Source: a virus (taxonomy: Duplodnaviria; Caudoviricetes). From it: a stretch of 64,000 bases of DNA. Below are positions 1 to 64,000 of the stretch, piece by piece. The notes beneath the pieces are model-generated. The model searched no databases, was not told where the DNA came from, and saw only the letters and a program-made list of their open reading frames with translations. Each line of letters starts with the position of its first letter. Position 1 is the first letter of the stretch. The stretch is taken from positions 1 through 64,000 of the IMG/VR virus record IMGVR_UViG_3300033121_001394; one strand, given 5' to 3'. The translations under genes were made by a program, and so were the position numbers.

Positions 1-2754
1 GCTCGTCAAAATCGTCCTTATGAAAAATTTACCAAAAAGGTAAGTGCCCGTAAGTTATTAGAACTTATTGCTAAACACATGACTTTGAATGCTGAACCCG
101 GTATTCAAAATATTGATATTGCTCGCCGATATTCAAATTCAGATTATTTGTATGATCCCAATGAAGAATATGACACGAGAATTATAAGCTCAAATGCGTG
201 TGTTATTGGGGAAACAGAAGTTTTAACGAAGAATGGATATCAAAGAATAGATTTTTTGGTCAATCAAGAAGTTGAAATTTGGAACGGTTTTGAATGGTCA
301 AAAGTAATTCCAAAAATTACAAATTACAATCAAAGGGTTTTAAAAATTACGTGTTCTGATGGTAGACAATTAATTTGTACTTACTATCATAAATTTCATA
401 TTGCTAAAGATTATTCGGGCAAAAAAGAAATTAAAAATGCGGCTGAATTATCTATCAATGATAAAATCGTTAAACATGAATTTCCTATATTAAGTAATGG
501 AACGCAATTTGAATTTGCTTATGAGCAAGGTTTTTACTCTGGAGATGGCACAGAGGGATTGAATCAAATTTGGTTATATTCTCCAAAATTTTGTGTAGAA
601 AACAGATTACGCGGTAATTATTCTAAGATTTTCCAAGTTCATGATTCTTTACAGAGAAAATCGGTTGAATTGTCTTTTGAAACACTGCCAAAAGATTTTG
701 TTCCATTTGAATGGAATTTGCAATCAAAATTAAATTGGTTGGCCGGATTATTTGATGCAGACGGTACAGAGTTAAAAGAAGGTGGATTACAACTCGTTTC
801 TATTAATTTGCCATTTTTACAAAATTTACAAACTCTTCTTTCGACTTTAGGCATACAAACCAAAGTGTTATTTGCTAATGACGCCGGATACAGATTAATG
901 CCCGATGGCAAAGGTGGTACTAAAGATTATTATTGTCAAGAAACTAATAGAATTTGTATTGGTGCAAAACAAATACAGGATTTGGTACATCTTGGATTAA
1001 ATTGTGAAAGATTAAAATTCAATAAAACTCCAAATAGAGATGCTTCGCAGTTTGTAAAAATTGTTAAAATAGAAGATGCTGGAATGGCACCAGTAGTTTA
1101 TTGCTTTAATGAATCCAAGAATCATACCGCTATATTTAATGGGATTCTTACGGGTCAATGCTCTGAGCAGTATCTATCCCGCGAATCTCTCTGTGTCTTA
1201 GCATCACTAAATGCAGGCAAATTTTCTGTTATAGAAGAAGAGTATAAGAAAGAATTGGAAACCATTGGGGAATCTGTCAATAGATTCTTAGATAATGTTA
1301 ATGAATGCGAACTCCGTTATGGTACTTATGCTACTCCCCACCAAAAATTAGCCATACAGCAATTACGTCGAACGGGTGCCGGTTATACTAATTTAGTAGA
1401 ATGGTTATTTAATCAAAATGAAGCATACGGTTCTAAAGAAGGTAATGACAAGGTTGAAAACTTTACTAAATGGTATAATTACTATCTCTATAAGTCCTCA
1501 ATTGCTTTAGGAAAAGAAAAAGGAAATTTTGGGGCGTTTAACAGGGAGAAACTTGAAAAGTCCCCATTTATACAACGTATGATCGGAATGGGTCTAAAGT
1601 TCACTCATCTTAGAAATATAACATGTTCGAGCATCGCTCCAACCGGGTCTTTGACCCTAATGTTCCGTTATCTACTAATGTCTTATGGTATAGAACCAGC
1701 CTTTGATTTATATTTTTGGAAAAGAACTCGTATTAGTGGGCGATATGAGTATTATTTCTGTGTTCCAAATGCGGTACGTAGAGTTTTTGCAAAACACGGA
1801 ATTAATTTGCCCATAAATTCTGATACCGTCAAAGATACTTGGGACGGTAAGATTGGTAGGGCGGTTGCAAAGATTATCGATGAAAATAAAGTAAAACTAA
1901 ATCTGAACTTCCAAAAATCTACTGAAGTTACTTGTATGGATAAATTAGATTTAATGGCTAAGGCCATGAAATGGATTGATTCTTCTATCTCTGTAACTTA
2001 TCTTCTACCAGAAAATGCGAATTGGAAAGATGTATATGATTTTATTTTAGAAGCCAATAAGAGAGAAGTTAAAAGTATTGCGGCATTTCCAGATAAGAAA
2101 ATGTATGGGATCGTATCATTTATTCCGTTTAAAGATTTAGCATTCAAACTTACAGCAGAGGGTGTAGATATTCATGCTCAAAATTTTACAGATGAAGAAC
2201 TTAAAGAACTAAATATTTCTAGAGAAAACATTAATGTTCAAAATAATGCTCCTAAGAGATTAAAATCTTTAAGTTGTGATCTTCACTATATTACTCATAA
2301 CAACGAAAATTATCTTGTTGTTATTGGTATTCAAAACGGAGTACCATACGAAGTATTTGGTGGGCATATTAGATCAAACAGTAAGTTATTGCAAGATAAA
2401 CCCAAGCAAGGAACCATTATTAGAAATGGTCAAGCCAATTACAGTCTTGAATTGCCCAATCAACGCATTGATCATTTTGGTTCAACTTTTACTCCGTTTG
2501 AACAAACGATCTTTAGATTAGCCTCCACCATGATGAGACACGGGGTACCCATTCAATATATAGTCGAACAACTAAGTAAGGCTGCCCAAGATATTCATTC
2601 TATTGAAAATATTATTGCTAGAGTACTTAAGAAATATATTAAAGATGGGCAAAAGATTTCTGGAAAGGAGTGCCCAAGTTGTAAATCAACTGATTTAGTA
2701 TATCAAGAGGGCTGTGTGACTTGCTCAAAATGCAATTGGAGTAAATGTTCTTAA
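1..2754 (+). CDS. nrdJ: Class II (adenosylcobalamin-dependent) ribonucleotide reductase, 5'-truncated by the window edge, containing an intein
   Basis: Frame is open from nt 1 (ARQNRPYEKF..LLELIAKHMTLNAEPG). After intein removal the active site reads N-A-C-S-E (NxCxE). Also has RRTGAG, SSIAPTG, a C-terminal TSCPD-like domain and a CPSC..CVTCSKC zinc ribbon typical of NrdJ. Confidence 0.9.
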   Translation, partial: ARQNRPYEKFTKKVSARKLLELIAKHMTLNAEPGIQNIDIARRYSNSDYLYDPNEEYDTRIISSNACVIGETEVLTKNGYQRIDFLVNQEVEIWNGFEWSKVIPKITNYNQRVLKITCSDGRQLICTYYHKFHIAKDYSGKKEIKNAAELSINDKIVKHEFPILSNGTQFEFAYEQGFYSGDGTEGLNQIWLYSPKFCVENRLRGNYSKIFQVHDSLQRKSVELSFETLPKDFVPFEWNLQSKLNWLAGLFDADGTELKEGGLQLVSINLPFLQNLQTLLSTLGIQTKVLFANDAGYRLMPDGKGGTKDYYCQETNRICIGAKQIQDLVHLGLNCERLKFNKTPNRDASQFVKIVKIEDAGMAPVVYCFNESKNHTAIFNGILTGQCSEQYLSRESLCVLASLNAGKFSVIEEEYKKELETIGESVNRFLDNVNECELRYGTYATPHQKLAIQQLRRTGAGYTNLVEWLFNQNEAYGSKEGNDKVENFTKWYNYYLYKSSIALGKEKGNFGAFNREKLEKSPFIQRMIGMGLKFTHLRNITCSSIAPTGSLTLMFRYLLMSYGIEPAFDLYFWKRTRISGRYEYYFCVPNAVRRVFAKHGINLPINSDTVKDTWDGKIGRAVAKIIDENKVKLNLNFQKSTEVTCMDKLDLMAKAMKWIDSSISVTYLLPENANWKDVYDFILEANKREVKSIAAFPDKKMYGIVSFIPFKDLAFKLTAEGVDIHAQNFTDEELKELNISRENINVQNNAPKRLKSLSCDLHYITHNNENYLVVIGIQNGVPYEVFGGHIRSNSKLLQDKPKQGTIIRNGQANYSLELPNQRIDHFGSTFTPFEQTIFRLASTMMRHGVPIQYIVEQLSKAAQDIHSIENIIARVLKKYIKDGQKISGKECPSCKSTDLVYQEGCVTCSKCNWSKCS
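199..1158 (+). mobile_element. Intein (320 aa) with LAGLIDADG homing endonuclease in nrdJ
   Basis: N-terminal block A CVIGETEVLT, endonuclease motifs YEQGFYSGDG and WLAGLFDADG, C-terminal block VYCF..HTAIFNGILTGQ/C. Removing it restores NA|CSE. Confidence 0.92.
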
Positions 2755-3035
2755 TGTCCTATAAAATAAGATATAAATGGTATGTGGGGCGAATTAAGGT
2801 ATATCATAGAATCGATAATAGACTACATAAACTTGAGAAGAAAATAAGAGTAGATGAAAAATTAAATCCAAATCGATCCTTGAGACAATCGATGTATAAT
2901 GGGGATCATTTGCAATTATTTAATCTACTTTATAAGCGTCAATATTGGCAATTACATCGCCCAGATTACCGATATTTTAAATGGCCCTATATCCTTTTTA
3001 ATATAAAAATATACATACCCCATACTTCAGTGTAA
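2745..3035 (+). CDS. Hypothetical basic protein
   Basis: ORF coupled to the nrdJ stop and followed by a terminator; no motif recognised. Confidence 0.5.
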   Translation: MFLMSYKIRYKWYVGRIKVYHRIDNRLHKLEKKIRVDEKLNPNRSLRQSMYNGDHLQLFNLLYKRQYWQLHRPDYRYFKWPYILFNIKIYIPHTSV

Positions 3036-3037
3036 TT

Positions 3038-3066
3038 AAAGCCCGGTTTTTCCGGGCTTTTTCTTT
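3038..3066 (+). terminator. Rho-independent terminator
   Basis: AAAGCCCGG-TTTTT-CCGGGCTTT stem-loop followed by TTCTTT. Confidence 0.85.
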
Positions 3067-3084
3067 GGCGTCTTAGCCTTCGCC

Positions 3085-3096
3085 AAAGTGTATATA
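3085..3096 (+). promoter_or_regulatory. Putative late promoter motif AAAGTGTATATA
   Basis: The same motif recurs upstream of four - strand late genes and of the HNH gene at 19644. Confidence 0.65.
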
Positions 3097-3102
3097 TTGG
3101 GA

Positions 3103-4581
3103 ATGAGAAACCAGCCCGTTACACCCTCTAAAGATAATCCCATCTTTTATTTATGGAATGCTCCATTAAGTGATTTGTCACATAAAAACTGGAAGCACCC
3201 AAATATCAGGGTTATGGCTCGAACATTTATGGGTAGACCGGATTCTTTTATTCCTTCCGGGTATTCTACACCATCATTACCTATACCTTCTAGTTACCCG
3301 TTAACATTTGCGGAACTTTCTGGTTTCGCCGTAGCAACCGCTCAAATAATTGCCCATTTTTTTCATGCTGGTGGTTTAATTCGCGGTTATGGTGCATATA
3401 ATAGTGGTTTATATGATGGGGCCATTAGTATACAAAATTTTGGTTATCTATCTGGTGGGGCCGCTAATTCTAGCAGTCAAAATGTCACGACATTAGTTGG
3501 GCATCCCCATGATCGTATCCCCACTACTTATCGTAGCGGTTTTTTAGCTTCTACCTCAGGAAGAAGTCCATACAACGGATATACGAATTGGGCTACTGGC
3601 AATGTATGTGATCTTACTCTTATAATGACCAGCGGTATTCAAGAATGCAGTGGTTTTTCTAACCTGCTCTTTTCTGCTCTTAAAAACTATTGCGATTCTT
3701 ATACTACCCCCTTAGGAACACAAGTTCAACTTTGTTATCCTAAATTTATTCATAATGATGGGGAACTCTTAGTAGACAATTTAATTTATTATCAACCAAG
3801 TGGTGGTGTGGATATTGGTCATAGATTAAGTTTACAAAGAGATCCTCGATATTCTACTGCTACAATTTATCAAACTCCAAATGGGACTGGTTGGAACAAT
3901 ATTACAATGTCTGGGGCCGAAGCTCTTTGTACTCTAAACTTAAACCCGGTTCCTTCTTGGTTTATTGAATCTAGTTCAGGATTTATACAATGGTGGTATC
4001 GCACATCTATTTCTGCTTTATCTTACGGATTCCAAAAAGGATATTACGAACCGGCTAAAGCAATTTTCCCTTATTTATTAACTTCTAATTATCATGCCTT
4101 TGAAATTCCTAGTGGTCAATATCCACACGTCGCATATTTACCACGTAATTGGGAAAGAGTGGTGCAACCAGTTATTAGAGAAGATTGTAATTCCCCTGAT
4201 ATTTACCCAGCAGAAACAACCGGGTCATTGTATAGTTTAAGTACCTTAGATGGTTATGAAAATAATATTTATTTTCAAAATCAAAATAATCTTAGTTCCT
4301 GTATTAGCGGTTATAGCACCAAAATACTTATTCCGTGGATTATATCCACGGGAAGTTTAGATTCTAAAATATATGTAACAGAAGCATATTTAGGTGAAAC
4401 ATTAAAATCTTGTTATAATAACAACGTCAGTGAATATATTATTTGGGGCAATCCATCATCTAACCCTGTTTTATGGACAGATGACGCTGGATTTAGACCA
4501 GTAGAATATTTACTCAATTATTTTGCAAGATTGAAAGCCGATTCTTTAGTTTCAGGTTTTATTAGAAGAGGTAGAATATAA
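3103..4581 (+). CDS. Hypothetical protein, probably virion-associated (S/G/N/Y-rich)
   Basis: About 490-aa ORF. The GTG at 3088 is part of the promoter motif, so ATG 3103 is preferred. Composition matches the tail proteins. Confidence 0.55.
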   Translation: MRNQPVTPSKDNPIFYLWNAPLSDLSHKNWKHPNIRVMARTFMGRPDSFIPSGYSTPSLPIPSSYPLTFAELSGFAVATAQIIAHFFHAGGLIRGYGAYNSGLYDGAISIQNFGYLSGGAANSSSQNVTTLVGHPHDRIPTTYRSGFLASTSGRSPYNGYTNWATGNVCDLTLIMTSGIQECSGFSNLLFSALKNYCDSYTTPLGTQVQLCYPKFIHNDGELLVDNLIYYQPSGGVDIGHRLSLQRDPRYSTATIYQTPNGTGWNNITMSGAEALCTLNLNPVPSWFIESSSGFIQWWYRTSISALSYGFQKGYYEPAKAIFPYLLTSNYHAFEIPSGQYPHVAYLPRNWERVVQPVIREDCNSPDIYPAETTGSLYSLSTLDGYENNIYFQNQNNLSSCISGYSTKILIPWIISTGSLDSKIYVTEAYLGETLKSCYNNNVSEYIIWGNPSSNPVLWTDDAGFRPVEYLLNYFARLKADSLVSGFIRRGRI

Positions 4582-5660
4582 TGGGTTTTATTAACTTTAG
4601 AGCACCTTTAGGAAATTATGAAAATATTCAACAGAATAGTACCAATACTATTTCGGGCGTAGTGTCTATTCCTCTTTTATCAACTGGTTATTATCTTGCT
4701 TCAAATTGGATTGCTCCTAAAAGTGGCAATATTACCCAGATCGGTGTTTTAATGACTGCGGTCAGTGGAACTTTGCCAACCGTAAATATCGCTATAGAAG
4801 GTATAAATTCATCTAAGGGAGCAAATAATACTGCTATAAGTATTACGGGTATTGATACTAAATTATCTGTTAGCAGCGGTTTATATTTTTTCGATATTCC
4901 TTCTTGTGCTGTAACTGAAGGGGTTGGATATTGTTGCACAATTCGATGTACTGGTGCGGTTAGTTCTTCGGGATGCGGTTTTTTCGGTCTTTTAAATCAA
5001 GTAAGTAATGGAAGCGTAGGATATTTAAATAATTTTCCAGTAAAATTCTTAGGATCTATTTCTATTCCAAATGGTTTACCGCTTATTATTCCTAAATATT
5101 CTGACGGAATAATTCCTGAAGGTTTTTTTATTGCTAATACGGGCTACTTAGGATATGCTGGACCGCTTTTTAGTTCTGGTACTGCTTTAAATATGAAAGG
5201 CTTATTATTCCAAGTCCCCTTTGAGTGTAAAATTAAAAGTTTTGCTATCGCCACGGCACAAAACAGTGCAAACTCTCATACGGAAGTTAGAATTTACGGG
5301 CCAAATAATAATCTAATATGCAATAGACAATTTAATGCTCAAAATAATTTTGGTGGTAACGAAGGTTGTCTTTTAGTAGAAATGCCGAGTGGAGTCATAT
5401 TTAAAACAAATACTAATTATAGAGTAATAATTAATCCAACAGGAACATCTACTTTATATAGTAATTTTACAAGTTTTAATAGTAATAGTGATTTGTTACA
5501 ATTTTATGGTTTTAGTGGTTGTATGACTGAGGGCAGTGGAACTGGGTCAAATATTGCTTGGAAAAATTATAATAATTCAACCGATGGTTATAGAGGGTGG
5601 TTGGCTATGCCAATTGTTAGTGAGATTCCAGTAGCAGGTAGAAGAAGAGGTAGACAATGA
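4581..5660 (+). CDS. Putative virion/fibre-associated beta-rich protein
   Basis: 359 aa, S/G/T/N-rich, TAATG-coupled, basic C-terminus. Confidence 0.5.
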   Translation: MGFINFRAPLGNYENIQQNSTNTISGVVSIPLLSTGYYLASNWIAPKSGNITQIGVLMTAVSGTLPTVNIAIEGINSSKGANNTAISITGIDTKLSVSSGLYFFDIPSCAVTEGVGYCCTIRCTGAVSSSGCGFFGLLNQVSNGSVGYLNNFPVKFLGSISIPNGLPLIIPKYSDGIIPEGFFIANTGYLGYAGPLFSSGTALNMKGLLFQVPFECKIKSFAIATAQNSANSHTEVRIYGPNNNLICNRQFNAQNNFGGNEGCLLVEMPSGVIFKTNTNYRVIINPTGTSTLYSNFTSFNSNSDLLQFYGFSGCMTEGSGTGSNIAWKNYNNSTDGYRGWLAMPIVSEIPVAGRRRGRQ

Positions 5661-6388
5661 TTTATAAGAATGTTGCCAGCCAAAAAGCTCTTGTATTTAT
5701 ATACGATATTAATAATAATAATCCATTAACTGGATATGGTTCTGCCGTATCTGGCTTTGTGTCTAGAGATGGAGGGGCACCATCCGGGTTAACCACCCCA
5801 AACCCCGTAGAAATTACTGGCGGTCTTTATTATTATTCCTTAACACAAAATGAAACAAACGGCGATGTTTTAGGTTTAGTGTCCTATTCTTCAAGCGGCA
5901 ACGTTGCTGTTGACCCCTTAATTTTTTATACGTCTGCCCAAACACCTTCAGTCAATGCTGTTCAAATTGGGGGTTCTACCTCTGCCGCAACAAATACCGC
6001 TAGTTTCTTTACTACTGGTTATGCTGCCTCAAATTCCTCTTTAGGAGCCGTTGGTACTGTTTCTGGTAATCTAACCGTTTCAGGTTTATATGATGCAAAT
6101 ATTGTATCAATCAGTGGTAGTGCGATTTCTGCCAAGAATCTTGCCCTATTCTTTAATGCTTCTGGTTACGCAGCCAGCGGATCAGTTAATAAATTAAATG
6201 GTAGAACTCCTGACAACATTACCTTTGATAATATGTGGGAAATCTTAACTGGTTGTGCTGCTGGTAAAGTTACTGGTGCTTCAAGCGGTGCATCTGTAAT
6301 TAATATCAGAAACTATGCTGATACTAAGAATGTTGTAAGCCTCAATGTTGATACATATGGTAATAGATCTTCAGGAGTTATTTCCTAA
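5657..6388 (+). CDS. Putative virion structural protein
   Basis: IYKNVASQ N-terminus and GKVTGA..IRNYADTK..VDTYGNRS C-terminus resemble modules recalled from phage structural proteins; S/G/A-rich. Confidence 0.5.
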   Translation: MIYKNVASQKALVFIYDINNNNPLTGYGSAVSGFVSRDGGAPSGLTTPNPVEITGGLYYYSLTQNETNGDVLGLVSYSSSGNVAVDPLIFYTSAQTPSVNAVQIGGSTSAATNTASFFTTGYAASNSSLGAVGTVSGNLTVSGLYDANIVSISGSAISAKNLALFFNASGYAASGSVNKLNGRTPDNITFDNMWEILTGCAAGKVTGASSGASVINIRNYADTKNVVSLNVDTYGNRSSGVIS

Positions 6389-6573
6389 TGGCTGGTAATA
6401 GGATAAAATACATTCCTAATAATTCTAGGCCCAATAGAAGTATTCCTATTTTCTATCAACCGACCGAAGGAACCTCGCCACCGCCAGAAGGAGGGGGTGG
6501 GGATTTTAGAGGCCCCTCATTAAATAACCTTAAAGTTTTAAAACAGGCAACTCATAAAATAGGCAGAAAATAA
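6388..6573 (+). CDS. Small hypothetical protein
   Basis: TAATG-coupled on both sides. Confidence 0.5.
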   Translation: MAGNRIKYIPNNSRPNRSIPIFYQPTEGTSPPPEGGGGDFRGPSLNNLKVLKQATHKIGRK

Positions 6574-7406
6574 TGAAGAATATAGGGATCATAATATTTT
6601 GTTGTTTTTTCTTAATGGCCTGTAGTAAAAAAGGCATCATTAAATATGATGTTTTAGACAGCACCAAACAAATTGAAACATCTAGTAATAAAATTATTGC
6701 TCAAACACAAACCATCGAAAAAGAGAAGCCAGAATTAAAACCTCAACTTGATCCAATTGCTGTAGAAGCACAAAGAATTTTAGAATTTAGTGGAAATATC
6801 ACTAAAGGTTATCAACAATTTTCTATTGATACTTCTACTGTCATAGACATTTTACAAAAACAAAATAAAAAGTTTGAAGATATAATCAAAAAGCAACAGG
6901 GCGAAATCAAAGATTTGAAATCGCAAAAAGATTTATGGTACGACAGGTGTTTAGCGGCTATAATTATAGCATCAGGATTGGGTGTTGCCGTTTCCCTAGT
7001 CTTATTCTTTATGGGCAAACTACCCAGTTTGACCTTCTCTTTGGTAGGAATTGCTGTTCTAGCAGGGGCAATTTTTCTAAAGGTCTTACAAGCCTATTTC
7101 CTTTATGTAGCAGGTGGATTTGGTCTACTTATTGCTATTATCATCGGTTATGTTGCTTTTACCCATAAGAAACAAAGTATTAATAAAGATAAAGGTATTT
7201 CGGAAATCGTTAATTCGGTTAGTAAAGGAATTGAAGAAGGGGCGATTGATCCCACTAAATTCGGTGAAATTGCCAATAAAAATCAAACCCCCAATTTGGG
7301 TAAAGCCCTTGTGGACAGAGTTCAAGGAAAGTTAAATGAAACAAACTTTAATCGTGTTTTTGGGAAGCGTCGGACAAAGAGAAGTGATACAAGTAAAGGA
7401 AAATAA
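6573..7406 (+). CDS. Predicted lipoprotein with coiled coil and three C-terminal TM helices (spanin/holin-like candidate)
   Basis: Signal peptide with lipobox LMA|C, about 105-aa helical region, three hydrophobic segments, basic tail. Confidence 0.6.
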   Translation: MKNIGIIIFCCFFLMACSKKGIIKYDVLDSTKQIETSSNKIIAQTQTIEKEKPELKPQLDPIAVEAQRILEFSGNITKGYQQFSIDTSTVIDILQKQNKKFEDIIKKQQGEIKDLKSQKDLWYDRCLAAIIIASGLGVAVSLVLFFMGKLPSLTFSLVGIAVLAGAIFLKVLQAYFLYVAGGFGLLIAIIIGYVAFTHKKQSINKDKGISEIVNSVSKGIEEGAIDPTKFGEIANKNQTPNLGKALVDRVQGKLNETNFNRVFGKRRTKRSDTSKGK

Positions 7407-7563
7407 ATTTTTCCTTGATGATGGGGAGTGGTATGAAGTGCCCCATGTCTATGCGTTTAAAGGCAATAGACAAGATTGTATAGATAAAATGACGGCGGAT
7501 ATTAATAAATTCTTTGATGAAATGGAACTTGAGGATAATAAAAATGCCCCTATACTCATATGA
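7336..7563 (+). CDS. Hypothetical protein
   Basis: 75 aa; overlaps the end of the upstream gene by 71 nt and fills the gap to the next gene. Confidence 0.45.
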   Translation: MKQTLIVFLGSVGQREVIQVKENKFFLDDGEWYEVPHVYAFKGNRQDCIDKMTADINKFFDEMELEDNKNAPILI

Positions 7564-7879
7564 GATTCTTACAGACAACGATGAACCAACTGGGGAAATC
7601 GTGGATATCTTTCAAACTATGTCCGAAGAACATTTGACAAAAGATCCAAAAAGTGGTAGAAAAATTAGAAAAATAATTTCCTGCCCCACTATACTTATAG
7701 ATAGTACGAAGCCTAAGACTATTGGGGCGTTGGCAGAAAAAAATACAGAAGAAATGCTTAAAAAGGGTGATCCTAGGGTGAAACCTACAACAGCAAAGAA
7801 GAAGAAACTAAACACCCGGGGTTGGACGCCACGCCAAACAGAACGCTACATTATGGAAGGACATAAACCTAATGTCTGA
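7544..7879 (+). CDS. FmdB-like regulatory protein lacking the zinc-ribbon cysteines
   Basis: MPLYSY..FQTMSEEHLTKDP..RKIIS follows the FmdB pattern. Start taken at ATG 7544. Confidence 0.5.
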   Translation: MPLYSYEILTDNDEPTGEIVDIFQTMSEEHLTKDPKSGRKIRKIISCPTILIDSTKPKTIGALAEKNTEEMLKKGDPRVKPTTAKKKKLNTRGWTPRQTERYIMEGHKPNV

Positions 7880-8147
7880 TCTGGAACATATTGATGGCGG
7901 CGAACAAACCATATCCTGTAGTGACTGTAATATGCCTCTTATGCATTATCGTGTACATACTCCAAAACATAAGAGTGTACAAAAATTAGTGGCGAAGTGC
8001 CCCTTTTGTAACGGGCAGTCATTTATGAAAACAATAGAAGGTCTTTTCTGGTACGGCCCCATTGGGCCTGATGAATCAGTAAACTTTACTACGGTTGTGG
8101 GTATGGATTTAAAGGATGGTATTTGGTATTTTAGTGTGAGTAAATAA
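7872..8147 (+). CDS. Zinc-ribbon protein
   Basis: CSDC ... CPFC pairs. Confidence 0.55.
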   Translation: MSDLEHIDGGEQTISCSDCNMPLMHYRVHTPKHKSVQKLVAKCPFCNGQSFMKTIEGLFWYGPIGPDESVNFTTVVGMDLKDGIWYFSVSK

Positions 8148-8536
8148 TGGGCAGAGTAACAAATAGCGAATTGGCATTAAGTCTGGTAAAAACAAAAGAC
8201 GCAGTTTCTAGTTATGTTTTTCAGGGTAAAAAGACCCAGTATTATAATAAAGCAGGAACTAGTTTCGCTCAATTAGATGATCAAGATACAGTAGCAAAAG
8301 CAGTCATTACTGATACATCGAAAACATTTTACATTAAATTTAATCAAAAAAATGAGGCATTTGATCCTTACAATAGGTCTTATCTTGAAATCAGTTTTAA
8401 GTATGCGTGTCAAATAGGCTTAAAGGATGATTGTTTTAAATTTATCTTAGTGCAGGAAGATACCTTTAATTACTATATTTCATATCTTAAGAATAAAAAG
8501 TTAACTTACTTACACAAAGTAAATCAGGCAATATAA
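8147..8536 (+). CDS. Hypothetical protein
   Basis: TAATG-coupled 129-aa ORF. Confidence 0.55.
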   Translation: MGRVTNSELALSLVKTKDAVSSYVFQGKKTQYYNKAGTSFAQLDDQDTVAKAVITDTSKTFYIKFNQKNEAFDPYNRSYLEISFKYACQIGLKDDCFKFILVQEDTFNYYISYLKNKKLTYLHKVNQAI

Positions 8537-8545
8537 AGGAAGAAA

Positions 8546-8842
8546 ATGCTTACAAAACAAGAGTTAGAAACTTTAGAAGAATTCATTGACGGTTTGAATG
8601 GTAAAAAGAGTTTAGCGACCCACAAGCAAACGATTTTGGATTTTGTGAAGAATTCTTTAAGTGAAAAGAAAAGCGGTGTTAAGGACGCTTACACTAGAGG
8701 TTCAAAGGATTGTTTCATTAAGACCGATACGAATGTACGAGAGTTATCGGCCCAACGCCAACGCGAAAAAGAAAAGGGATTTAAGGTTGGAACAAGTGGC
8801 GAATCACAGGCTGGTGATAAAATTCAACGAAAGTTCGACTAA
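8546..8842 (+). CDS. Hypothetical protein
   Basis: AAGGAAG SD upstream; 98 aa. Confidence 0.55.
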   Translation: MLTKQELETLEEFIDGLNGKKSLATHKQTILDFVKNSLSEKKSGVKDAYTRGSKDCFIKTDTNVRELSAQRQREKEKGFKVGTSGESQAGDKIQRKFD

Positions 8843-9298
8843 ATGAACGATTTTAAATCAATCTTTGTACCGGAAGAGAAAATTAATCTTCCGAATTGTA
8901 TAACTGAAATTTTGATTAAGAATTGGTTGTCTTACTATAATAAACCCGTACCTACTTGTCCCTTTTGGAGAAAAGAATATGCTAGTCAGTCTAAAGATTT
9001 AGAATTCTTGTCTCATAAATATTCATTAGAGATTTCAGCCGTTCATGATTACCTTAAGGTATTCCACCCCGAAGTATTAATTACAGTACTTAAAAAGCGT
9101 AAGTTGGGAACCTTAAAATATCTAAAATTAGATATGAAAAAAGATCTCATCAATGATTTATTCAATGCCCAAGTCAAGGCAAATTTACCTTTGGTAAAGT
9201 GTATAGACACGAGTCCCGCAGAACCTATTCAAGAGCCAAGTTTATTTAAAGGTACTACTAGTAAAACAGTTAATAAAGGAAGTGTGAGCCTACTATGA
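8843..9298 (+). CDS. Hypothetical protein
   Basis: 151-aa ORF abutting its neighbours. Confidence 0.55.
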   Translation: MNDFKSIFVPEEKINLPNCITEILIKNWLSYYNKPVPTCPFWRKEYASQSKDLEFLSHKYSLEISAVHDYLKVFHPEVLITVLKKRKLGTLKYLKLDMKKDLINDLFNAQVKANLPLVKCIDTSPAEPIQEPSLFKGTTSKTVNKGSVSLL

Positions 9299-10362
9299 GT
9301 AAAGTTTTAGATTTGGCTGGACAAATAAATAAAGAATACGGTGATATTTTTGTATCGGCCAGTTATCTTGTCACCAACCCCCCTAGAATTATTCCTACGA
9401 CCCTAGGATTAGATATAGCCCTCTCTGGCGGTTTATTGGAGGGCAGGCTGACCACAATCGCCGCCCCCGCAGGAGCCGGTAAAACCACCTTATGCCTAAC
9501 CATTTTGGCTCAGGCCCAAAAACTTTACAAAAAGAAATGTATTTATATTGATGCTGAATGTAGACTTAACAAGGAATTATTGGGAACGATTCCGGGTTTA
9601 GTATGGACTGAGGCACAGGCAAAGGAAACGGGTTGCCCCGCCCTTCAGATTATTCGTCCTACAGAAGATAAATTTATCTCAGCAGAAGAGTACTTGAATA
9701 TTTTAAATACGATATTCAAGGAGGATAAAAATTGCAGTGTCGTACTAGATTCAATTGCCGCTTTATGTTCCACTGCTTTACAAGGAACTAAACTTGGTGA
9801 ATCTCGACAAATGCTACGCATCCCCCAATTCTTATATGATTTTTGCCGTCAAACAATTCCTATTATTGCTGCTAAAAAACACGATTTAATCGTTATAACT
9901 CACATGCAAGCTAATCCTACAGGATATGGAAATCCTTTAAAGGCTACTGGTGGTAACGCCATTGAATTCTTCTCTAGTAACTTCCTCTATTGTTATTCTT
10001 CCAAGGAAATTGATGGGGATGATGAAAACGGTAGGAAGATTGGGAAGAATACAACGTTTAAATTAAAGAAGTCGGCTCTTGGACCTCCCAATATGGAAGC
10101 GGTTATACCAATTCGATACGGTAGAGGTGTTGACCCCATTGAAGATTTAGTTTCTTTGGGTGAGGAATTCGGATTTATTGAAAAAGCTGGTGCTTGGTAT
10201 AACTTGAAAGATAGTAAGGAGAAATATCAAGGTAAGGCTGCGATGGTTGCGGCCTTACGTGAAGATACCAAATTGCAAAGCAGTTTAGATTCAAAGATCC
10301 GTTCTATTGCCTTACCCAAGGGGCCTCCCGATGAGAAAGTTAACAGTGCTAGCAAGAAGTGA
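9295..10362 (+). CDS. recA: RecA-family recombinase
   Basis: PTTLGLDIALSGG, Walker A APAGAGKT, YIDAE, Walker B VVLDSIAAL, ATGGNAIEF, GAWY. Confidence 0.9.
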   Translation: MSKVLDLAGQINKEYGDIFVSASYLVTNPPRIIPTTLGLDIALSGGLLEGRLTTIAAPAGAGKTTLCLTILAQAQKLYKKKCIYIDAECRLNKELLGTIPGLVWTEAQAKETGCPALQIIRPTEDKFISAEEYLNILNTIFKEDKNCSVVLDSIAALCSTALQGTKLGESRQMLRIPQFLYDFCRQTIPIIAAKKHDLIVITHMQANPTGYGNPLKATGGNAIEFFSSNFLYCYSSKEIDGDDENGRKIGKNTTFKLKKSALGPPNMEAVIPIRYGRGVDPIEDLVSLGEEFGFIEKAGAWYNLKDSKEKYQGKAAMVAALREDTKLQSSLDSKIRSIALPKGPPDEKVNSASKK

Positions 10363-10627
10363 TTTTGATAACGTTAGTAGACTCTATGATTTAATCTCTC
10401 AAAATTCCACCATAAAAGATACCATTTATATTGATACGAACGAAAGCCAGTTAAATAGTTTAATAGAAGAAGTTGCAACCTTGTTACATCGTAAAGTAGT
10501 GCGTTGTCCTAGAGCAACCAAAACGGCTGACGCCGTATTGATCATATACGATAAAGATCATGAAATTCATGAATCCCGTAAGGATTATAGTAACAAGTAT
10601 GAAATGTTAGAGTGTGTAGCAGCATGA
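10331..10627 (+). CDS. Hypothetical protein
   Basis: Fills the recA-methyltransferase gap; ATG 10331 preferred. Confidence 0.5.
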   Translation: MRKLTVLARSDFDNVSRLYDLISQNSTIKDTIYIDTNESQLNSLIEEVATLLHRKVVRCPRATKTADAVLIIYDKDHEIHESRKDYSNKYEMLECVAA

Positions 10628-11223
10628 TAGATATATTTTTTAATAAATACCGTGAATTATTGGCTCATCGTGCCCCAACCTTCTTTAAGGCTCTTATCTT
10701 ATTACATGAGCGTACAAATCTTATAGGGCGAAGCCCCATAATTGTAGAAACTGGTTGTGCCCGCATTGAAAATAATTGGGCGGGCGATGGTTTATCCACA
10801 TTAATTTGGGCGGACTACGTTAATACTTTTGGTGGGAAGTTCTATTCCGTAGATATTGATCCTAAATGTGTCGAGTTTGCTAGAAGTAAGATCGCAGAAA
10901 GCGATAGGGTCAAACTTGTTTGTCAAGATTCACTATTCTTCCTAGAACATTTCGATAATAATATCGATTTATTATACTTAGACTCTATGGACTTCTGTAC
11001 TACAGGAGATCCAAATCCCCCACAAGATCACGCGGTTAAAGAGGCTCGATTGGCCCTACCCCTTCTAACTCCAAAATCCTTGATTTTGGTTGATGATTGT
11101 GGGCTTATTCATGGTGGAAAGGGAGGTAAGGTTGTACCTTATCTCGTTAATGAGGGAAATTGGGCGATTGCCCACTATGGGTATCAAATATTGTTGACGC
11201 AATATGCCTGCGGAACGCTATGA
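10624..11223 (+). CDS. Class I SAM-dependent methyltransferase
   Basis: IVETG motif I, FYSVDIDP, CQDSLFFL, IDLLYLDS, ILVDD. Confidence 0.75.
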   Translation: MIDIFFNKYRELLAHRAPTFFKALILLHERTNLIGRSPIIVETGCARIENNWAGDGLSTLIWADYVNTFGGKFYSVDIDPKCVEFARSKIAESDRVKLVCQDSLFFLEHFDNNIDLLYLDSMDFCTTGDPNPPQDHAVKEARLALPLLTPKSLILVDDCGLIHGGKGGKVVPYLVNEGNWAIAHYGYQILLTQYACGTL

Positions 11224-11600
11224 AATACAAATCCCTAAAAGGGAAAGAGTTTACTCTTACCTTTGGTAAAAAATGGAAGAATGAAAGTCGTTCTAAGTTT
11301 CAGGCGGCTTGTGCCGAAATTATTAAAACTCGTTACCCGCACGACCAAATTTTAGAAGAATTCTATGTTCCCCATGATAAATTCTACATTGATTTCTTCA
11401 TTCCGGCTAGGGCCATCGCCCTAGAGATTCAAGGGAGGCAGCATGGGGAGTTTGTCAAACATTTCCATAAAACACGCCGAAATTTCATTTCCGCCCAAGA
11501 TCGTGATTTGCGTAAGCAAAAATGGTGCGATCTCAACAAAGTCGCACTTGTGAGTGTATATTCTATTGAAGAACTTAAAGAAAAGTTGGGTGTAGAATGA
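11220..11600 (+). CDS. Vsr/DUF559-like PD-(D/E)XK endonuclease
   Basis: EEFYVP..FYIDFFIP..IALEIQGRQH..QDRDLRKQKWC. Confidence 0.65.
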   Translation: MKYKSLKGKEFTLTFGKKWKNESRSKFQAACAEIIKTRYPHDQILEEFYVPHDKFYIDFFIPARAIALEIQGRQHGEFVKHFHKTRRNFISAQDRDLRKQKWCDLNKVALVSVYSIEELKEKLGVE

Positions 11601-11968
11601 TTTTATTTGGATTCATGCAGATCGTCGATGAAAAGTTATATGCCGAGTTAAAACAGCAGGCCGATAAACTTTTTGTGGGGACAAAGGATTCTGTGAAGAA
11701 TCTATGGATTCAAAGGGAGTATAGAAAAAGGGGCGGCAAAATTACCAAAGGTCTTATTCGTCCCGGTAAACTTCGCAACAAATTAGCCGCTGACTTTGCT
11801 AATCTACTCCTTAAAGCAAATATGGCAACTGAACTAGCCCAAACTTCTTTAGATGAAAAAACACAAAAATTCTTACTTAATGATTTAGAGAAAATTTTAG
11901 AATACAAGAGTGATAATACAGATCAAGAAGATTTATTTGAAGATACGGATACTTTAGAAGAGGATTAA
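11597..11968 (+). CDS. Hypothetical protein
   Basis: LYAELKQQAD..WIQREYRKRGG helical motif and an acidic tail. Confidence 0.5.
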   Translation: MILFGFMQIVDEKLYAELKQQADKLFVGTKDSVKNLWIQREYRKRGGKITKGLIRPGKLRNKLAADFANLLLKANMATELAQTSLDEKTQKFLLNDLEKILEYKSDNTDQEDLFEDTDTLEED

Positions 11969-11970
11969 TT

Positions 11971-12468
11971 TTGTCACGATTAGACCCAAAAGAGATTTCA
12001 TCTGAAATTACTTCGATGAAACAGGAAATTAATTTTCCTATTTTTACTGCAAAACATAGTCTTGCTCCTTTATTTGAGAATTTACTGAATTCTGATTTTA
12101 TCCAAAAGATGGATGGGCAAACTGCACAACAATATTTATTACAAATTAGTGCCTATAGTCTATATGTACAAATAGAACAGAACAAGATACGTTCTTATTT
12201 TAATTGGTGCGAAAGCAATATTAAACATATTGTAGGTAAAGAATTAATCAATGTTCCAAGGGAAGTAGGAACCTACTTCACATCACAAGATGTGTATATT
12301 AGAGCAAATCACAAGACGGCCAACGATCTTGAAGAAGAAAAATTGAAATGTCAGGCAAAATTAGATATAATTTTTGACATAACAAAAAAGATGGATTTTA
12401 TTTGTGACGCACTTAAAACCATCATTTATAGTAAAAGGAAAGATCATGAATCCATTAGATCAAATTAG
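11971..12468 (+). CDS. Helical protein, possibly a UvsY-like recombination mediator
   Basis: All-helical, 165 aa, located between recA and dnaB; similarity judged by eye only. Confidence 0.3.
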   Translation: MSRLDPKEISSEITSMKQEINFPIFTAKHSLAPLFENLLNSDFIQKMDGQTAQQYLLQISAYSLYVQIEQNKIRSYFNWCESNIKHIVGKELINVPREVGTYFTSQDVYIRANHKTANDLEEEKLKCQAKLDIIFDITKKMDFICDALKTIIYSKRKDHESIRSN

Positions 12469-12925
12469 AGAAGGTTTAGAGAAAAGGGATTTTAGCCTTA
12501 TTGCTAAAGGCTATACTATGATGACGGGTAAAACCGTTGAAGTAGGCAGTATTAAAGAGGATACGGATGATAGTTATGTATCAAGCCTTGAAAAGGCGGA
12601 AGTAATTCCAGAAAAAATCCAAAGTGCTAAAAAGAGGGGTCGTCCTGCTAAAAATAAATCTGCAACAGAAGAAACTTTTACAGGTAAAAAGATGAAAATT
12701 CTTACTGTGCCAGAGGACAAAGGATACAGTAAGAAACTTAAAAAGGCAGCAAATAAGATCAAAGAAGAAAAAGGTAGTCGCCGACCATCTAATAATATGA
12801 TGGAATGTGTTAAGTGCGATCATTCTTTTAATAAAACCAGTTTTGTTGTCGGAACCAGTTTTGATGACGGTAAACAGGAAACAAAAGTCAAATGTCCAAA
12901 GTGCAAGACCGAACAGACTCTCTAA
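12446..12925 (+). CDS. Hypothetical basic protein with C-terminal zinc ribbon
   Basis: KKRGRP motif; CVKC..CPKC. Confidence 0.55.
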   Translation: MNPLDQIREGLEKRDFSLIAKGYTMMTGKTVEVGSIKEDTDDSYVSSLEKAEVIPEKIQSAKKRGRPAKNKSATEETFTGKKMKILTVPEDKGYSKKLKKAANKIKEEKGSRRPSNNMMECVKCDHSFNKTSFVVGTSFDDGKQETKVKCPKCKTEQTL

Positions 12926-14352
12926 AAGATGTAGCAGCAGAAAGACTTGTTCTTTCAAGTCTATTTAGATATGGAGAAAAATATTATTATGAAGTTGATG
13001 GATTCTTAAAACCTAGAGATTTTACATCCGGCATTAACCAAATTCTTTTCGATGTTCTTACTGAGCATATTAGAATAAATAAGGTTAATCCTAGCATTTC
13101 GGCTGTTTTGGCTAAAACCCAACTCATTGATAAGAATCTTATTAGTAAATACGATCTTTCAGAGTATCTTGAAAATCTGTCTAGTGAGAATTTGTCAATT
13201 GAAGAAGGGGTTGGTTTTGCTAAAAAGATTGCAAAGATTTCTGTAATAAGAAATTTGCAAACAACTCTTCTTAATACGGCTGACAGTTTAAATAAGGTAC
13301 AAAATGAAGAATCTTTACGGGACATCTTAGTAAGAGTAGAACAACCTTTAGCAAATTTTACTACCGATTTAGTAAGTGGATTTAAGACAGTTAATCTTGT
13401 CGAGTTTCTCCCCGCGTTTGCCGAAAAGATTCCTAACAATAAGAATGTGAGCAGGGGAATTCCTAGTGGTTTACCCTTGTGGGATAAAACTATCGGCGGT
13501 GGATTACGTGTTGGTGTGAATCTGGTAGGTGCAAGATCTGGCCAAGGCAAAAGTTTTTTAGGTATTAATGTTGCGAATCATACGATTAATCAAAATATCC
13601 CTACCCTTTATTTAGATACGGAATTAAGTGAAGAAATTACGCTTACTAGATTTACGGCACTGATCTCGGGTGAAACTATTGATGATATTGAAAGTGGTAC
13701 GGCAAATCTAATTAACATTGATAAAGCTATTAAGAAATTAAAAGATAAGAAGTTTTTCTATCATAATATTTCTGGAACCCACCATTCCCATTGGATTTCC
13801 GAAATTCGTAAGTGGATTATTAAGGAAGTTGGTTTCAAACCCGATGGTTCGGCTAAAGATTGCTTAGTAATCTTAGACTATATTAAGGTTATGGATCTAA
13901 CCGATGGTAATATGATGAAGGAATACCAGTACTTGGGCCAAATCATTACCGATTTACATAATTGCTGTGTTAAATTTAATTTGCCCATTCTTTCTCTAGT
14001 ACAACTTAATAGAGATGGTATTAATAATTCTGGCGAAGGTACCTTAGCCGATTCTGATCGCCTATTACGCCTTTGTTCTAGTTTTTCAATCTTTCGTAAG
14101 AAAGAAGAAGAAGATTTAGTAGCTGATCCATTGAAAAATGGTAATCGTAAGATTTTAACCGTAAAATCCAGATTCGGGGCAGGTATGGATGAGGGCGAAT
14201 ACATTAATATGAAATGTGATTTTGCCCGTGGTCTTATTCAGGAAGGTCAGAGCAATATAAATAATAGGAATAAGACTACACCTGCTAAAGTAAATAATGT
14301 AGCAGTAGACACAGAGGAAGCCCCCTTTGACGATGACACAATTCCCTTATAG
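12892..14352 (+). CDS. dnaB: Replicative DNA helicase
   Basis: AAERLVLSSL N-terminal domain, Walker A GARSGQGKS, VILDYI, VQLNR, LADSD, VKSRFG. Confidence 0.9.
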   Translation: MSKVQDRTDSLKDVAAERLVLSSLFRYGEKYYYEVDGFLKPRDFTSGINQILFDVLTEHIRINKVNPSISAVLAKTQLIDKNLISKYDLSEYLENLSSENLSIEEGVGFAKKIAKISVIRNLQTTLLNTADSLNKVQNEESLRDILVRVEQPLANFTTDLVSGFKTVNLVEFLPAFAEKIPNNKNVSRGIPSGLPLWDKTIGGGLRVGVNLVGARSGQGKSFLGINVANHTINQNIPTLYLDTELSEEITLTRFTALISGETIDDIESGTANLINIDKAIKKLKDKKFFYHNISGTHHSHWISEIRKWIIKEVGFKPDGSAKDCLVILDYIKVMDLTDGNMMKEYQYLGQIITDLHNCCVKFNLPILSLVQLNRDGINNSGEGTLADSDRLLRLCSSFSIFRKKEEEDLVADPLKNGNRKILTVKSRFGAGMDEGEYINMKCDFARGLIQEGQSNINNRNKTTPAKVNNVAVDTEEAPFDDDTIPL

Positions 14353-15331
14353 TTATATTTTAGATATAGCAAATCAATACGATGAGGCAATTCTAAAAGA
14401 ATTAGATCTTCCAGTTCGTAGAAATGGCAATGTGGTGTGTGCGTGTCCAATCCACGATGGAGATAACCCTCATGGTTTCTCTTATTCTACTAAACACAAA
14501 AAATGGCAGTGTTTCACTCACAGATGCCATGAAAAATATGGGAGTAATTTATTTGGATTAGTAAGAGGATTAAAACAGTGTTCTCTTAGAGAAGCGGCAG
14601 ATGAATTAGTTTTTATTCTAAAAATTGAGACTGATGTAGATTTAGATACTATAGAAGCTAAGGCTTATGCCGTTAAGAAAACCAAAGAGAAGGTTAAACT
14701 TGAGAAATTTAATCCTAATAACCACCCGGATATCCATTTAGGGGCTAAGTACTTTAGTGAAAAAAGGGGGGTGCCCAACGAAACTATTCTTTCCTATTAT
14801 CCCTACATTTGTATTGATCGTAAAAGCGGTCTTTATGGGCGGGCTTGTTTGTCCATCAAAAATGAAGATGGGGATATTGTAGGATATACAGGGCGAAAGA
14901 CTGATCTCATAGATAGATATGATAACAATAAATATGTACCTAAATGGTTTCATTATCCCGGTTATGTCGGTAGAGAATGCCTTTTTGGTATAGACCGTGT
15001 CAGAAAAACAGATACGGTTTTCTTACTAGAAGGATGTATAGGCGTTCTTAAACTTCAATCTGTTGGGATTAATAATGCCATTTGCACCTTTGGAAATAAA
15101 ATTACGTCAAATCAGAGAAAAATATTGCTAAAATTAGGGATTTGTAATATAATTACGTTGTTTGATCCAGATGAGGGCGGGAAAATCGGTGCGGCCCTTG
15201 TAAACAAAAACTGTTCTCTGTATTTCAATATTATGAATTTTGAAGAAAAATTAAAGAAAGATCCCGGTCATATGGTTACTTCGGAACTCCAAGAATTAAA
15301 GGAATTATTAAATCAATATGTACAAAACTAA
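14327..15331 (+). CDS. dnaG: DNA primase
   Basis: CHC2 zinc finger CPIH..CFTHRC, GYTGR, TOPRIM motifs LLEG and FDPD. Confidence 0.88.
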   Translation: MTMTQFPYSYILDIANQYDEAILKELDLPVRRNGNVVCACPIHDGDNPHGFSYSTKHKKWQCFTHRCHEKYGSNLFGLVRGLKQCSLREAADELVFILKIETDVDLDTIEAKAYAVKKTKEKVKLEKFNPNNHPDIHLGAKYFSEKRGVPNETILSYYPYICIDRKSGLYGRACLSIKNEDGDIVGYTGRKTDLIDRYDNNKYVPKWFHYPGYVGRECLFGIDRVRKTDTVFLLEGCIGVLKLQSVGINNAICTFGNKITSNQRKILLKLGICNIITLFDPDEGGKIGAALVNKNCSLYFNIMNFEEKLKKDPGHMVTSELQELKELLNQYVQN

Positions 15332-16001
15332 AGTTATATTATTAACTGGGCGTGCCCAAAGCGGAAAAGATACTGCCGGATTTTTCTTACGTAATAAATT
15401 AGAAGAAGAGGTAGCAAATCAAGAAGAAAACAGGGTGAAAATGTATTCTTTTGCTACGGCCCTAAAAGATATTGCTATTGAAATTTTTAATATTGAACGA
15501 CATAAGGTGTATGGAACTGATTTGGAAAAAAATGAATTAACCCATATTAAGTGGGATGACTTACCACTTAATAATAATGAAATAGATCAATTAGCAGCAA
15601 AAGGTAAAGATACTACTTACCTTACTGGTAGAGAATTTTTACAAATTTTTGGTACCAATATATGCCGTAGATTATATGGAGATTGCTGGGCTTATAAAAC
15701 TTTAGTAGAAATTACTAAGGATCATCCAAGATATGCAATTCTTACAGATGTTCGTTTTCCAAATGAATTAGACATCTTTGATCTTAAAAATAATCCGAGA
15801 TCTAATATTGTAAATATTGAGGAGGAACCTATAGTAATTAGATTGTTACGTAATCCTTTAAATATGCAACACGATAGTGAAATCGCCCTTAATTCCTATA
15901 ATTTTGAGAAATTCAGTAATTTTATTGTGATTGATAATAGAAAAATGGATCTGGGCGATAAGAATCAGTTGGTTTATCAGAGAGTAAAGGAATTATTATG
16001 A
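15318..16001 (+). CDS. Deoxynucleoside monophosphate kinase
   Basis: P-loop GRAQSGKD, SFATALK, REFLQIFGT, TDVRFPNE, HDSE. Confidence 0.85.
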   Translation: MYKTKVILLTGRAQSGKDTAGFFLRNKLEEEVANQEENRVKMYSFATALKDIAIEIFNIERHKVYGTDLEKNELTHIKWDDLPLNNNEIDQLAAKGKDTTYLTGREFLQIFGTNICRRLYGDCWAYKTLVEITKDHPRYAILTDVRFPNELDIFDLKNNPRSNIVNIEEEPIVIRLLRNPLNMQHDSEIALNSYNFEKFSNFIVIDNRKMDLGDKNQLVYQRVKELL

Positions 16002-17113
16002 GATTTATTGACGCGAACTACATTGAATATACCCCCCGTAAATGGCTTACTTTTGATGATGTTTTACTTTTGCCCAATCGCTCTGATGTTCCCTCTAGAA
16101 ACTCAGAAAAATTAGACTTATCTAGTTACTTTACAAGTGGTGTTGGTATGAGATTGCCCATTATTTCTGCAAATATGGATACTGTTACCGAAGGTAAAAT
16201 GGCTATTGCAATGGGTAAGGCGGGTGGGCAAGGCATCCTACATCGGTTCTATAAGAGTAAAACAGAGTGGCTTAAAGACATATTGGCAGTTGAAGAGGCG
16301 GGGCTTTTGCCAGCCTTTAGTATTGGCGTGTCTAAAGACGATGTAAAATTGGTTGAAGAAATCTTAAATCGACTTAAACAGCCGAAATGTGTAGTTACGG
16401 TAGATGTAGCCCACGGACATCACCAATTAGTCTTTGACCAAGTAAGAAGATTGGCATTGGGCTTTGCCAATAACATAAATATTATTGCTGGGAATGTTTG
16501 TACTCCTGAAGGGGCGGCTTATTTAGTAACTGCCGGTGCAAATGGCATTAAGGTGGGGGTGGGCGGTGGAAGCCTTTGCACGACTCGTCAAATTACAGGT
16601 CACGGTTGTCCATCTTTATCTACTATCATTAATATCCGTCGTGCTTTGCATGGAATGCAAACCAACACAACCCTAATAGCCGATGGCGGTATTCGTAATT
16701 CTGGGGATATTGTTAAAGCATTAGCGGCGGGGGCAGATAGCGTAATGATTGGGAGCCTGTTTGCGGGAACCAATGAAACCCCCGGTAACTATTATGATAT
16801 TAATCACCAAATCTTTAATGGGAATACAGAAGATATTAGTGGATTATACAAGAAGTATCGTGGGCAATCTTCGGAAGAATTCAATGAGTCAATTAATAAG
16901 ATTAATGTGACTCCTGAAGGCGAAGCCCAATATGTGCCATGTAAAGGGGCTGTCGCCGACATTATTAATAATTTAGCCGGAGGTATTCGTTCTGGCTTAA
17001 GTTATGCGGGCTGTTATACTCTTAAGGATTTATTTAACAAATCCTCGTTCATTGAACTTTCTAATCACGGGTTTGTCGAAGGAACGCCTCACGGCTTACG
17101 GACGCAGTCATGA
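15998..17113 (+). CDS. IMP dehydrogenase / GMP reductase family enzyme (no CBS domain)
   Basis: [42 protein letters not shown] (catalytic Cys), ADGGI, YRGQSS, PEG. Confidence 0.9.
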
Positions 17114-17601
17114 GCAAAACTAAAATAAAACTTGCCGTCTTTGGCCCCAAACCCTGTTTTTTATCTGGGCATGACCTAGAAGATAAAAGAAAATTAGTTC
17201 GGGACCATCTTTTAAGAAAAATTCAGAATTTACAGGCAAATAATTTTACAATTCAGGGAGTTGGTGGAATCGACCTTGGGGTTGAGCAGGATTTCCTAGA
17301 AATCTGCCGGGAACTTAAGATTCCCTACGTATGCTACATAAGTAGTATATTAGATGAAAAAAGATGGGCAAAGTTGCCGCAGGCATATGAAAAGATTAAA
17401 GCATTAGTAGACGGGGCCATTAGAACCATAGTATTATCTAATAAGAAATATTCCCCTAAAAAGAATATGGAAAAAGTGAACAAGATTATAGAAGAAGCAG
17501 ATATGGTCTTTGTCTTTAAAGGTAGGTTTGACGTTAAAAGTAAATCGATTGTTAATATCTGCGAAAGCAATAAAAAAACCTACGTTATAATCAATGTATA
17601 A
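17110..17601 (+). CDS. SLOG (YspA-like) family protein
   Basis: LAVFGPKP..GGIDLGVEQDFLEICRELKIPY. Confidence 0.5.
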   Translation: MSKTKIKLAVFGPKPCFLSGHDLEDKRKLVRDHLLRKIQNLQANNFTIQGVGGIDLGVEQDFLEICRELKIPYVCYISSILDEKRWAKLPQAYEKIKALVDGAIRTIVLSNKKYSPKKNMEKVNKIIEEADMVFVFKGRFDVKSKSIVNICESNKKTYVIINV

Positions 17602-17968
17602 ACTTTATTTTGATGCTGGATTACGTGAACACGGATTTGTATGGGCCTTTGTTATTTTTGATGATAATATCATAGTTAATAAACAAAGAGGATATATTAA
17701 AGATAAGTCGGTAGACTCTAATGCTGCCGAGTTTTACGCCCTTATATACGGCCTCAGGGAAGCGATTCTAAGGGGGATTACAGAACTCCAAGTCTATGGA
17801 GATAGCCAACAAGTTATATATCAAGTCAATAATTTAGTATTTACAAATAAGAAAATGATGTTGCAGTGCAAGAAAGAAGTTAGGGAACTTTCCAATAAAT
17901 TTGACGTAGTCAACTTTGAGTGGATTGAGAGTAAGGACAACAAGGTTGCTCATAGGGAGACAAGATGA
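17594..17968 (+). CDS. rnhA: Ribonuclease HI-like protein
   Basis: LYFDAG, NAAEFYAL, VYGDSQ, FEWI..N. The last conserved Asp appears replaced by His (NKVAH). Confidence 0.75.
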   Translation: MYKLYFDAGLREHGFVWAFVIFDDNIIVNKQRGYIKDKSVDSNAAEFYALIYGLREAILRGITELQVYGDSQQVIYQVNNLVFTNKKMMLQCKKEVRELSNKFDVVNFEWIESKDNKVAHRETR

Positions 17969-18291
17969 TTATTCTAATCAAAGAAAATTGGACTATTAAT
18001 TTTGAACCTACAAAATATGAGGTTGATTTAGAAATACAAAGTAGCGGCCCTATCGATGATGCTATCTTAGGCAAATTAAAAATGCTGAAAAGGAAGAAGT
18101 GGGGATTTACTAATCTAAATTATACAAGTGATAAAGAATTTGGATACTTATCATTTCATAACAAATCATTAAATCCTATTACGGTTGAAAATAAATATAT
18201 ATTAGAAATAGGGGCTGCGGGCCGCATTAATTTTCAAAAATATTTGCATTCTTTTCTTAAGAAAGCATTTGGTGATCAATGGGTAAAGTAG
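17965..18291 (+). CDS. Hypothetical protein
   Basis: ATGA-coupled ORF. Confidence 0.5.
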   Translation: MIILIKENWTINFEPTKYEVDLEIQSSGPIDDAILGKLKMLKRKKWGFTNLNYTSDKEFGYLSFHNKSLNPITVENKYILEIGAAGRINFQKYLHSFLKKAFGDQWVK

Positions 18292-18605
18292 TAAACATAT
18301 ATCTTGATCCTTACGATGTTTACATTGGACGTAAGTCCATATGGGGCAACCCTTATACAGTTAAATTAAGTAGAGTTCCGGGCACTCAAAGGGTTGCTTC
18401 TAGCAAAGACGCGATACGCCTTTATGAAGAGTGGCTACGGCAACAGCCCGAGTTACTAAAACAATTGCCCAACCTAAGAGGAAAAACACTGGGATGTTTT
18501 TGTGCCCCTAAAGGTGGAGTTGGAATTGAAAAAGGAACACCTATTTTCTGTCACGGGCAAATTTTATTAAAATTAATAGAGGAAATGGAAAATGTCAAAA
18601 ACTAA
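18279..18605 (+). CDS. DUF4326 domain protein
   Basis: DVYIGR..WGNPY, LRGKTLGCFCAP, CHGQIL. Confidence 0.85.
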   Translation: MGKVVNIYLDPYDVYIGRKSIWGNPYTVKLSRVPGTQRVASSKDAIRLYEEWLRQQPELLKQLPNLRGKTLGCFCAPKGGVGIEKGTPIFCHGQILLKLIEEMENVKN

Positions 18606-18840
18606 AGAAATCAAAACTCCCAAACTTGGAACCCTCTCCTATTCATTTGATTTTTTCTATGAGAGTTGGTACCGTGCCGGTAAGCCCAGTACGCATCGCG
18701 TACTTTGCTACTTTGGTAGTATTGATCCAAGGGCACAGGCAAAACTGGAAGAATATGGTTTTGCCGTCAAAACCCTAGAAACGAGTGCTAAGGGAACCGT
18801 TTATAGTATGGAATTATTACAAGAAACAAAGGAAGATTAA
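18592..18840 (+). CDS. Hypothetical protein
   Basis: Tiles with its neighbours. Confidence 0.5.
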   Translation: MSKTKEIKTPKLGTLSYSFDFFYESWYRAGKPSTHRVLCYFGSIDPRAQAKLEEYGFAVKTLETSAKGTVYSMELLQETKED

Positions 18841-18841
18841 T

Positions 18842-19066
18842 ATGAATTATGAAACATTTGCCAACCAATATTACACCGATCCAAATTATGAGTTTGGTAA
18901 CGAACTTATGAAGTTAATAGAAGGGCAATCAATTGTTTTGCCCAACAGGTTGCCCTCTGGTATTCTTGACGTAATCGTAGATTACGTCTTTACAAATATT
19001 GAGGGAGGATCATTGAAGATTGAACCGTCAAGAATGGGCACGATATATCATATTAATAAACCATGA
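18842..19066 (+). CDS. Hypothetical protein
   Basis: ATG follows the upstream stop; GGAAG SD. Confidence 0.5.
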   Translation: MNYETFANQYYTDPNYEFGNELMKLIEGQSIVLPNRLPSGILDVIVDYVFTNIEGGSLKIEPSRMGTIYHINKP

Positions 19067-19257
19067 ATACAGTAATATACATAATCCCAAATCATCTATA
19101 TGATTTAGTTGAACAGAATTCAGTTGTGTATCAACGCGATTCTAAAATAGAAAAACTTATAAAAAAAAGATTAAAATCTTATAAGAAACATTATAAAGAA
19201 GGAAAGCGTATTTCGCAAGAAAGATCTTGGTTTGGTATCACGTTTGGAGAAATATGA
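19063..19257 (+). CDS. Hypothetical protein
   Basis: ATGA-coupled at both ends. Confidence 0.45.
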   Translation: MNTVIYIIPNHLYDLVEQNSVVYQRDSKIEKLIKKRLKSYKKHYKEGKRISQERSWFGITFGEI

Positions 19258-19604
19258 AAATTATTATCGCTGGTTCTCGCAGTATTACGGACTATGCCCG
19301 CTGTGAACCTTATTTGTTGCAAAGCCACTTTGATATTACGGAAGTGATTTCGGGCGGGGCATTCGGAGTCGATCATATTGGAGAAGAATTCGCCAGAAAA
19401 CACTGTAAACTCCTTACTATTATGCCGGTTTTACCTTGGGAATGGACCCGCACTAAAACTGCGGGCCATAATAGGAACCTTAGAATGGCCCAATATGCCG
19501 AAGGTTGCATTTTACTCTGGGATAACCGTTCCACAGGAACGCAAAATATGTGGTACCAAGCCAAGAAATTGAATTTACCAATAGAATTACATACTTTAAC
19601 ATGA
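19254..19604 (+). CDS. SLOG (YspA/DUF2493-like) family protein
   Basis: MKIIIAGSR, VISGGAFGVD..GEEFA, AGHNRNLRMA, WDNRSTGT. Confidence 0.8.
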   Translation: MKIIIAGSRSITDYARCEPYLLQSHFDITEVISGGAFGVDHIGEEFARKHCKLLTIMPVLPWEWTRTKTAGHNRNLRMAQYAEGCILLWDNRSTGTQNMWYQAKKLNLPIELHTLT

Positions 19605-19627
19605 AAATCTTCCAGATTTCGGAAACT

Positions 19628-19637
19628 AAGTGTATAG
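19628..19637 (+). promoter_or_regulatory. Putative late promoter motif AAGTGTATAG
   Basis: Intergenic; the first G is 14 nt before the endonuclease ATG. Confidence 0.6.
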
Positions 19638-19643
19638 AAGTAC

Positions 19644-20561
19644 ATGAGACACAAACACGAAGAATCTATTGGTAAAAAATTTGGAAAATTGACAGTTATT
19701 AAGGATTTGGGATATATTAACAGCGGACATAGAGTTTTTGAATGTAAATGCGAGTGCGGGGTCATCAAAAATATCAGAGCTTATGGGCTTTATGATGGAA
19801 CAACTACAAGTTGTGGATGTTATCAACGTCATGTCACAGGGCTTCGTCGTCTTTTAGATTTACGAGGTAAAAGATTTGGTAAACTCGTTGCTTTGGAATC
19901 TAAAAAGGTTAGGCATCGAGTTTACGAATGGAAATGTCAATGTGATTGTGGAAATATACATTATGTTGAAACAAGTTCTTTAACTAGAACAAATCATAGT
20001 ATATTGAGTTGTGGATGTTTACAATGCCCAGATATTACAGGACAGCGTTTTGGACAACTTGTTGTTTTGGGAAAACATGAAACTAAAAATAAAAGAGGTT
20101 ATTGGAAAGCAAAATGTGATTGTGGTCAAGAAACAATAGTTCAAACTGCTAAATTAAACAATGGACATACTCAAACATGTGGATGCAGTCGATTACGAAC
20201 TTGGGAAGAAAGTCCGATGTTTACTGGGTGTGGTAAGGTAAGTGGTAAATATTTTTCAGATATTAAAGCCGGTGCGTTAAGTAGAAATTTAAAATTTGAA
20301 ATTACAGTAAAAGACATGTGGGATTTATTTGTCAAACAAGAAGGTAAATGTGCTTTATCAAAAATCGATATTCATTTTGAAAATTCCAAGAATTATTCGA
20401 GCAAAACCGCTTCCTTAGATCGCATAGATTCTTTAAAAGGATATACTATAGATAATATACAATGGGTTCATAAAGATGTTAATTATATGAAAATGGATTT
20501 AAGCCAAGAAAAATTTATCAACTATTGCAAATTAATAGCTAAAGCTAATGAAAATAAATAA
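19644..20561 (+). mobile_element. Free-standing His-Me finger (HNH-like) homing endonuclease with three N-terminal repeats
   Basis: Three G(K/Q)xFG(K/Q)LxV..CxCG..CGC repeats; C-terminal SLDRIDS.KGY..DNIQWVHKDVN. Confidence 0.75.
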
Positions 20562-21645
20562 TTTACGAGCAAGTTCGATTGGAGAATATCATAATTGTGA
20601 ATTCAAATACTATTTACATTATGATTTGGGTTTAGTTTCAACTGGAAACGCCGCCGCAGAAAAAGGCACATTGTGTCATTTATGTTTGGAACTTATGGCT
20701 AAAGCCAAAAGGATTCATAGATTAAAAGGTAAACGAGGAAAACCAAAAGGAAAAAGAGTTAATCCTGAATATTTACTAGATATTGTTTTCAAAAGATTCC
20801 AAAAAAATAGTAGATTCAATTTAGGCGATGAAGAAAAGGAATTTTGCCGTAAACAGGTGCAGAATGCACTAGCAGTCCCTTTTATTAATCCGCTGAATCT
20901 TAAAGTTCTACGAACGGAACACCAATTTGAGATTACAATCAAGAAACCGGGTTTCTTGATTCAGGGCACCGGAGAATATCTCAAACTACGTGGTACCATT
21001 GATTTAATCACTGAACAAGATAAGGATACTATCCATATTATTGACTACAAAACAGGAAAGTCTACCGATTGGATCACGGGCGAAGATAAAACACACGAAA
21101 AATTAAAAACTGATACACAGTTGAGAATGTATGATTTGGCTATAAAGTATTTATATCCCCAGTATAAGAATCGAATCTTCACCTTATTCTTTACACAAGA
21201 ATCTAAGCCTGTTACAATTTCCTATGATTCCGATGAATGGACTAAAACGCTAGAAGAATTTAGGGGGATCTTCAAGCAGATTCAATCGAATAATAATCCA
21301 ACTCGTCTAATAGATATTAAGGTGAGCGATCAGTGGAAATGCAACTATGTATGTCAGTTTGGTGAATTGGCCGTTAAATTTCAATCTGATGACGGTCAGA
21401 TTATAATCGAAAATTTTAGGAAGAAAAAGGGGATGGTCATTCCTGATGAGATTGTAAGAGACAATATTTCTTATAAGAAACTACCCGGTTATCCTGAAAC
21501 CGTCTGCCAAAAACTCTATAAGAAATTTAATAAACTAGGTATGGATGAATTTCGTAATGAAATGACACAGATTACAATTAACGGTAAAGTATCAGCCAGA
21601 AATGATTATTCAAATCCTAAATTAACTCGATTGGAGATCACCTAA
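20548..21645 (+). CDS. PD-(D/E)XK nuclease (RecB/AddB/Cas4-like exonuclease)
   Basis: RASSI..CEFKY, GTLCH, GTIDL, IDYKTG, QLRMY, C-terminal cysteines. Confidence 0.85.
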   Translation: MKINNLRASSIGEYHNCEFKYYLHYDLGLVSTGNAAAEKGTLCHLCLELMAKAKRIHRLKGKRGKPKGKRVNPEYLLDIVFKRFQKNSRFNLGDEEKEFCRKQVQNALAVPFINPLNLKVLRTEHQFEITIKKPGFLIQGTGEYLKLRGTIDLITEQDKDTIHIIDYKTGKSTDWITGEDKTHEKLKTDTQLRMYDLAIKYLYPQYKNRIFTLFFTQESKPVTISYDSDEWTKTLEEFRGIFKQIQSNNNPTRLIDIKVSDQWKCNYVCQFGELAVKFQSDDGQIIIENFRKKKGMVIPDEIVRDNISYKKLPGYPETVCQKLYKKFNKLGMDEFRNEMTQITINGKVSARNDYSNPKLTRLEIT

Positions 21646-22757
21646 TGCTTAATTTCACCCATTATTCTGTAGGATATGGAATAAGTCATATTGATGAATT
21701 AGTTAAAAGGGCGGCGGAACTTAATTTGCCCTATCTTACTATTACTGACCTAAATAGTCTTGCTGGCTGCCCCGAGTTTTTAGAAACGGTCAATAAAGTT
21801 AATGAGAAACGAGAAAATAAGATTGTACCTATATTAGGGGCAACCTTTACTGTTCGTTTAGGCGAGTCCTTCGGACATATAAGTTTGTTATGTAAGAATA
21901 AGAATGGGTGGCACAATCTGTTAAAAATTTTGTCAACAATGCAGGTTGATAAAGAGGAATTCTTCGAACTTAAAAATATTTTGGCAAACCTTACTAATTT
22001 GGACATAGTGCTTGGGGACTTTGAGGGCCGAGCGGCCCTTGCAAAAATATTGGGGGAAAAGGGTATTCCTTTTACTGAAACCAATGTCCAATCCAACTAT
22101 GTTCGGACAGAGGACAAAATTCTTCATCAAGTGGTTTTAAGTGGGCGGTTAGATTGTACTATTCCAGAAATCCCCCAAGTTATTGAAAAACACAAGGAAT
22201 TTGCTAAGTTCTTTGGAGAGGACATTTTTGCCCTGACTGCGTCGGCCCATCTCAACTTATCTGGCTTTTCCCCATTTTCGCTGAAAGCGAAACCCTTTAT
22301 CCCAAACTTTTCCCTAGACGGGCGATCATACGCCCCACCCGAGGCGGCTGAACTCCTTAAGAATTTATGTAGGGACGGCTGGGCGTCAAGAAAATTAAAC
22401 TGGTTGTGCCGAAACGATCCGGCCCTTAAAGATGTTTATCTTAATAGGATTAAAGAGGAGTTAAAGACCTTTGAAGAGGCCAATCTCTCTAGTTATTTCC
22501 TTATTGTCAAAGACTTAATGAAATATTCTAAAGACAATGGATATAGTTGTGGTTTAAGAGGTTCTGCTTCGGGTTGTTTAATTGCCTATTTGTCAGGAAT
22601 TTCAGACGTTGATCCGATTTGGCCTGACAAAACTATTTCTTACGACCCTAATAAATCTTTGCTTTTTTCTAGATTTTATAATGCAGCACGCATGAATTTT
22701 GGTCAAACATCTTTTACAGAATTTTCGTATGAGAAATTTAAATCTGTGAATAAATGA
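21645..22757 (+). CDS. dnaE: DNA polymerase III alpha, piece 1 (shortened PHP domain plus start of palm)
   Basis: THYS..G, TDLNSLAG, YLNRIKEE..SYFLIV, RGSASGCLIAYLSGISDVDP, LLFSRFYN; ends in TGA before PDxD. Confidence 0.9.
   Translation: MLNFTHYSVGYGISHIDELVKRAAELNLPYLTITDLNSLAGCPEFLETVNKVNEKRENKIVPILGATFTVRLGESFGHISLLCKNKNGWHNLLKILSTMQVDKEEFFELKNILANLTNLDIVLGDFEGRAALAKILGEKGIPFTETNVQSNYVRTEDKILHQVVLSGRLDCTIPEIPQVIEKHKEFAKFFGEDIFALTASAHLNLSGFSPFSLKAKPFIPNFSLDGRSYAPPEAAELLKNLCRDGWASRKLNWLCRNDPALKDVYLNRIKEELKTFEEANLSSYFLIVKDLMKYSKDNGYSCGLRGSASGCLIAYLSGISDVDPIWPDKTISYDPNKSLLFSRFYNAARMNFGQTSFTEFSYEKFKSVNK
22743..22752 (+). promoter_or_regulatory. Putative promoter motif variant GTGAATA
   Basis: The first G (22746) is 14 nt before ATG 22760 of the LAGLIDADG ORF. 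Confidence 0.4.
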
Positions 22758-23524
22758 ATATGACGAAACACGATATAGAGAAATTTGAAAAGTTGGATAA
22801 AAATTCTGCATATTGGTTAGGATTTTTATGGGCAGATGGTTCTACTGATTACCAACCTGATAAAAGTAGATATATAACTAGACTTATGTTGGCTTCTAAA
22901 GATTTAGAACATCTTATTAAATTTAGAAATTATGTAGCACCTCATAGGAAAATTTATGAAAGAAAATCATATAAAGCCTATGAGGTACAAATTAGTAATC
23001 CTACATTATCTAAAAATCTACACCATTTAGGTATTATTACGGATAGAGCATATAATGCTATTTCTTTACCCAAATTAGAAATAAGCTTAATTTCTCACTT
23101 TATAAGAGGTTATTTTGATGGTGATGGCACTATTGGTTTATATGATAATATAGACAAAAGATGTAGTACTATTGGTTTAAAAGTACAATTAAAAATTACA
23201 AGTATAAATAAAAATGTAATTTTAGAATTACATAAAATTTTAGAAAGCAATGGTATTAAAGCAAATATTACTTTAGAGAAAAAAAGAACAGTTTATCATT
23301 TAGTGTGTGCGTCTAGAGCAAGCATAACTAATTTTATTAAATATATTTATCAAGATTCAAATTGCAACATTCGTTTAGAAAGAAAATATGAAAAATCAAT
23401 GGGAATTATGGAATGGTATAATAATAAAGGAAAACCTTATAGTAAATCGACAATTATTCGACGAAGAGATACAAATTGTGGAAAAGATGGAAAAGGGGAA
23501 AGAATATTACCATTATCTATATAA
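22754..23524 (+). mobile_element. Free-standing double-motif LAGLIDADG homing endonuclease between dnaE pieces 1 and 2
   Basis: AYWLGFLWADGS and FIRGYFDGDGTI; no intein splicing blocks. Start is 22754 or 22760. Confidence 0.85.
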
Positions 23525-24254
23525 AAACATAAATTTAGATACAAAAAATACAAGTAATAGTCATATTATGTATGCTGCTGACAAAGTCACAACTATAGAT
23601 AAAAATAAAGGTGTTGTTAGAATAGGAGAAAACTTTGCGGCTCCTGATGTTGACATGGACGTATGCCCCTCTTTTAGAGAAGCAATTAAGAAGTATATTG
23701 TAGATAAATATGGGGCAAATAAGGTTGCTTCTTATATAGCGACATATGCAAGGTACGATGGTAAGGGTGCCTTTAAACAAGTATGTAGGGCACTGGGGAC
23801 GTTGACACCAGAGGAAGTTAATGATATTACTAAGTTCATGATTGATTATGCAAGAATTCAAGATGAACTTGAGGATTTAAAGCAGGAAGATCCCAAATAC
23901 AATACTTTGCGGTATAATTTGGATCACGTCCTTGCCGTGCAACAACTTTATAAGGAATACAAAGAAGAATTTGATCTTGCCGTCCGCATTTCGGACACAA
24001 TTTATTCTAGAAGCAAACACGCCGCAGGCGTAGTAATTTCTCCTAATAATTTAAATGAAAATTTTCCAATTTTTATTGAAAAAGACGGTACAAAAATATT
24101 AGGATTAGAAATGGAATGGGCAGAGTATGTTGGGGCACTTAAATACGACCTTTTATGTGTTGCTGCCTATGAGAAGATTGATAAGATTATAGAGATGATT
24201 AATACGGGTTCGAACGAGCCTGTAGTGGGAATTTTGGAAGAAGATACGGAGTAA
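23388..24254 (+). CDS. dnaE: DNA polymerase III alpha, piece 2 (catalytic palm and thumb)
   Basis: PDVDMD (two catalytic Asp), YIVDKYG, SKHAAGVVI, KYDLL (third Asp). Confidence 0.9.
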   Translation: MKNQWELWNGIIIKENLIVNRQLFDEEIQIVEKMEKGKEYYHYLYKNINLDTKNTSNSHIMYAADKVTTIDKNKGVVRIGENFAAPDVDMDVCPSFREAIKKYIVDKYGANKVASYIATYARYDGKGAFKQVCRALGTLTPEEVNDITKFMIDYARIQDELEDLKQEDPKYNTLRYNLDHVLAVQQLYKEYKEEFDLAVRISDTIYSRSKHAAGVVISPNNLNENFPIFIEKDGTKILGLEMEWAEYVGALKYDLLCVAAYEKIDKIIEMINTGSNEPVVGILEEDTE

Positions 24255-24257
24255 TTA

Positions 24258-24497
24258 ATGTTATTATTATTACCATTACATTTAACCAACCAAGAAAAAA
24301 AGTCGTTTAAAAGAATAGTAGGAAAATATATGATTGAGATTGCCTATCAAAATTCTACTGGTAATTGGCATTATTCTATTTGGTCTGAAAGAGAAGGTAA
24401 GAATAAGTTTATTCAATATGAACATTTTAAAGGCTTTGCTAATTCTCGTGAAAAAGCAGTGCGTAAATGTAATAAATGGTTAGTGAATCGTATTTAA
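24258..24497 (+). CDS. Hypothetical protein
   Basis: Tiles after dnaE piece 2. Confidence 0.45.
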   Translation: MLLLLPLHLTNQEKKSFKRIVGKYMIEIAYQNSTGNWHYSIWSEREGKNKFIQYEHFKGFANSREKAVRKCNKWLVNRI

Positions 24498-24512
24498 TTT
24501 TGCGGAGCAAAT

Positions 24513-24920
24513 ATGGAATATTTTAAAGCACAACGTTATGGTGATGCCGAAGGCAGACAGATCGAAGAAAGAACATATTATACTGCCGGAGGCAAAAAGA
24601 CCAATATTATGGATATGGAGGCAGATGCTTCCCATACTGAGATGGAACTTCCGCCCGAATATTTTGCGGTAGTATTGGTTCCGGCTAATTTGGGAATGTT
24701 ACCTGTTGTTGGTTCCAATCAACAACCTATTGGGGTTGCCCCTCATATTGCCCTTATTGAGAATTTCCTACCAATTCCGGGGGCTAAGACGCCACATGAG
24801 GCAATGCTTAAGGTTGATTCCATCATGGATGGATATAAGAAAAAGACTGAAGAGGCACGGAAACAAAGTAAATTAGTTACGGCCCAAGCCGTTCCTTCTA
24901 CTAAGTTGCATTTATCATGA
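24513..24920 (+). CDS. Hypothetical protein
   Basis: GGAG SD; 135 aa. Confidence 0.55.
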   Translation: MEYFKAQRYGDAEGRQIEERTYYTAGGKKTNIMDMEADASHTEMELPPEYFAVVLVPANLGMLPVVGSNQQPIGVAPHIALIENFLPIPGAKTPHEAMLKVDSIMDGYKKKTEEARKQSKLVTAQAVPSTKLHLS

Positions 24921-25294
24921 GTTCCCAACCTTTCACATTTAAATTTGAGGCGTTGTCTAACGACAACAAGGTTATAGATATCGGAGACATTGTTTATCAA
25001 ATGAGATGTCAAGCGAAGCAGTTACCCGAGGTAATAATCCTAAAAATTTTGGAAAAGATTCCTCAGACACGTAAGTTAAGAGTGGTGACTTTGTCATCAA
25101 AACCCACGGTATACGAAGTACATCCGAAGGATGTAACCACTGATTATAAAGCACTGTGTACCTCTTGGATTACTGATCTTACAGCCGTCGCAGACTTCGT
25201 ACCGCAACAAATTGCTGCGTTGCAGCAAGTAATACAAACGGGTTTACCCGAGGCACCGCAGGTGACTGTAGATAGTAAAGAAATAGAAATATAA
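24917..25294 (+). CDS. Hypothetical protein
   Basis: ATGA-coupled. Confidence 0.55.
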   Translation: MSSQPFTFKFEALSNDNKVIDIGDIVYQMRCQAKQLPEVIILKILEKIPQTRKLRVVTLSSKPTVYEVHPKDVTTDYKALCTSWITDLTAVADFVPQQIAALQQVIQTGLPEAPQVTVDSKEIEI

Positions 25295-25305
25295 GGAGAT
25301 TAGTA

Positions 25306-25929
25306 ATTAATCAGAGAGCAATAATAGTTACAGACACGGAGACTACTGGACTTTCAGTGGACGATGGTCATGAGATTACTGAATTGGCAGCAATTGCCCT
25401 TAATGCCCATGACTTTGAACCTCACCACGCCGGTAAGTTTCAAGTTTTTATTAAGCCCAAGAACCTAGAAATAGTTTCTGCTGGGGCTGTTAAGGTAGCA
25501 AAAGAAAGTTATGAAAAGGCTATGGCTGAGGGTGTGGACGCCAAAGTTGCCATGCGGCACTTTATGGAATTTTGTAATAAGGTTAATGATAAACAGTTAG
25601 ACAGTACCCGCCCCTACCTTGCTGGTCATAACTGCCCCTTTGATTACAAATTTATCAATGTTACTGCAAAGAAATGCGGCCTTATTAAAGGTGACAAAGA
25701 CGCCCCTTGGCACTATCACTTTATCGACACTTTACCTATGATGTTTTGTCTATTTGAGAGTGATCCAACAGTAAATAGGTGGAACCTTGATACTTTGTTA
25801 GGTAAACTTAACATGAAGAGGTCGGGAACGACTCACGGGGCTATGGAGGACGTTGAGTTAACAGCAGAGGCTTTACGTCGTATGCTTAAATTCTTTAGGA
25901 CTGCTTCTAAGAAAATGAAGATTGCTTAG
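25306..25929 (+). CDS. dnaQ: DEDDh 3'-5' exonuclease (DnaQ/epsilon-like), probable ATT start
   Basis: ExoI IVTDTETTGL lies upstream of the called GTG (25357); AGHNCPFD (ExoII); HGAMEDV (ExoIII). SD AAGGAG is 7 nt before ATT 25306. Confidence 0.85.
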   Translation: MNQRAIIVTDTETTGLSVDDGHEITELAAIALNAHDFEPHHAGKFQVFIKPKNLEIVSAGAVKVAKESYEKAMAEGVDAKVAMRHFMEFCNKVNDKQLDSTRPYLAGHNCPFDYKFINVTAKKCGLIKGDKDAPWHYHFIDTLPMMFCLFESDPTVNRWNLDTLLGKLNMKRSGTTHGAMEDVELTAEALRRMLKFFRTASKKMKIA

Positions 25930-26272
25930 CAATTTTAAGAAAGGATACGAAGTATCTATGGCAATTAAACTAGCATTACACGAAAAGGCTTCACCGAAAA
26001 AAACTAAGGCTAAAAATAATACGTTGCACTCTGTGCGACTTATTGTAGATTTTCCAGCAGAAATTACTTCAGAAGATAAAACAGTTTTGGCTAAAATGAC
26101 CAACAGATTGTTAAAGTATGTCTTTGAAGAATCTACTCCTGAAGAATTAACAAAGCGTAATATTAATGTGTATTTAAATGCTTATAAAGATAATAAGAAG
26201 AAGGAAGAGAATTATTTAGTAATTAGTACGAATGGTAATTGGACACCGATTAATTCAATAAATAAATCATGA
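25922..26272 (+). CDS. Hypothetical protein
   Basis: Tiles with its neighbours. Confidence 0.5.
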   Translation: MLSNFKKGYEVSMAIKLALHEKASPKKTKAKNNTLHSVRLIVDFPAEITSEDKTVLAKMTNRLLKYVFEESTPEELTKRNINVYLNAYKDNKKKEENYLVISTNGNWTPINSINKS

Positions 26273-26451
26273 TACCACAAGCAATACCAACTATGGAGGT
26301 TATGGGCGAACCAATCGTCCATACTACTTTGAATCATTCTGAAATTAACCTAACGGCAGCCTATATTATTATAGGTATTTGTATTCTTGGATTACTCTTT
26401 AGGATACCATTAGGTTGTAGAAATCAATCACGGGGTAAATATGAAAACTGA
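26269..26451 (+). CDS. Small single-TM membrane protein
   Basis: Hydrophobic segment LTAAYIIIGICILGLLF. Confidence 0.45.
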   Translation: MIPQAIPTMEVMGEPIVHTTLNHSEINLTAAYIIIGICILGLLFRIPLGCRNQSRGKYEN

Positions 26452-26914
26452 AGTTTTACTAGGAAATGGTGTTGGGGTGGGACCAGACATATGGTTTAAA
26501 AATCCTGTAGAGTTTACGCACTTAGATTTATCGAGCAATTTTTACCATTATAGATGGTTATTTACTCATCATTATGGTCAACATAATAATGCTATACTAC
26601 CTACTTCATATTTAAAACAGATCCAATCCATGACTGTTGAACAATGGTATCAGAGTTGTGGTGATGGTTTTGTTATATTTCCTTTAAGATATCATGGAAT
26701 CAATGAGTCTATTGTAAATTTCTATAAAGATGAAGATTGTATTGTTTGGTTAGGATATGATCGTAAAATTTTACGTAATATTGCTAAAATAACAAAAATA
26801 GTTTGCGAAGAACATTATCCATCAGATGATACTTCTTTATTCTTACGTTTGATTAAATTTAAATATACAAAAGAATATGGGGATAAACCGTGGATTAATA
26901 AGGATTCATTATGA
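26441..26914 (+). CDS. Hypothetical protein
   Basis: 157-aa ORF. Confidence 0.5.
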   Translation: MKTEVLLGNGVGVGPDIWFKNPVEFTHLDLSSNFYHYRWLFTHHYGQHNNAILPTSYLKQIQSMTVEQWYQSCGDGFVIFPLRYHGINESIVNFYKDEDCIVWLGYDRKILRNIAKITKIVCEEHYPSDDTSLFLRLIKFKYTKEYGDKPWINKDSL

Positions 26915-27318
26915 AATATGTTTTTGGACAAAAACACGCAAAATATTTTCAACATTTTGACAGACCTTATTTTACGCACGAGCAAACCATTTGCGGAGTA
27001 GGCCCTTTTTATTCTTTGGACCAAATATTATTGTGTCTACAAAATAGACCTAGTTTAGCCAATCGTATAAAAAAGGCACGGGTCGGTACCTTTATCCAAA
27101 TTTGCAATAGATTAAGTCTTGGTAGTCCACCATATGGTATTAAGGTTATAGATGATGATAGTGTAACTGAATTAATTCATAATTTAAATGAAATCAAGGA
27201 GTTGAACCGTGAATTAAATGCAACGGGGATACCAGAGAGAATCAGAAGAATTAGAAAAAGCATCGAAGAGAAAGAAAACGAATTGTTTGGGAAAAAACCT
27301 AAGGGACACTATGAGTAA
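26911..27318 (+). CDS. Hypothetical protein
   Basis: ATGA-coupled; C-terminal coiled coil. Confidence 0.5.
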   Translation: MKYVFGQKHAKYFQHFDRPYFTHEQTICGVGPFYSLDQILLCLQNRPSLANRIKKARVGTFIQICNRLSLGSPPYGIKVIDDDSVTELIHNLNEIKELNRELNATGIPERIRRIRKSIEEKENELFGKKPKGHYE

Positions 27319-27511
27319 AAAAAGAACAATGAACAATAAGCAAATTGCCCACATTGTTGATAACGAAGGTTTGGGTTATGCTATTACAGATTATATGGGT
27401 TCTGAAGATTTTAAAGATAGACATCTCGCAAAGTTGTGGGATCAGGCAAAAGAAATTTTAGATGAAATTACAGAAATACTAGATGAGGCTAATCCAGATG
27501 GAGAAAACTAA
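27311..27511 (+). CDS. Hypothetical protein
   Basis: ATG 27311 after AAGGGA. Confidence 0.5.
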   Translation: MSKKRTMNNKQIAHIVDNEGLGYAITDYMGSEDFKDRHLAKLWDQAKEILDEITEILDEANPDGEN

Positions 27512-28001
27512 AGATTATCGGCTGGATAGCCGAACAAAAGAGCAGTTTGCGGCAGATATTAAGGCGGCAACGGCCCAAGAAAAGATCCTTATGGGCCTGT
27601 ATGTAGAGTGGTTGAATAAAACGAAGGGCAGTGGTAAAGCCCCCTATTCTTTTACAGATAATGGGGTTGATAACTCGGGAGAATATTTAGAACCCGGTAC
27701 GGCCCATGCCGCCGCCGATTTTATTCTTCACAAAAAGGGTGGAAGAGATAAAAAGATCGAGATAAAATTCTGTAGGCCCGAACGCCCTGAATTTAATTTT
27801 AAGGTTGCCCAAATGGAAAAATACGTCCGAGAGGACGTTTGTATCATAAACTTTATGGGTGTTGAGACACAAAATCGTAGATTTTGTATTTTTACTCCGA
27901 AGGATTTGAAGGAGGCGTTAGCCTCTGGGGAACGTAAACGTTTTTGGCATAAGGATTGTATAAGATTTAAGACGAACCAGCAGAAATGGATAAATGTATG
28001 A
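27498..28001 (+). CDS. Putative restriction-endonuclease-fold protein
   Basis: E..L, ADF..IEIK resembles a PD-(D/E)XK core. Confidence 0.35.
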   Translation: MEKTKDYRLDSRTKEQFAADIKAATAQEKILMGLYVEWLNKTKGSGKAPYSFTDNGVDNSGEYLEPGTAHAAADFILHKKGGRDKKIEIKFCRPERPEFNFKVAQMEKYVREDVCIINFMGVETQNRRFCIFTPKDLKEALASGERKRFWHKDCIRFKTNQQKWINV

Positions 28002-28294
28002 TTTTTCAAATGCCCACCGATGATTTACTTAATGAAGTTAAAATAGCATTAGTCAATAGAATGTTATTTTATGATTGGGAAGTCGATAAACCTGATCCTG
28101 TCAACAGATTAATTTCTACATATTGTGATCATCAGAAAATTTCGGAAGGTTTTGTAAGAACAACTCCTATTAATAACAATTTAATACCTCAGGAAATGAA
28201 TTGTTTACCAATACCATTATCTCGTAAAAAAGATGTGCAGTGGTTTTTGTTACAAAATCTTAAGACTAAAGATATTCATTTTGGAGTATGTTAA
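27998..28294 (+). CDS. Hypothetical protein
   Basis: ATGA-coupled. Confidence 0.5.
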   Translation: MIFQMPTDDLLNEVKIALVNRMLFYDWEVDKPDPVNRLISTYCDHQKISEGFVRTTPINNNLIPQEMNCLPIPLSRKKDVQWFLLQNLKTKDIHFGVC

Positions 28295-28650
28295 TGGGAC
28301 TAACGCACTGGGAAAAATATTACGAAATAGATGCTTCTCATCCCAAAGAAATACGTAAGTTGCTACACAAACATCTTGGAGAGATACATAATTTAGGATG
28401 TTGGTTATTACCAAGAGGCAAGGAATTTAGAAATTACGTTAAGAGTAAGCCAATCGCCCGTAATATTTTTAAGTTTGAATCCTATGATGATATCCACTAC
28501 TATAGAGAGTTTCTTAGGTTGATCGCTAAGAAACAATATAAGAAAGCATACAAGTTATATTGGGATATGGATACTTTTCCTCGTGATTTTATCTCAGAAC
28601 AGTTTAAGACAATTTTAGATTACGCTTGGAACGGCGAACCATATGAATAA
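28288..28650 (+). CDS. Hypothetical protein
   Basis: 120 aa. Confidence 0.5.
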   Translation: MLMGLTHWEKYYEIDASHPKEIRKLLHKHLGEIHNLGCWLLPRGKEFRNYVKSKPIARNIFKFESYDDIHYYREFLRLIAKKQYKKAYKLYWDMDTFPRDFISEQFKTILDYAWNGEPYE

Positions 28651-28711
28651 ACTTGATATCTCCCAAATTAATTACGCCGATACCAAAGATTTTGCGACAT
28701 AAAATCTACTT

Positions 28712-28721
28712 AAAGTGAATA
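28712..28721 (+). promoter_or_regulatory. Putative promoter motif variant AAAGTGAATA
   Basis: Intergenic; the first G (28715) is 14 nt before ATG 28729. Confidence 0.5.
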
Positions 28722-28728
28722 ATTCTAC

Positions 28729-29742
28729 ATGAATAAACCAGAAACGAATGATATTGAGCGTCAAATATGCACAGATTATGAAAACTTTGAGATTTCTATT
28801 AAAGAAATATCTAAAAAATTTAAGGTACATAGTTTTTTTATTTATCAGACTTTGCAAAAATACAATATACCTAGAAGAAGAGTGGCCGCAGGCTGTTCAC
28901 AAAATACTGTTTATAAAGTGCCAAGAGATGATCATCCGTTGATAATTGAAAAATATAAAAGGGGTGCTAGTTTAAAAGAAATAGGACAAAAATACGGAGT
29001 TACCGAATCTTGTATTTCAATTATTATAAGAACTTATGGTGTACAAGGACGAACTCGCAAATATCGTTTAAAAGAAAATTTTTTTGAAACTATCAATTCT
29101 GAAGAAAAGGCTTATTTTCTTGGATTTTTATTTGCTGACGGGCATAATAACACTCAGAAAAAACAAATTAGTTTACAATTAGCGTGTAAAGATAAAGAAA
29201 TTTTAGACCAATTTAACAAGATCATTTATCTAGATGAAAAACCTTTGTATTTTCGTAAAGGCAAAGCGGTTTTGATAAAAGGTAAACCGGCTAATCGCAC
29301 TGATTCTTATTGTTTGGAAATTAATTCTACAAAAATATCAGATGATTTAGCACATCTTGGTTGCGTAAGACAAAAGACAATTAAATGTTTCCCTCCAACA
29401 CTTAAATTAGAATTTTTTAAACATTTTTTAAGAGGTTATTTTGATGGGGATGGGTGTCTGTGTATTCCAAAAATAGAATTTAATAGAGGAGGTGCGATAC
29501 AAATTGCTGTAAACAAACCTTTTGGATTGGAAATTATTAAAGAATTATCTAAATATTTAGACATCAATATACATTTATATCAATCTTCTCACAAAAATAT
29601 GCTATATTATATAACTATTGGTGGCATACATCAAATTAAAAAATTTATGGATTTCATTTATCAAGATGCACAATTTTTCTTGAAACGTAAGAAGGAAAAA
29701 TACGAGGAGTTTAATAGATTATATGAAGCACACTGTCATTGA
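28729..29742 (+). mobile_element. Free-standing LAGLIDADG homing endonuclease with N-terminal HTH repeats, directly upstream of dnaE piece 3
   Basis: Two helix-turn-helix-like units (SIKEISKKF; SLKEIGQKY), AYFLGFLFADGH and FLRGYFDGDGCL; no intein blocks. Confidence 0.85.
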
Positions 29743-31315
29743 TTACAAAGATGAAAAAACATGGGATCTCCTATGTTCCGGTGCGACTAAAAATGTTTTT
29801 CAGTGTGAAAGTAGACTTTTGCAACATTGGCTTAAAAAAATAAAACCTAGGAATTTATGGGAATTATCTATTGTCTTAAGCCTTATTAGACCCGGTTGTC
29901 TTACCACAAATATTATTGATGATTATCTTGGTTACAGAAATAAAACAAAAGAATTTGAATCAATACATCCAGTTGTTGATGAGATATTAAAAACCACAGA
30001 CCATTCAATGGTCTTTCAAGAAAGTTTAATGTTGATTGGTGCTAAACTTGCATGGCCCCATTTGCCTGACAAAGAACGATCGTTAAAGGTGGATGAACTT
30101 AGAAAGGCTGTAGGTAAAAAGAATCAGGAAAAGATTCTTAAGATTGGTAAGGAATTCGTAGAAGGTTGTTTAGTTAATAAAGTTGATCAAGATGTTGCAG
30201 ACAAACTATTTGAGATTATTAAATCCTGCGGTCGATATCTTTTTAACCTTTCTCATGCGTTTGCTTATGCAGTGAAGGCTTACGAAACCGCATATCTTAA
30301 GGCTAATTATCCATTACAATCCCTTGCTGTGTACTTAAGTTATGCCCAATTTAAACAGGCTCATAAAAAAGAGGGTAAAACTTTCGGTGGTAAATGGAAC
30401 GAGATTGAAGAAATCGTGAATGAGGGCCGGAAGTACCTTAGCGTGGAACTCCTCGCCCCTAATATTAATTCTAAAAATGAGAATTTTGCAATAGAGAATG
30501 GGGCAATTCGGTATGGTTTAGGTCATATTAAGTACTTTGGTAATAGTATAGATAAAGTTAAGAAGTTGCCTCGGATTGATAAATGGCAGCAAGTATTGCT
30601 GTTGCTTTGTACTGATAGATTTGGTTTTAAACTTAAAGCAACTACTGGCGAAGCCCTTATTAAAACTGGCTGCTTCGCAGACACTAAGGTTAGTAGGTCC
30701 GACCTACTAACCGCTTATACATTGGCGGCAAGCCTAACTGAACGAGAGATGGAAAAATTAGCCGACTTGTTAGAAAATAATTCCGACCAACCAATAACCT
30801 CTTTAAAAGATTTACTTACAAACGTGGTAAGTATAGCCACCAAAAGAAGAAAAGAAACTTTAGAAGATGAAATTAAACTTCTAAAACTCAACCAATTCGA
30901 CAATCCCCAATGGGTAGAACAGGTTGAAAAACACTATATGGGCCTGCCCATTAATACTACCGCTCTTGATAATATCTCTGAACAAGCCGGTTATGGTTGT
31001 CAAGACTTACATGATAGTTTGCCCCTTTATACCACTCGTCAGATTCATGTTATTATCGATGAGGTAAAGACTACAGTTACTAAAACTGGGAAAAACCCCG
31101 GTCAAGAGATGTGCTTTGTAACGGGGCACGATGCTACGGGTAAGGTTGATCGCTTACCCATTTTCCCTGAATTGTATGCCACCCTAAAAGATGATCTATT
31201 TCCCCCACAAATGTTTTGCTTAACAGTACATAAAGGTAAGGGCGGCTGGTTTGTTAAAGAAGGATATAAACTTGACACCACTAGAGATTCTGGAAAAATG
31301 CAATTATCTAATTAA
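29723..31315 (+). CDS. dnaE: DNA polymerase III alpha, piece 3 (fingers, HhH, OB)
   Basis: TWDLLCSG..VFQCES, LIRPG, VFQESLM, LRKAVGKK, FNLSHAFAY, PNIN.S, IRYGLGHIK, C-terminal OB region. Confidence 0.9.
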   Translation: MKHTVIDYKDEKTWDLLCSGATKNVFQCESRLLQHWLKKIKPRNLWELSIVLSLIRPGCLTTNIIDDYLGYRNKTKEFESIHPVVDEILKTTDHSMVFQESLMLIGAKLAWPHLPDKERSLKVDELRKAVGKKNQEKILKIGKEFVEGCLVNKVDQDVADKLFEIIKSCGRYLFNLSHAFAYAVKAYETAYLKANYPLQSLAVYLSYAQFKQAHKKEGKTFGGKWNEIEEIVNEGRKYLSVELLAPNINSKNENFAIENGAIRYGLGHIKYFGNSIDKVKKLPRIDKWQQVLLLLCTDRFGFKLKATTGEALIKTGCFADTKVSRSDLLTAYTLAASLTEREMEKLADLLENNSDQPITSLKDLLTNVVSIATKRRKETLEDEIKLLKLNQFDNPQWVEQVEKHYMGLPINTTALDNISEQAGYGCQDLHDSLPLYTTRQIHVIIDEVKTTVTKTGKNPGQEMCFVTGHDATGKVDRLPIFPELYATLKDDLFPPQMFCLTVHKGKGGWFVKEGYKLDTTRDSGKMQLSN

Positions 31316-31736
31316 ATATTTTTATAATGAAGGAGACAATCATGCTATATTACATCTTCTCTTAGATAAACAAAAAATATATAAGTTTACCTATGAAAAC
31401 GGGGAGTTTAAAACAAATTATCAAGATATAACTATTAAATGTCCTAAATATGCTTCGCTTGCTTACCTATCATTTTTTATACAAGAAATTTGTAAGGAAG
31501 AAGAATATCCAGCGTTCCGCATTAAGAAATTATTTAATAACAATCCTTCAAACCTAATAAGGTTCTTAGATACGTCCGAAGAAGAAACTTTGCAAAGTAT
31601 GTATCTACAGGATTTATTGGATGAATATAGTCGTTATGGTTTACGCAAAAATATTATAGAAAAAGCCAAAATGGTAGAAATTACCGATGGGCTATATCCG
31701 CTAGTTGGGCACCATCTGGGAGTTACAATCTCATGA
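31251..31736 (+). CDS. Hypothetical protein
   Basis: Lies between dnaE piece 3 and the sigma factor; start uncertain. Confidence 0.5.
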   Translation: MLKKDINLTPLEILEKCNYLIKYFYNEGDNHAILHLLLDKQKIYKFTYENGEFKTNYQDITIKCPKYASLAYLSFFIQEICKEEEYPAFRIKKLFNNNPSNLIRFLDTSEEETLQSMYLQDLLDEYSRYGLRKNIIEKAKMVEITDGLYPLVGHHLGVTIS

Positions 31737-32320
31737 TTCTAGCCCAAATACAAAAATATGATAGGCTAATTAAGAGAGTAGCCAAAGAAACCATTCAAAA
31801 ATACAAATCCTCTATTTTAGATGAGGAAGATTTATATGCCGAAGGCTGTTTAGTTTTAGATAAAATTCTGGCAAGTTATAAGGAAGAAAAGGGTTCAAAG
31901 GTTAATTACATCATTCATTGCTTACGAAACGAATTTTCTGAATTAATAAATAAGCATACTAATAATGTCGCCCTTTCGAAACGTGGAGTTTACTTACTTA
32001 CTCAATATAGGCTCTTATGTAAAACTAAAAATATTGAAGATATTGCTAAAGAATTGGGCACAACAGAGGGGTACTTAAGAAAACTAATAGGTTTATCCAC
32101 AAGAAAAGATCTTGCCCAAGCATATAAAGTAGAGAATCTTGATTACAATATAGATAAAACCACATTTTTATCAAAAAATGATGAATTTCTCTTGAATTTT
32201 TACTTAGGCGGTCATACAATTAAAGAAATCGCTAAAAGATTGGGTCGATCTGATGAATCAACTCGATTAGAATTAAAGAAGATTTTCAATAAATTGAAGA
32301 TCTATTGGAAAGAAGTATGA
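31733..32320 (+). CDS. Sigma-70-family RNA polymerase sigma factor (alternative, SigF/FliA-size)
   Basis: Region 2 (YDRLIKRVA..EDLYAEG..YKEEKG), region 3 (IEDIAKELG), region 4 HTH (TIKEIAKRLGRS). Confidence 0.75.
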   Translation: MILAQIQKYDRLIKRVAKETIQKYKSSILDEEDLYAEGCLVLDKILASYKEEKGSKVNYIIHCLRNEFSELINKHTNNVALSKRGVYLLTQYRLLCKTKNIEDIAKELGTTEGYLRKLIGLSTRKDLAQAYKVENLDYNIDKTTFLSKNDEFLLNFYLGGHTIKEIAKRLGRSDESTRLELKKIFNKLKIYWKEV

Positions 32321-33972
32321 GTAAGAAACGTGTCCTTTTTGTAAATGAGTTTTCCGAACTCTCTACTGGCTTTGCTACTTATGGGCATTATGTAATTCCC
32401 GAATTATATAAGACGGGCAAATATGAAATTGCTGAGATCGGTGTTTACGCCAGCAAAGCCCACCCTAAAATTGGCAATGTCCCTTGGAAAGTATATCCTA
32501 ATGAACCCGATCCAAATAATATTGAAGAACAAAAGATATACGCCCAAAATAAAATTAATCAATTTGGTCTATGGAGATTTAATGAGGCGGCACTTGATTT
32601 CAAGCCCGATTTTACGATCTCAATTTCTGACGTTTGGATGAATGAATGGATTCATCAAACACCCTATCGTAATAATTTTAAACATCTTCAAATGGTTACT
32701 TGTGATGGTGAGCCTCAAAAAGATGAGTGGTTACGCAGTTACAAGAACAACGATGTTTTATTAACGTATTCCTATTGGGCTAAAAATTTAATAGAAAGAG
32801 TAAGTAATGGGCGAACAAAAGTACGAGATGTTGCTTCGCCCGGTACTGATATCCATATCTTCCGCCCACAAGATAAAGTTAAATTGCGTGAAAGATTTGG
32901 TATTAAAGGGGATGTTTTTATTATACAAACGGTTATGAGGAATCAGCCCCGTAAACTGTTCCCCGAACTTATGAAGGCGTTTAACGCCTTTTTGGAACTC
33001 TGCCGTGCTAACGGTCGTGACGATATCGCCCAAAAGACTTATCTTCACCTTCATACTACTAATCCTGATATGGGTTGGGACTTACCCAAGGAAATCCGCA
33101 ATCACGGATTGGGTCACAAGGTAATTTTTACCTATATGTGCGATAACTGTAAAGCCTTTTACCCTTCTTTCTACCAAGGTGATCGTACTATATGTCGTCA
33201 CTGTCATCAATCAAGTTTACGACTTCCTAATACTGCTGTGGGCTTAGAGAGAGAACAACTTGCAGATATTATGGCAATGCCTGATTTGTATATTCAGTAT
33301 AGTTGCTCAGAAGGTTTTGGGCTTCCAATGAATGATGCTAAAGCCTGTGGTGTACCAGCAATGGCTACTGAGCATTCAGCAATGTGGGAGCAAGGGCACG
33401 CACCCGGTGGAATTCCAATCCCAGTTTCAAAACATGTTCAAGAATGTATTACGCAAACCAATCAATTAAGAGCTTGGCCTGATAATGAGGCTACTGCCCA
33501 ATTATTCTACAAATTCTTTACGGCTACGCCGGAGTACAGAGCTAAATTAGGACAAGAGGCTAGAGACTGGGTTGTTAAACAGTACTCTTGGCCTAATATT
33601 GCCAAAATCTGGGAAAATATTATTGACGAGACTCCTATCTTAGATCGTCGTCAAACTTGGGATGCCCCGCCCTATATTATTAAGAATTTGACTATGCCAA
33701 ACCAACAGTTATCTAATATTGACTTTGTCAAATGGGCACTAATTGATGTGCTTCGCAAACCCCGTATGTTCCATGATGTTGGGGGACGATTCGCTCAGAT
33801 TTTGGATCAGGGTTTTGAACCTCAGCAATTAGAAGATGGGCGAATGATGCATAAGCCATATAATCGTGAGAACTTTGTCCAATTCTTAGTGGGACAGATT
33901 AATCAACATAATATGTTAGAATCAATGCGTTGTGGACTTAATCAAACAACTTCGAAAGTGGTGAAGATTTAA
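32317..33972 (+). CDS. GT4-family glycosyltransferase with inserted CxxC..CxxC ribbon
   Basis: STGFA, VMRNQPRK, CDNC..CRHC, DLYIQYS.SEGFGLP..DAKACG. Confidence 0.85.
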   Translation: MSKKRVLFVNEFSELSTGFATYGHYVIPELYKTGKYEIAEIGVYASKAHPKIGNVPWKVYPNEPDPNNIEEQKIYAQNKINQFGLWRFNEAALDFKPDFTISISDVWMNEWIHQTPYRNNFKHLQMVTCDGEPQKDEWLRSYKNNDVLLTYSYWAKNLIERVSNGRTKVRDVASPGTDIHIFRPQDKVKLRERFGIKGDVFIIQTVMRNQPRKLFPELMKAFNAFLELCRANGRDDIAQKTYLHLHTTNPDMGWDLPKEIRNHGLGHKVIFTYMCDNCKAFYPSFYQGDRTICRHCHQSSLRLPNTAVGLEREQLADIMAMPDLYIQYSCSEGFGLPMNDAKACGVPAMATEHSAMWEQGHAPGGIPIPVSKHVQECITQTNQLRAWPDNEATAQLFYKFFTATPEYRAKLGQEARDWVVKQYSWPNIAKIWENIIDETPILDRRQTWDAPPYIIKNLTMPNQQLSNIDFVKWALIDVLRKPRMFHDVGGRFAQILDQGFEPQQLEDGRMMHKPYNRENFVQFLVGQINQHNMLESMRCGLNQTTSKVVKI

Positions 33973-35075
33973 TGGGTAAAAGCATAACTTATATTGGACC
34001 ATTCTATGATTCTACGGGTTACTGTGACGCTGCTAGTAAAACGACTTTATGTATTCAAAAAGCCGGATATGCTATACAAGCAAAAACAGTAAAACTTACT
34101 GGACAAAGAGTAGATGCTTATCCAGACATACAGAAATTAGAACTTGTCCGGCATAAGCCGGACATAGTCATTCAAAACTACCTTCCGCCTCTCATGGTTT
34201 ACCACGCCGGAGCAAAGAACATTGGTTATTTCTTTTGTGAAACTTCCCATTTCCGCCCTTCAAATTGGCAATATAATCTTAATTTAATGGATGAAGTTTG
34301 GGTTTGCTGTGATCAAAACATAGAGGCGGCTCAGCGTTCGGGAGTGACTAAACCTATTAAGAAAGTCCCCATTCCCTACGTGAATCCGTATTCAGAAGTC
34401 GTAGATCGTATGGATTTTGGTTTTCCAGAGGATACCTTTGTATTCTTTAATGTCGGAGACTTTTCCTATCGCAAGAATATTATGGGGCTTGTTGAAGCAT
34501 ATTTCCTATCTTTCACCAAATATGACAAGGTGGCCCTTATTCTAAAGTGTTACTGCGATGGTCAGCCTACGGCAAAATCCGTGGAGATAATTAAACATGA
34601 GATTAATAATCTTAAACGCCAATTAAAGAAACATAATGTAGATATTTATCCTCCTGTTTATCTTGTTGCCGAATACTTAGACGAAGTGGAACTTCAGAAA
34701 TTTCACAATGCCGGAGATTGTTTTATTTCTTTAGAACGCGGAGCGGCATGGAATCTCCCTTGCTATCAAGCAATGGGTGAGGGCAAGCCTGTTATAGTAG
34801 CAGGGGGTGGTGGGCAAACAGAATACCTTATAGGTGAAAAGGAAGGGGTAACACTATTAGATGGGGAAGTCGAATTTGTTAAGAATATGGCCCAGTGCCC
34901 CTATCCCGGTTTATATACTTGCCATGAGAAATGGTTTAATCCTTCAATTCAACATGCAGTATTTGCAATGCAAAGTGCGTATCGCACAGGTAAGGTTCGG
35001 TATAACCGGACAACTTGGTTGTCCAAATGGGATTTAGCGGGCTGTGCCTCTAAATTCAAGGAGGTTTTAGGTTGA
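33972..35075 (+). CDS. GT4-family glycosyltransferase
   Basis: STGYCDA, VGDFSYRKN, DCFISL.RGAAWNLPCYQAM. Confidence 0.8.
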   Translation: MGKSITYIGPFYDSTGYCDAASKTTLCIQKAGYAIQAKTVKLTGQRVDAYPDIQKLELVRHKPDIVIQNYLPPLMVYHAGAKNIGYFFCETSHFRPSNWQYNLNLMDEVWVCCDQNIEAAQRSGVTKPIKKVPIPYVNPYSEVVDRMDFGFPEDTFVFFNVGDFSYRKNIMGLVEAYFLSFTKYDKVALILKCYCDGQPTAKSVEIIKHEINNLKRQLKKHNVDIYPPVYLVAEYLDEVELQKFHNAGDCFISLERGAAWNLPCYQAMGEGKPVIVAGGGGQTEYLIGEKEGVTLLDGEVEFVKNMAQCPYPGLYTCHEKWFNPSIQHAVFAMQSAYRTGKVRYNRTTWLSKWDLAGCASKFKEVLG

Positions 35076-36073
35076 TTACCCGCGAATTATCAGTTATGAG
35101 GAGATTGTTGGATAATCCTCGTCGAAGGCTTAATATATTAACCCATGCTACACACGAAGGTTTTTCCGGTATGCTAGCAAGTATACCTCATAACTTTTAC
35201 ATGCTCTCAGGAGCGATCCAAGGAGGACCACCCTTCAAAAAGTGGGATTACCATACCCGCCCTATGCCCCCTAACCACTACATGTTTAATATTCCCGCAG
35301 AACATACCAAAGCGGATATAGAATTTGATCTTGTATTATGTCAAAATAGGTCAATGTATTATCCCTTCTTTTTTGCAGTAGCCGAAAAACTTAATATTCC
35401 CCTTATTGTTCTCGATCATACCGAACCACCGCCGGGGGCTAGTCAGCAGCAGTTGAATGGTATTAAACAATGGATTGGACATACTAACGTCTACATTACC
35501 GAACATAATAGAACAACTTGGGAAAATCCTAACGGCATCATAATTCCTCATGGAATTGACACCGAAGTGTTTAAGGGATATACAGGTGCCCTCCCAAGAG
35601 GCGTAACAATGGTAAATCAATTCCCAAGCCGCGATGTGTTCTGTGGGTGGGGTCTATACCAGAGCCTCTTAAAACAAATCCAATGCGATCTGGTGGGGGA
35701 CAACCCCGGATTGTCAAAATCCATCAAAGACCCAGTTGAGATTGCAAGTACTTTAGGACAATATAGATATTATCTTAATACTTCCCAACTTAGCCCAGTC
35801 CCCCTATCGGTTCTTGAGGCAATGGCAATTGGTCTTCCTATAGTTACCACTGCAAAGCAGGAGTTGCCAAAAATTATTCGGAATGGATATAATGGGTACA
35901 TTAGTAATGATCCAGAAGAACTTATTAAAGCTTGTCAGAAATTAGTAGCAGAACCAGAGTTGGCAAAAGAATTAGGGGCAAATGCCCGTAAAACAATAGA
36001 AGAGAAGTTCTCTTTACAGAACTTCGTGGAAAATTGGAATAATGTGTTCTATAATACCTTGGAGAAAATATGA
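35072..36073 (+). CDS. GT4-family glycosyltransferase
   Basis: IPHGID, YLNTS..SPVPLSVLEAMAIGLPIV, IRNGYNG. Confidence 0.85.
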   Translation: MITRELSVMRRLLDNPRRRLNILTHATHEGFSGMLASIPHNFYMLSGAIQGGPPFKKWDYHTRPMPPNHYMFNIPAEHTKADIEFDLVLCQNRSMYYPFFFAVAEKLNIPLIVLDHTEPPPGASQQQLNGIKQWIGHTNVYITEHNRTTWENPNGIIIPHGIDTEVFKGYTGALPRGVTMVNQFPSRDVFCGWGLYQSLLKQIQCDLVGDNPGLSKSIKDPVEIASTLGQYRYYLNTSQLSPVPLSVLEAMAIGLPIVTTAKQELPKIIRNGYNGYISNDPEELIKACQKLVAEPELAKELGANARKTIEEKFSLQNFVENWNNVFYNTLEKI

Positions 36074-36525
36074 AATTAAACTTTCAATGCGGGCAGGACT
36101 TTATAACTGGATGGAAAAACTATGATATGAATCCAGTGAATGCTGAAATTCAGCAGTTTGACTTTAGAAACTTTCAGCAATTAGGAATGAAGGATAATAC
36201 AGTTGATGAAATTAGACTTAACACATCCTTAGAACTCGTCCACTTTTCCCAAATAGGAAACTTGTTCACTCAATTTTATAACGCCCTACAGGTCGGAGGT
36301 AGCCTCTACCTCCAAGGTATTCATGCTGAACAACTTGCCAACACTTTAGCCTATGGCAATATATCTATTGAAGAGTTCAATCAGGTAGTTTATGGACATC
36401 CCCAGTTGCCCCACCGATCCTTGTATACTTTAAACCTAATAGAAAATATTATGGGGCAGATAGGGTTTAAGATTAAGCAAAAGGGGATTATAGGGCAAGC
36501 CTTCTATATAAGGATTACGAAGTGA
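36070..36525 (+). CDS. Methyltransferase-fold protein (degenerate motif I)
   Basis: KLNFQCG..GWKNYD..DNTVDEI..LE resembles the LNLGCG-type small methyltransferases found in glycan clusters. Confidence 0.55.
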   Translation: MKLNFQCGQDFITGWKNYDMNPVNAEIQQFDFRNFQQLGMKDNTVDEIRLNTSLELVHFSQIGNLFTQFYNALQVGGSLYLQGIHAEQLANTLAYGNISIEEFNQVVYGHPQLPHRSLYTLNLIENIMGQIGFKIKQKGIIGQAFYIRITK

Positions 36526-37223
36526 TTACGTCGGTAATAACTAATTTTAATCAGGGTAAATTTATTGAATCTGCCCTTAATAGTTTACTTGGGCAAACCA
36601 TGTTGCCTTCTGAGATTATAGTGGTAGACGATAAATCAACAGACAACTCAGTAGAATTAATAGAGAAATGTATAGGAAAATATACGGGGCCGATCCCGAT
36701 TCATTTTGTTAAAAGGGAAACCAACGGTAAGCCGGGAGGGGCAAGGAACTCTGCTATCAAAATAGCCAAGGGCGATATTATTACCTTCCTTGATATTGAT
36801 GATTACTATTACAAAGATAAGATTCAAAAATCAGTTGAGGTTCTTGAAAAGAATTCCGAAGTAGGATTAGTTTATTCCGATTATGATAAGACGGATTTAC
36901 GTACTGGAAAGTCGATGCGTGAATTTAAACATCCTTATGATTTTGCCCTTCTTTGGCAAACTTGTATTGTGAGTACTAATTCCGTAATAAGGGCAGAAGT
37001 ATTTAAAGAAGGTGTAGTCGGCCTATTTAATGAAAAATACCTAGTGGCTGAGGACTATGAAATGTGGCTTCGTATCGCCCGTAAATATATCCTTTGGCAC
37101 ATTCCAGAACCCTTATTTATGTATCGTCTGCACGGTGAAAATCTAACTATTAAGTATGGATATACAATGAATAAAGTAGTAGAAGAAATTAAAAGGAATT
37201 ATATTAATGAGCATTCAACTTAA
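36522..37223 (+). CDS. GT2-family glycosyltransferase
   Basis: ITNFNQG.FI..A, VVDDKSTDNS, ARN, FLDIDD, EDYEMW. Confidence 0.9.
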   Translation: MITSVITNFNQGKFIESALNSLLGQTMLPSEIIVVDDKSTDNSVELIEKCIGKYTGPIPIHFVKRETNGKPGGARNSAIKIAKGDIITFLDIDDYYYKDKIQKSVEVLEKNSEVGLVYSDYDKTDLRTGKSMREFKHPYDFALLWQTCIVSTNSVIRAEVFKEGVVGLFNEKYLVAEDYEMWLRIARKYILWHIPEPLFMYRLHGENLTIKYGYTMNKVVEEIKRNYINEHST

Positions 37224-37752
37224 TAGTGCAGCAGCCAAAGCCGCCAAACAATCCATCGTCCCTCTCTATAAATCACCCTTTCAATTTGGTATTTTCCTTA
37301 GTAAATTCAATCAGACCCAGATGGCTTTTGGCCTTTTGAAGAATTTAAACGAATTTTTTGGAAAACCCCAAAATATCGACATATACTTATATACGCTCGA
37401 ACATTCTTTACCCATAATTGTACCCCCCACCAGTTTATTTCAACGTCCTCATTTGGATAATCATGAGGGGTATTTAGTAGTTACCGATTATACTACGTGG
37501 CAACAGGCAATAAAAATTGATGGTGCAAAGGTTTTATTTTATGTTTATGACCTAATGTATCTATCGCTCTTACCAGCGAATCTTTTAGAAGAGATTCGAG
37601 CCGCAGGAACAGTATGTTTCTCTCATACAACCGCCCATAATAATATCTTAGAGAAGATGTTTAGATTTAAAGTACCAAATAAGGTATGTCACACTTTTAA
37701 TATTGAACAATTAATAGGAGTAGTACGTGAGCAAGACGCCAGAAGCAACTGA
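37207..37752 (+). CDS. Hypothetical protein (possible GT-associated fragment)
   Basis: End of the glycosyltransferase operon; Rossmann-like alternation, no firm motif. Confidence 0.4.
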   Translation: MSIQLNSAAAKAAKQSIVPLYKSPFQFGIFLSKFNQTQMAFGLLKNLNEFFGKPQNIDIYLYTLEHSLPIIVPPTSLFQRPHLDNHEGYLVVTDYTTWQQAIKIDGAKVLFYVYDLMYLSLLPANLLEEIRAAGTVCFSHTTAHNNILEKMFRFKVPNKVCHTFNIEQLIGVVREQDARSN

Positions 37753-38416
37753 AAGTTTAACACATCGTAGATTTAATGATCCCGAATGGACTGATTGGGT
37801 TTTGGATCAATTATGGGAGAATGAGTTTGTTGTCAAAGATGATGGCAAGCGTTATCCAAAGGCCGATGGATTACGTCGAGTGTTTCATAATGTAGTTGGC
37901 CCTATTATTTCTATGACTCGTAGTGTTGCTCAAGCACCAGCAGCGAGTATGGAAAATGATTATTCGGGTATAGCTACGATTAGAGTTTCTATTACTTATA
38001 GTTGCCCTGAAATTGCCGCAGGTATCTGTGTTTATGACGAAGTGGCCGATTGCTACGATGGAAATACAATCCGCCCATATTCATTACATCCGTCTGCAAC
38101 AGCATCTACAATGGCTGAAGGACGTGCTTTGCGAAAGATTATGAACCTAAAGGTTCTTACGATTGAAGAAATGTCTGCTCCACCCGGAGCAAATAAGCAA
38201 AGAGATTCTGCTCCTCCAATTAAGGAACATCAAAAGAATACTATTAAGACAATTTGTAAAAATATAGAAATTGATCCTGTTAAAGCAATTAAATATATTA
38301 TAGGAAAAGATGTTAAAGATCTTAATATTGAAGACGGTGCCCAAATTATTGGGGCACTTAGCGATTGGCAAATTAGTAAAAATGGGAAGTTTAATATCCC
38401 AGCAGATTTCAAATAA
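37727..38416 (+). CDS. Rad52/ERF-like single-strand annealing protein (putative)
   Basis: PKADGLRR, ATASTMAEGRALR, C-terminal helical unit. Confidence 0.5.
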   Translation: MSKTPEATESLTHRRFNDPEWTDWVLDQLWENEFVVKDDGKRYPKADGLRRVFHNVVGPIISMTRSVAQAPAASMENDYSGIATIRVSITYSCPEIAAGICVYDEVADCYDGNTIRPYSLHPSATASTMAEGRALRKIMNLKVLTIEEMSAPPGANKQRDSAPPIKEHQKNTIKTICKNIEIDPVKAIKYIIGKDVKDLNIEDGAQIIGALSDWQISKNGKFNIPADFK

Positions 38417-38425
38417 GGAGTTAGT

Positions 38426-38908
38426 ATGGCTAGTAAGTTAAGTTATTCAGTTTGGCGTCCAAATAAGTCTGGTAATGGTTTTGCAGCAACCTTTGATTAT
38501 AGTGATAAGAATCGCTGCTGGTTTGCTGCTGTTGCCCCTCAAAGCGGTGATGGAGAACGAAGTTTTGATTTTAATAAGAAGATTACGGCAAAACTTGGTT
38601 TAAGCGATATCGGGGCGATGCTTAGTGTTCTTTTGGGTCGAACCCAAACGGTAGGGGAAAAGGGTTTATTCCATACCTCGAATAAGGATTCTAAGGATAG
38701 CACCATTATTAATTTACAGGCAAACGAAAATGGTGGCTTCGCCTTTGGTTTAAGTCAAAAGAAGGGTACTGTTTCTTCAAGAGGTGGAGTTAATCTCTTT
38801 CTAGGAGATGCCGTTGTTCTTGCGGAACTATTTCGGCAAACAATTGTATCTATGTGTACCGAAGAGTACACGCCGGGCGGGGCAGGAAATAATAAACAAA
38901 GTGATTAA
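38426..38908 (+). CDS. Putative ssDNA-binding protein (PC4/Whirly-like)
   Basis: FDFNKKITAKLGLSDIG pattern; strong SD AAGGAG; adjacent to the SSAP candidate. Confidence 0.3.
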   Translation: MASKLSYSVWRPNKSGNGFAATFDYSDKNRCWFAAVAPQSGDGERSFDFNKKITAKLGLSDIGAMLSVLLGRTQTVGEKGLFHTSNKDSKDSTIINLQANENGGFAFGLSQKKGTVSSRGGVNLFLGDAVVLAELFRQTIVSMCTEEYTPGGAGNNKQSD

Positions 38909-38940
38909 AATAAAGGGGCCAAACGGCCCCTTATTTATTT
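38909..38940. terminator. Bidirectional Rho-independent terminator at the convergence of the two arms
   Basis: GGGGCC-AAAC-GGCCCC stem flanked by A-rich and T-rich tracts. Confidence 0.85.
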
Positions 38941-39506
38941 TGAGGTCTTACTACGGCAATCCATCCTGTTATATTATGGCCGCTATCAAACGTTGGTTGA
39001 GCTTCAACGTTGATTTGAACAATTTGTCCGTTGGAGTGGAGCCAACCGTAGGAACATATAAAATTTCGTTTTTCCTTAACGGCTGTGTCCCATTCATCAA
39101 TAACTCGCTCTCTATCTTCGTGGGCGACAACATTAACCCAGTTTCTTCCGAGGAAATCTTCTGATGATCTATTGAGTAATTGGCAAGCGGCTGAATTGAC
39201 ATAAATACATTCACCTTCTACGTTACTTTGCCATTCCGCAATTTCTAACGCCGCAATTAAACTTTTGCTGCGTGCTTCTGCTTTGGCAAGTCTATAATCT
39301 ATATTCACTATTTTATCATAAAGACTCTTTCCGCCGTTAGGACCAAGTAAATATAATATTTGTTCAATCTTGTTGATATTGTTAAGTACTTTAGTTAAAG
39401 GTTTGATAACTTTAGATTTAAAAAATAAAACAACAGATACAAGTGTTAAAATGCCCGTACCAATCTTTACAATCAAATCAAAATGACTTATAAGTATATC
39501 TAGCAT
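38931..39506 (-). CDS. Membrane-anchored PAS-domain protein
   Basis: N-terminal TM, PNGGKSL linker, then PAS (W.SN.EG...YVN...C.LL....EDFLG..W...V..EDRERV..EW). Confidence 0.8.
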   Translation of the reverse strand: MLDILISHFDLIVKIGTGILTLVSVVLFFKSKVIKPLTKVLNNINKIEQILYLLGPNGGKSLYDKIVNIDYRLAKAEARSKSLIAALEIAEWQSNVEGECIYVNSAACQLLNRSSEDFLGRNWVNVVAHEDRERVIDEWDTAVKEKRNFICSYGWLHSNGQIVQINVEAQPTFDSGHNITGWIAVVRPQNK

Positions 39507-39530
39507 AATTACGCACCACAGTAATATATA

Positions 39531-39542
39531 CTATATACACAA
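39531..39542 (-). promoter_or_regulatory. Putative late promoter motif TTGTGTATATAG
   Basis: Intergenic; G is 34 nt upstream of the PAS gene start. Confidence 0.6.
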
Positions 39543-39559
39543 TTAAAATTTATTTAAGA

Positions 39560-40261
39560 TTATGTTCGAATAATAGTAGAATATTTAATTCTAAACTCTT
39601 CAAATTGTAATCGCGTATTATACTTTTGCCCGTATTCAGAATGAAATTTTTTATGACACCCAAAACACAAAGTGATACCATTATTTAAATCATATCTTAG
39701 ATGTAAATTACAATGAAAAGATTCTAGATGATGAGCAACAATTCTTTGTTTAGATTCACAAATAACACAAGTTCTTTTGTCTCTATCTTTTACACCTGTT
39801 TTCCAATCAAATTCTTTTTGACAAAATTTGCGTTCTCGTTTTTTCTCACCAAGTTTACCATATTTCAATCTATTACTGTTAGACAATTCTAATAAACAGC
39901 CACAACTTAAAACCCTATGGTGTTTTAATAAAGAACCTCGTCCTACCCAAGAATTACCGCAATCACATTTGGCTTCCCATAATCGAGTACCACCTTTGTG
40001 ATTGGGGGCGGGTTTCAAAGCAATCAATTTGCCAGAACGTATACCTTTTAAATCATTCCTTAAATACCGACAATCACCAAAACCACAAGAGGTTGTTAAT
40101 CCTTGTCGTAACGAATTTTGTTTCACACTAGTTATTTTACCACATTCGCACCAACATAACCACTTTCTATCCAAATCTGTCTTAAAATCTTCAAAAATCA
40201 CTAAAAGTTTTCCAAATCTTTGTCCTAATAAATTAATTTTTTTATGTTCGGGCCATCCCAT
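39560..40261 (-). mobile_element. HNH homing endonuclease with two N-terminal repeats
   Basis: GQRFGKLLV..CECG repeats; CVIC..AHHL..NNGITLC..CH. Confidence 0.8.
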
Positions 40262-40262
40262 A

Positions 40263-40634
40263 TTATTTACCTTCTATAGTTAAATGAGTCCATTTGTCAC
40301 ATTTTCCTGTTTGAGTTTTACAAATTAACAAACAATTACAAGGAGCGTTGTTTTTATTAGGATCGGGCCTACTACATTGCGAAGCACTAGTCATCTTCCC
40401 ATCTTTCTTGGTAGAAAATTCACAATTACGACAAATATCCCTATTCTTTTTAATATCCTCATCGCTATAAGATTTATCTCCGGTAATGCATTTAGCGATA
40501 CCCATCGCCCCCTCTTTTAACCATTCCACCTTATTAGGTTGTTGTTTAAATGCTTCTAAAAGATTATGAGCAACATGTTTCGCTCCACCCTGAAACATTG
40601 GTGTTGGTTGCCCTTTATTACAATTACATCCCAT
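40263..40634 (-). CDS. Small Cys-rich protein
   Basis: MGCNCN, CRNC, CNCLLIC; AGGAG SD. Confidence 0.6.
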   Translation of the reverse strand: MGCNCNKGQPTPMFQGGAKHVAHNLLEAFKQQPNKVEWLKEGAMGIAKCITGDKSYSDEDIKKNRDICRNCEFSTKKDGKMTSASQCSRPDPNKNNAPCNCLLICKTQTGKCDKWTHLTIEGK

Positions 40635-40644
40635 TATTAACTCC

Positions 40645-42915
40645 TTAAGTACATCCAGTTGATCCTAAAAAGCGTGAATCACTAGCTCCTATACCTGAAG
40701 CATACCCAATTTGAGGATAACCACAACTAAAAGTTGCTACACTATTTTCCCAATTTTTAATATAAGTGTATGTTTTTCCATTAGTTGGAATACTAGTAGG
40801 ACATTCTCCCCAGATTGGCTTATTATTATTAGTGGTTATAGTAGAATTACAACTGCCAGTCCAATTATATGGAGCAAGAGTACACGCATTAAAACTTACT
40901 ACTCCACTGGATACACGACTTTCTACATAATTACTAGAACCATATCCACATAAATCTAAAGAAGTATTAAAAGTATAACTTCCAAAACCACCGCATTCTT
41001 CTCCGTAATTGACACTTCGAGGTTCACATGTTGCTCCGTCTCCATCACATCCAAAATTACAAGCCCCAAGACTAAATGTGCCAGTAGGAACACTAGGTGT
41101 TGAAGGAAAATTTTGACAACTAAAACAGTAAGTGTTATTAGTGGGCGATCCGGCATCGATCCAAACTCCAGATGTACAAAATGTCCCACCGCAAGCAGAA
41201 CTAACAGTATTGTTTTCTGTAAAACAAACCCCCGTTCCACCATTTATAGTACATCCACAGGTAGTAGATATTCGTGTTAAACTTACATTTAAGGAGTGAG
41301 AATTATTACCATTCCAACATAAACCTGCTGAATTACAACAGCTAAAACTTCCTCCGCAAACACCGGGTGGTAAACCGCATTGTCCAATATTGATAAAATC
41401 ATATAATCCAATAGTATTGCTAGTATCCCACCCACATTTTTGTCTAGTGCTTGTATTTGATTCTGAAAGCGAATAAGTAAGAGTTTGTGTAAATGGATGA
41501 TGTACTCTCGAACTCAAACAACAAGTTCCCGCATTTTCTTCTGCTGTAAAACCACATTCACAACAAGCAGTACCGCAATCAATGTCTATCCTGCTACACA
41601 CGCTACCATTTGTACAAACTCCACTTGCTCTTAATGGAGAAATAACTGGTCTAAATAAAGCTTTTAAAGTAATACCAGTGGGTAAATAATCATAATATTC
41701 TGGATAAACTAATCCTAAATTTTCAATACGATCCCAATTATCGCACCGTGGACAAGAATTATAAGTAATACTACTACAATTAACACCGTCTGGTGCAGTT
41801 TTACATCCTCCCGGTAAACCAAAATAGGCAGAACCTCCGGGTATTTCTAATATATTAGCAATAGTTCCCGCCATAATATCTTCGGGAATAAAATTCCACG
41901 GATGTGTTGAACAAAAAACACCTAAACCTCTTTGGGCTATATATGAAGAAACGGGCCGAGTTCTTGGAATATTTTCTTCTTTAATTTTTGGTGATGCAGG
42001 ATCTAAATATTGACACCATCCGTATTGATTAGAAATTAATGGATTACCCGGATTGCAAAATTCCGTATATCCCGGTAAACCTACATCTTGCCCATATTGA
42101 AATAATGGTCCAGCATCAGGATTATTAATATCTACGATCATAAAGGGAACCTTTACAAGCATTGGTATATCACAATCTGGATGTAAGTTACTTTCACAAA
42201 TATATAGAATAGGTTGATTAATAACAAAATCGGCTGCGGGAGTATAAAAATCTTTCCAATAATTATTATTTAATAAAGAATTTCCTTCTTGATTAAAAGG
42301 GTGTGGATAATTTGAACCAACTCCATTTTTACACCGATATACAGTAGAACAAGGGCATCGTTGACATGCATAGTACCAAGTAGTTTTACATACAAAACTA
42401 GAACAGCCATATGAAATTAACCAACCATTATCTACTACTTTTTCACCACCGCAATTTAATAGAGAATCAGCACCTAAAGTACGACTACCAGCGGGAACAC
42501 AGTGGGTTAATTTGGGATCATTAAAAATTACGTCATCTGTAGTCCAATTACATCGTCTACGAATAAAAGATTGTAAATCAACAGAACCATTTAATAAACT
42601 TAAAGGTCGATCAAAATTAATCAGAGGTTCTTTATAGGAATAATTAAAGCGAGTAGGGGCGACCGTGGAATATTCATATGATCCCCCATTAATACTCGTT
42701 TGATCATCTAACCATACCTCATGAAATAAATCTGATCCGGTGGTAGCAATAAAAGGATTAAACGTAGAACTATTTAAAGGATTAGTGAACAAAACTCCAG
42801 TAATAACCAGAACCCCCTTTGTCAGTATTAATAAATCCAGTAGATAATAGACCAGTACCATTAATAATACCACTCGCAATATATGTAAATAATTTATTTT
42901 GTACATTAATATCAA
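40645..42915 (-). CDS. Large Cys-rich putative tail-associated protein (N-terminus uncertain)
   Basis: 756-aa ORF with about 49 Cys by hand count; overlaps the upstream ORF by 134 nt. Confidence 0.6.
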   Translation of the reverse strand: MILMYKINYLHILRVVLLMVLVYYLLDLLILTKGVLVITGVLFTNPLNSSTFNPFIATTGSDLFHEVWLDDQTSINGGSYEYSTVAPTRFNYSYKEPLINFDRPLSLLNGSVDLQSFIRRRCNWTTDDVIFNDPKLTHCVPAGSRTLGADSLLNCGGEKVVDNGWLISYGCSSFVCKTTWYYACQRCPCSTVYRCKNGVGSNYPHPFNQEGNSLLNNNYWKDFYTPAADFVINQPILYICESNLHPDCDIPMLVKVPFMIVDINNPDAGPLFQYGQDVGLPGYTEFCNPGNPLISNQYGWCQYLDPASPKIKEENIPRTRPVSSYIAQRGLGVFCSTHPWNFIPEDIMAGTIANILEIPGGSAYFGLPGGCKTAPDGVNCSSITYNSCPRCDNWDRIENLGLVYPEYYDYLPTGITLKALFRPVISPLRASGVCTNGSVCSRIDIDCGTACCECGFTAEENAGTCCLSSRVHHPFTQTLTYSLSESNTSTRQKCGWDTSNTIGLYDFINIGQCGLPPGVCGGSFSCCNSAGLCWNGNNSHSLNVSLTRISTTCGCTINGGTGVCFTENNTVSSACGGTFCTSGVWIDAGSPTNNTYCFSCQNFPSTPSVPTGTFSLGACNFGCDGDGATCEPRSVNYGEECGGFGSYTFNTSLDLCGYGSSNYVESRVSSGVVSFNACTLAPYNWTGSCNSTITTNNNKPIWGECPTSIPTNGKTYTYIKNWENSVATFSCGYPQIGYASGIGASDSRFLGSTGCT

Positions 42916-45139
42916 AATATGAATAATTTAATGGAATATTGGGGTCTTTACTAATATTTACAATATTTTTAGTACATCCTTGTATAGCGGTAAACCACAT
43001 ATTATTATTACGAGAATAATAATAAGTTCCATAAGGTTCTACGTGAGGTAATTTAGAATCAAAAATACGGCAAATAGGAGGGGTGTGGGCGGCTATAGTA
43101 GTAGATGGATTATTGGCATAAATATCAATAAATGGTGAATCTGGATTATCGGGACTGGATTTAAATAAAGAATTATATGGTTTGGGGCCAACAATAATAT
43201 CTGCTCCACTCCATAAACCACTATCTGCAATAGGACCATCAGTAGAACTAAAATATCCACCAGCTACTTGTTCAAAAAGTTCTGAAGAAACATTAATAAT
43301 TTTAGAAGCTGGAACCGATCCGGCATCAATACTACCTAAAGCAAAAGCAAAAATATTGCAACCATAATTTTTAACTGTTAAATTATTAACAGCGTTAACA
43401 AAATCTCCAACTGTTTTACCTGAACAATTATAAATAACCGTAAAACAATCACAACCTGTACCTAAAGGTCCATAATATCCACTAACAAAAGGTGTCAAAG
43501 TAGAAGGATCAATTTCAATATAAAATGATAAATCATCAAATGCCGCAGTACCTACATAAAAAGGTACGGGGCGGCGAACACAAAAATTAATCTCAATTTC
43601 CTTAGTTTCTAACCATGTGCCTTTTGTTTTAATAGTACCCTGTGGTTTATAATCAAAACCAATACGCTCTGATGCATAGGAGCCGGGTCGATTTAAAGAC
43701 AACCAACTCTGCCCACCCGCTGGATTTAAAGCATCATTAAATGGGAATTCATATGCTTTATGAACATCACTTTCAATATTATTATAATATGATCCAAATG
43801 GTCCCCAAGGAATATTTTGATGAAATTGAGGAATAAATAATTCTGTAATACAACTACATGGAACTCCACTGTTATAACAAGTATTACCAGAACCAAAATT
43901 ACAATCTGGTAATGCGTATAATTTTCTATCAGTATGATAATCGTATTCTAATCTACCTTCTTGACCAAAGACAAAATAATTAGGAGACAAAGAATAACAT
44001 TGTTGTCCTAAAAGAAAAACTCTATCTAAATTTGCCCAAGGAATATTAGCAATTGGTGTCCCACCCGGACCAATATAAGCATAACCAGAAACTACAGACG
44101 GACCCAAACTTTCCCATCCAATTGTAGCATTTGGTCCTAATTTAGCTCCTCTTTGTGGACAACATTGTAAAGAGGAATCAAAAAAAGCTGGTCCGCCCGG
44201 CCAATCTAAATCTTCATAAGGACAATCATTACCTGTACCTTTAACTGTATAATTACTATGAAAACCTAAATAAGTTTCACCTGTATCATAAATACCATAT
44301 TTTCCAGAAGCAAATGATATATTTGAAATAGAAGCCGGAACTAAAGATTGTTCATAAGGAATAATATATGGTTGCTTAATTCCACATAAATCTCCACCAA
44401 AAGTAATATCAAAAACTAAATTAGTACTTGTATTACCTATATAGGTATTATGTGTAACGGTTATACCACTTCCAATCCCAGAAATAAGAGCATTTCTTAT
44501 ATTATTAGCAAAAAGACTTGGAGTACTATTATAATTAGCATAGGGTGTTATAGTATTATTAAAAGAAAAATTTATTCTACTATTTCTAGATCCTAGCGTT
44601 TTAGTAGAAGCAGTTGTAAAAGTAAGAACGCCAGTTGAAACCAGTGTCGCGGCATTTTCTCCATCATAACTAAAAGTGTTTGGTACCGACCAATTAAAAG
44701 ATGGAAAATTATTAACAAATAATTGAAGTTGATTAGATGTTTTACCAATTAAATTAAAACCACTAGAACCCACTGTTGGTTCAGTAATTGTTAATGTGGT
44801 ATCATCGATGGTAATTTCTGCTGGAAAATTACTGCCGCCATAAGAAAAAGAAATTAAATTAGCAATTTTAGTAGTTGTTAAACCACTTGTTGTTATTCTT
44901 AATTGTTGACACTCACATACATTATTAGCAGTTCCATCGCATCTAGATTCAGAATTAACATATTTTCTATTTTTTAATTGATCCTGATCCCAATCGGCAC
45001 ATAAGGCTGTTTTGTAATCCAATGACATGTCACAGGGCACAGCTTCCCAAAATAAACCACCTTCATCACAACAACACTCGTTAAGTTTGTTATTAGATGT
45101 TAAAAGTAAATGATTGGAATAATATAAATAACCTGACAT
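42782..45139 (-). CDS. Large Cys-containing putative tail-associated protein
   Basis: 785 aa; N-terminal LYY..LL..NECCC; beta-rich middle region. Confidence 0.6.
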   Translation of the reverse strand: MSGYLYYSNHLLLTSNNKLNECCCDEGGLFWEAVPCDMSLDYKTALCADWDQDQLKNRKYVNSESRCDGTANNVCECQQLRITTSGLTTTKIANLISFSYGGSNFPAEITIDDTTLTITEPTVGSSGFNLIGKTSNQLQLFVNNFPSFNWSVPNTFSYDGENAATLVSTGVLTFTTASTKTLGSRNSRINFSFNNTITPYANYNSTPSLFANNIRNALISGIGSGITVTHNTYIGNTSTNLVFDITFGGDLCGIKQPYIIPYEQSLVPASISNISFASGKYGIYDTGETYLGFHSNYTVKGTGNDCPYEDLDWPGGPAFFDSSLQCCPQRGAKLGPNATIGWESLGPSVVSGYAYIGPGGTPIANIPWANLDRVFLLGQQCYSLSPNYFVFGQEGRLEYDYHTDRKLYALPDCNFGSGNTCYNSGVPCSCITELFIPQFHQNIPWGPFGSYYNNIESDVHKAYEFPFNDALNPAGGQSWLSLNRPGSYASERIGFDYKPQGTIKTKGTWLETKEIEINFCVRRPVPFYVGTAAFDDLSFYIEIDPSTLTPFVSGYYGPLGTGCDCFTVIYNCSGKTVGDFVNAVNNLTVKNYGCNIFAFALGSIDAGSVPASKIINVSSELFEQVAGGYFSSTDGPIADSGLWSGADIIVGPKPYNSLFKSSPDNPDSPFIDIYANNPSTTIAAHTPPICRIFDSKLPHVEPYGTYYYSRNNNMWFTAIQGCTKNIVNISKDPNIPLNYSYFDINVQNKLFTYIASGIINGTGLLSTGFINTDKGGSGYYWSFVH

Positions 45140-45140
45140 T

Positions 45141-46256
45141 TTAATCCATATTAGCTGAAAGATATGGTCCCAAAGTGGTTACTGAAGCTGCTTGAATAGT
45201 GCCACTCCATCCAGCAATATTACCAGAAAATCTTGGAGCAGAAGCTTGAATTTGTATAAATCCCCTACCATTATCTACCGCACTTATTTGTCTTACGTTG
45301 GGTTGAGTAGTTGCCATATTTACTCTGTAACCAGCCCATAAATAAATTCCAGAAGATACAAGATAACCCGAATTATTTACAAAACCAGTTATATTTTTGC
45401 AAACTTTTGGCGACCCACCCTCCATATTAGTAATTGCATCACTATATACGAGTTTAGTAAAAATTAAACCAGAACTACAAGGGGGCAACGAAGTAGAAAA
45501 TAAACCCACCTCTGCTGTTTGGGTTCCTCTTCCAGAAGTATTTATTGTAAAATTAACATTCATAATTCTTTTTTCTTCGGGCGTTCTACCTAAAAATACA
45601 AAGTAAGCCTGATTGCTTGTAGTAACAGCATTAGCAAATGCAGTAAAAGGACTACTGAAACATCTTTTATATTGTTCTAGTCCTTTTAATAATCGCGTAT
45701 TTGTATTTACGATTTTATCATTTAATTGAGTTTGAATGTTAGAACTAGTTCCACTTAGATTTTGAAATGTATTATTATCTATAGAACCATCAGCTAAATA
45801 AGAAGCGTCAATTTGAAAGGTAATATCACCACTATTTAATAAGCGAGGTGTAACATCTGCTCCACTCGTAGACTGAAACCAAAAACCAGACGACGTATTT
45901 ATAATACCACTTAAAGCATTAAGTTGGATATTGGATTCAATAATATCAAAAGTAGGATTGCCAGAAACACCGTTATTATTAACGATCTCAATTTTATTAG
46001 AATTGGCAACTAAAGTGCGACCTAGATAATTACCTGTTGAACTAATATAAGTAAATAAACCCGGATTACCCGTATAACTCGCTAAATTACCATCGCCACC
46101 GCCCGGCCCTCCTCCAATACTATTAATCTGAGTTTGGATATCTGACGTTACATTTTTAAGATAATCTAATTTAGAAAAATCAACAGTACCACTACCCAAC
46201 AAAATAGGGTCAATACCACTAGCTAAATTCTGAGAAGTAATTTTTGTTAAACCCAT
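45141..46256 (-). CDS. Putative tail fibre/collar protein
   Basis: S/G/N/T-rich, short coiled segments (TSDIQTQIN; SSNIQTQLN), C-terminal beta domain. Confidence 0.5.
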   Translation of the reverse strand: MGLTKITSQNLASGIDPILLGSGTVDFSKLDYLKNVTSDIQTQINSIGGGPGGGDGNLASYTGNPGLFTYISSTGNYLGRTLVANSNKIEIVNNNGVSGNPTFDIIESNIQLNALSGIINTSSGFWFQSTSGADVTPRLLNSGDITFQIDASYLADGSIDNNTFQNLSGTSSNIQTQLNDKIVNTNTRLLKGLEQYKRCFSSPFTAFANAVTTSNQAYFVFLGRTPEEKRIMNVNFTINTSGRGTQTAEVGLFSTSLPPCSSGLIFTKLVYSDAITNMEGGSPKVCKNITGFVNNSGYLVSSGIYLWAGYRVNMATTQPNVRQISAVDNGRGFIQIQASAPRFSGNIAGWSGTIQAASVTTLGPYLSANMD

Positions 46257-46283
46257 AATCCCAAACCTTATGTCCTTATAAGA

Positions 46284-46295
46284 CTATACACTTTT
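46284..46295 (-). promoter_or_regulatory. Putative late promoter motif AAAAGTGTATAG
   Basis: Directly after the upstream stop; G is 35 nt before ATG 46256. Confidence 0.6.
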
Positions 46296-48265
46296 TAACT
46301 AAAAGCACCAGCCCCCATAGTAGAATCTATACCTTGATATGTAATTAAAATATTATCTAAAGCGGCAGGTATATTACCAGAATTAAAATAAATACCTGAA
46401 CCACTTAAAGTATAATCGTAACCAGAACCCTGACGTTGTAACAAACCATTTTTAAATAGCATAACAGAATTAGAATTGATTGGAGCGGTTGGCATAATAA
46501 AACCGCTATTACTACCATTTTGCACACCGCTCAGAGAACGATTCCAGTAAATAACAGGAATTTGATTATAAGAAGGTATATTACCACTAGCTGGTAGATA
46601 TACAGTATTATTACCTGATGTTGTGGAAACCGGCAACACATTTATTCGTGATCCAGAAACTCCTAGGAAGATGCTACCACTTATACCAAATCCAGCAATT
46701 CCAGAGCCAATTAAATTAAGACATTCTAAAGAATATGGTTGATTAACACCGGGACGAATAGTAAGAGCAGAAGTTGTTGAGGTATTTGTAGCATTAAATA
46801 TTTTAGCATGATCTACAATTTCAATTCCACTTACAGCAAATAAAGTATTTAAACGACCAGAAGTAGCAACAGCTAAACAACCGCTCGTAAAAGAAAAACC
46901 AAAATTTGTGTCTCCAAAATTAACCGGAGGATTTGTAATAATACCAGTTGGTACTCTAATACCAAGAGTAAAATTTTTAATACCACTGATAGATTGAGAA
47001 GTAGATAAATCAACAAAATTTTGAGTGGAACTACCAGTACCACCCTGTCCAACACTTAAAGGCGTAGTTAAACCATTAAGAGAAGTAATATTACTATTAG
47101 CTCCTGCTGAAACAAATGCAACACCCGTTGAAAGTTGAATCAAAATACCTGTATTAACTATGGTGATAGAAATACCAGATCCATTAATAAATGGTTTTGA
47201 ATCAATAGTAGTGCCGGAACCAATAATAACAGAATTAGCATTGTATACTCCTTTGGTTGTTCCACCAAATTGAGTTTGAATCTTATAATTCTTTAAAGCT
47301 GCAAAAAGACCTGTTCCTGTTAAAATTTTAGATGAATTCCAAGGTTCTCCATCAGAACTTCCACCATATAAATAATCACTAGTTAAAGCAAAACTAGAAG
47401 TGCCGGTGGCATCACAAGATTGCGTAGCAGGAATCTCATACAATAAAGCACCAAAACCGGGAATACCATTCGTAATGGTGTGAAGAATAAAACAATAGTC
47501 TCCAGAAATATAAGGATAGACCTTATATGTATTATTACGAGGTTTTTGTCCTACGTGCATAATACCTGTTAAAGTAAGTTGACTTGCCAATCCATCATTT
47601 ATTCTTACATCATATCTAATATTTTCAGCAAATACGGGCACAGTAGGATTAATTACGCCCGTAACATTTGATTGTAAAACTCTTGCTGAATAAACACTAT
47701 TAGGTGCTGTCCAAACCCCCCGACCATGATCCCAGCGTAAATCTAGGGGACCAGCCTTCCAAAAAGGATAAGGCACTTCATTTAATCGAATACCACTACT
47801 ACCATATTCTTTTTTGAAATATATTGAAGGTATAGTTGCATTAGAATTATAGATACCACTTATATCCCAACCTACATCATAGTTGGGTGCCGGATATCCA
47901 AAAATATCATAACCGGGTCCAACCATATGTAATGGATTCTTAAATCCATAAGTTCTTACTGAACTTGGATCGGGGGTAGCTGTAAATAAATTATCGGGTA
48001 ATCCAGTGCCCCAAATTAAACCTTCGCCGATTGTGTTAACACCAAATGGATTTAAACCAGTTGATGTAGCTCCATGCACTAAACCAGAACTACTAATTAA
48101 TGGATATTGATAACGAGGAACACCACTTAAATTAAATTGCGTTGTAAAAGGTTTAAAATATCCATCTGTTCTAATACCATAACTATAAATATAACCGCTT
48201 GGCGTCCCAAGGCGTTTTTCAAATCCTTTACGATCTGTAGACTGTGTTTTAGGATTATATGTCAT
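46295..48265 (-). CDS. Putative tail fibre / minor tail protein
   Basis: GPLDLRWD motif, fibre-like TPLSVGQGGTG, C-terminal NG..F..NGLLQ..DYT.SG..I.F module. Confidence 0.55.
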   Translation of the reverse strand: MTYNPKTQSTDRKGFEKRLGTPSGYIYSYGIRTDGYFKPFTTQFNLSGVPRYQYPLISSSGLVHGATSTGLNPFGVNTIGEGLIWGTGLPDNLFTATPDPSSVRTYGFKNPLHMVGPGYDIFGYPAPNYDVGWDISGIYNSNATIPSIYFKKEYGSSGIRLNEVPYPFWKAGPLDLRWDHGRGVWTAPNSVYSARVLQSNVTGVINPTVPVFAENIRYDVRINDGLASQLTLTGIMHVGQKPRNNTYKVYPYISGDYCFILHTITNGIPGFGALLYEIPATQSCDATGTSSFALTSDYLYGGSSDGEPWNSSKILTGTGLFAALKNYKIQTQFGGTTKGVYNANSVIIGSGTTIDSKPFINGSGISITIVNTGILIQLSTGVAFVSAGANSNITSLNGLTTPLSVGQGGTGSSTQNFVDLSTSQSISGIKNFTLGIRVPTGIITNPPVNFGDTNFGFSFTSGCLAVATSGRLNTLFAVSGIEIVDHAKIFNATNTSTTSALTIRPGVNQPYSLECLNLIGSGIAGFGISGSIFLGVSGSRINVLPVSTTSGNNTVYLPASGNIPSYNQIPVIYWNRSLSGVQNGSNSGFIMPTAPINSNSVMLFKNGLLQRQGSGYDYTLSGSGIYFNSGNIPAALDNILITYQGIDSTMGAGAFS

Positions 48266-50766
48266 GGTATAGGATTTCTATTTGGTTCATAAATACCGCT
48301 AATAGAAGGAATTACTATTCCTCCAATATAACTTCCTTCTCTTGATGCTTCTTCATAAAGTTTTTGTATCCGTTCTGGAGTAATCGCTTTTTCAATCGGA
48401 GGAATTCCCTGTAATTTTTCAATTTCTTTTCCTTGTCTAGCAAAACCTGTATAAATATTAGTAATTTTATCAAATAAAACTTTAGATAATTTATTAGCAG
48501 GAACCGCAAAAGTTCTTATAGAATAATTAGTAGAAAATCCATCCGGACCAAATTGACAAGAAGCAGAAGTAATCTGTGAACTTGTTGCTACTGAATCTGC
48601 TAAATTAAATGGTGGTAAACCTGCAATATTTAAATCGGCACTATCTATTACCGTAGAATCAGCTATTGATCTATTCACTAAAGTAGTACCCGCAGTATTA
48701 AAACCAGATACTCCACCGTAAGTCCAAGGTGCTAAAGAACTATCTTGAATAATACGTATCCCACCACAACGAATACCAGATGCTATAAAACCACCAAAAT
48801 TCTTTTCGGTTCGTCTTAAAGCAATAAAAAAACCATATATATCAGAAGAATACGGAGGAGCAAAAAGTCTGGGGCTAGCTAAACCATATTTTAGATTTTC
48901 ATCTATGTTTTGTAACATATTGTAATCTTTAATATTTTGATTAGTAAAACCAGCATATTTTAAAAAGTCATAGTAATATTTATTTCCTTTATAAATAGTT
49001 CCTGATGTTACTCCTTCAATTGGAAAAGATAGATTGGCAATAAATTGCGTAGGATTTTTATCATATTTTTCCAAACTTACTGGAACAACTAATTTACTAT
49101 TTTGTTCAACTAAGAAATTTTCTCGTTCATAATTACTAAGATCAACTGGATACGGAAAATTAGTATTATCAACTTGTGTTCTAAAATTAGGAATACTTAA
49201 AAAACTCTTAATTTTACCAACTTCGTCTCTAAAAACAGGATTGTTAGTAGAAGATAACACAGCGTGATTAAGAGTAACACCACTAGGTAAAGAACGTCCC
49301 GGTTCAGACCAAGCAGAATCCGATGCTTCAAATTCTAAACGCGGCACTAATTCAGAAGAATCATAATCACCATTGTTATACCATGTTGAACTATCTACAG
49401 TTAATAACCAACTTTTGCCCCAATATTGCTCCGCAGTACGTCTAGTAGCATCATAAACAGCCCTTACTACTTCTTCTCGTAAAGGATCTCTATCAGTAAT
49501 TTGATAACCTAAAACGGTCATTGCTATAGAATTTCTAATACCAGAATTAGTAACGGCAAAATCATTAGCCCTTAGGAATCTTTCTCTTTGCATTCCAAGG
49601 CCGCTGGCAAAAACTGGTTGTTCACTGGTTAAAACTTCTTCCCACGATTCTTGATTAAATAAAGCCGCCCTCATCACATTACTACTAGCATAGTAGCCAG
49701 AAACAGTAATAGTTGTTGCTGCTTTAATTAGTCGAGGAGGGTAAACTCCCTGAGGGGTTTTAGAAATAGTTACAGTTGGTAAGGATATAGTACTATTAAT
49801 CCATTGACTACCTGATCCTGTAATATGATCTAATAAAATAACCCCGGATAAAAAACTTGTTGATTTAGTAATAGCAGTGCCATCTGAAGTTTTACCCCAA
49901 TAACATTGTATATCGGTACTTTGAGGAAAACCCCAATATTCTACAGACGGACCTAAAGCTATAGATGTAGTAGGATCTGTACGTAATTCTTGTCCTCTTT
50001 TATATGAAGTTAACACTCCGCTATTTCTAGCATTAACAACAAATCCAGAAATTTCACTCGGATCACTCAGTGTGTTTCGATAAATATGTTTAATATATAA
50101 AGTATTAAGAGTGCCAGTTGGATTAAAATTTGTGTAATCTACTTCGGCATAATAATCCATACCAAAATCTTGACTTACTTGTTGTAATAATTGTTCTAAA
50201 CTTATTTCTGACGCATTTATTCTATACCAATATGGTATTCCCGATGGATTTACAGAACCGCTTGAATCCATAAAACCGCTAGAAAATTGTAATAAAAATT
50301 TATTACCATAAGCATTAATAATACCTGTTGTAGATAAAAAATTACGAATTTTAGAAAAAGTCATCCCATCTTTAGTACAATCAGCCTCTTGGGGACTGCC
50401 ATAATATCTAAAAACATTAAAATAATTGTCTAAAGCTATTCCTGTAGACAATCCTTGACCGTTTAAATTTAAAGGTATATTACCAAATAAGAATCTTGGG
50501 TCGGCGGCCCTTACAGAATATGTTTTACCATTTTGTCCAAAATTTTCTGTCCAACCCTGAATAATTCCGCCAAACTTTAAACTACCTAACGTAAAAGATA
50601 ATAATTTACCCGGATATGCAGAATTAAAATCAAAAGCTTGATCGTTTTCAGTAACTAAATCAAATTCAAAAGTAGTTGGGCTACTATTTAAGCCTAAAGT
50701 AGCAGATAATCTTTGAAGATATCCACTTAAAAGAATAGTGGGAGAAGTAATATTTTGTTGAAACAT
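48262..50766 (-). CDS. Putative tail tip / baseplate hub protein
   Basis: Second gene downstream of the tape measure; 834 aa; beta-rich N-terminus. Confidence 0.45.
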   Translation of the reverse strand: MFQQNITSPTILLSGYLQRLSATLGLNSSPTTFEFDLVTENDQAFDFNSAYPGKLLSFTLGSLKFGGIIQGWTENFGQNGKTYSVRAADPRFLFGNIPLNLNGQGLSTGIALDNYFNVFRYYGSPQEADCTKDGMTFSKIRNFLSTTGIINAYGNKFLLQFSSGFMDSSGSVNPSGIPYWYRINASEISLEQLLQQVSQDFGMDYYAEVDYTNFNPTGTLNTLYIKHIYRNTLSDPSEISGFVVNARNSGVLTSYKRGQELRTDPTTSIALGPSVEYWGFPQSTDIQCYWGKTSDGTAITKSTSFLSGVILLDHITGSGSQWINSTISLPTVTISKTPQGVYPPRLIKAATTITVSGYYASSNVMRAALFNQESWEEVLTSEQPVFASGLGMQRERFLRANDFAVTNSGIRNSIAMTVLGYQITDRDPLREEVVRAVYDATRRTAEQYWGKSWLLTVDSSTWYNNGDYDSSELVPRLEFEASDSAWSEPGRSLPSGVTLNHAVLSSTNNPVFRDEVGKIKSFLSIPNFRTQVDNTNFPYPVDLSNYERENFLVEQNSKLVVPVSLEKYDKNPTQFIANLSFPIEGVTSGTIYKGNKYYYDFLKYAGFTNQNIKDYNMLQNIDENLKYGLASPRLFAPPYSSDIYGFFIALRRTEKNFGGFIASGIRCGGIRIIQDSSLAPWTYGGVSGFNTAGTTLVNRSIADSTVIDSADLNIAGLPPFNLADSVATSSQITSASCQFGPDGFSTNYSIRTFAVPANKLSKVLFDKITNIYTGFARQGKEIEKLQGIPPIEKAITPERIQKLYEEASREGSYIGGIVIPSISGIYEPNRNPIP

Positions 50767-52847
50767 TAAGCACCTACGCCTGTGGCAACAATATTAAGAT
50801 TTGTGGTAAAAAGTCCATTTTTCCAATCCCAATTTTCAGTTTTGCCCACAATAAACCATCCGCTATTATATACCCCTAAGTCAGCAACACCACTTGCAAC
50901 ATATCCAGAAGCAATGGCTCTAGGAGTATTTCTATCGGTAAATGCCCAATAGCCTCCGGCTTTGGGGTACATGGTAAGGGTAACATTAAGAGTTCTACGA
51001 TATTCAGTTTTTGTTCCAATATTTTGAATAATGGGACCAGAAGAACGCCCCGGAATGATTTGTATAGCAATAACATCTTGTGGATAAGTTTCATCAATAG
51101 TCATGTCAGCAACAGCTACCTGAGAATTTATAGGTGCTAATGTATTATTAAATGTGTAACTATATCCGATAGATCCGCCCGGACGATTTACGGTAACATT
51201 TTTACTTACAACTCTACTATTTAAATTAGGCGTTGTCCCACCCAATTTTGAATATTCACCACTTGCTCTTGCAAAAAGCAAACCCTGAATAGTATTCCAT
51301 CCAGTTTCCGCATTAGAAAATCGAGTATTAGGATTATCATTACTAGCAACTCCTTGTATAGTACCATTCACAGTAACCGTGCAACCATATCCAGCCGTAG
51401 TTGATGTATTATTTTGAGAAGATAAATCAACTGTATAATTATCTAAATAACTTCCATCAACAGAACCAGTCGTAAGGAAATTGTAGCCAAAAGAGTAGTT
51501 AATACTACCTAAAGGTTTATTATAGGAGATAGATTTATTAATGGGCACACTGCTATAATTACCACTGCTGTTTGTAGAACCAAAAAGGGTGCCGCCATAG
51601 GCAAAGGCTAAATCCCTAAACAAGGGTTGTAATATCTGATAGCCACTAACAGCGTTGGCAAAACGCTCATTATTCATTTGATAAAAACTATCGTCTGTTA
51701 TTCCTTGAATTGTTCCATTAATAGTAACGATGGGAACATCGTTACCAAAAGTAAAGGAAACATCATAATTATGACGGTAAATACTACCACTCATATTTAC
51801 AAAGTTCATAGAATAATCAATTGTACCTAAATTTTGATTTTCTGTATAATTTGTAGTAACAGGACTACCATATGCTCCAACTTGGGCAGCCAGTAAACCG
51901 CTTCGTAAATTCCAATAGGTTTGGGCAGCGATTAGTTTATTAGCAGGGATATTATCTGGGTCTAATCCTTGAATGTTACCATTAGCAGTAATTCTTTCTA
52001 TCGTTGGCCCATTATCTTCATCTAATGGATATTCAGTGGTTTTTTGCACATTTACTTGTTCAATATAAGTACGATTACTCATTATAAAACGTTGAGCAAT
52101 TGAATATGATCCGCCCACTTTGTCTATAGCTTCCTCAGTAATTAAATTATACTTACCAGTGGGGCTAACTCCAGTGGGGAGATTAAAATAGTTAATTTCC
52201 ATTCCTACGGAGTTAATACGCCCACTAACCCAAACCTTGGCGTTTCGCCATGCTTCTTGTCCTAAAATCGCCCCACTGACATAGTTGGTAAAACCTACAG
52301 CAGAGACATTACGAGACACTTCTATAATGTCTGAACCATCATCTCTTTCTTTAATATTCCAAGTGTCAGAAACGCTACTTAAAAATAGACCGGAAGCCGA
52401 GAGGGGAATTATATCCTCGTAGGGCACAGTGCCGCTACGATTAAATGTCTTAGCTTCTAATTCTATAGAGTATTTAGAGAGGGTTGTCCAAGTACCCGGC
52501 TCAAAAGAAATACTACGCAATATAGGATAAGTTTCTACGCGGGTAAGCCCACTTGGAAAATAAGATAGTTTGAACCCCGGAGTTGTTAGGGCCTCTCGCA
52601 ATAATTCTTGTTTTGCAAGCAAAGCATCATGTTGTTCAAGATCAGTATTAAATACTTCATTAGCAGGATCAGCAACACCAGTGGCAAAACCTGTTGAAGT
52701 TGGCGAACCCCGTTCTGGCAATAAAGTACCCTGTAAACTTATTCTGTAGTTTGAGTTTAAAGGTCGTCCATCAGGTGTAAAATTACATTCTTTATTAAAA
52801 CTAATAAAGGGAGCAGGTATAAGTTTTTTATTATCAATTAAAATCAA
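50766..52847 (-). CDS. Putative distal tail / hub protein with internal ~100-aa repeats
   Basis: Immediately downstream of the tape measure; recurring (V/I)TxNG(T/N)IQG and G(S/T)IxYS motifs. Confidence 0.5.
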   Translation of the reverse strand: MILIDNKKLIPAPFISFNKECNFTPDGRPLNSNYRISLQGTLLPERGSPTSTGFATGVADPANEVFNTDLEQHDALLAKQELLREALTTPGFKLSYFPSGLTRVETYPILRSISFEPGTWTTLSKYSIELEAKTFNRSGTVPYEDIIPLSASGLFLSSVSDTWNIKERDDGSDIIEVSRNVSAVGFTNYVSGAILGQEAWRNAKVWVSGRINSVGMEINYFNLPTGVSPTGKYNLITEEAIDKVGGSYSIAQRFIMSNRTYIEQVNVQKTTEYPLDEDNGPTIERITANGNIQGLDPDNIPANKLIAAQTYWNLRSGLLAAQVGAYGSPVTTNYTENQNLGTIDYSMNFVNMSGSIYRHNYDVSFTFGNDVPIVTINGTIQGITDDSFYQMNNERFANAVSGYQILQPLFRDLAFAYGGTLFGSTNSSGNYSSVPINKSISYNKPLGSINYSFGYNFLTTGSVDGSYLDNYTVDLSSQNNTSTTAGYGCTVTVNGTIQGVASNDNPNTRFSNAETGWNTIQGLLFARASGEYSKLGGTTPNLNSRVVSKNVTVNRPGGSIGYSYTFNNTLAPINSQVAVADMTIDETYPQDVIAIQIIPGRSSGPIIQNIGTKTEYRRTLNVTLTMYPKAGGYWAFTDRNTPRAIASGYVASGVADLGVYNSGWFIVGKTENWDWKNGLFTTNLNIVATGVGA

Positions 52848-55800
52848 GTTGTGGTTCCTATAGAAGCTAAAATCTTACTGGAAACTTCTGGGTCAGATCT
52901 AAAAACTTCTGCTAGTTTTGCGGAAATATTTTTTAAAATACTAGCTTGTAAAGTTGGTCCAACCATTGCTAAAACATCAGGAGCCGCAAGTGCTACATTA
53001 ACTTGTACCGGAGCAATCTCTAAAGAATTAGATTTCTCAGCCAAAGATTCTAATTTACTTACAATATTATTCCCAATATCAACTAATGTTGAAGAATTAT
53101 CTGAAATCATGCTCAATTTATTTAAAGATTCATTTCCTCCATCAAAAGATTGATCCATAAATACTTTTTGTGGTTTATCAGTAAATAATTGATCTAAAAT
53201 CTTTCTAATATCAGTTAGTGGTTCTAATTGAGTATCAATTGATCGTAATAAAGGAATTTGTTCCTGATAAAATTCTTGTTCTAAAGGAATTAGAGAAGCT
53301 TGGGCTTTAAGAAGATTAATTTGATCATTGCGTAATTGTTTTTCTAAATTGGCTGAATCTTGAGCTTGTTGCTTTAAATCGGCCAATTGTTGTGCGACAT
53401 TACCCCTTTCATCTTTACCAGTAAAAGCTGATTTGAGGCGAGCCACCGTTTCAATACCAATTTTTTCTTGAATATTACCTAATAAAGCCGAACCAGTAAT
53501 ACCATTACCTAATTCAACATTACCAATAAGATTTAAACCCTGTTGAACTTGATCAAATTCTTTGCGATTTAATTTATTCAAAGCCCCTGTTGGATTTTGC
53601 AAACCATCTAAAGCCGCAAATTTATTAATTGATTTAAATATATTTTTAATATCTTTGTCTGCTAAACCAGAAATAGTTTGACCCGCACTACGTAAGTCAT
53701 TTCGTAAAGTAGTAAAAGCTTCTTTTAAAATATCAGTTGCTTGAGCCGCACTAGCAATACGAGTATCAAATTCTGCTAATCTCTGATTAGCCTCTTGTTG
53801 TTTATTGACAAATTCAATATTAGCTTGGTTTGCACTTTCTGCAAATCCTTTTTTAGCTTCAAAAGATATATCACTTCCTTGGCCTAATCTATTAAATTTA
53901 ACTTCTCTATTACGAACTTTAGCTGAATTTTGTAAATCATTAATAAATGAATTGTTTGAATCAAAAGATGTAGTCTGAGCAGCTTGAGTTAAAGTCCGAG
54001 CATTTGCTACCCCAGAACGTAAAACTCCAACATTAGCAAAAAATTGTGTATTTTGAGCGTTTCTAAGTGCCCCAGAATTTTGCAAACTCTTAATTCTAGC
54101 GTTTAAATCAAATAATGCTTGATTAGATTGACGTGCAGCACTTGCTAAATCATTTTCAAGTTTTAATTTTTGATTTTCAACTTCAATACTATTAAGAACA
54201 GCTTGACGTGCTTTTTCTTGAATAGCAATTAATTCAGACTGATTATCTTTGAGGAAGGAAGTAATATCATTAGATTTAAATAAATCAGTAAATAAATCAG
54301 TAAAACTCTTCCCACTAACAATTTTTAGAGTTTCAAAAACATCTTGAAATTGATTACTAAATTCAGTACGAATTTTATTATCATTAAATAACTCGCCAAC
54401 GACTTCCGCAAAAGATTTTTCTCCAATAACGGTATTGCTAGGCACTACTTCATTAGTTCCAGTGCGATTTAAAGTAAATTGTCTAAAAATACCTCGAATA
54501 TTATCTTTAGATAAAAAGGTTGCCAAATTTTGAGCGGTATTTGTTAGTTCAGCATTAAAACGATTAAACGAATCAAGTCCTGCGGACTTGAAGAAAGAGG
54601 AAGAATTAGTGGGCACTTTGACTTGTGCTTGAGCATTAATATCAGAACTAAATCCAGCTAATCTATCTAGATTCTTACTAATACTGTTCGTTATTTTTTC
54701 AAAACTATTATTAACTTTAAGAATTAAATTCTTAAAAGGATCTTCTAACGAATTAAAAATTTCATCAATAAATTTTTTGATTTCTGAAGTTGTTATATTT
54801 AATTTAGCTAATATTGTATTAATTGTTCCTTCTACATCTTTAGCATTTTTAACAATAGATAAAGATCCAATTTGTTTTTTCAAATCTTCTACTGCTGATT
54901 TTTGAATCAAGGCAGCATTGGCATTTGGACCTAAATTTTTAACAGCTTTATCAATAGCATTATTTCGAATAAGACGTAACGTATTATTAAAAGTATCAAT
55001 TAATTTGATATCTAAAATACTAGAAGGTTTATCCCCGTTAGGTAAATTGCCACTTAACAAGTTACTAAAACTTTCTGGTCTATTAATAGGAGAACGATCA
55101 AAAAATACACTTGATGCTTTACGAATTAATCGAGGAGTATTGTCAAAAAACTCTTGAATTCCTGATTTTGAGGGATTTAATAATTGATTACCAGCAAGTT
55201 CCAATTTTGCCAAAGGATCTTTAGCTCTATCCAAATTGATAGAAATCAAATTTTGGGTATTTTCTTTGATAGCACTAGTTAAACTTAAAATAGTAGCAGT
55301 TAAACCACCAACAATAGCACCGGGCACACCAAATAAACTACCTCCTAAAACTGCTCCTCCTACTCCAGAAGTAATAGCACTACCAACATTTGTTGTTTTT
55401 AAATTATTGGTGATATTTTTTTCAGGAATAATATTTGATAAAGAACTAGAAATTGCTGTAGCACCACCAACAATTAATGGTAAAGAATCAATTAAATTTT
55501 CTTTAGAGAGTAAAGATCGTTTATTAGTAGCATCTTTTTTACCAAATACTTGAGTTAAACCGCTTCGAAAATTAGATGTAAATTTAGGTAAAACACTAGC
55601 TGATACAATACCAACAAATAAGGGGGCCAATGGAACTAAAATCTTACTTAGTCTTGTAAATTCAATAGCAAGATTAGCTACATCTTTAATAAGAGATTTT
55701 ATAGAATCTGTTTGAAAAAATTCAATAACAAAGTCGGATACAGATTCTTTGAGTCTATTAAATGAAATACCTACATCGTCAATACGTTTAACAATACTTT

Positions 55801-57844
55801 TATCAAAAGAACCATTAATAGATTCTAAAGTTTTATCAATATCACTTTTTCCACCACCTAAAGTTTTTTGACGCTGTTTTTCTAGTTCTCGTAGGGTAGC
55901 AATTAATCGTGATACCTGACGATCACCTGTTAATTGTTGAGCAATATTATTAATCTGTTTAGAATTAAAACGAGAATCAATAGAAAATAATATTTTAGAT
56001 AATTGTCTAAATTGATCAACTACTCCTTTATCTACATCGACACCTAAACTACTAAGTAATTTTTGTGAACGAGGATTAAGTAATTGGGTGACACCACTCT
56101 TAAAAAACGTACCTAAAGTTTCAGCAGTTTCACGGGTTGAAGAACGTAGTAATGAAAAGAGTTCAACGAATTCTTTTAAAGAACCGTTTGATTGAGCAAA
56201 GACTGCACCACCTCTTTTAACAGCTTCGAAAATGTCACCTGATTCAACGGCAAAATCAGCAGCAAACTGATTTACAGTATCTAAAATTTCACCAGTGTCA
56301 TCTAATCCTTTGTTAAACTGACCAAAAATAGCAATTAAACCTTCGGTTGTTGATTTTAAATCACCAAAGGTAGCCGCAAGTGGTACTTTTGCTAAATCGG
56401 TAGCAACTTTTCTAAGTTGATCTGGACTATTAAAACCGGCCTGTGCAAACGTTTGGACTGCATCAGCAATGTCAGTAATTGAAGTACCCGTTATAACACC
56501 GGCGTTACGAACGGAGTCTCCAATATCTTTTAATTGAGCCTGAGTTGAAGTAGTAACCTGTTCAACTTTAGTCATTGCCGCTTCAAACTTTAAAGCCTCT
56601 TGTGTGGCATTTTGGAATGCACTAACAATTCTAACAATACCAAAGGAGCCAACAAGGAATGCCCCGTAACGTTTAAATGCCAATGCCGCCGCACCGCCGA
56701 ATCCTTCAATTCCACCTTGGGCAGCTTTAGCATTTTTTTCTACTTCTTTTAAATCAGATTTTAATTGTCTAGCATCTCTTATTAATTGTTGATTAGCAAC
56801 TCTAGTGTTTTTATCTTTTATTTGACTACTGGCAATATCTCCAGCATTAGCACTAACAAATCGTTGAAATTTTGGATCAACTTGAACTCCTAAACTTTTA
56901 GCTTTAGCTAAAAGATCATTAAGTCGCTCTTGGCGAGCAACCACTTTTGCCGTTTCTTTTTCTAATTGTTTCTCAGCCGCAACATTTGCCCTACGTTGTG
57001 CCTCTTCTGCTTTCCCTCTTTGTTCAATAGCACCCACAAATTTATCTGCTTCAAACTTCCGTTCTCTTTGTTTATCAGCGATAATTCTATCAGCAGTATC
57101 ATCTACAATTTTTCTTTTTTCCGCTTCATTTTTTGCTTGTTTTCTTTTCGTTTCCTCGGCAATTTTAATTTCTGCCTCTTGTCTCGCTTTCGCAGCAGCT
57201 AAAGTTGATTGTAAATCTAATTCTCTATTTCTTGCTTGTTCCGAAGCATATTTATTATAAGCATCAGAAATTGCTTTTTCTCGTAACTTATTATTACGAA
57301 TTTCATCATCAGTAATTGCTTTATTTGTTTTTTTCGCTGTATCTTCTAAATCTTTTAAACCCTGATTTAAATTAGATATAAATTGGGCTTTAGCAATTTT
57401 ATTAGCAGGACTATTAAAAATATCTGAAGAAAATATAGCCTTCAAAGTTGCTTGTGCTTGTTTGACTTGTTCTTCATTACCCGAAGCAAGACGGGATAAA
57501 ACTCCTCTTGCAACACGCTCTAAATTAAGCATGGCTTTAGAAGCATTTTGTGCCCCGGCTGGCAAAGCCTCAGTAAAACTAGAAACTACTGGATTCGCTG
57601 CCCCAAACACCTTTTTAAGTCTTGTGACCGTATCAACTAACTCTCCAAAACCAATATTGGTACTTTTAATATCTTTGCTGAGTTGAGTGACATCAAAACC
57701 TTTTAAATTTATTTTTCCCAACCCCTTTTCAATTCCATCAGATACATTGCTAGCAATTTGATTAGATAACCTTGAGAATGCCTCATTGGTATTCTTGATA
57801 GAATTAATCGTAAGATCAAATGGAATATTTATATTTTGGGCCAT
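52844..57844 (-). CDS. Tail tape measure protein (TP901-family core)
   Basis: 1666 aa, helical; FEAAMTKVEQV, FAQAGF, FAADFAVESGDIFEAVKRGGAVF; located after tube and chaperone genes. Confidence 0.9.
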   Translation of the reverse strand: MAQNINIPFDLTINSIKNTNEAFSRLSNQIASNVSDGIEKGLGKINLKGFDVTQLSKDIKSTNIGFGELVDTVTRLKKVFGAANPVVSSFTEALPAGAQNASKAMLNLERVARGVLSRLASGNEEQVKQAQATLKAIFSSDIFNSPANKIAKAQFISNLNQGLKDLEDTAKKTNKAITDDEIRNNKLREKAISDAYNKYASEQARNRELDLQSTLAAAKARQEAEIKIAEETKRKQAKNEAEKRKIVDDTADRIIADKQRERKFEADKFVGAIEQRGKAEEAQRRANVAAEKQLEKETAKVVARQERLNDLLAKAKSLGVQVDPKFQRFVSANAGDIASSQIKDKNTRVANQQLIRDARQLKSDLKEVEKNAKAAQGGIEGFGGAAALAFKRYGAFLVGSFGIVRIVSAFQNATQEALKFEAAMTKVEQVTTSTQAQLKDIGDSVRNAGVITGTSITDIADAVQTFAQAGFNSPDQLRKVATDLAKVPLAATFGDLKSTTEGLIAIFGQFNKGLDDTGEILDTVNQFAADFAVESGDIFEAVKRGGAVFAQSNGSLKEFVELFSLLRSSTRETAETLGTFFKSGVTQLLNPRSQKLLSSLGVDVDKGVVDQFRQLSKILFSIDSRFNSKQINNIAQQLTGDRQVSRLIATLRELEKQRQKTLGGGKSDIDKTLESINGSFDKSIVKRIDDVGISFNRLKESVSDFVIEFFQTDSIKSLIKDVANLAIEFTRLSKILVPLAPLFVGIVSASVLPKFTSNFRSGLTQVFGKKDATNKRSLLSKENLIDSLPLIVGGATAISSSLSNIIPEKNITNNLKTTNVGSAITSGVGGAVLGGSLFGVPGAIVGGLTATILSLTSAIKENTQNLISINLDRAKDPLAKLELAGNQLLNPSKSGIQEFFDNTPRLIRKASSVFFDRSPINRPESFSNLLSGNLPNGDKPSSILDIKLIDTFNNTLRLIRNNAIDKAVKNLGPNANAALIQKSAVEDLKKQIGSLSIVKNAKDVEGTINTILAKLNITTSEIKKFIDEIFNSLEDPFKNLILKVNNSFEKITNSISKNLDRLAGFSSDINAQAQVKVPTNSSSFFKSAGLDSFNRFNAELTNTAQNLATFLSKDNIRGIFRQFTLNRTGTNEVVPSNTVIGEKSFAEVVGELFNDNKIRTEFSNQFQDVFETLKIVSGKSFTDLFTDLFKSNDITSFLKDNQSELIAIQEKARQAVLNSIEVENQKLKLENDLASAARQSNQALFDLNARIKSLQNSGALRNAQNTQFFANVGVLRSGVANARTLTQAAQTTSFDSNNSFINDLQNSAKVRNREVKFNRLGQGSDISFEAKKGFAESANQANIEFVNKQQEANQRLAEFDTRIASAAQATDILKEAFTTLRNDLRSAGQTISGLADKDIKNIFKSINKFAALDGLQNPTGALNKLNRKEFDQVQQGLNLIGNVELGNGITGSALLGNIQEKIGIETVARLKSAFTGKDERGNVAQQLADLKQQAQDSANLEKQLRNDQINLLKAQASLIPLEQEFYQEQIPLLRSIDTQLEPLTDIRKILDQLFTDKPQKVFMDQSFDGGNESLNKLSMISDNSSTLVDIGNNIVSKLESLAEKSNSLEIAPVQVNVALAAPDVLAMVGPTLQASILKNISAKLAEVFRSDPEVSSKILASIGTTT

Positions 57845-57855
57845 TAAAAACTCTT

Positions 57856-57890
57856 AAAATAAATAAAATAAGCGGGTGAAAGCCCGCTTA
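57856..57890 (-). terminator. Rho-independent terminator-like hairpin
   Basis: TAAGCGGG-CTTTCA-CCCGCTTA followed by TTTTATTTATTTT on the - strand. Confidence 0.65.
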
Positions 57891-57902
57891 TATATACACT
57901 TT
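57891..57902 (-). promoter_or_regulatory. Putative late promoter motif AAAGTGTATATA
   Basis: Intergenic, upstream of the tape measure gene, abutting the hairpin. Confidence 0.65.
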
Positions 57903-57918
57903 ATGGGCTACACCCAGT

Positions 57919-58749
57919 TTAAGAACCGGGATTTGTTATGTCACTACCATTATCTTTATGGATTACAACCGGAGATTGTAACCAAACGTCCTCAAGAGGG
58001 TTTCCCTCTTTATCAACTCGGTTGTTAAACCGATCAATATATTCCCCGGCCTCATTAATAAATCTACCTTCTAGGTCAAGCAAAATACCATCTTCAGTAA
58101 TTTGACGGCCCTTACTGTCAATAAAGTTTAACTGATTATCCATAAAACCCATCTGAATTAACCACTTATTCTCATAGAAATTCTTTTCAGCATCAAGATC
58201 AGCCCCCTGAACCTTTAGATAATTTCGAATAGCCGCATCCATTACGGGGGTCTGATCATTTTGAAAGTCCTCAAAAGTTCGCCAATACATACTACCATCT
58301 TCGGCATTCACTGTAGTAGCATAAACAAAATACTTAGTAAGCATGTTACTAGCATAAGAATCGGCAGTATTATTATAATAAGCCAAAATATTTTGACCAA
58401 TCTCACCTAAAGCATTTCGTTCAGAACGAATTTGCAGGGCAAGGGCTTTACCTTGCTCTTTAGTCATCTTTGAGCCATTCTCATTAATACCTCGGCGTAA
58501 CCGCATTTCTAAATTTTTAACCTTTTCCCTTACCTCAGCAATTTTCTTTTCTTCATTAAGAGTATTTAAAAGTCCTTTGGCTTCAAGCATGGCATCCACT
58601 TCTGGTTTTAACCAAAGGCCCTTATCCGTAGCCTCCTTTAAACCAGAAGCATAAACTCGCTGACCTTCTAAACGAAGTTTAGTAGAAATAACAAGAGACT
58701 TAAGTTTTAATTCTTTCTCACCCAACTTAACTGTAAATTCATTCTTCAT
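57919..58749 (-). CDS. Putative tail assembly chaperone
   Basis: Located just upstream of the tape measure; helical, with C-terminal heptad repeats. Confidence 0.45.
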   Translation of the reverse strand: MKNEFTVKLGEKELKLKSLVISTKLRLEGQRVYASGLKEATDKGLWLKPEVDAMLEAKGLLNTLNEEKKIAEVREKVKNLEMRLRRGINENGSKMTKEQGKALALQIRSERNALGEIGQNILAYYNNTADSYASNMLTKYFVYATTVNAEDGSMYWRTFEDFQNDQTPVMDAAIRNYLKVQGADLDAEKNFYENKWLIQMGFMDNQLNFIDSKGRQITEDGILLDLEGRFINEAGEYIDRFNNRVDKEGNPLEDVWLQSPVVIHKDNGSDITNPGS

Positions 58750-58973
58750 TTTTGATTCCTAATTGCTTTATATAACATTCTAATCTGCCCATTGCCATAA
58801 TCTAAAATGTTCTTACGAACAAGTAAATACTTTTCTAACCAAACTTTCTCATCCTCGGTCAAATCTTTATCTTCTTTATCAATTCCCCACAAATCCCCAA
58901 ATTCTTCTTCAATTTCCTCTAAAGCAAAGATAAAGGCCGACCTGATTCGTGTTTCAGCATATTTATCCAACAT
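58746..58973 (-). CDS. Small acidic helical protein
   Basis: ATGA-coupled; AGGAAG SD. Confidence 0.55.
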   Translation of the reverse strand: MLDKYAETRIRSAFIFALEEIEEEFGDLWGIDKEDKDLTEDEKVWLEKYLLVRKNILDYGNGQIRMLYKAIRNQK

Positions 58974-58974
58974 A

Positions 58975-60036
58975 TTATCTTCCTGCTATTTTTTGAGTTT
59001 CTAGTTGATTTCTACGCATCTGTAAATTTAACTTAGTATCAGGCATATATCCTTCTTTTAAGACTCCCCCCGATTCCTCAACGGCCCTATGCCGCTTTTC
59101 TAAATTCCTTTTCACGCTCGGACTATTTAACTCATACACTTTTTTAGCATCTTCTATACTATCTACTACAATACCCACTTCTTGCGAAGTGTTACCTTCT
59201 GGTAATTTTTTTTGCCCTTCTTTCCTCTTTATTTGCTGCTCCTTCATCCATTCATCAAATAAACTGTCGTCATTTACAATATCAGAAGAAGGGGCGTCAG
59301 TAGACTCAGCCGCATTATCATAGATAATAGACCAAGTTACAGCAATGCGTTGTAGGTCAGTTAAGTCAGAGGCGGGGCGATTAAAAAGGGCACCAGTCTT
59401 ATTTGAAGTAATCCATGAAGAACGCCAAGGTTCGTGGCGAACCATATAACGAATAACCTTTTCATTGATAGAGGTATTAAAATAAGAATTCATCATAAGA
59501 TGATTAATAAAAGAATCGGAGACTTCCATAAAATCATCCCAGTTCTTCCATAACCTTTTATTGTTCTTGTAAGTTAATAAATATATGTAATATTTGTGTT
59601 TTTCTAAATTGGCTAAATACTCAGTAGTTAAACTATAAAGATAGGACTTACGGCGATTTAGTAAACTCAATTTAAGATCAATGTTTTCAATCTTAGTTTT
59701 AAGATTCAATTTTAATTCACTACGAAATCGAAGTTCGGGAAACTGCTTTTCTAAATCGCCCTTTTCATTTACTAATTTTGCAATTTCCATTTCATTCTTT
59801 GGAAACCAGATTTTACGAGATTCCAAAAGAGTATTGATATCTTCTTGAGTAGGCACACCTTCTTTACGAAGTTTGGTATAGGTTTCTAGATATTTCCTAT
59901 ATCCTAGGATTCTATGTTTGGGGCGAGGGTCTTTAATAATATAGTATTCAGAATCGTACTCCACCAGAGAATATCCTGTGGATATGCGATCAAAAAGATT
60001 TTGTAATTCTTCTTGGGTTAAAATCCGTTCTGTCAT
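58975..60036 (-). CDS. Putative tail assembly protein
   Basis: Between tube and tape measure; PSSDIVNDDSLFDEWM motif. Confidence 0.45.
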   Translation of the reverse strand: MTERILTQEELQNLFDRISTGYSLVEYDSEYYIIKDPRPKHRILGYRKYLETYTKLRKEGVPTQEDINTLLESRKIWFPKNEMEIAKLVNEKGDLEKQFPELRFRSELKLNLKTKIENIDLKLSLLNRRKSYLYSLTTEYLANLEKHKYYIYLLTYKNNKRLWKNWDDFMEVSDSFINHLMMNSYFNTSINEKVIRYMVRHEPWRSSWITSNKTGALFNRPASDLTDLQRIAVTWSIIYDNAAESTDAPSSDIVNDDSLFDEWMKEQQIKRKEGQKKLPEGNTSQEVGIVVDSIEDAKKVYELNSPSVKRNLEKRHRAVEESGGVLKEGYMPDTKLNLQMRRNQLETQKIAGR

Positions 60037-60040
60037 CCTA

Positions 60041-60067
60041 AAAATTAGTCTGACATTTCAGTCAGAC
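60041..60067 (-). terminator. Hairpin / weak terminator after the tail tube gene
   Basis: GTCTGAC-TGAAAT-GTCAGAC followed by TAATTTTT. Confidence 0.55.
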
Positions 60068-60078
60068 CAATCGAAGAT

Positions 60079-61152
60079 TTAGAGGCCAGCAGGGTCTTTC
60101 GCAGTAAAGCGAACAGTCATGTCATTAAAGTTAGAGTAATTATAAGTTAAAGTTACGTTACCACCACCAGTGTCACCACCGTTTGTCTGAACGTTCTGTA
60201 ACTTATTCTTAACACCAAGGTCAAGGGTCACACCTTGAGTTAAGGCAATATAGATTCGTTCGTCTACAAGGTTATCTGCCGTTGAAGATGCGTTAGTACG
60301 ATCGCCATATTCATCAGCCGTTACTTCGATTGAACAAGTAACTTCAGTTGGGAAGTTGGCGTAACGGAAGTAGGGGCCTTTACGACCCAGTTCAAAGAGG
60401 TCGGTTCTACCAAGGTTACAGCCAATATTAATGCTCTGGATGTGGGCTGAGAATGAGCCGTCAGCATAAACTTGAACTTTACCACTTAAGTTATTACCAG
60501 AAATACCGGGAATACCAAGGGGGAAGTAAGAATTAGCAATATCAACGTTTTCACGACGTTGAACACCACCAGAAGGAACACCAGTGACAGGAGATTCAGA
60601 ACCAGCAAAAAGAGTACCAGAAGTCCATAAGTTACCTGAAGGAGCATTATACCAAGTTTTATCATTCGCAACAAGAGTAATGCTCTCAGTCATATTTCCT
60701 TCAACAGGAATAGCCCAGTTAATTGCCGAAACATATAAACCAGACATCACCATAATGCTTAAAGGAACACCGCTGGAGAATTCTTGGGAAATATTATAGT
60801 AGGCAACGGCAGCCATACAACGATTGCTATTATAGCGACCTGCTAAAGTTGCATTTGTTGCTGTTGGGGTAGCCAAGTGTTCCAAAAGAGCATAACCATC
60901 AATAACCTTTGAAACATTTAATTCAACACTGGGTAAGTTCTCAATATTTTCATAAATTGAAATCTGACCTAATTCATAAACTTGTTCAAGATTAAAAGAT
61001 GTATTAAAACCTACAGACTGAACACCTTTTGCAGCGGTGTAACGGCCAGTAGGAGCGTTAACACCAGTTCCAATAGGAGTGCCTAAAGGAGCAAACCCAA
61101 TCGCATGGATAGGGTAATAAACTCTGGCGTTGGATGGATTTGTCAATGACAT
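60079..61152 (-). CDS. Major tail tube protein
   Basis: GVQSVG..TSFNLEQVYELGQI.IYEN; own promoter motif and GAGG SD; position after the tail terminator. Confidence 0.75.
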   Translation of the reverse strand: MSLTNPSNARVYYPIHAIGFAPLGTPIGTGVNAPTGRYTAAKGVQSVGFNTSFNLEQVYELGQISIYENIENLPSVELNVSKVIDGYALLEHLATPTATNATLAGRYNSNRCMAAVAYYNISQEFSSGVPLSIMVMSGLYVSAINWAIPVEGNMTESITLVANDKTWYNAPSGNLWTSGTLFAGSESPVTGVPSGGVQRRENVDIANSYFPLGIPGISGNNLSGKVQVYADGSFSAHIQSINIGCNLGRTDLFELGRKGPYFRYANFPTEVTCSIEVTADEYGDRTNASSTADNLVDERIYIALTQGVTLDLGVKNKLQNVQTNGGDTGGGNVTLTYNYSNFNDMTVRFTAKDPAGL

Positions 61153-61177
61153 AATTACCTCGCATTAAATACGAAAT

Positions 61178-61190
61178 AATATACACTTTT
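61178..61190 (-). promoter_or_regulatory. Putative late promoter motif AAAAGTGTATATT
   Basis: Intergenic; G is 34 nt before the tube ATG. Confidence 0.65.
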
Positions 61191-61211
61191 ATAGATGAAA
61201 GGGAATTAAAA

Positions 61212-62144
61212 TTAATAAGGGGTAACTACTAATTCTAAGCCAATAGATACTTTAGAAGCCTTAACTGGTAAAGTTGGACGATTGATTTTATACGTCTTAG
61301 CATTTTCCATAAAACGTGCTGAGTAATTTAATGGATAACCACTAATTACATTGGGCCAGAACATTGTGCCCGAACTAATCTCTCCTCTATAATTTAATGG
61401 TTTTGGATAATTTTTAGCATCAAAAAAAGGAATAGTCTTAGTTTCTAAAAATTGACAAATATCTGTCAATTTATCTCTTTCATAATCATTAGCAGCTAAA
61501 ATATTAAAATCAATATTGCAATTTAATACTTTACTTCTCCCGCCCAATTCCCATCCTTGAATGGTAGTAAGTTTAGTAGGAGTAACAACAATACAAGGAA
61601 GGAAAGCTTTCTCATAAGCTCCATAATCTAATCCAGAACCGCCAGTAGAATTTAACCAATCATAACTTAATTTGCGATATTCATAACTACGATCAGTATA
61701 AATTTGAACCCAACGTAAAGTATGGGGAACTTTAACAATATAACTACTAGGTAGTGGATTATTAAAAACAACATGTCCACGGGCAAAATCTATATAGTAA
61801 CCAGTTCCTAAAACAGTACTGCCCGTAGGATAATAGGTATTGTTGACATAAATACCAGAAATGCGAACTGGTTGGTCAACTCCTGTTGGTTTTAAAACAA
61901 TATTATTTTCCCACACCCAATCGTGTTTTCGGCCCTTATAGATAGTATAATCCGTAGTTCCGGGCACCGAAAGGGGCGTAAGTAAACTCATATCATTACC
62001 CCTACTATCCAATTCTTGATATCCTATATTAACATAGGCACCAATTTGTAAAAAACCATATCGTAGAAATTGAACAATATTATCCAAGATAATATCTTGA
62101 ATAGACATTTCGCCGTAATGATTAATTCCATCTAAATTAAACAT
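61212..62144 (-). CDS. Putative tail terminator protein
   Basis: Upstream of the tube; LPCIVV..FNILA..ERDKLTD pattern. Confidence 0.5.
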   Translation of the reverse strand: MFNLDGINHYGEMSIQDIILDNIVQFLRYGFLQIGAYVNIGYQELDSRGNDMSLLTPLSVPGTTDYTIYKGRKHDWVWENNIVLKPTGVDQPVRISGIYVNNTYYPTGSTVLGTGYYIDFARGHVVFNNPLPSSYIVKVPHTLRWVQIYTDRSYEYRKLSYDWLNSTGGSGLDYGAYEKAFLPCIVVTPTKLTTIQGWELGGRSKVLNCNIDFNILAANDYERDKLTDICQFLETKTIPFFDAKNYPKPLNYRGEISSGTMFWPNVISGYPLNYSARFMENAKTYKINRPTLPVKASKVSIGLELVVTPY

Positions 62145-62805
62145 AAATATTACGCATTTTTTCGGTAACTAAATCTTCTACTTCATTTAACCAAATTGGA
62201 TCTTGCACCATATCAACAATAAAATTTACACCTGTTTCGGAAAAATTATTATAATCTTCCGTAGACCAATCGACAATATTAGCACTCATAAGGGCACGAC
62301 CTGATCGAGAAGAAGCGTTATCTTTTAATTTATCTTCATGGTATAAAATACCAACATCAAGATTTACACCATTTATTAACCATTCTAACCAATAAACAGT
62401 GCCGTTAGTGGAATCATATTCTTTATCATCTACAGCATTTAATAAAAATTCCCCCAAGTCTTTAGATTGGAAACGAAAACGAAAAATAGTACGATCTTTT
62501 CTAAACGGACCAATTTCTATTGCTTCTTGTAAAACATTAGAAATATTATTATAATGGGCTATACCTTCTCCATCTCTAAAACCAAATTGGGCTAAAATAT
62601 CATCTCCAATATTAGTAAAATGCCCTTGTAAACCTTTACCTACAATTGTTCTTTCAAAAGCCCGAACAAAAGCTTGAGAAATTTGGGGTTTTACATCAGT
62701 AATTACTTTGCGTAAAGTTTTAGAAAGATTACTATCAGCAACCGCCAGTTTAAGTTTGTCGGCAACTGTATTAATATTTAAAAATTTTACACTTACGCTA
62801 CTCAT
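62137..62805 (-). CDS. Putative neck / tail-completion protein
   Basis: Position in the head-tail joining cluster; YWLEWL motif. Confidence 0.45.
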   Translation of the reverse strand: MSSVSVKFLNINTVADKLKLAVADSNLSKTLRKVITDVKPQISQAFVRAFERTIVGKGLQGHFTNIGDDILAQFGFRDGEGIAHYNNISNVLQEAIEIGPFRKDRTIFRFRFQSKDLGEFLLNAVDDKEYDSTNGTVYWLEWLINGVNLDVGILYHEDKLKDNASSRSGRALMSANIVDWSTEDYNNFSETGVNFIVDMVQDPIWLNEVEDLVTEKMRNIYV

Positions 62806-63277
62806 CTACAATCTCCCAAAAAGAGATAAGATAAATTTTACTAAATAAACCGTAGGGAATTGGCTCTTGAATTAATTTGCATTTATAGCCATTAATAATG
62901 GCATAAGAACATTTAAGAATCATATTCTTATATTCTGCATAACAATTCATTTTACAAAGATTTTTGTTATCTTTGATATTAATAACTTTTAAATCTTTAT
63001 CTGATGCAACATTTTTCCAATAAATTCTGGCTTTTACTGTAGTTTCGTTTGATCCCTGCGTATAATTTACGCCACCCTCGTTAGAATGCCCCATAAGGTC
63101 TTTCAAGTTTACCCTGCCCCCAAACATGTCCTCGTTGAAGGGACGCTCTACAATGCCCGTAGGCGTCAAATTATAATTAGGATGCACAAAGGTAACTGAA
63201 GTATTGTTAACATCAGTTATAAACTGATTGGTTAATTCTTCATATTTAATTTGTAAATTAGTATATGGAATTGCCAT
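62798..63277 (-). CDS. Putative head-closure protein
   Basis: Position; beta-rich; P.PYGL motif. Confidence 0.45.
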   Translation of the reverse strand: MAIPYTNLQIKYEELTNQFITDVNNTSVTFVHPNYNLTPTGIVERPFNEDMFGGRVNLKDLMGHSNEGGVNYTQGSNETTVKARIYWKNVASDKDLKVINIKDNKNLCKMNCYAEYKNMILKCSYAIINGYKCKLIQEPIPYGLFSKIYLISFWEIVDE

Positions 63278-63774
63278 TATATACTCCGATTGTTAGTATA
63301 GTATGGAATACTATCTCTAGACGTATATGGGGCAAGAATGGCTTCGCCAGAAGTTTGATTCCCTCTTGTAAAATCTAATTCTGCCTGAGTATAAATATTT
63401 TTAAATAATTCGGCTTTGGTTTTAGCAGCATTAACTGCTGAAGTTGTATCTATTGTAGAACGATCATCAGTTACTTTAAAACCAGCCGTTGCAAGTAATG
63501 TTTTAATCTCGGCTCTAGTTATTATTTCTGCTGCTTTTAATACAAATAAATTAGATACACCAGCATTAGAACCATCGGTAGTAGGATCGGGACTTATAGT
63601 GCCACTAGCAGTATTAATAGTATAATCTGAAATCCATGTCCGTAATGATTCATTAACTTGAATAGCTCCAAGAGTAATAAACTTAATAAGTTGGGCGTCT
63701 GTCCAAGTAGGAGAAACGTCCAAATCATCAATATAGTAACGTAAACGTTCTACAAGAACAGTTTCCCACGCCAT
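63277..63774 (-). CDS. Head-to-tail adaptor/connector protein
   Basis: LRYYIDD..WTDAQL..FI helical connector signature. Confidence 0.6.
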   Translation of the reverse strand: MAWETVLVERLRYYIDDLDVSPTWTDAQLIKFITLGAIQVNESLRTWISDYTINTASGTISPDPTTDGSNAGVSNLFVLKAAEIITRAEIKTLLATAGFKVTDDRSTIDTTSAVNAAKTKAELFKNIYTQAELDFTRGNQTSGEAILAPYTSRDSIPYYTNNRSI

Positions 63775-64000
63775 TACATTGTCCTATTATTATAGGCTGA
63801 AATACCAATAAAATCAAAATATGCATCTTCTGAAGTATTATTATCAGATAATAAAGTAAGATTACGAGTATCATATAACGTAATTGATTCGCCAGATGCT
63901 AAAGTTAAACATCCCGAACCACTAAAAGATTCTGCATCTGCACTATTATTATGATTAATATAAAAAGAAGCAGAACCCCGATTAATAATTGTACAAGAAG
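63774..64000 (-). CDS. Partial ORF (5' end outside the window)
   Basis: Open frame ...TIINRGSASFYIN...AYNNRTM*, TAATG-coupled to the adaptor gene. Confidence 0.6.
   Translation of the reverse strand, partial: SCTIINRGSASFYINHNNSADAESFSGSGCLTLASGESITLYDTRNLTLLSDNNTSEDAYFDFIGISAYNNRTM

Follow-up and report, generated by a model that had tools for sequence, protein, structure and literature searches.

How can a phage make a working replicase from a dnaE gene that is cut twice, once at the catalytic strand, and that carries no sign of splicing? We addressed this question by computational analysis of an uncultured phage. All coordinates are those of the window, the 64,000-nt stretch of DNA that was analysed, which is part of an 85.6-kb contig estimated by CheckV to be ~53% complete.

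Results

Three genes for one polymerase

The bacterial-type replicative DNA polymerase of this phage is predicted to consist of three separate proteins, each encoded by an intact ORF (Table 1). Together these carry the features of a C-family, DnaE-type enzyme (PHP domain, palm nucleotidyltransferase domain, GS motif and three catalytic Asp residues), yet they do not form a single chain, since stops and other genes lie between the three ORFs. Piece 1 matched the PHP family PF02811 at aa 5-129 and then positions 2-99 of PF07733; it contains GLRGSASG and extends 21 aa beyond RFYNAAR. The PF07733 match resumes with positions 100-259 in piece 2, from aa 84 on, and includes PDVDMD and KYD. Piece 3 matched the fingers (PF17657) and HhH (PF14579) families in Pfam and positions 625-1054 of phrog_405 in PHROG. 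A predicted model of a fused relative matched 7pu7, 4jom and 2hpi at E~1e-30.

These results confirm most of what a first-pass annotation had read from the letters: three ORFs free of inteins, PHP domain and RGS motif on piece 1, all three catalytic Asp on piece 2, a dnaQ-type gene between pieces 2 and 3 and, according to the ORF coordinates, a LAGLIDADG gene overlapping the start of piece 2 and another overlapping that of piece 3. Its proposal of a palm drawn from two chains also agrees with the distribution of motifs: piece 1 has GRGS, piece 2 the Asp triad. For piece 3 the fingers and HhH region were recovered; the OB-fold family PF01336 was not detected there by Pfam at E<=0.01. The same family was detected in some homologous C-halves and in the fused forms P0008 and P0011.

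Compared with the closest relative, L003 (90% identical), dN/dS was 0.115 for piece 1, 0.071 for piece 2 and 0.076 for piece 3, the same as for neighbouring genes. All three pieces are thus under purifying selection. No other dnaE match was found in the 85.6-kb contig; since the contig is only ~53% complete, an intact dnaE could lie elsewhere in the genome. The region gave no megablast match to GenBank phages, and tblastn matches were at <=32% identity only. A promoter scan gave no excess over shuffled controls.

Table 1. Coordinates and content of the features of the dnaE region
Feature	Position	Strand	Content and evidence
dnaE piece 1	21645..22757	+	370 aa; PHP and N-terminal palm part with GRGS motif; Pfam, PHROG
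HEG1 cassette	22691..23642	+	tail, stop, LAGLIDADG gene, start and 83-aa head of piece 2; blastn against L003
HEG1	22754..23524	+	256 aa, two-motif LAGLIDADG; PF14528, PF00961, phrog_4645
dnaE piece 2	23388..24254	+	288 aa; 83-aa head, catalytic palm (PDVDMD, KYD), thumb; Pfam, PHROG
DnaQ-like 3'-5' exonuclease gene	25357..25929	+	PF00929, phrog_192; conserved occupant of the palm-fingers gap
Stub	28643..28702	+	old 5' end of the C-half gene (start and first 15 codons), 4 foreign codons, stop
HEG2 cassette	28688..29776	+	short leader, HTH-LAGLIDADG gene, replacement start and 18 codons for piece 3
HEG2	28729..29742	+	337 aa, HTH and LAGLIDADG; PF14528, PF13384, phrog_4645 at 1e-58
dnaE piece 3	29723..31315	+	530 aa; fingers, HhH/beta-binding region, C-terminal region; Pfam, PHROG

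The HEG1 cassette lies at the catalytic strand

The first-pass annotation had proposed a comparison with relatives that lack the endonuclease, and L003 provides one: it has an unbroken N-half of 560 aa and no endonuclease at the HEG1 site. In a blastn alignment with L003, homology of the window ends at 22690, and 25 nt of the empty allele are replaced by a cassette of ~950 nt between RFYNAAR and PDVDMD, at the catalytic strand. The last 21 aa of piece 1 (22691-22754) are a cassette-borne tail and the 83 aa encoded by 23388-23636 are the head of piece 2. Between them, the HEG1 gene overlaps the stop of piece 1 by 4 nt and the start of piece 2 by 137 nt; the conserved part of its product ends near aa 220. 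HEG1 (LGFLWADGS and IRGYFDGDG) and HEG2 (LGFLFADGH and LRGYFDGDG) both retain the two motifs with acidic residues typical of LAGLIDADG homing endonucleases. A free-standing HEG1 gene between two halves of a conserved enzyme gene corresponds to the gene order of split-intein 'fractured genes' and, with the intact allele in a close relative, to 'genes in pieces' of the Aeh1 nrdA/mobE type.

Identity to L003 in the flanks drops towards the cassette, to 80% and 72-75%, against 95-100% further off. Such co-conversion-type gradients, together with an empty site in a 90%-identical relative, argue for gene conversion centred on the site, and this conversion was most likely homing. The same two observations indirectly support site-specific cleavage of the empty allele by HEG1, a putative homing endonuclease. 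The cut is recent and cassette-borne, whichever of the two genomes gained or lost the cassette. Divergence of the module described below (46-50%) tracks that of the host gene (~46-49%), so loss of the module from L003, converted by an empty allele, would fit the data as well as its gain in the window.

An ortholog of HEG1 lies between tail and head in L024 (43% identity), and others occupy the same site in L106, L111 and L112; all four overlap the start of the head. Viral contigs hold at least 567 relatives of HEG1. Their identity to HEG1 does not exceed 36% except in short partial matches, which reach 41% and 39%, and none of the 80 loci fetched from this set adjoins dnaE.

The cut lies within a conserved insertion module

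The break between pieces 1 and 2, taken at first for a bare fracture, falls inside a conserved insertion module of ~100 aa made up of the 21-aa tail and the 83-aa head. In the predicted structure, the endonuclease gene sits in a low-pLDDT linker of this module. Tail and head are contiguous in P0005, and the tail of the window is homologous to the segment that follows RFxNxxR in P0005, L108, L109 and L114, where the module is fused and lacks an endonuclease. A phmmer search of 1.84 billion representatives yielded 10 homologs of the head, nine of them confirmed as DnaE by Pfam. These include stand-alone proteins of head and palm, fusions of head, palm and fingers, and P0005. P0002 aligns with piece 2 from Met1 (46% identity across 98% of the protein).

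A DNA pattern scan yielded the loci L106-L115, and all states of the site were found among them: empty, module in frame, module split without HEG, and module split with an orthologous LAGLIDADG gene. All splits fall in the same linker, those that lack a HEG included, and the split, the head and the tail persist in lineages that are 30-46% identical, HEG present or absent. P0008 and the L112 product are identical in palm-core sequence and in length (816 aa). When a strict form of the pattern was run against 185,579 bacterial and archaeal genomes, it gave 5 chance matches, none of them in dnaE. On a palm-core tree, the presence and absence of the module requires at least four changes. Ten columns of the module are invariant, and most of these are polar or aromatic.

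The predicted model of the module is helical, its structural matches were to polymerase palm, and in a MAFFT alignment the tails fall on the catalytic strand. Sequence tests of the head as a duplicate of the end of piece 1 did not reach significance: hhalign gave nothing with two sequences and, with 19, a colinear best alignment at E=0.47, and the Smith-Waterman score was equalled or exceeded by 595 of 2000 shuffles. Searches with the module returned no match in the PDB by Foldseek, only noise there by sequence profile (E>=0.65) and no usable match in the ESM Atlas. We infer that the module may be a decayed duplicate of the palm segment preceding the catalytic aspartates, the tail being a decayed copy of the catalytic strand. 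In the model of a fused form, tail and linker have a pLDDT of 44-52, so docking of the tail is not predicted.

An older cut between palm and fingers

In all 21 viral relatives first fetched (30-90% identity), pieces 1 and 2 form one frame and piece 3 is a separate gene 0.6-7.3 kb downstream. No homolog of HEG1 or HEG2 was found at the palm-fingers cut in these 21 relatives. This cut is thus ancestral to a large clade of uncultured phages, and by the same comparison it is not of endonuclease origin. The view that endonucleases had exploited or created both break points is accordingly not supported. That only the cut between pieces 1 and 2 is lineage-specific had been overlooked.

The gap between palm and fingers has a conserved occupant: a homolog of the DnaQ-like exonuclease (PF00929) was present in every relative tested. 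Gene order in the clade is dnaE-N, exonuclease, dnaE-C, and in the simplest relatives these three genes overlap stop-to-start. Among database proteins, at least 198 clusters, about 500-545 aa in length, have fingers and HhH Pfam domains and no PHP or palm domain. The fused forms P0008, P0011 and L107 indicate that the cut falls in a loop. With its break in this loop and a DnaQ-like gene separating N-half from C-half, the locus has the features of a two-gene phage DnaE; our literature search found no paper on this arrangement.

A second endonuclease inside the C-half gene

HEG2 had been placed at the palm-fingers cut. It lies instead inside the C-half gene, 15 codons in, and is a separate free-standing endonuclease cassette that was inserted later than that cut. 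A 19-codon stub of the original start of piece 3, overlooked earlier, precedes the cassette. Its DNA is near-identical to L003 9977-10021 (98% identity up to the junction), and L003 10022-10039 is replaced by the cassette. Piece 3 now begins with IDYKDEKTW, as in the L012/L015 clade; the L003 sequence is INYADTKTW. The replacement 5' end of piece 3 is thus donor-derived. Downstream of the cassette, identity in 60-nt windows is 55-83% over ~540 nt and then patchy at 68-100%. The HEG2 gene overlaps the start of piece 3 by 20 nt, and we found no close relative of HEG2 in viral contigs.

Discussion

Assembly of the polymerase and alternative explanations

The three pieces most likely form a non-covalent heterotrimer. 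In the account that we favour, the phage replicase alpha subunit would be an assembly of three polypeptides, probably joined by the DnaQ-like exonuclease, and two events of different age would have produced it. An old cut separated palm from fingers; more recently, the HEG1 cassette cut the N-half, giving piece 1 a tail and a stop and piece 2 a new start and a head. Separately, HEG2 landed behind codon 15 of the C-half gene, where the old start survives as a stub, and its cassette supplies a donor-derived start and N-terminus. The real palm would be built from the GRGS part of piece 1 and the Asp triad of piece 2, with a pseudo-strand of piece 1 packing on a pseudo-palm of piece 2, and such duplicated surfaces may let the two pieces dock without splicing. 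Assembly into an active enzyme is indirectly supported by the dN/dS values and by the persistence of the split at 30-46% identity. We assign this account as a whole, including duplication of the module and insertion of HEG2, a probability of about 0.72.

A bolder extension is that the module is a portable 'split-tolerance' device, which arose by tandem duplication of the palm N-segment and catalytic strand and travels with the LAGLIDADG gene. We offer it tentatively, as an idea that is rather doubtful. If it holds, an endonuclease could settle in the catalytic centre of an indispensable polymerase with neither RNA nor protein splicing, since duplicated surfaces dock the fragments. Next to introns and inteins, this would be a third means of making a homing endonuclease harmless in an essential gene, and a concrete route to breaking a gene without a lethal intermediate. 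The locus and its relatives display every state at one site, and the answer that they suggest, fragment complementation by overlapping duplicated segments, is testable.

Alternatively, the module may be an old lineage-specific insertion domain of the palm with a function of its own, which a HEG invaded secondarily and which plays no part in holding the pieces together. The endonuclease-free fused forms, the divergence of the module in step with the host gene and the ten invariant columns, suggestive of a specific function, fit this explanation. We nevertheless judge it unlikely: it has to contend with the empty site in a 90%-identical relative with conversion-type flanks, with the patchy distribution on the tree and with the confinement of all splits to one linker.

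LAGLIDADG genes are classic passengers of introns. HEG1, alone or with HEG2, might thus lie in a group I intron, and RNA splicing would then restore the N-half, leaving two chains or one. Pieces 1 and 2 do share a reading frame, as do stub and piece 3, and inspection by hand locates a U at -1 and a terminal G near both junctions. However, Rfam searches of the whole window and of three narrower regions gave no intron, ribozyme or other credible RNA, and on the narrow windows neither Intron_gpI nor another ribozyme matched at gathering score or at E<=10 (the group I model is insensitive to ORF-bearing introns). Non-coding sequence is lacking at the overlapping junctions of HEG1, the initiator Met of the head aligns with Met1 of stand-alone homologs, and tail and head are conserved as protein and form one uninterrupted reading frame in relatives without HEG. 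The HEG2 site has two copies of the target segment, the stub and the replacement, which is not what an intron would leave. Splicing of RNA is therefore very unlikely.

We find it equally hard to believe that HEG1 killed the N-half, leaving pieces 1 and 2 as young pseudogene fragments while the phage uses a host or off-contig polymerase. The contig is about half complete and the N-half is unbroken in L003, as this explanation would have it, but both ORFs are intact with all motifs present, their dN/dS (0.07-0.12) equals that of neighbouring genes, divergent lineages keep the split, head and tail, and the overlapping stops and starts retain signals of translational coupling.

The sizes of the module, 21 + 83 aa, recall atypically split inteins. 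Numerous stops interrupt frame 0 between pieces 1 and 2, which rules against an in-frame intein, and Pfam found no Hint or intein domain in any dnaE piece, although the same search detected true inteins in the C-half of the relative L113. That tail and head together make up a split intein, highly divergent or degenerate, which ligates pieces 1 and 2 or formerly did so, is in our judgement the least probable explanation: the order of gene half, free-standing endonuclease and gene half (PMC2677866) and the mini-intein-like distribution at a conserved catalytic site (empty, HEG-less, HEG-bearing) favour it, but neither end of the module is constant (first residue M, C, S, N or F; last residue F, Y, V, I or T), there is neither HN nor a conserved +1 nucleophile (Ala in the window), the head of the window has no Cys, and the predicted fold is helical with structural matches to polymerase palm, against the all-beta Hint fold.

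A three-chain alpha subunit remains the reading that we prefer. It would mean that the active site of Pol III alpha can apparently be built from two chains, one with GRGS and one with the Asp triad, plus a separate fingers chain, a point of relevance to polymerase engineering and to the design of split enzymes. In annotation, such phage dnaE genes are easily miscalled as fragments or pseudogenes.

Comparison with known systems

Compared with the two-gene phage DnaE of its relatives, the window shares the palm-fingers break, the DnaQ-like gene that occupies the gap and the lack of an intein; what it adds is a third piece and, at the C-half gene's 5' end, a HEG cassette.

The nrdA-a / mobE / nrdA-b 'genes in pieces' of phage Aeh1 were reportedly described by Friedrich et al. 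in 2007. The first-pass annotation had drawn this analogy, and for the cut between pieces 1 and 2 we uphold it. Both systems have a free-standing HEG inside the gene of an essential, replication-related enzyme, with neither intron nor intein, an unbroken gene in close relatives, and function presumed to be kept by non-covalent assembly. Unlike mobE, HEG1 travels with conserved coding add-ons on both fragments, the ~100-aa module that also occurs unsplit, and it cuts a polymerase at the catalytic strand in a protein that already has a second, older cut. The paper of Friedrich et al. is listed in a review (PMC2988022).

Dassa et al. 2009 (PMC2677866) described 'fractured genes' composed of a split intein and a free-standing endonuclease, among them three phage-like DnaE loci, and asked how an essential gene breaks without a dead intermediate. 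The window shares the order half-endonuclease-half, the phage-like metagenomic origin, DnaE among the hosts and the same gradation of states, from an unsplit insert to one that is split and accompanied by an endonuclease. It differs in having no Hint domain or splicing residues, a helical palm-like insert, and a LAGLIDADG enzyme in place of the GIY-YIG or Vsr-like enzymes of those loci.

In cyanobacteria, the Ssp and Npu DnaE halves are encoded at distant loci and ligated by a split intein (as cited within PMC2677866). There too, the replicative Pol III alpha subunit comes from separate genes; the split-intein site is elsewhere, whereas both cuts in the window are intein-free and the pieces lie in one operon-like block.

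In a further parallel, a HEG cassette brings along an additional element by which an essential gene, although invaded and split, continues to function. Such a cassette, mobA with the gene 60 bypass, was reportedly described in phage T4 by Bonocora and colleagues in 2011. The T4 mobA and gene 60 bypass cassette is also treated in bioRxiv 10.1101/2022.08.31.505936. The T4 element is an RNA bypass signal, whereas that of the window consists of coding sequence for protein, namely tail and head together with a new stop and a new start.

Three intact pieces of one polymerase

Pfam and PHROGs agreed with the first-pass annotation that DNA polymerase III alpha (dnaE) is encoded in three pieces, with a LAGLIDADG gene (HEG1 and HEG2) at the starts of pieces 2 and 3. 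The window (GC ≈ 35%) covers the first 64 kb of a viral contig from IMG/VR (85.6 kb), and in the 19–34 kb stretch examined the genes are densely packed on the plus strand. Apart from pieces 1–3, we found no dnaE match in this contig, which is rated ≈ 53% complete. Compared with the related viral locus L003, the window has additional small ORFs, about 1.3 kb in all, in the interval that separates the dnaE halves.

Features of the window around the polymerase pieces
Feature	Position	Strand	Details
HNH gene	19644-20561		phrog_374
dnaE piece 1	21645-22757	+	PHP; PF07733 (Pol III alpha palm profile) positions 2-99 (Pfam, PHROGs)
Low-identity patch in piece 1	21825-22000		180 nt, 67-77% identical to L003
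HEG1	22754-23524	+	LAGLIDADG; overlaps start of piece 2
dnaE piece 2	23388-24254	+	PF07733 positions 100-259, match from residue 84 only (Pfam, PHROGs)
DnaQ-like exonuclease gene	25357-25929	+	as listed, start codon GTG at 25357; among ~12 ORFs separating pieces 2 and 3
Extra small ORFs	26301-27309, 27990-28300		no Pfam or PHROG match; sequence lacking in L003: 26269-27318, 27986-28294
HEG2	28729-29742	+	LAGLIDADG with N-terminal HTH; overlaps start of piece 3
dnaE piece 3	29723-31315	+	fingers, HhH (Pfam, PHROGs)
GTG[A/T]ATA[A/G]-like element region	19620-19643		AAGTGTATAG
GTG[A/T]ATA[A/G]-like element region	22735-22753		CTGTGAATAA
GTG[A/T]ATA[A/G]-like element region	28700-28728		AAGTGAATAA

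None of the three pieces is disrupted, and each has the motifs expected of it. Relative to L003, dN/dS was 0.115 (piece 1), 0.071 (piece 2) and 0.076 (piece 3), comparable to the 0.045 obtained for the exonuclease gene, and the split between pieces 1 and 2 persists in lineages that are just 30–46% identical. The Asp triad lies on piece 2. Since the GRGS motif is on piece 1, and the first 83 residues of piece 2 (the head) have no GRGS loop, piece 1 cannot be dispensable. Judged from the sequences, the polymerase is most likely a non-covalent heterotrimer of the three pieces. The head and the last 21 residues of piece 1 (the tail), together called the module, would dock pieces 1 and 2 together.

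Protein or RNA splicing

An intron would rejoin the pieces at the RNA level. In Rfam searches, neither a group I intron nor any other credible RNA was found in the whole window at the gathering score, or on three narrower stretches at E ≤ 5 or 10. Nor do the genes leave space for a ribozyme: the stop of piece 1 overlaps the start of HEG1 (ATGA) and HEG1 in turn overlaps piece 2 by 137 nt. The frame common to pieces 1 and 2 has stops throughout the interval between them.

The reading as a 'fractured gene' rejoined by split inteins fared no better. In line with the original claim that the junctions lack split-intein termini, Pfam detected no Hint or intein domain in pieces 1, 2 or 3, and intein end residues are not conserved across the module-bearing sequences. 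The module begins with M, C, S, N or F and ends with F, Y, V, I or T; at the +1 position the window has Ala. The intein test works in this protein family, since Pfam detected Intein_splicing, LAGLIDADG_3 and Hint in the C-half (piece 3 equivalent) of the viral locus L113. That C-half (L113:3817-7140, 1107 aa) contains a full intein (Intein_splicing and LAGLIDADG_3) and a second Hint module. This polymerase family is thus a target of true inteins, of free-standing endonucleases and of the non-splicing module alike.

A conserved module at the first cut

Examination of endonuclease-free alleles, as had been proposed, showed that the N-half (pieces 1 and 2 equivalent) of L003 is an unbroken protein of 560 aa; positions 22691–23642 of the window stand in place of 25 nt of its gene (L003 around 6092–6116). 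An endonuclease gene does lie at the break between pieces 1 and 2, as originally noted, and the cut falls inside a conserved module. The head is not spurious sequence. The related protein P0002, known from two independent 1.6-kb assemblies, aligns to piece 2 from Met1 (46% identity over 98% of the length), and the gene upstream of it is an ortholog of HEG1 (43% identical) that overlaps its start.

When only the head served as phmmer query, a search of 1.84 billion representatives returned 10 proteins, nine of them Pfam-confirmed as DnaE. They included five stand-alone head–palm proteins (285–298 aa), one shorter fragment and two head–palm–fingers fusions (816 and 896 aa). In P0005 (678 aa), RFxNxGR and SIPDIDCD flank a tail and head that are contiguous and in frame. 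Ten more viral loci, L106–L115, were identified with a degenerate DNA pattern encoding N..NS[YH]IM[YW]...KV. In 185,579 bacterial and archaeal genomes, a strict DNA pattern for the module yielded five chance matches, none of them in dnaE.

The site occurs in five states. It is empty in L003–L023; it holds the module in frame in L108, L109, L114 and P0005; the module is split by a stop and restart, without an endonuclease, in L113 (9-nt gap) and L110 (72-nt gap); it is split and accompanied by a LAGLIDADG gene in the window, L024, L106, L111 and L112; and head, palm and fingers occur without an adjacent piece 1 in L107 and L115. In each of the five endonuclease-bearing loci, the head begins within the 3′ end of the endonuclease gene.

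The split in L113 (500–520) consists of a single stop followed three codons later by an ATG in the same frame; that in L110 (895–968) is a spacer with several stops. These two splits could be either relics of endonuclease loss or restart/bypass sites. In L107:384-2729(-) and L115:693-1805, head, palm and fingers form one protein. The upstream genes are small and unrelated, and no piece with PHP and the N-terminal part of the palm was found within 6 kb; in these loci piece 1 is perhaps absent or located at another place.

Mobility of the cassette

In a phylogeny built from the palm core (205 aa), empty and module-bearing alleles are interleaved and at least four changes of module state are required. 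The sister of the window there is L003, whose site is empty (95% core identity). Upstream of the cassette, identity to L003 falls from 95–98% to 80% in the last 180 nt; downstream, it is 72–75% for 120 nt and then 92–100%. This gradient points to gene conversion centred on the site, which could represent a gain in the window by homing or a loss in L003 via conversion by an empty allele. The nearest relatives of the module (P0005 and L024) also have the nearest module-bearing palm cores, and the module has diverged roughly as much as the core. The low-identity patch within piece 1, with surroundings 92–98% identical to L003, resembles a small recombination tract of its own.

The palm–fingers cut is older than HEG2

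Scanning of viral contigs with piece 3 yielded 21 loci (30–90% identity). In all 21, pieces 1 and 2 are represented by a single ORF of 540–627 aa, and the counterpart of piece 3 begins 632 nt to 7.3 kb downstream as a gene of its own, in a different frame. In every relative tested, tblastn or Pfam detected an exonuclease gene (PF00929) between the two. At the simplest loci (L012 and L015) the N-half, exonuclease and C-half genes overlap stop-to-start. Moreover, at least 198 protein clusters (~500–545 aa) have fingers and HhH Pfam domains without a PHP or palm domain. The fused forms P0008, P0011 and L107 place the cut in the loop joining the last palm helix to the first fingers helix. On this evidence the palm–fingers cut is old and not endonuclease-made. 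The proposal that endonucleases exploited or created both breaks is therefore not supported here: the cut is older, and HEG2 was inserted later inside the C-half gene. In L114, the fused N-half is directly followed, within the palm–fingers gap, by a protein of 334 aa (L114:7248-8252(-)) that contains three treble-clef zinc-finger repeats (DUF4379).

The C-half of L003 (90% protein identity) is without HEG2; the empty site is around L003 10022–10039. Its start and first 15 codons are found almost unchanged at 28643–28687 of the window, followed by four foreign codons and a stop, which leaves a 19-codon stub. After a 26-nt spacer comes HEG2, whose stop is overlapped by a new ATG and 18 codons that are homologous to, yet diverged from, the L003 N-terminus. 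The replacement contains IDYKDEKTW, exactly as in the L012/L015 clade; the corresponding motif in L003 is INYADTKTW. The target segment is thus present twice, a duplication that an intron would not create. As far as the left junction the DNA matches L003 at 98%; to the right, identity is 55–83% in 60-nt windows for ~540 nt and then patchy (68–100%), which amounts to one-sided co-conversion with a diverged donor. In L106, the equivalent position is taken by a LAGLIDADG gene of another family (PF03161), which indicates that the 5′ end of the C-half gene attracts endonucleases repeatedly.

A third endonuclease gene (HNH), within 19550–20700, directly follows the old start (ATGAAAAT) of a PD-(D/E)XK exonuclease gene. 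The latter restarts at 20548, overlapping the end of the HNH gene; it is > 90% identical to L003 except over the first ~49 codons, which are diverged. By comparison with L003, this locus shares the HEG2 anatomy of an endonuclease plus a replacement 5′ end. The GTG[A/T]ATA[A/G]-like element lies 0–10 nt upstream of the ATG in all three endonuclease genes and is possibly a shared promoter or regulatory element.

Origin of the module

AlphaFold2 predicted a DnaE fold for the fused P0005 (pLDDT 83), with a helical head (pLDDT 68–80) and a poorly predicted tail and linker (pLDDT 44–52). Modelled by itself (100 aa), from an alignment of 12 sequences that included no polymerase rows, the module formed four helices (pLDDT 66), and Foldseek returned no structural match for it. 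MAFFT aligns the piece 1 tails ([HN][IV]SFxE[FY]) with H[IV]S[LM]PDID, the true catalytic strand. The best hhalign alignment of the head profile was the colinear one, pairing E..[IV]......YY.[HY]I of the head with E...[IVF]......YFLIV of the polymerase; the sequence statistics for a duplication of the palm N-segment in the head were not significant. We slightly favor the view that the module is a decayed tandem duplicate of the palm N-segment and catalytic strand. Whatever its origin, its ten invariant residues indicate that it is under selection.

Comparison with known systems

The closest known system is the genes-in-pieces arrangement of Aeh1 nrdA/mobE, which follows the same logic; to our knowledge, it has no adaptor module. 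Second come the 'fractured genes' described by Dassa et al. 2009 (PMC2677866), which include DnaE and have the same gene order but use split inteins. The T4 mobA/gene 60 cassette is a conceptual parallel, combining an endonuclease with a helper element. Literature searches returned no published description of a two-piece DnaE cut between palm and fingers. New here are the co-occurrence of both cuts in a single polymerase, the combination of a stub and a replacement start at HEG2, the gradients of identity in the flanks and a putative structural link of the module to the palm.

Follow-up and report, generated by a model that had tools for sequence, protein, structure and literature searches.

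A PAS-tailed member of a virus-specific one-helix protein family in the late arm of an uncultured phage: a possible PAS-regulated lysis protein

The TM-linker-PAS gene, its product and its transcription unit

The gene considered here sits in the late arm of an uncultured long-tailed phage and was analysed within a window of 64,000 nt (positions 1 to 64,000 of the IMG/VR record IMGVR_UViG_3300033121_001394), the corresponding contig measuring 85.6 kb and being ~53% complete. On the minus strand, at 38931..39506, an open reading frame with an ATG start encodes a protein of 191 aa in which a single transmembrane (TM) helix is followed by a linker and a PAS domain. This assignment draws on the list of open reading frames, on Pfam matches to PAS_3 and PAS (E ~1e-13) and on nine homologues of like architecture. 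A plus-strand open reading frame overlapping the gene (38808..39164) was taken as spurious.

The sole hydrophobic segment of the protein corresponds to residues 11-29 (39420..39476, minus strand; Kyte-Doolittle 19-residue maximum of 2.33). Its N-terminal flank is acidic or neutral and its C-terminal flank rich in Lys and Arg (KSKVIKPLTK in the present protein, whose N-terminal flank is acidic), a charge distribution found in 10 of 10 close homologues. By the positive-inside rule, these flank charges predict an N-out/C-in topology, with the PAS domain in the cytoplasm. Residues 30-88 (39243..39419, minus strand) form a predicted cytoplasmic helical linker. In the AF2 model, which was built on ten homologues, a long helix (residues 9-54) is kinked around PNGG (residues 55-61) and resumes as a second helix (62-87) leading into the PAS domain, with pLDDT values of 53-72 in this N-terminal part. 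The kink carries the signature P-N-G-G-K-S-L-Y-D (residues 56-64; 39315..39341, minus strand), of which P56, N57, G58, G59, S61 and D64 are invariant in the 10 close homologues.

The PAS domain occupies residues 89-188 (38943..39242, minus strand) and ends the protein. Pfam aligned residues 83-188 of the 191 with PAS_3 (PF08447; E 1.5e-13, 51.2 bits for a cut-off of 25.6) and PAS (PF00989; E 1.7e-13, 51.0 bits for a cut-off of 22.6), and with no other domain. Residues 90-190 were modelled by AF2 at pLDDT 88-95 in the strand and helix order of a PAS fold, the strands 90-94, 100-103, 149-156, 162-173 and 179-188, separated by helices, making up the five-stranded antiparallel sheet. The best PDB matches returned by Foldseek were all PAS domains (3lyx, hERG, ARNT PAS-B, LOV and NifL; E 1e-8 to 1e-7), with TM-scores of 0.7-0.8 when normalised to the PAS targets, and a PDB sequence-profile search matched ARNT PAS-B and the PAS domain of a diguanylate cyclase. 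The ORF, Pfam, AF2 and hydropathy data thus confirmed the one TM helix, the linker motif and the complete, terminal PAS domain that an earlier reading of the bare sequence (hereafter the sequence-only reading) had described.

The Cys motif of LOV domains reads G-x-N-C-R-F-L, and haem-binding PAS domains provide a His ligand. No cofactor signature was found in the present PAS domain: the position of the LOV Cys motif, as judged by eye, is occupied by G-R-N-W-V-N-V, in which W123 is 95% conserved, and C100 varies across the wider family. The closest PAS domains by sequence, ARNT PAS-B among them, are of the interaction type; since a conserved cofactor signature is lacking as well, dimerisation or partner binding by this domain appears at least as likely as ligand sensing.

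Several elements suggest that the gene is transcribed on its own. A GTGTATA box (39534-39540) lies 34 nt upstream of the ATG within a conserved upstream region (39507..39560, minus strand) that also holds a GGTG Shine-Dalgarno-like element (39514-39517). The total count of GTGTATA is at chance level, and its placement is not: of the 13 copies in the 85.6-kb contig, 8 precede a sense-strand gene start by 20-60 nt, where 0.33 would be expected (P = 2e-10), and 7 of these 8 belong to the structural arm. The 55 nt that precede the PAS gene are near-invariant across six relatives, whether or not these carry the HNH insertion described below, the proteins themselves being just 76-81% identical. Owing to this box placement and to the near-invariance of the upstream region, the PAS gene very probably possesses its own promoter of the structural-gene type, and the late motif ascribed to it by the sequence-only reading can be equated with the GTGTATA box.

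At its other end, the gene runs into a bidirectional intrinsic terminator (38913..38932; 8-bp G+C stem, detected by a terminator scan of both strands) that overlaps the stop codon and parts two convergent arms, namely the replication arm, which ends at 38908, and the minus-strand arm. Since the latter includes the tape measure gene (52844..57844, minus strand) and large Cys-rich tail-fibre-like genes, it was correct to call the PAS gene the last gene of the morphogenesis arm, and this placement after the tail genes is kept in close relatives. Immediately upstream, between the PAS gene and a Cys-rich gene, an HNH homing endonuclease gene (39560..40261, minus strand; phrog_374, E 3e-22) was delimited by junction analysis. 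It is missing from five relatives (L014-L018), in which the PAS gene directly follows a Cys-rich gene of 125 aa, and is an insertion that is no part of the PAS system. The upstream neighbour proper, identified by its synteny in these same relatives, is thus a Cys-rich protein of 123 aa (40263..40634, minus strand) without TM helix and with no Pfam or PHROG match.

A family of phage proteins built on the PNGG module

The nine homologues with the full TM-linker-PAS architecture are 190-221 aa long, at 40-97% identity. A profile of residues 1-85, searched without length limit against 1.84 billion representative proteins, retrieved 207 clusters at E <= 1e-3, which fall into two length classes: about two thirds are 175-290 aa long and carry a PAS domain, and about one third are 74-160 aa long and do not. 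Among the 148 members scanned, ~94 measured 175-290 aa and 83 had a PAS_3 match; ~50 measured 74-160 aa and combined a TM helix and the same motif with a coiled coil, without PAS. Amidase_2 was present in one member and a cupin in one. The single Amidase_2-positive member is, as inferred from its length and sequence, P0054, and a PDB sequence search with this putative amidase fusion gave nothing useful.

Profile comparison of the PAS-type and stand-alone N-termini (hhalign, 99.3%, E 1e-20 over 82 columns) indicates that the two are clearly homologous. Over 144 clusters, 94 that possess a PAS domain and 50 that lack it, the signature is conserved, N57, G59 and D64 reaching 100% and P56, G58 and S61 89-99%, and this PNGGxSxxD motif is more conserved than any position of the PAS domain. 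A poorly resolved FastTree tree of the module requires 22 changes between the PAS-bearing and PAS-less states, compared with ~40 when the labels are shuffled.

The family coincides largely with phrog_9869, of unknown function, which was matched by 112 of the 148 members (best E 1.4e-22); the 191-aa protein alone matched it weakly (E 0.012, and E 3e-4 in another search). Its PAS-bearing members amount to ~100 clusters at 50% identity, in phages of low and high G+C content. Both PAS-bearing neighbour clusters in the ESM Atlas are 100% viral, a pattern scan of bacterial genomes yielded no relative, and a locus search with the alignment of close homologues returned just 2 loci, both viral. Among 50,697 records of cultured phages, no match was obtained by megablast or tblastn with the window, nor by tblastn with two short members. 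Taken together, these comparisons show the 191-aa protein to be a PAS-tailed member of a virus-specific family defined by the one-helix phrog_9869 module.

Lysis genes around the family and known lysis proteins

The stand-alone proteins of phrog_9869 and phrog_15431, encoded by uncultured phages and prophages, share with the 191-aa protein a homologous N-terminus and an identical PNGGxSxxD motif, but they end after 74-160 aa in a coiled-coil tail instead of a PAS domain, and they often stand beside GH25 or Rv2525c-like lysins. phrog_15431, which is annotated as holin, was matched by 6 of the 148 members (best E 4.7e-16), and an endolysin PHROG by one. An endolysin-type gene was present nearby in three of the six stand-alone contexts examined: one PAS-less gene (P0079) overlaps the stop of an Rv2525c_GlyHyd-like gene, another (P0177) is followed 200 nt downstream by a GH25 gene, and a third, from a Catenulispora prophage (P0168), has a GH25 gene four genes downstream. 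The remaining three genes stand at the end of a late arm, where no lysin could be recognised.

The surroundings of the PAS-bearing members are different, as no recognisable lysis gene was found beside any PAS-bearing homologue. Their genes follow a large terminase gene and one for a protein of 215 aa that has a TM helix and a lipoprotein-like signal (L005), or a conserved membrane protein of 225-254 aa (L002 and L010); one (P0009) lies among small early-type and DNA-metabolism genes, with a methyltransferase and a pyrimidine-dimer excision enzyme nearby, and another (L027) adjoins both a pectate-lyase-like tailspike and a multi-TM protein. In the present phage, a search for seven Pfam families of endolysins found none in the 85.6-kb contig, itself ~53% complete, and neither a second holin-like gene nor an adjacent partner with two transmembrane domains (TMDs) was found near the PAS gene, whose neighbours are without TM helix. 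Over the window and seven homologous loci, Pfam and PHROG recognised among the neighbours just an HNH endonuclease, a large terminase, a metallophosphoesterase, an HTH regulator and a tape measure protein, and PDB sequence searches with three downstream neighbours gave nothing useful. Because nearly all neighbours are thus without family match, the missing lysis genes are weak evidence. The sequence-only reading had held that the absence of any link to lysis genes would count against a lysis role and had proposed to look for endolysins next to homologues: the absence holds locally, for the contig and for the neighbourhoods of PAS-bearing members, and the link exists for the PAS-less relatives.

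The closest functional parallel is provided by LysF1b, a protein of one TMD in N-out/C-in orientation with basic residues after the TMD, assigned to Pfam DUF2746, whose holin role in F1-cluster mycobacteriophages was established by deletion, complementation and energy-poison triggering (PMC13056207), and to which Waterfoul gp32 and Ms6 gp5 are related (PMC9339283). Five DUF2746 genes were each located directly after LysA-LysB-holin, and gp27 of the Streptomyces phage Lannister directly before the endolysin; the PAS-less PNGG relatives likewise adjoin endolysin genes. LysF1b and the 191-aa protein have in common a single N-terminal TM helix, a predicted N-out/C-in topology, a basic patch, a polar L-x-D motif and a helix, and both are found in phages only. 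Their motifs, NSHxTNLRDDID in DUF2746 and PNGGxSLxD in the PNGG family (PNGGsSLrDxvD), occupy the same position after the TM helix and in the same order. By contrast, LysF1b ends in a charged coiled coil, proteins of its class having a highly charged cytoplasmic tail and 92-150 aa in total, whereas the tail of the 191-aa protein is a folded PAS domain. Genes of this class belong to lysis cassettes that also include an endolysin and a 2-TMD (or 4-TMD) partner; LysA, LysB and a 2-TMD partner like LysF1a are all lacking near the PAS gene, and the present phage has a G+C content of 36%, outside the actinobacterial range.

Profile searches gave a mixed picture of this relationship. The PNGG family aligned in register with DUF2746 in hhalign at 62% (E 7e-5), or 41% (E 3e-4) with a broader alignment, but the PAS-type N-termini alone gave nothing against DUF2746. 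On the positive side, phrog_404 was matched by 7 of the 148 PNGG members and by all five DUF2746 proteins (E 1e-23 to 1e-28 for the latter), and a DUF2746 HMM scored 24.6 bits on P0105 and 17.9 on P0154, for controls of at most 7.5 (shuffled) and 14.4 (reversed). On the negative side, the Pfam PF10874 HMM found no match in the 191-aa protein, in the 148 members (E <= 1e-3) or in 40 short members (E <= 5); Pfam returned noise alone on the N-terminal 85 residues; phrog_9869 had no match in the five DUF2746-bearing mycobacteriophages, nor phrog_15431 in two PAS-bearing contigs. As this profile evidence is mixed, DUF2746/LysF1b would best be regarded as the closest known functional analogue and, with borderline homology, as a possible remote relative, rather than as the family of this protein. 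The comparison of residues 1-75 with DUF2746 that the sequence-only reading had suggested therefore comes out divided, the in-register hhalign matches at 41-62% speaking for a relationship and the matchless Pfam HMM against it. Its suggestion that the TM helix and NGGxSL linker resemble small holin-like proteins was sound in substance, given phrog_15431 and the endolysin neighbours, and did not extend to DUF2746 membership.

Canonical holins have either three TMDs in N-out/C-in orientation, two TMDs with both ends inside (N-in/C-in), or a single N-in/C-out TMD together with a periplasmic domain; with its one hydrophobic segment and predicted N-out/C-in topology, the 191-aa protein fits none of these classes I-III. 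Holins are generally regarded as timing lysis mainly through their own accumulation and the energisation of the membrane, and the signal inputs known for lysis, such as the inhibition of T by RI in T4 or the S107/S105 ratio in lambda, involve no classical sensor domain. In the T4 system, the class III holin T and the antiholin RI are single-TM proteins whose soluble domain adjusts the time of lysis according to a signal, and the 191-aa protein resembles both in joining a single TM helix to a soluble domain. Nevertheless, T is oriented N-in/C-out, its domain being periplasmic, and RI, with its N-terminal SAR domain, likewise acts in the periplasm, whereas the PAS domain of the 191-aa protein is predicted to be cytoplasmic, and no sequence similarity relates them. 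RI-like antiholin (SAR, periplasmic) and spanin-like readings of the protein were accordingly rejected, as the flank charges predict N-out/C-in.

Two further phage proteins bear on the question. The releasin of phage Mu, with one TMD, resembles LysF1b in structure and topology and has a role in lysis (PMC13056207): it frees a SAR endolysin, and energy poisons do not trigger it (PMC13056207). It is devoid of PAS domain, and its likeness to the 191-aa protein is one of description. VqmA(Phage) of vibriophage VP882 is a phage PAS protein that senses a small molecule for a lysis decision and is the nearest phage PAS precedent, but it is a soluble HTH transcription factor acting in a lysogeny-lysis switch and shares just the PAS fold with the 191-aa protein (PMC8284805). 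Searches of the literature brought up neither a fusion between a PAS domain and a holin-type protein nor an account of the present family. To our knowledge, a dedicated cytoplasmic sensor domain has yet to be described in any holin.

Possible function of the PAS-tailed protein

The best reading of these observations is that the 191-aa protein is a PAS-regulated lysis protein, to which we would give a probability of roughly 40%. Under this reading, a promoter-like box of its own would drive transcription of the gene late, alongside the structural genes. The module, in which a short outside N-terminus and a TM helix precede a basic patch and a cytoplasmic helix, the PNGGxSxxD turn then leading into a second helix, would insert N-out/C-in and take part in membrane permeabilisation or in its timing, in keeping with the probable role of the stand-alone module. 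The PAS domain, standing in place of the charged coiled-coil tail, would serve as the cytoplasmic regulatory part, acting by dimerisation or partner binding, or by binding a small ligand. A lysis role of the PAS-bearing members, as well as sensing by their PAS domain, are points that we infer; no endolysin or second holin-like gene was found near these members or in the ~53% complete contig. The sequence-only reading had spoken of a signal-gated lysis timer or antiholin; of the two, lysis timing is retained as the best reading, and an RI-like antiholin is rejected on the charge distribution. In its full form, a PAS domain grafted on a holin-type module would make a holin, or a regulator of one, that is gated by a ligand, by redox or by a partner and that links the timing of lysis to conditions inside the infected cell, a proposal that we consider rather doubtful.

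A second explanation, which is conceivable but on the whole unlikely, is that the N-terminus is a mere membrane anchor and oligomerisation stalk and that the tethered PAS domain acts on a partner unrelated to lysis, be it a host PAS kinase, a cyclase, a chemoreceptor-like protein or a phage protein. The interaction-type character of its nearest PAS relatives (ARNT PAS-B), the lack of a cofactor signature, the absence of lysis genes nearby and the variable context of the PAS genes, reminiscent of an accessory or "moron" gene with its own promoter-like box and terminator, would all suit such a role. Yet a late-type signal would be an odd time to begin rewiring host signalling, the PNGGxSxxD module outranks the PAS domain in conservation and is found alone in lysis cassettes, and the pattern scan revealed no relatives in bacterial genomes. 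No support was found for the particular form of this explanation put forward from the sequence, a dominant-negative decoy for host PAS kinases.

We regard as improbable that the protein is tail- or infection-associated, as a minor virion or assembly component whose hydrophobic N-terminus would serve in assembly or DNA entry. The gene is indeed the last one after the tape measure and giant tail-fibre-like genes, a position preserved in close relatives, and some DUF2746 relatives, in cluster A mycobacteriophages, sit in the midst of tail genes and carry the annotation "minor tail protein", the label also borne by phrog_404. However, such labels are positional annotations, phrog_404 also holds LysF1b-type genes placed after LysA-LysB-holin, and the PAS-bearing members of other phages lie outside tail modules; moreover, we know of no role for a cytoplasmic-type PAS domain in virions.

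Equally small chances attach to superinfection exclusion or another modification of the envelope, by which later infections or defence triggers would be blocked. This would agree with a small single-pass membrane protein in its own transcription unit, in a contig encoding few other membrane proteins, but superinfection-exclusion proteins are usually early or prophage-made, whereas this gene has the box common to structural genes, and the lysis-cassette setting of the PAS-less relatives would be left unexplained.

Finally, the notion of a host sensor kinase that was captured, shed its output domain and is now decaying, which the sequence-only reading had named as a possible refutation, can for practical purposes be rejected as barely credible: TM helix, linker and PAS domain are a common N-terminal layout of histidine kinases, and N-termini of histidine kinases, as well as HAMP, occur among the structure neighbours that the ESM Atlas gives for residues 1-88, but ~94 clusters at 50% identity share an end within a few residues past the PAS domain, the Atlas clusters are viral, no bacterial relatives were detected by the pattern scan, the 191-aa protein itself stops 3 residues past the domain with its stop codon inside the terminator and the next gene on the opposite strand, no HisKA/HATPase_c domain or remnant is present downstream of the PAS domain, and no longer fused form appeared among the 150 best matches of the length-unlimited search.

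If the protein is indeed a PAS-regulated lysis protein, it would offer a testable case of lysis, or of another late membrane event, gated by a cytoplasmic cue. The family would then also represent a natural modular switch for phage engineering, in which one membrane anchor is combined with an exchangeable coiled coil, PAS, amidase or cupin tail. Even if its function is not lysis, these proteins constitute a large virus-only PAS family without described function.

Probable late promoter element and remodelled genes around the PAS gene

The late promoter element of the phage is probably the GTGTATA box, as suggested by its placement along the whole 85.6-kb contig (G000), where 8 of the 13 copies precede the start of a structural-arm gene by 27-55 nt (P = 2e-10), namely at 39540, 46291, 57899, 61186, 64286, 67005 and 70528 on the minus strand and at 11554 on the plus strand. 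The box is often preceded by AA(A).

Upstream of the PAS gene, an HNH endonuclease cassette (39560-40265, minus strand) is inserted in the last codons of the gene encoding the Cys-rich 123-aa protein, as revealed by comparison with the close relatives L014 (2500-2600) and L016 (5577-5954). In these relatives, the Cys-rich protein terminates in ...KWTHLTIKST-stop, while in the window its end, ...KWTHLTIEGK-stop, is encoded by cassette sequence, and the former tail and stop of the gene now close the HNH ORF (...STIIRT-stop). Thus, the Cys-rich gene takes a substitute C-terminus from the cassette, and the promoter-like region further downstream is left intact. Further upstream, two Cys-rich tail-fibre-like ORFs of 785 and 756 aa, overlapping by 134 nt (40645-45139, minus strand), correspond to one 1506-aa protein in L016: the first matches its residues 1-779 (87% identity) and the second its residues 781-1505 (80% identity). 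The gene in the window is therefore broken in two by a frameshift, whether a genuine one, a programmed one or an artefact of assembly. A 118-aa ORF on the plus strand (38808-39164), which overlaps the PAS gene in its 3′ half and runs across the terminator, is without support and probably spurious.

Membrane-protein genes upstream of PAS genes in other phages

Other PAS-bearing phages encode a 215-254-aa membrane protein just upstream of the PAS gene (L002:4973-5737, L010:8783-9460, L005:8439-9086 and L027:5263-6000), with one intervening 126-aa ORF in L010. Those of L002 and L010 are homologues of each other (34% identity, E 6e-23), each starting with a signal-like segment and carrying TM helices at the C-terminus; that of L005 combines a lipobox-like signal (LAAC) with one C-terminal TM helix, a layout recalling unimolecular spanins. 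Such a membrane protein may be a conserved partner.

DUF2746-type genes and fusions of the TM-PNGG module

Among the DUF2746-type genes considered, including Mycobacterium phage MissWhite gp30 (L029) and Streptomyces phage Lannister gp27 (L028), annotations diverge: cluster A mycobacteriophages have them as "minor tail protein" and some Streptomyces phages as "tail needle protein", while in others the gene lies beside the endolysin and is called "hypothetical protein". The PHROG phrog_404 is labelled "minor tail protein", yet includes LysF1b-type lysis genes.

A profile search with residues 1-85 of the PAS protein, covering its N-terminal TM helix and PNGG motif (TM-PNGG module), recovered fusions in P0054 (355 aa) and P0131 (364 aa), one joining the module to a putative Amidase_2-type domain and another to a PAS-like region and a cupin. 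Being joined to such differing domains, the module behaves as an exchangeable membrane anchor for predicted cytoplasmic domains.
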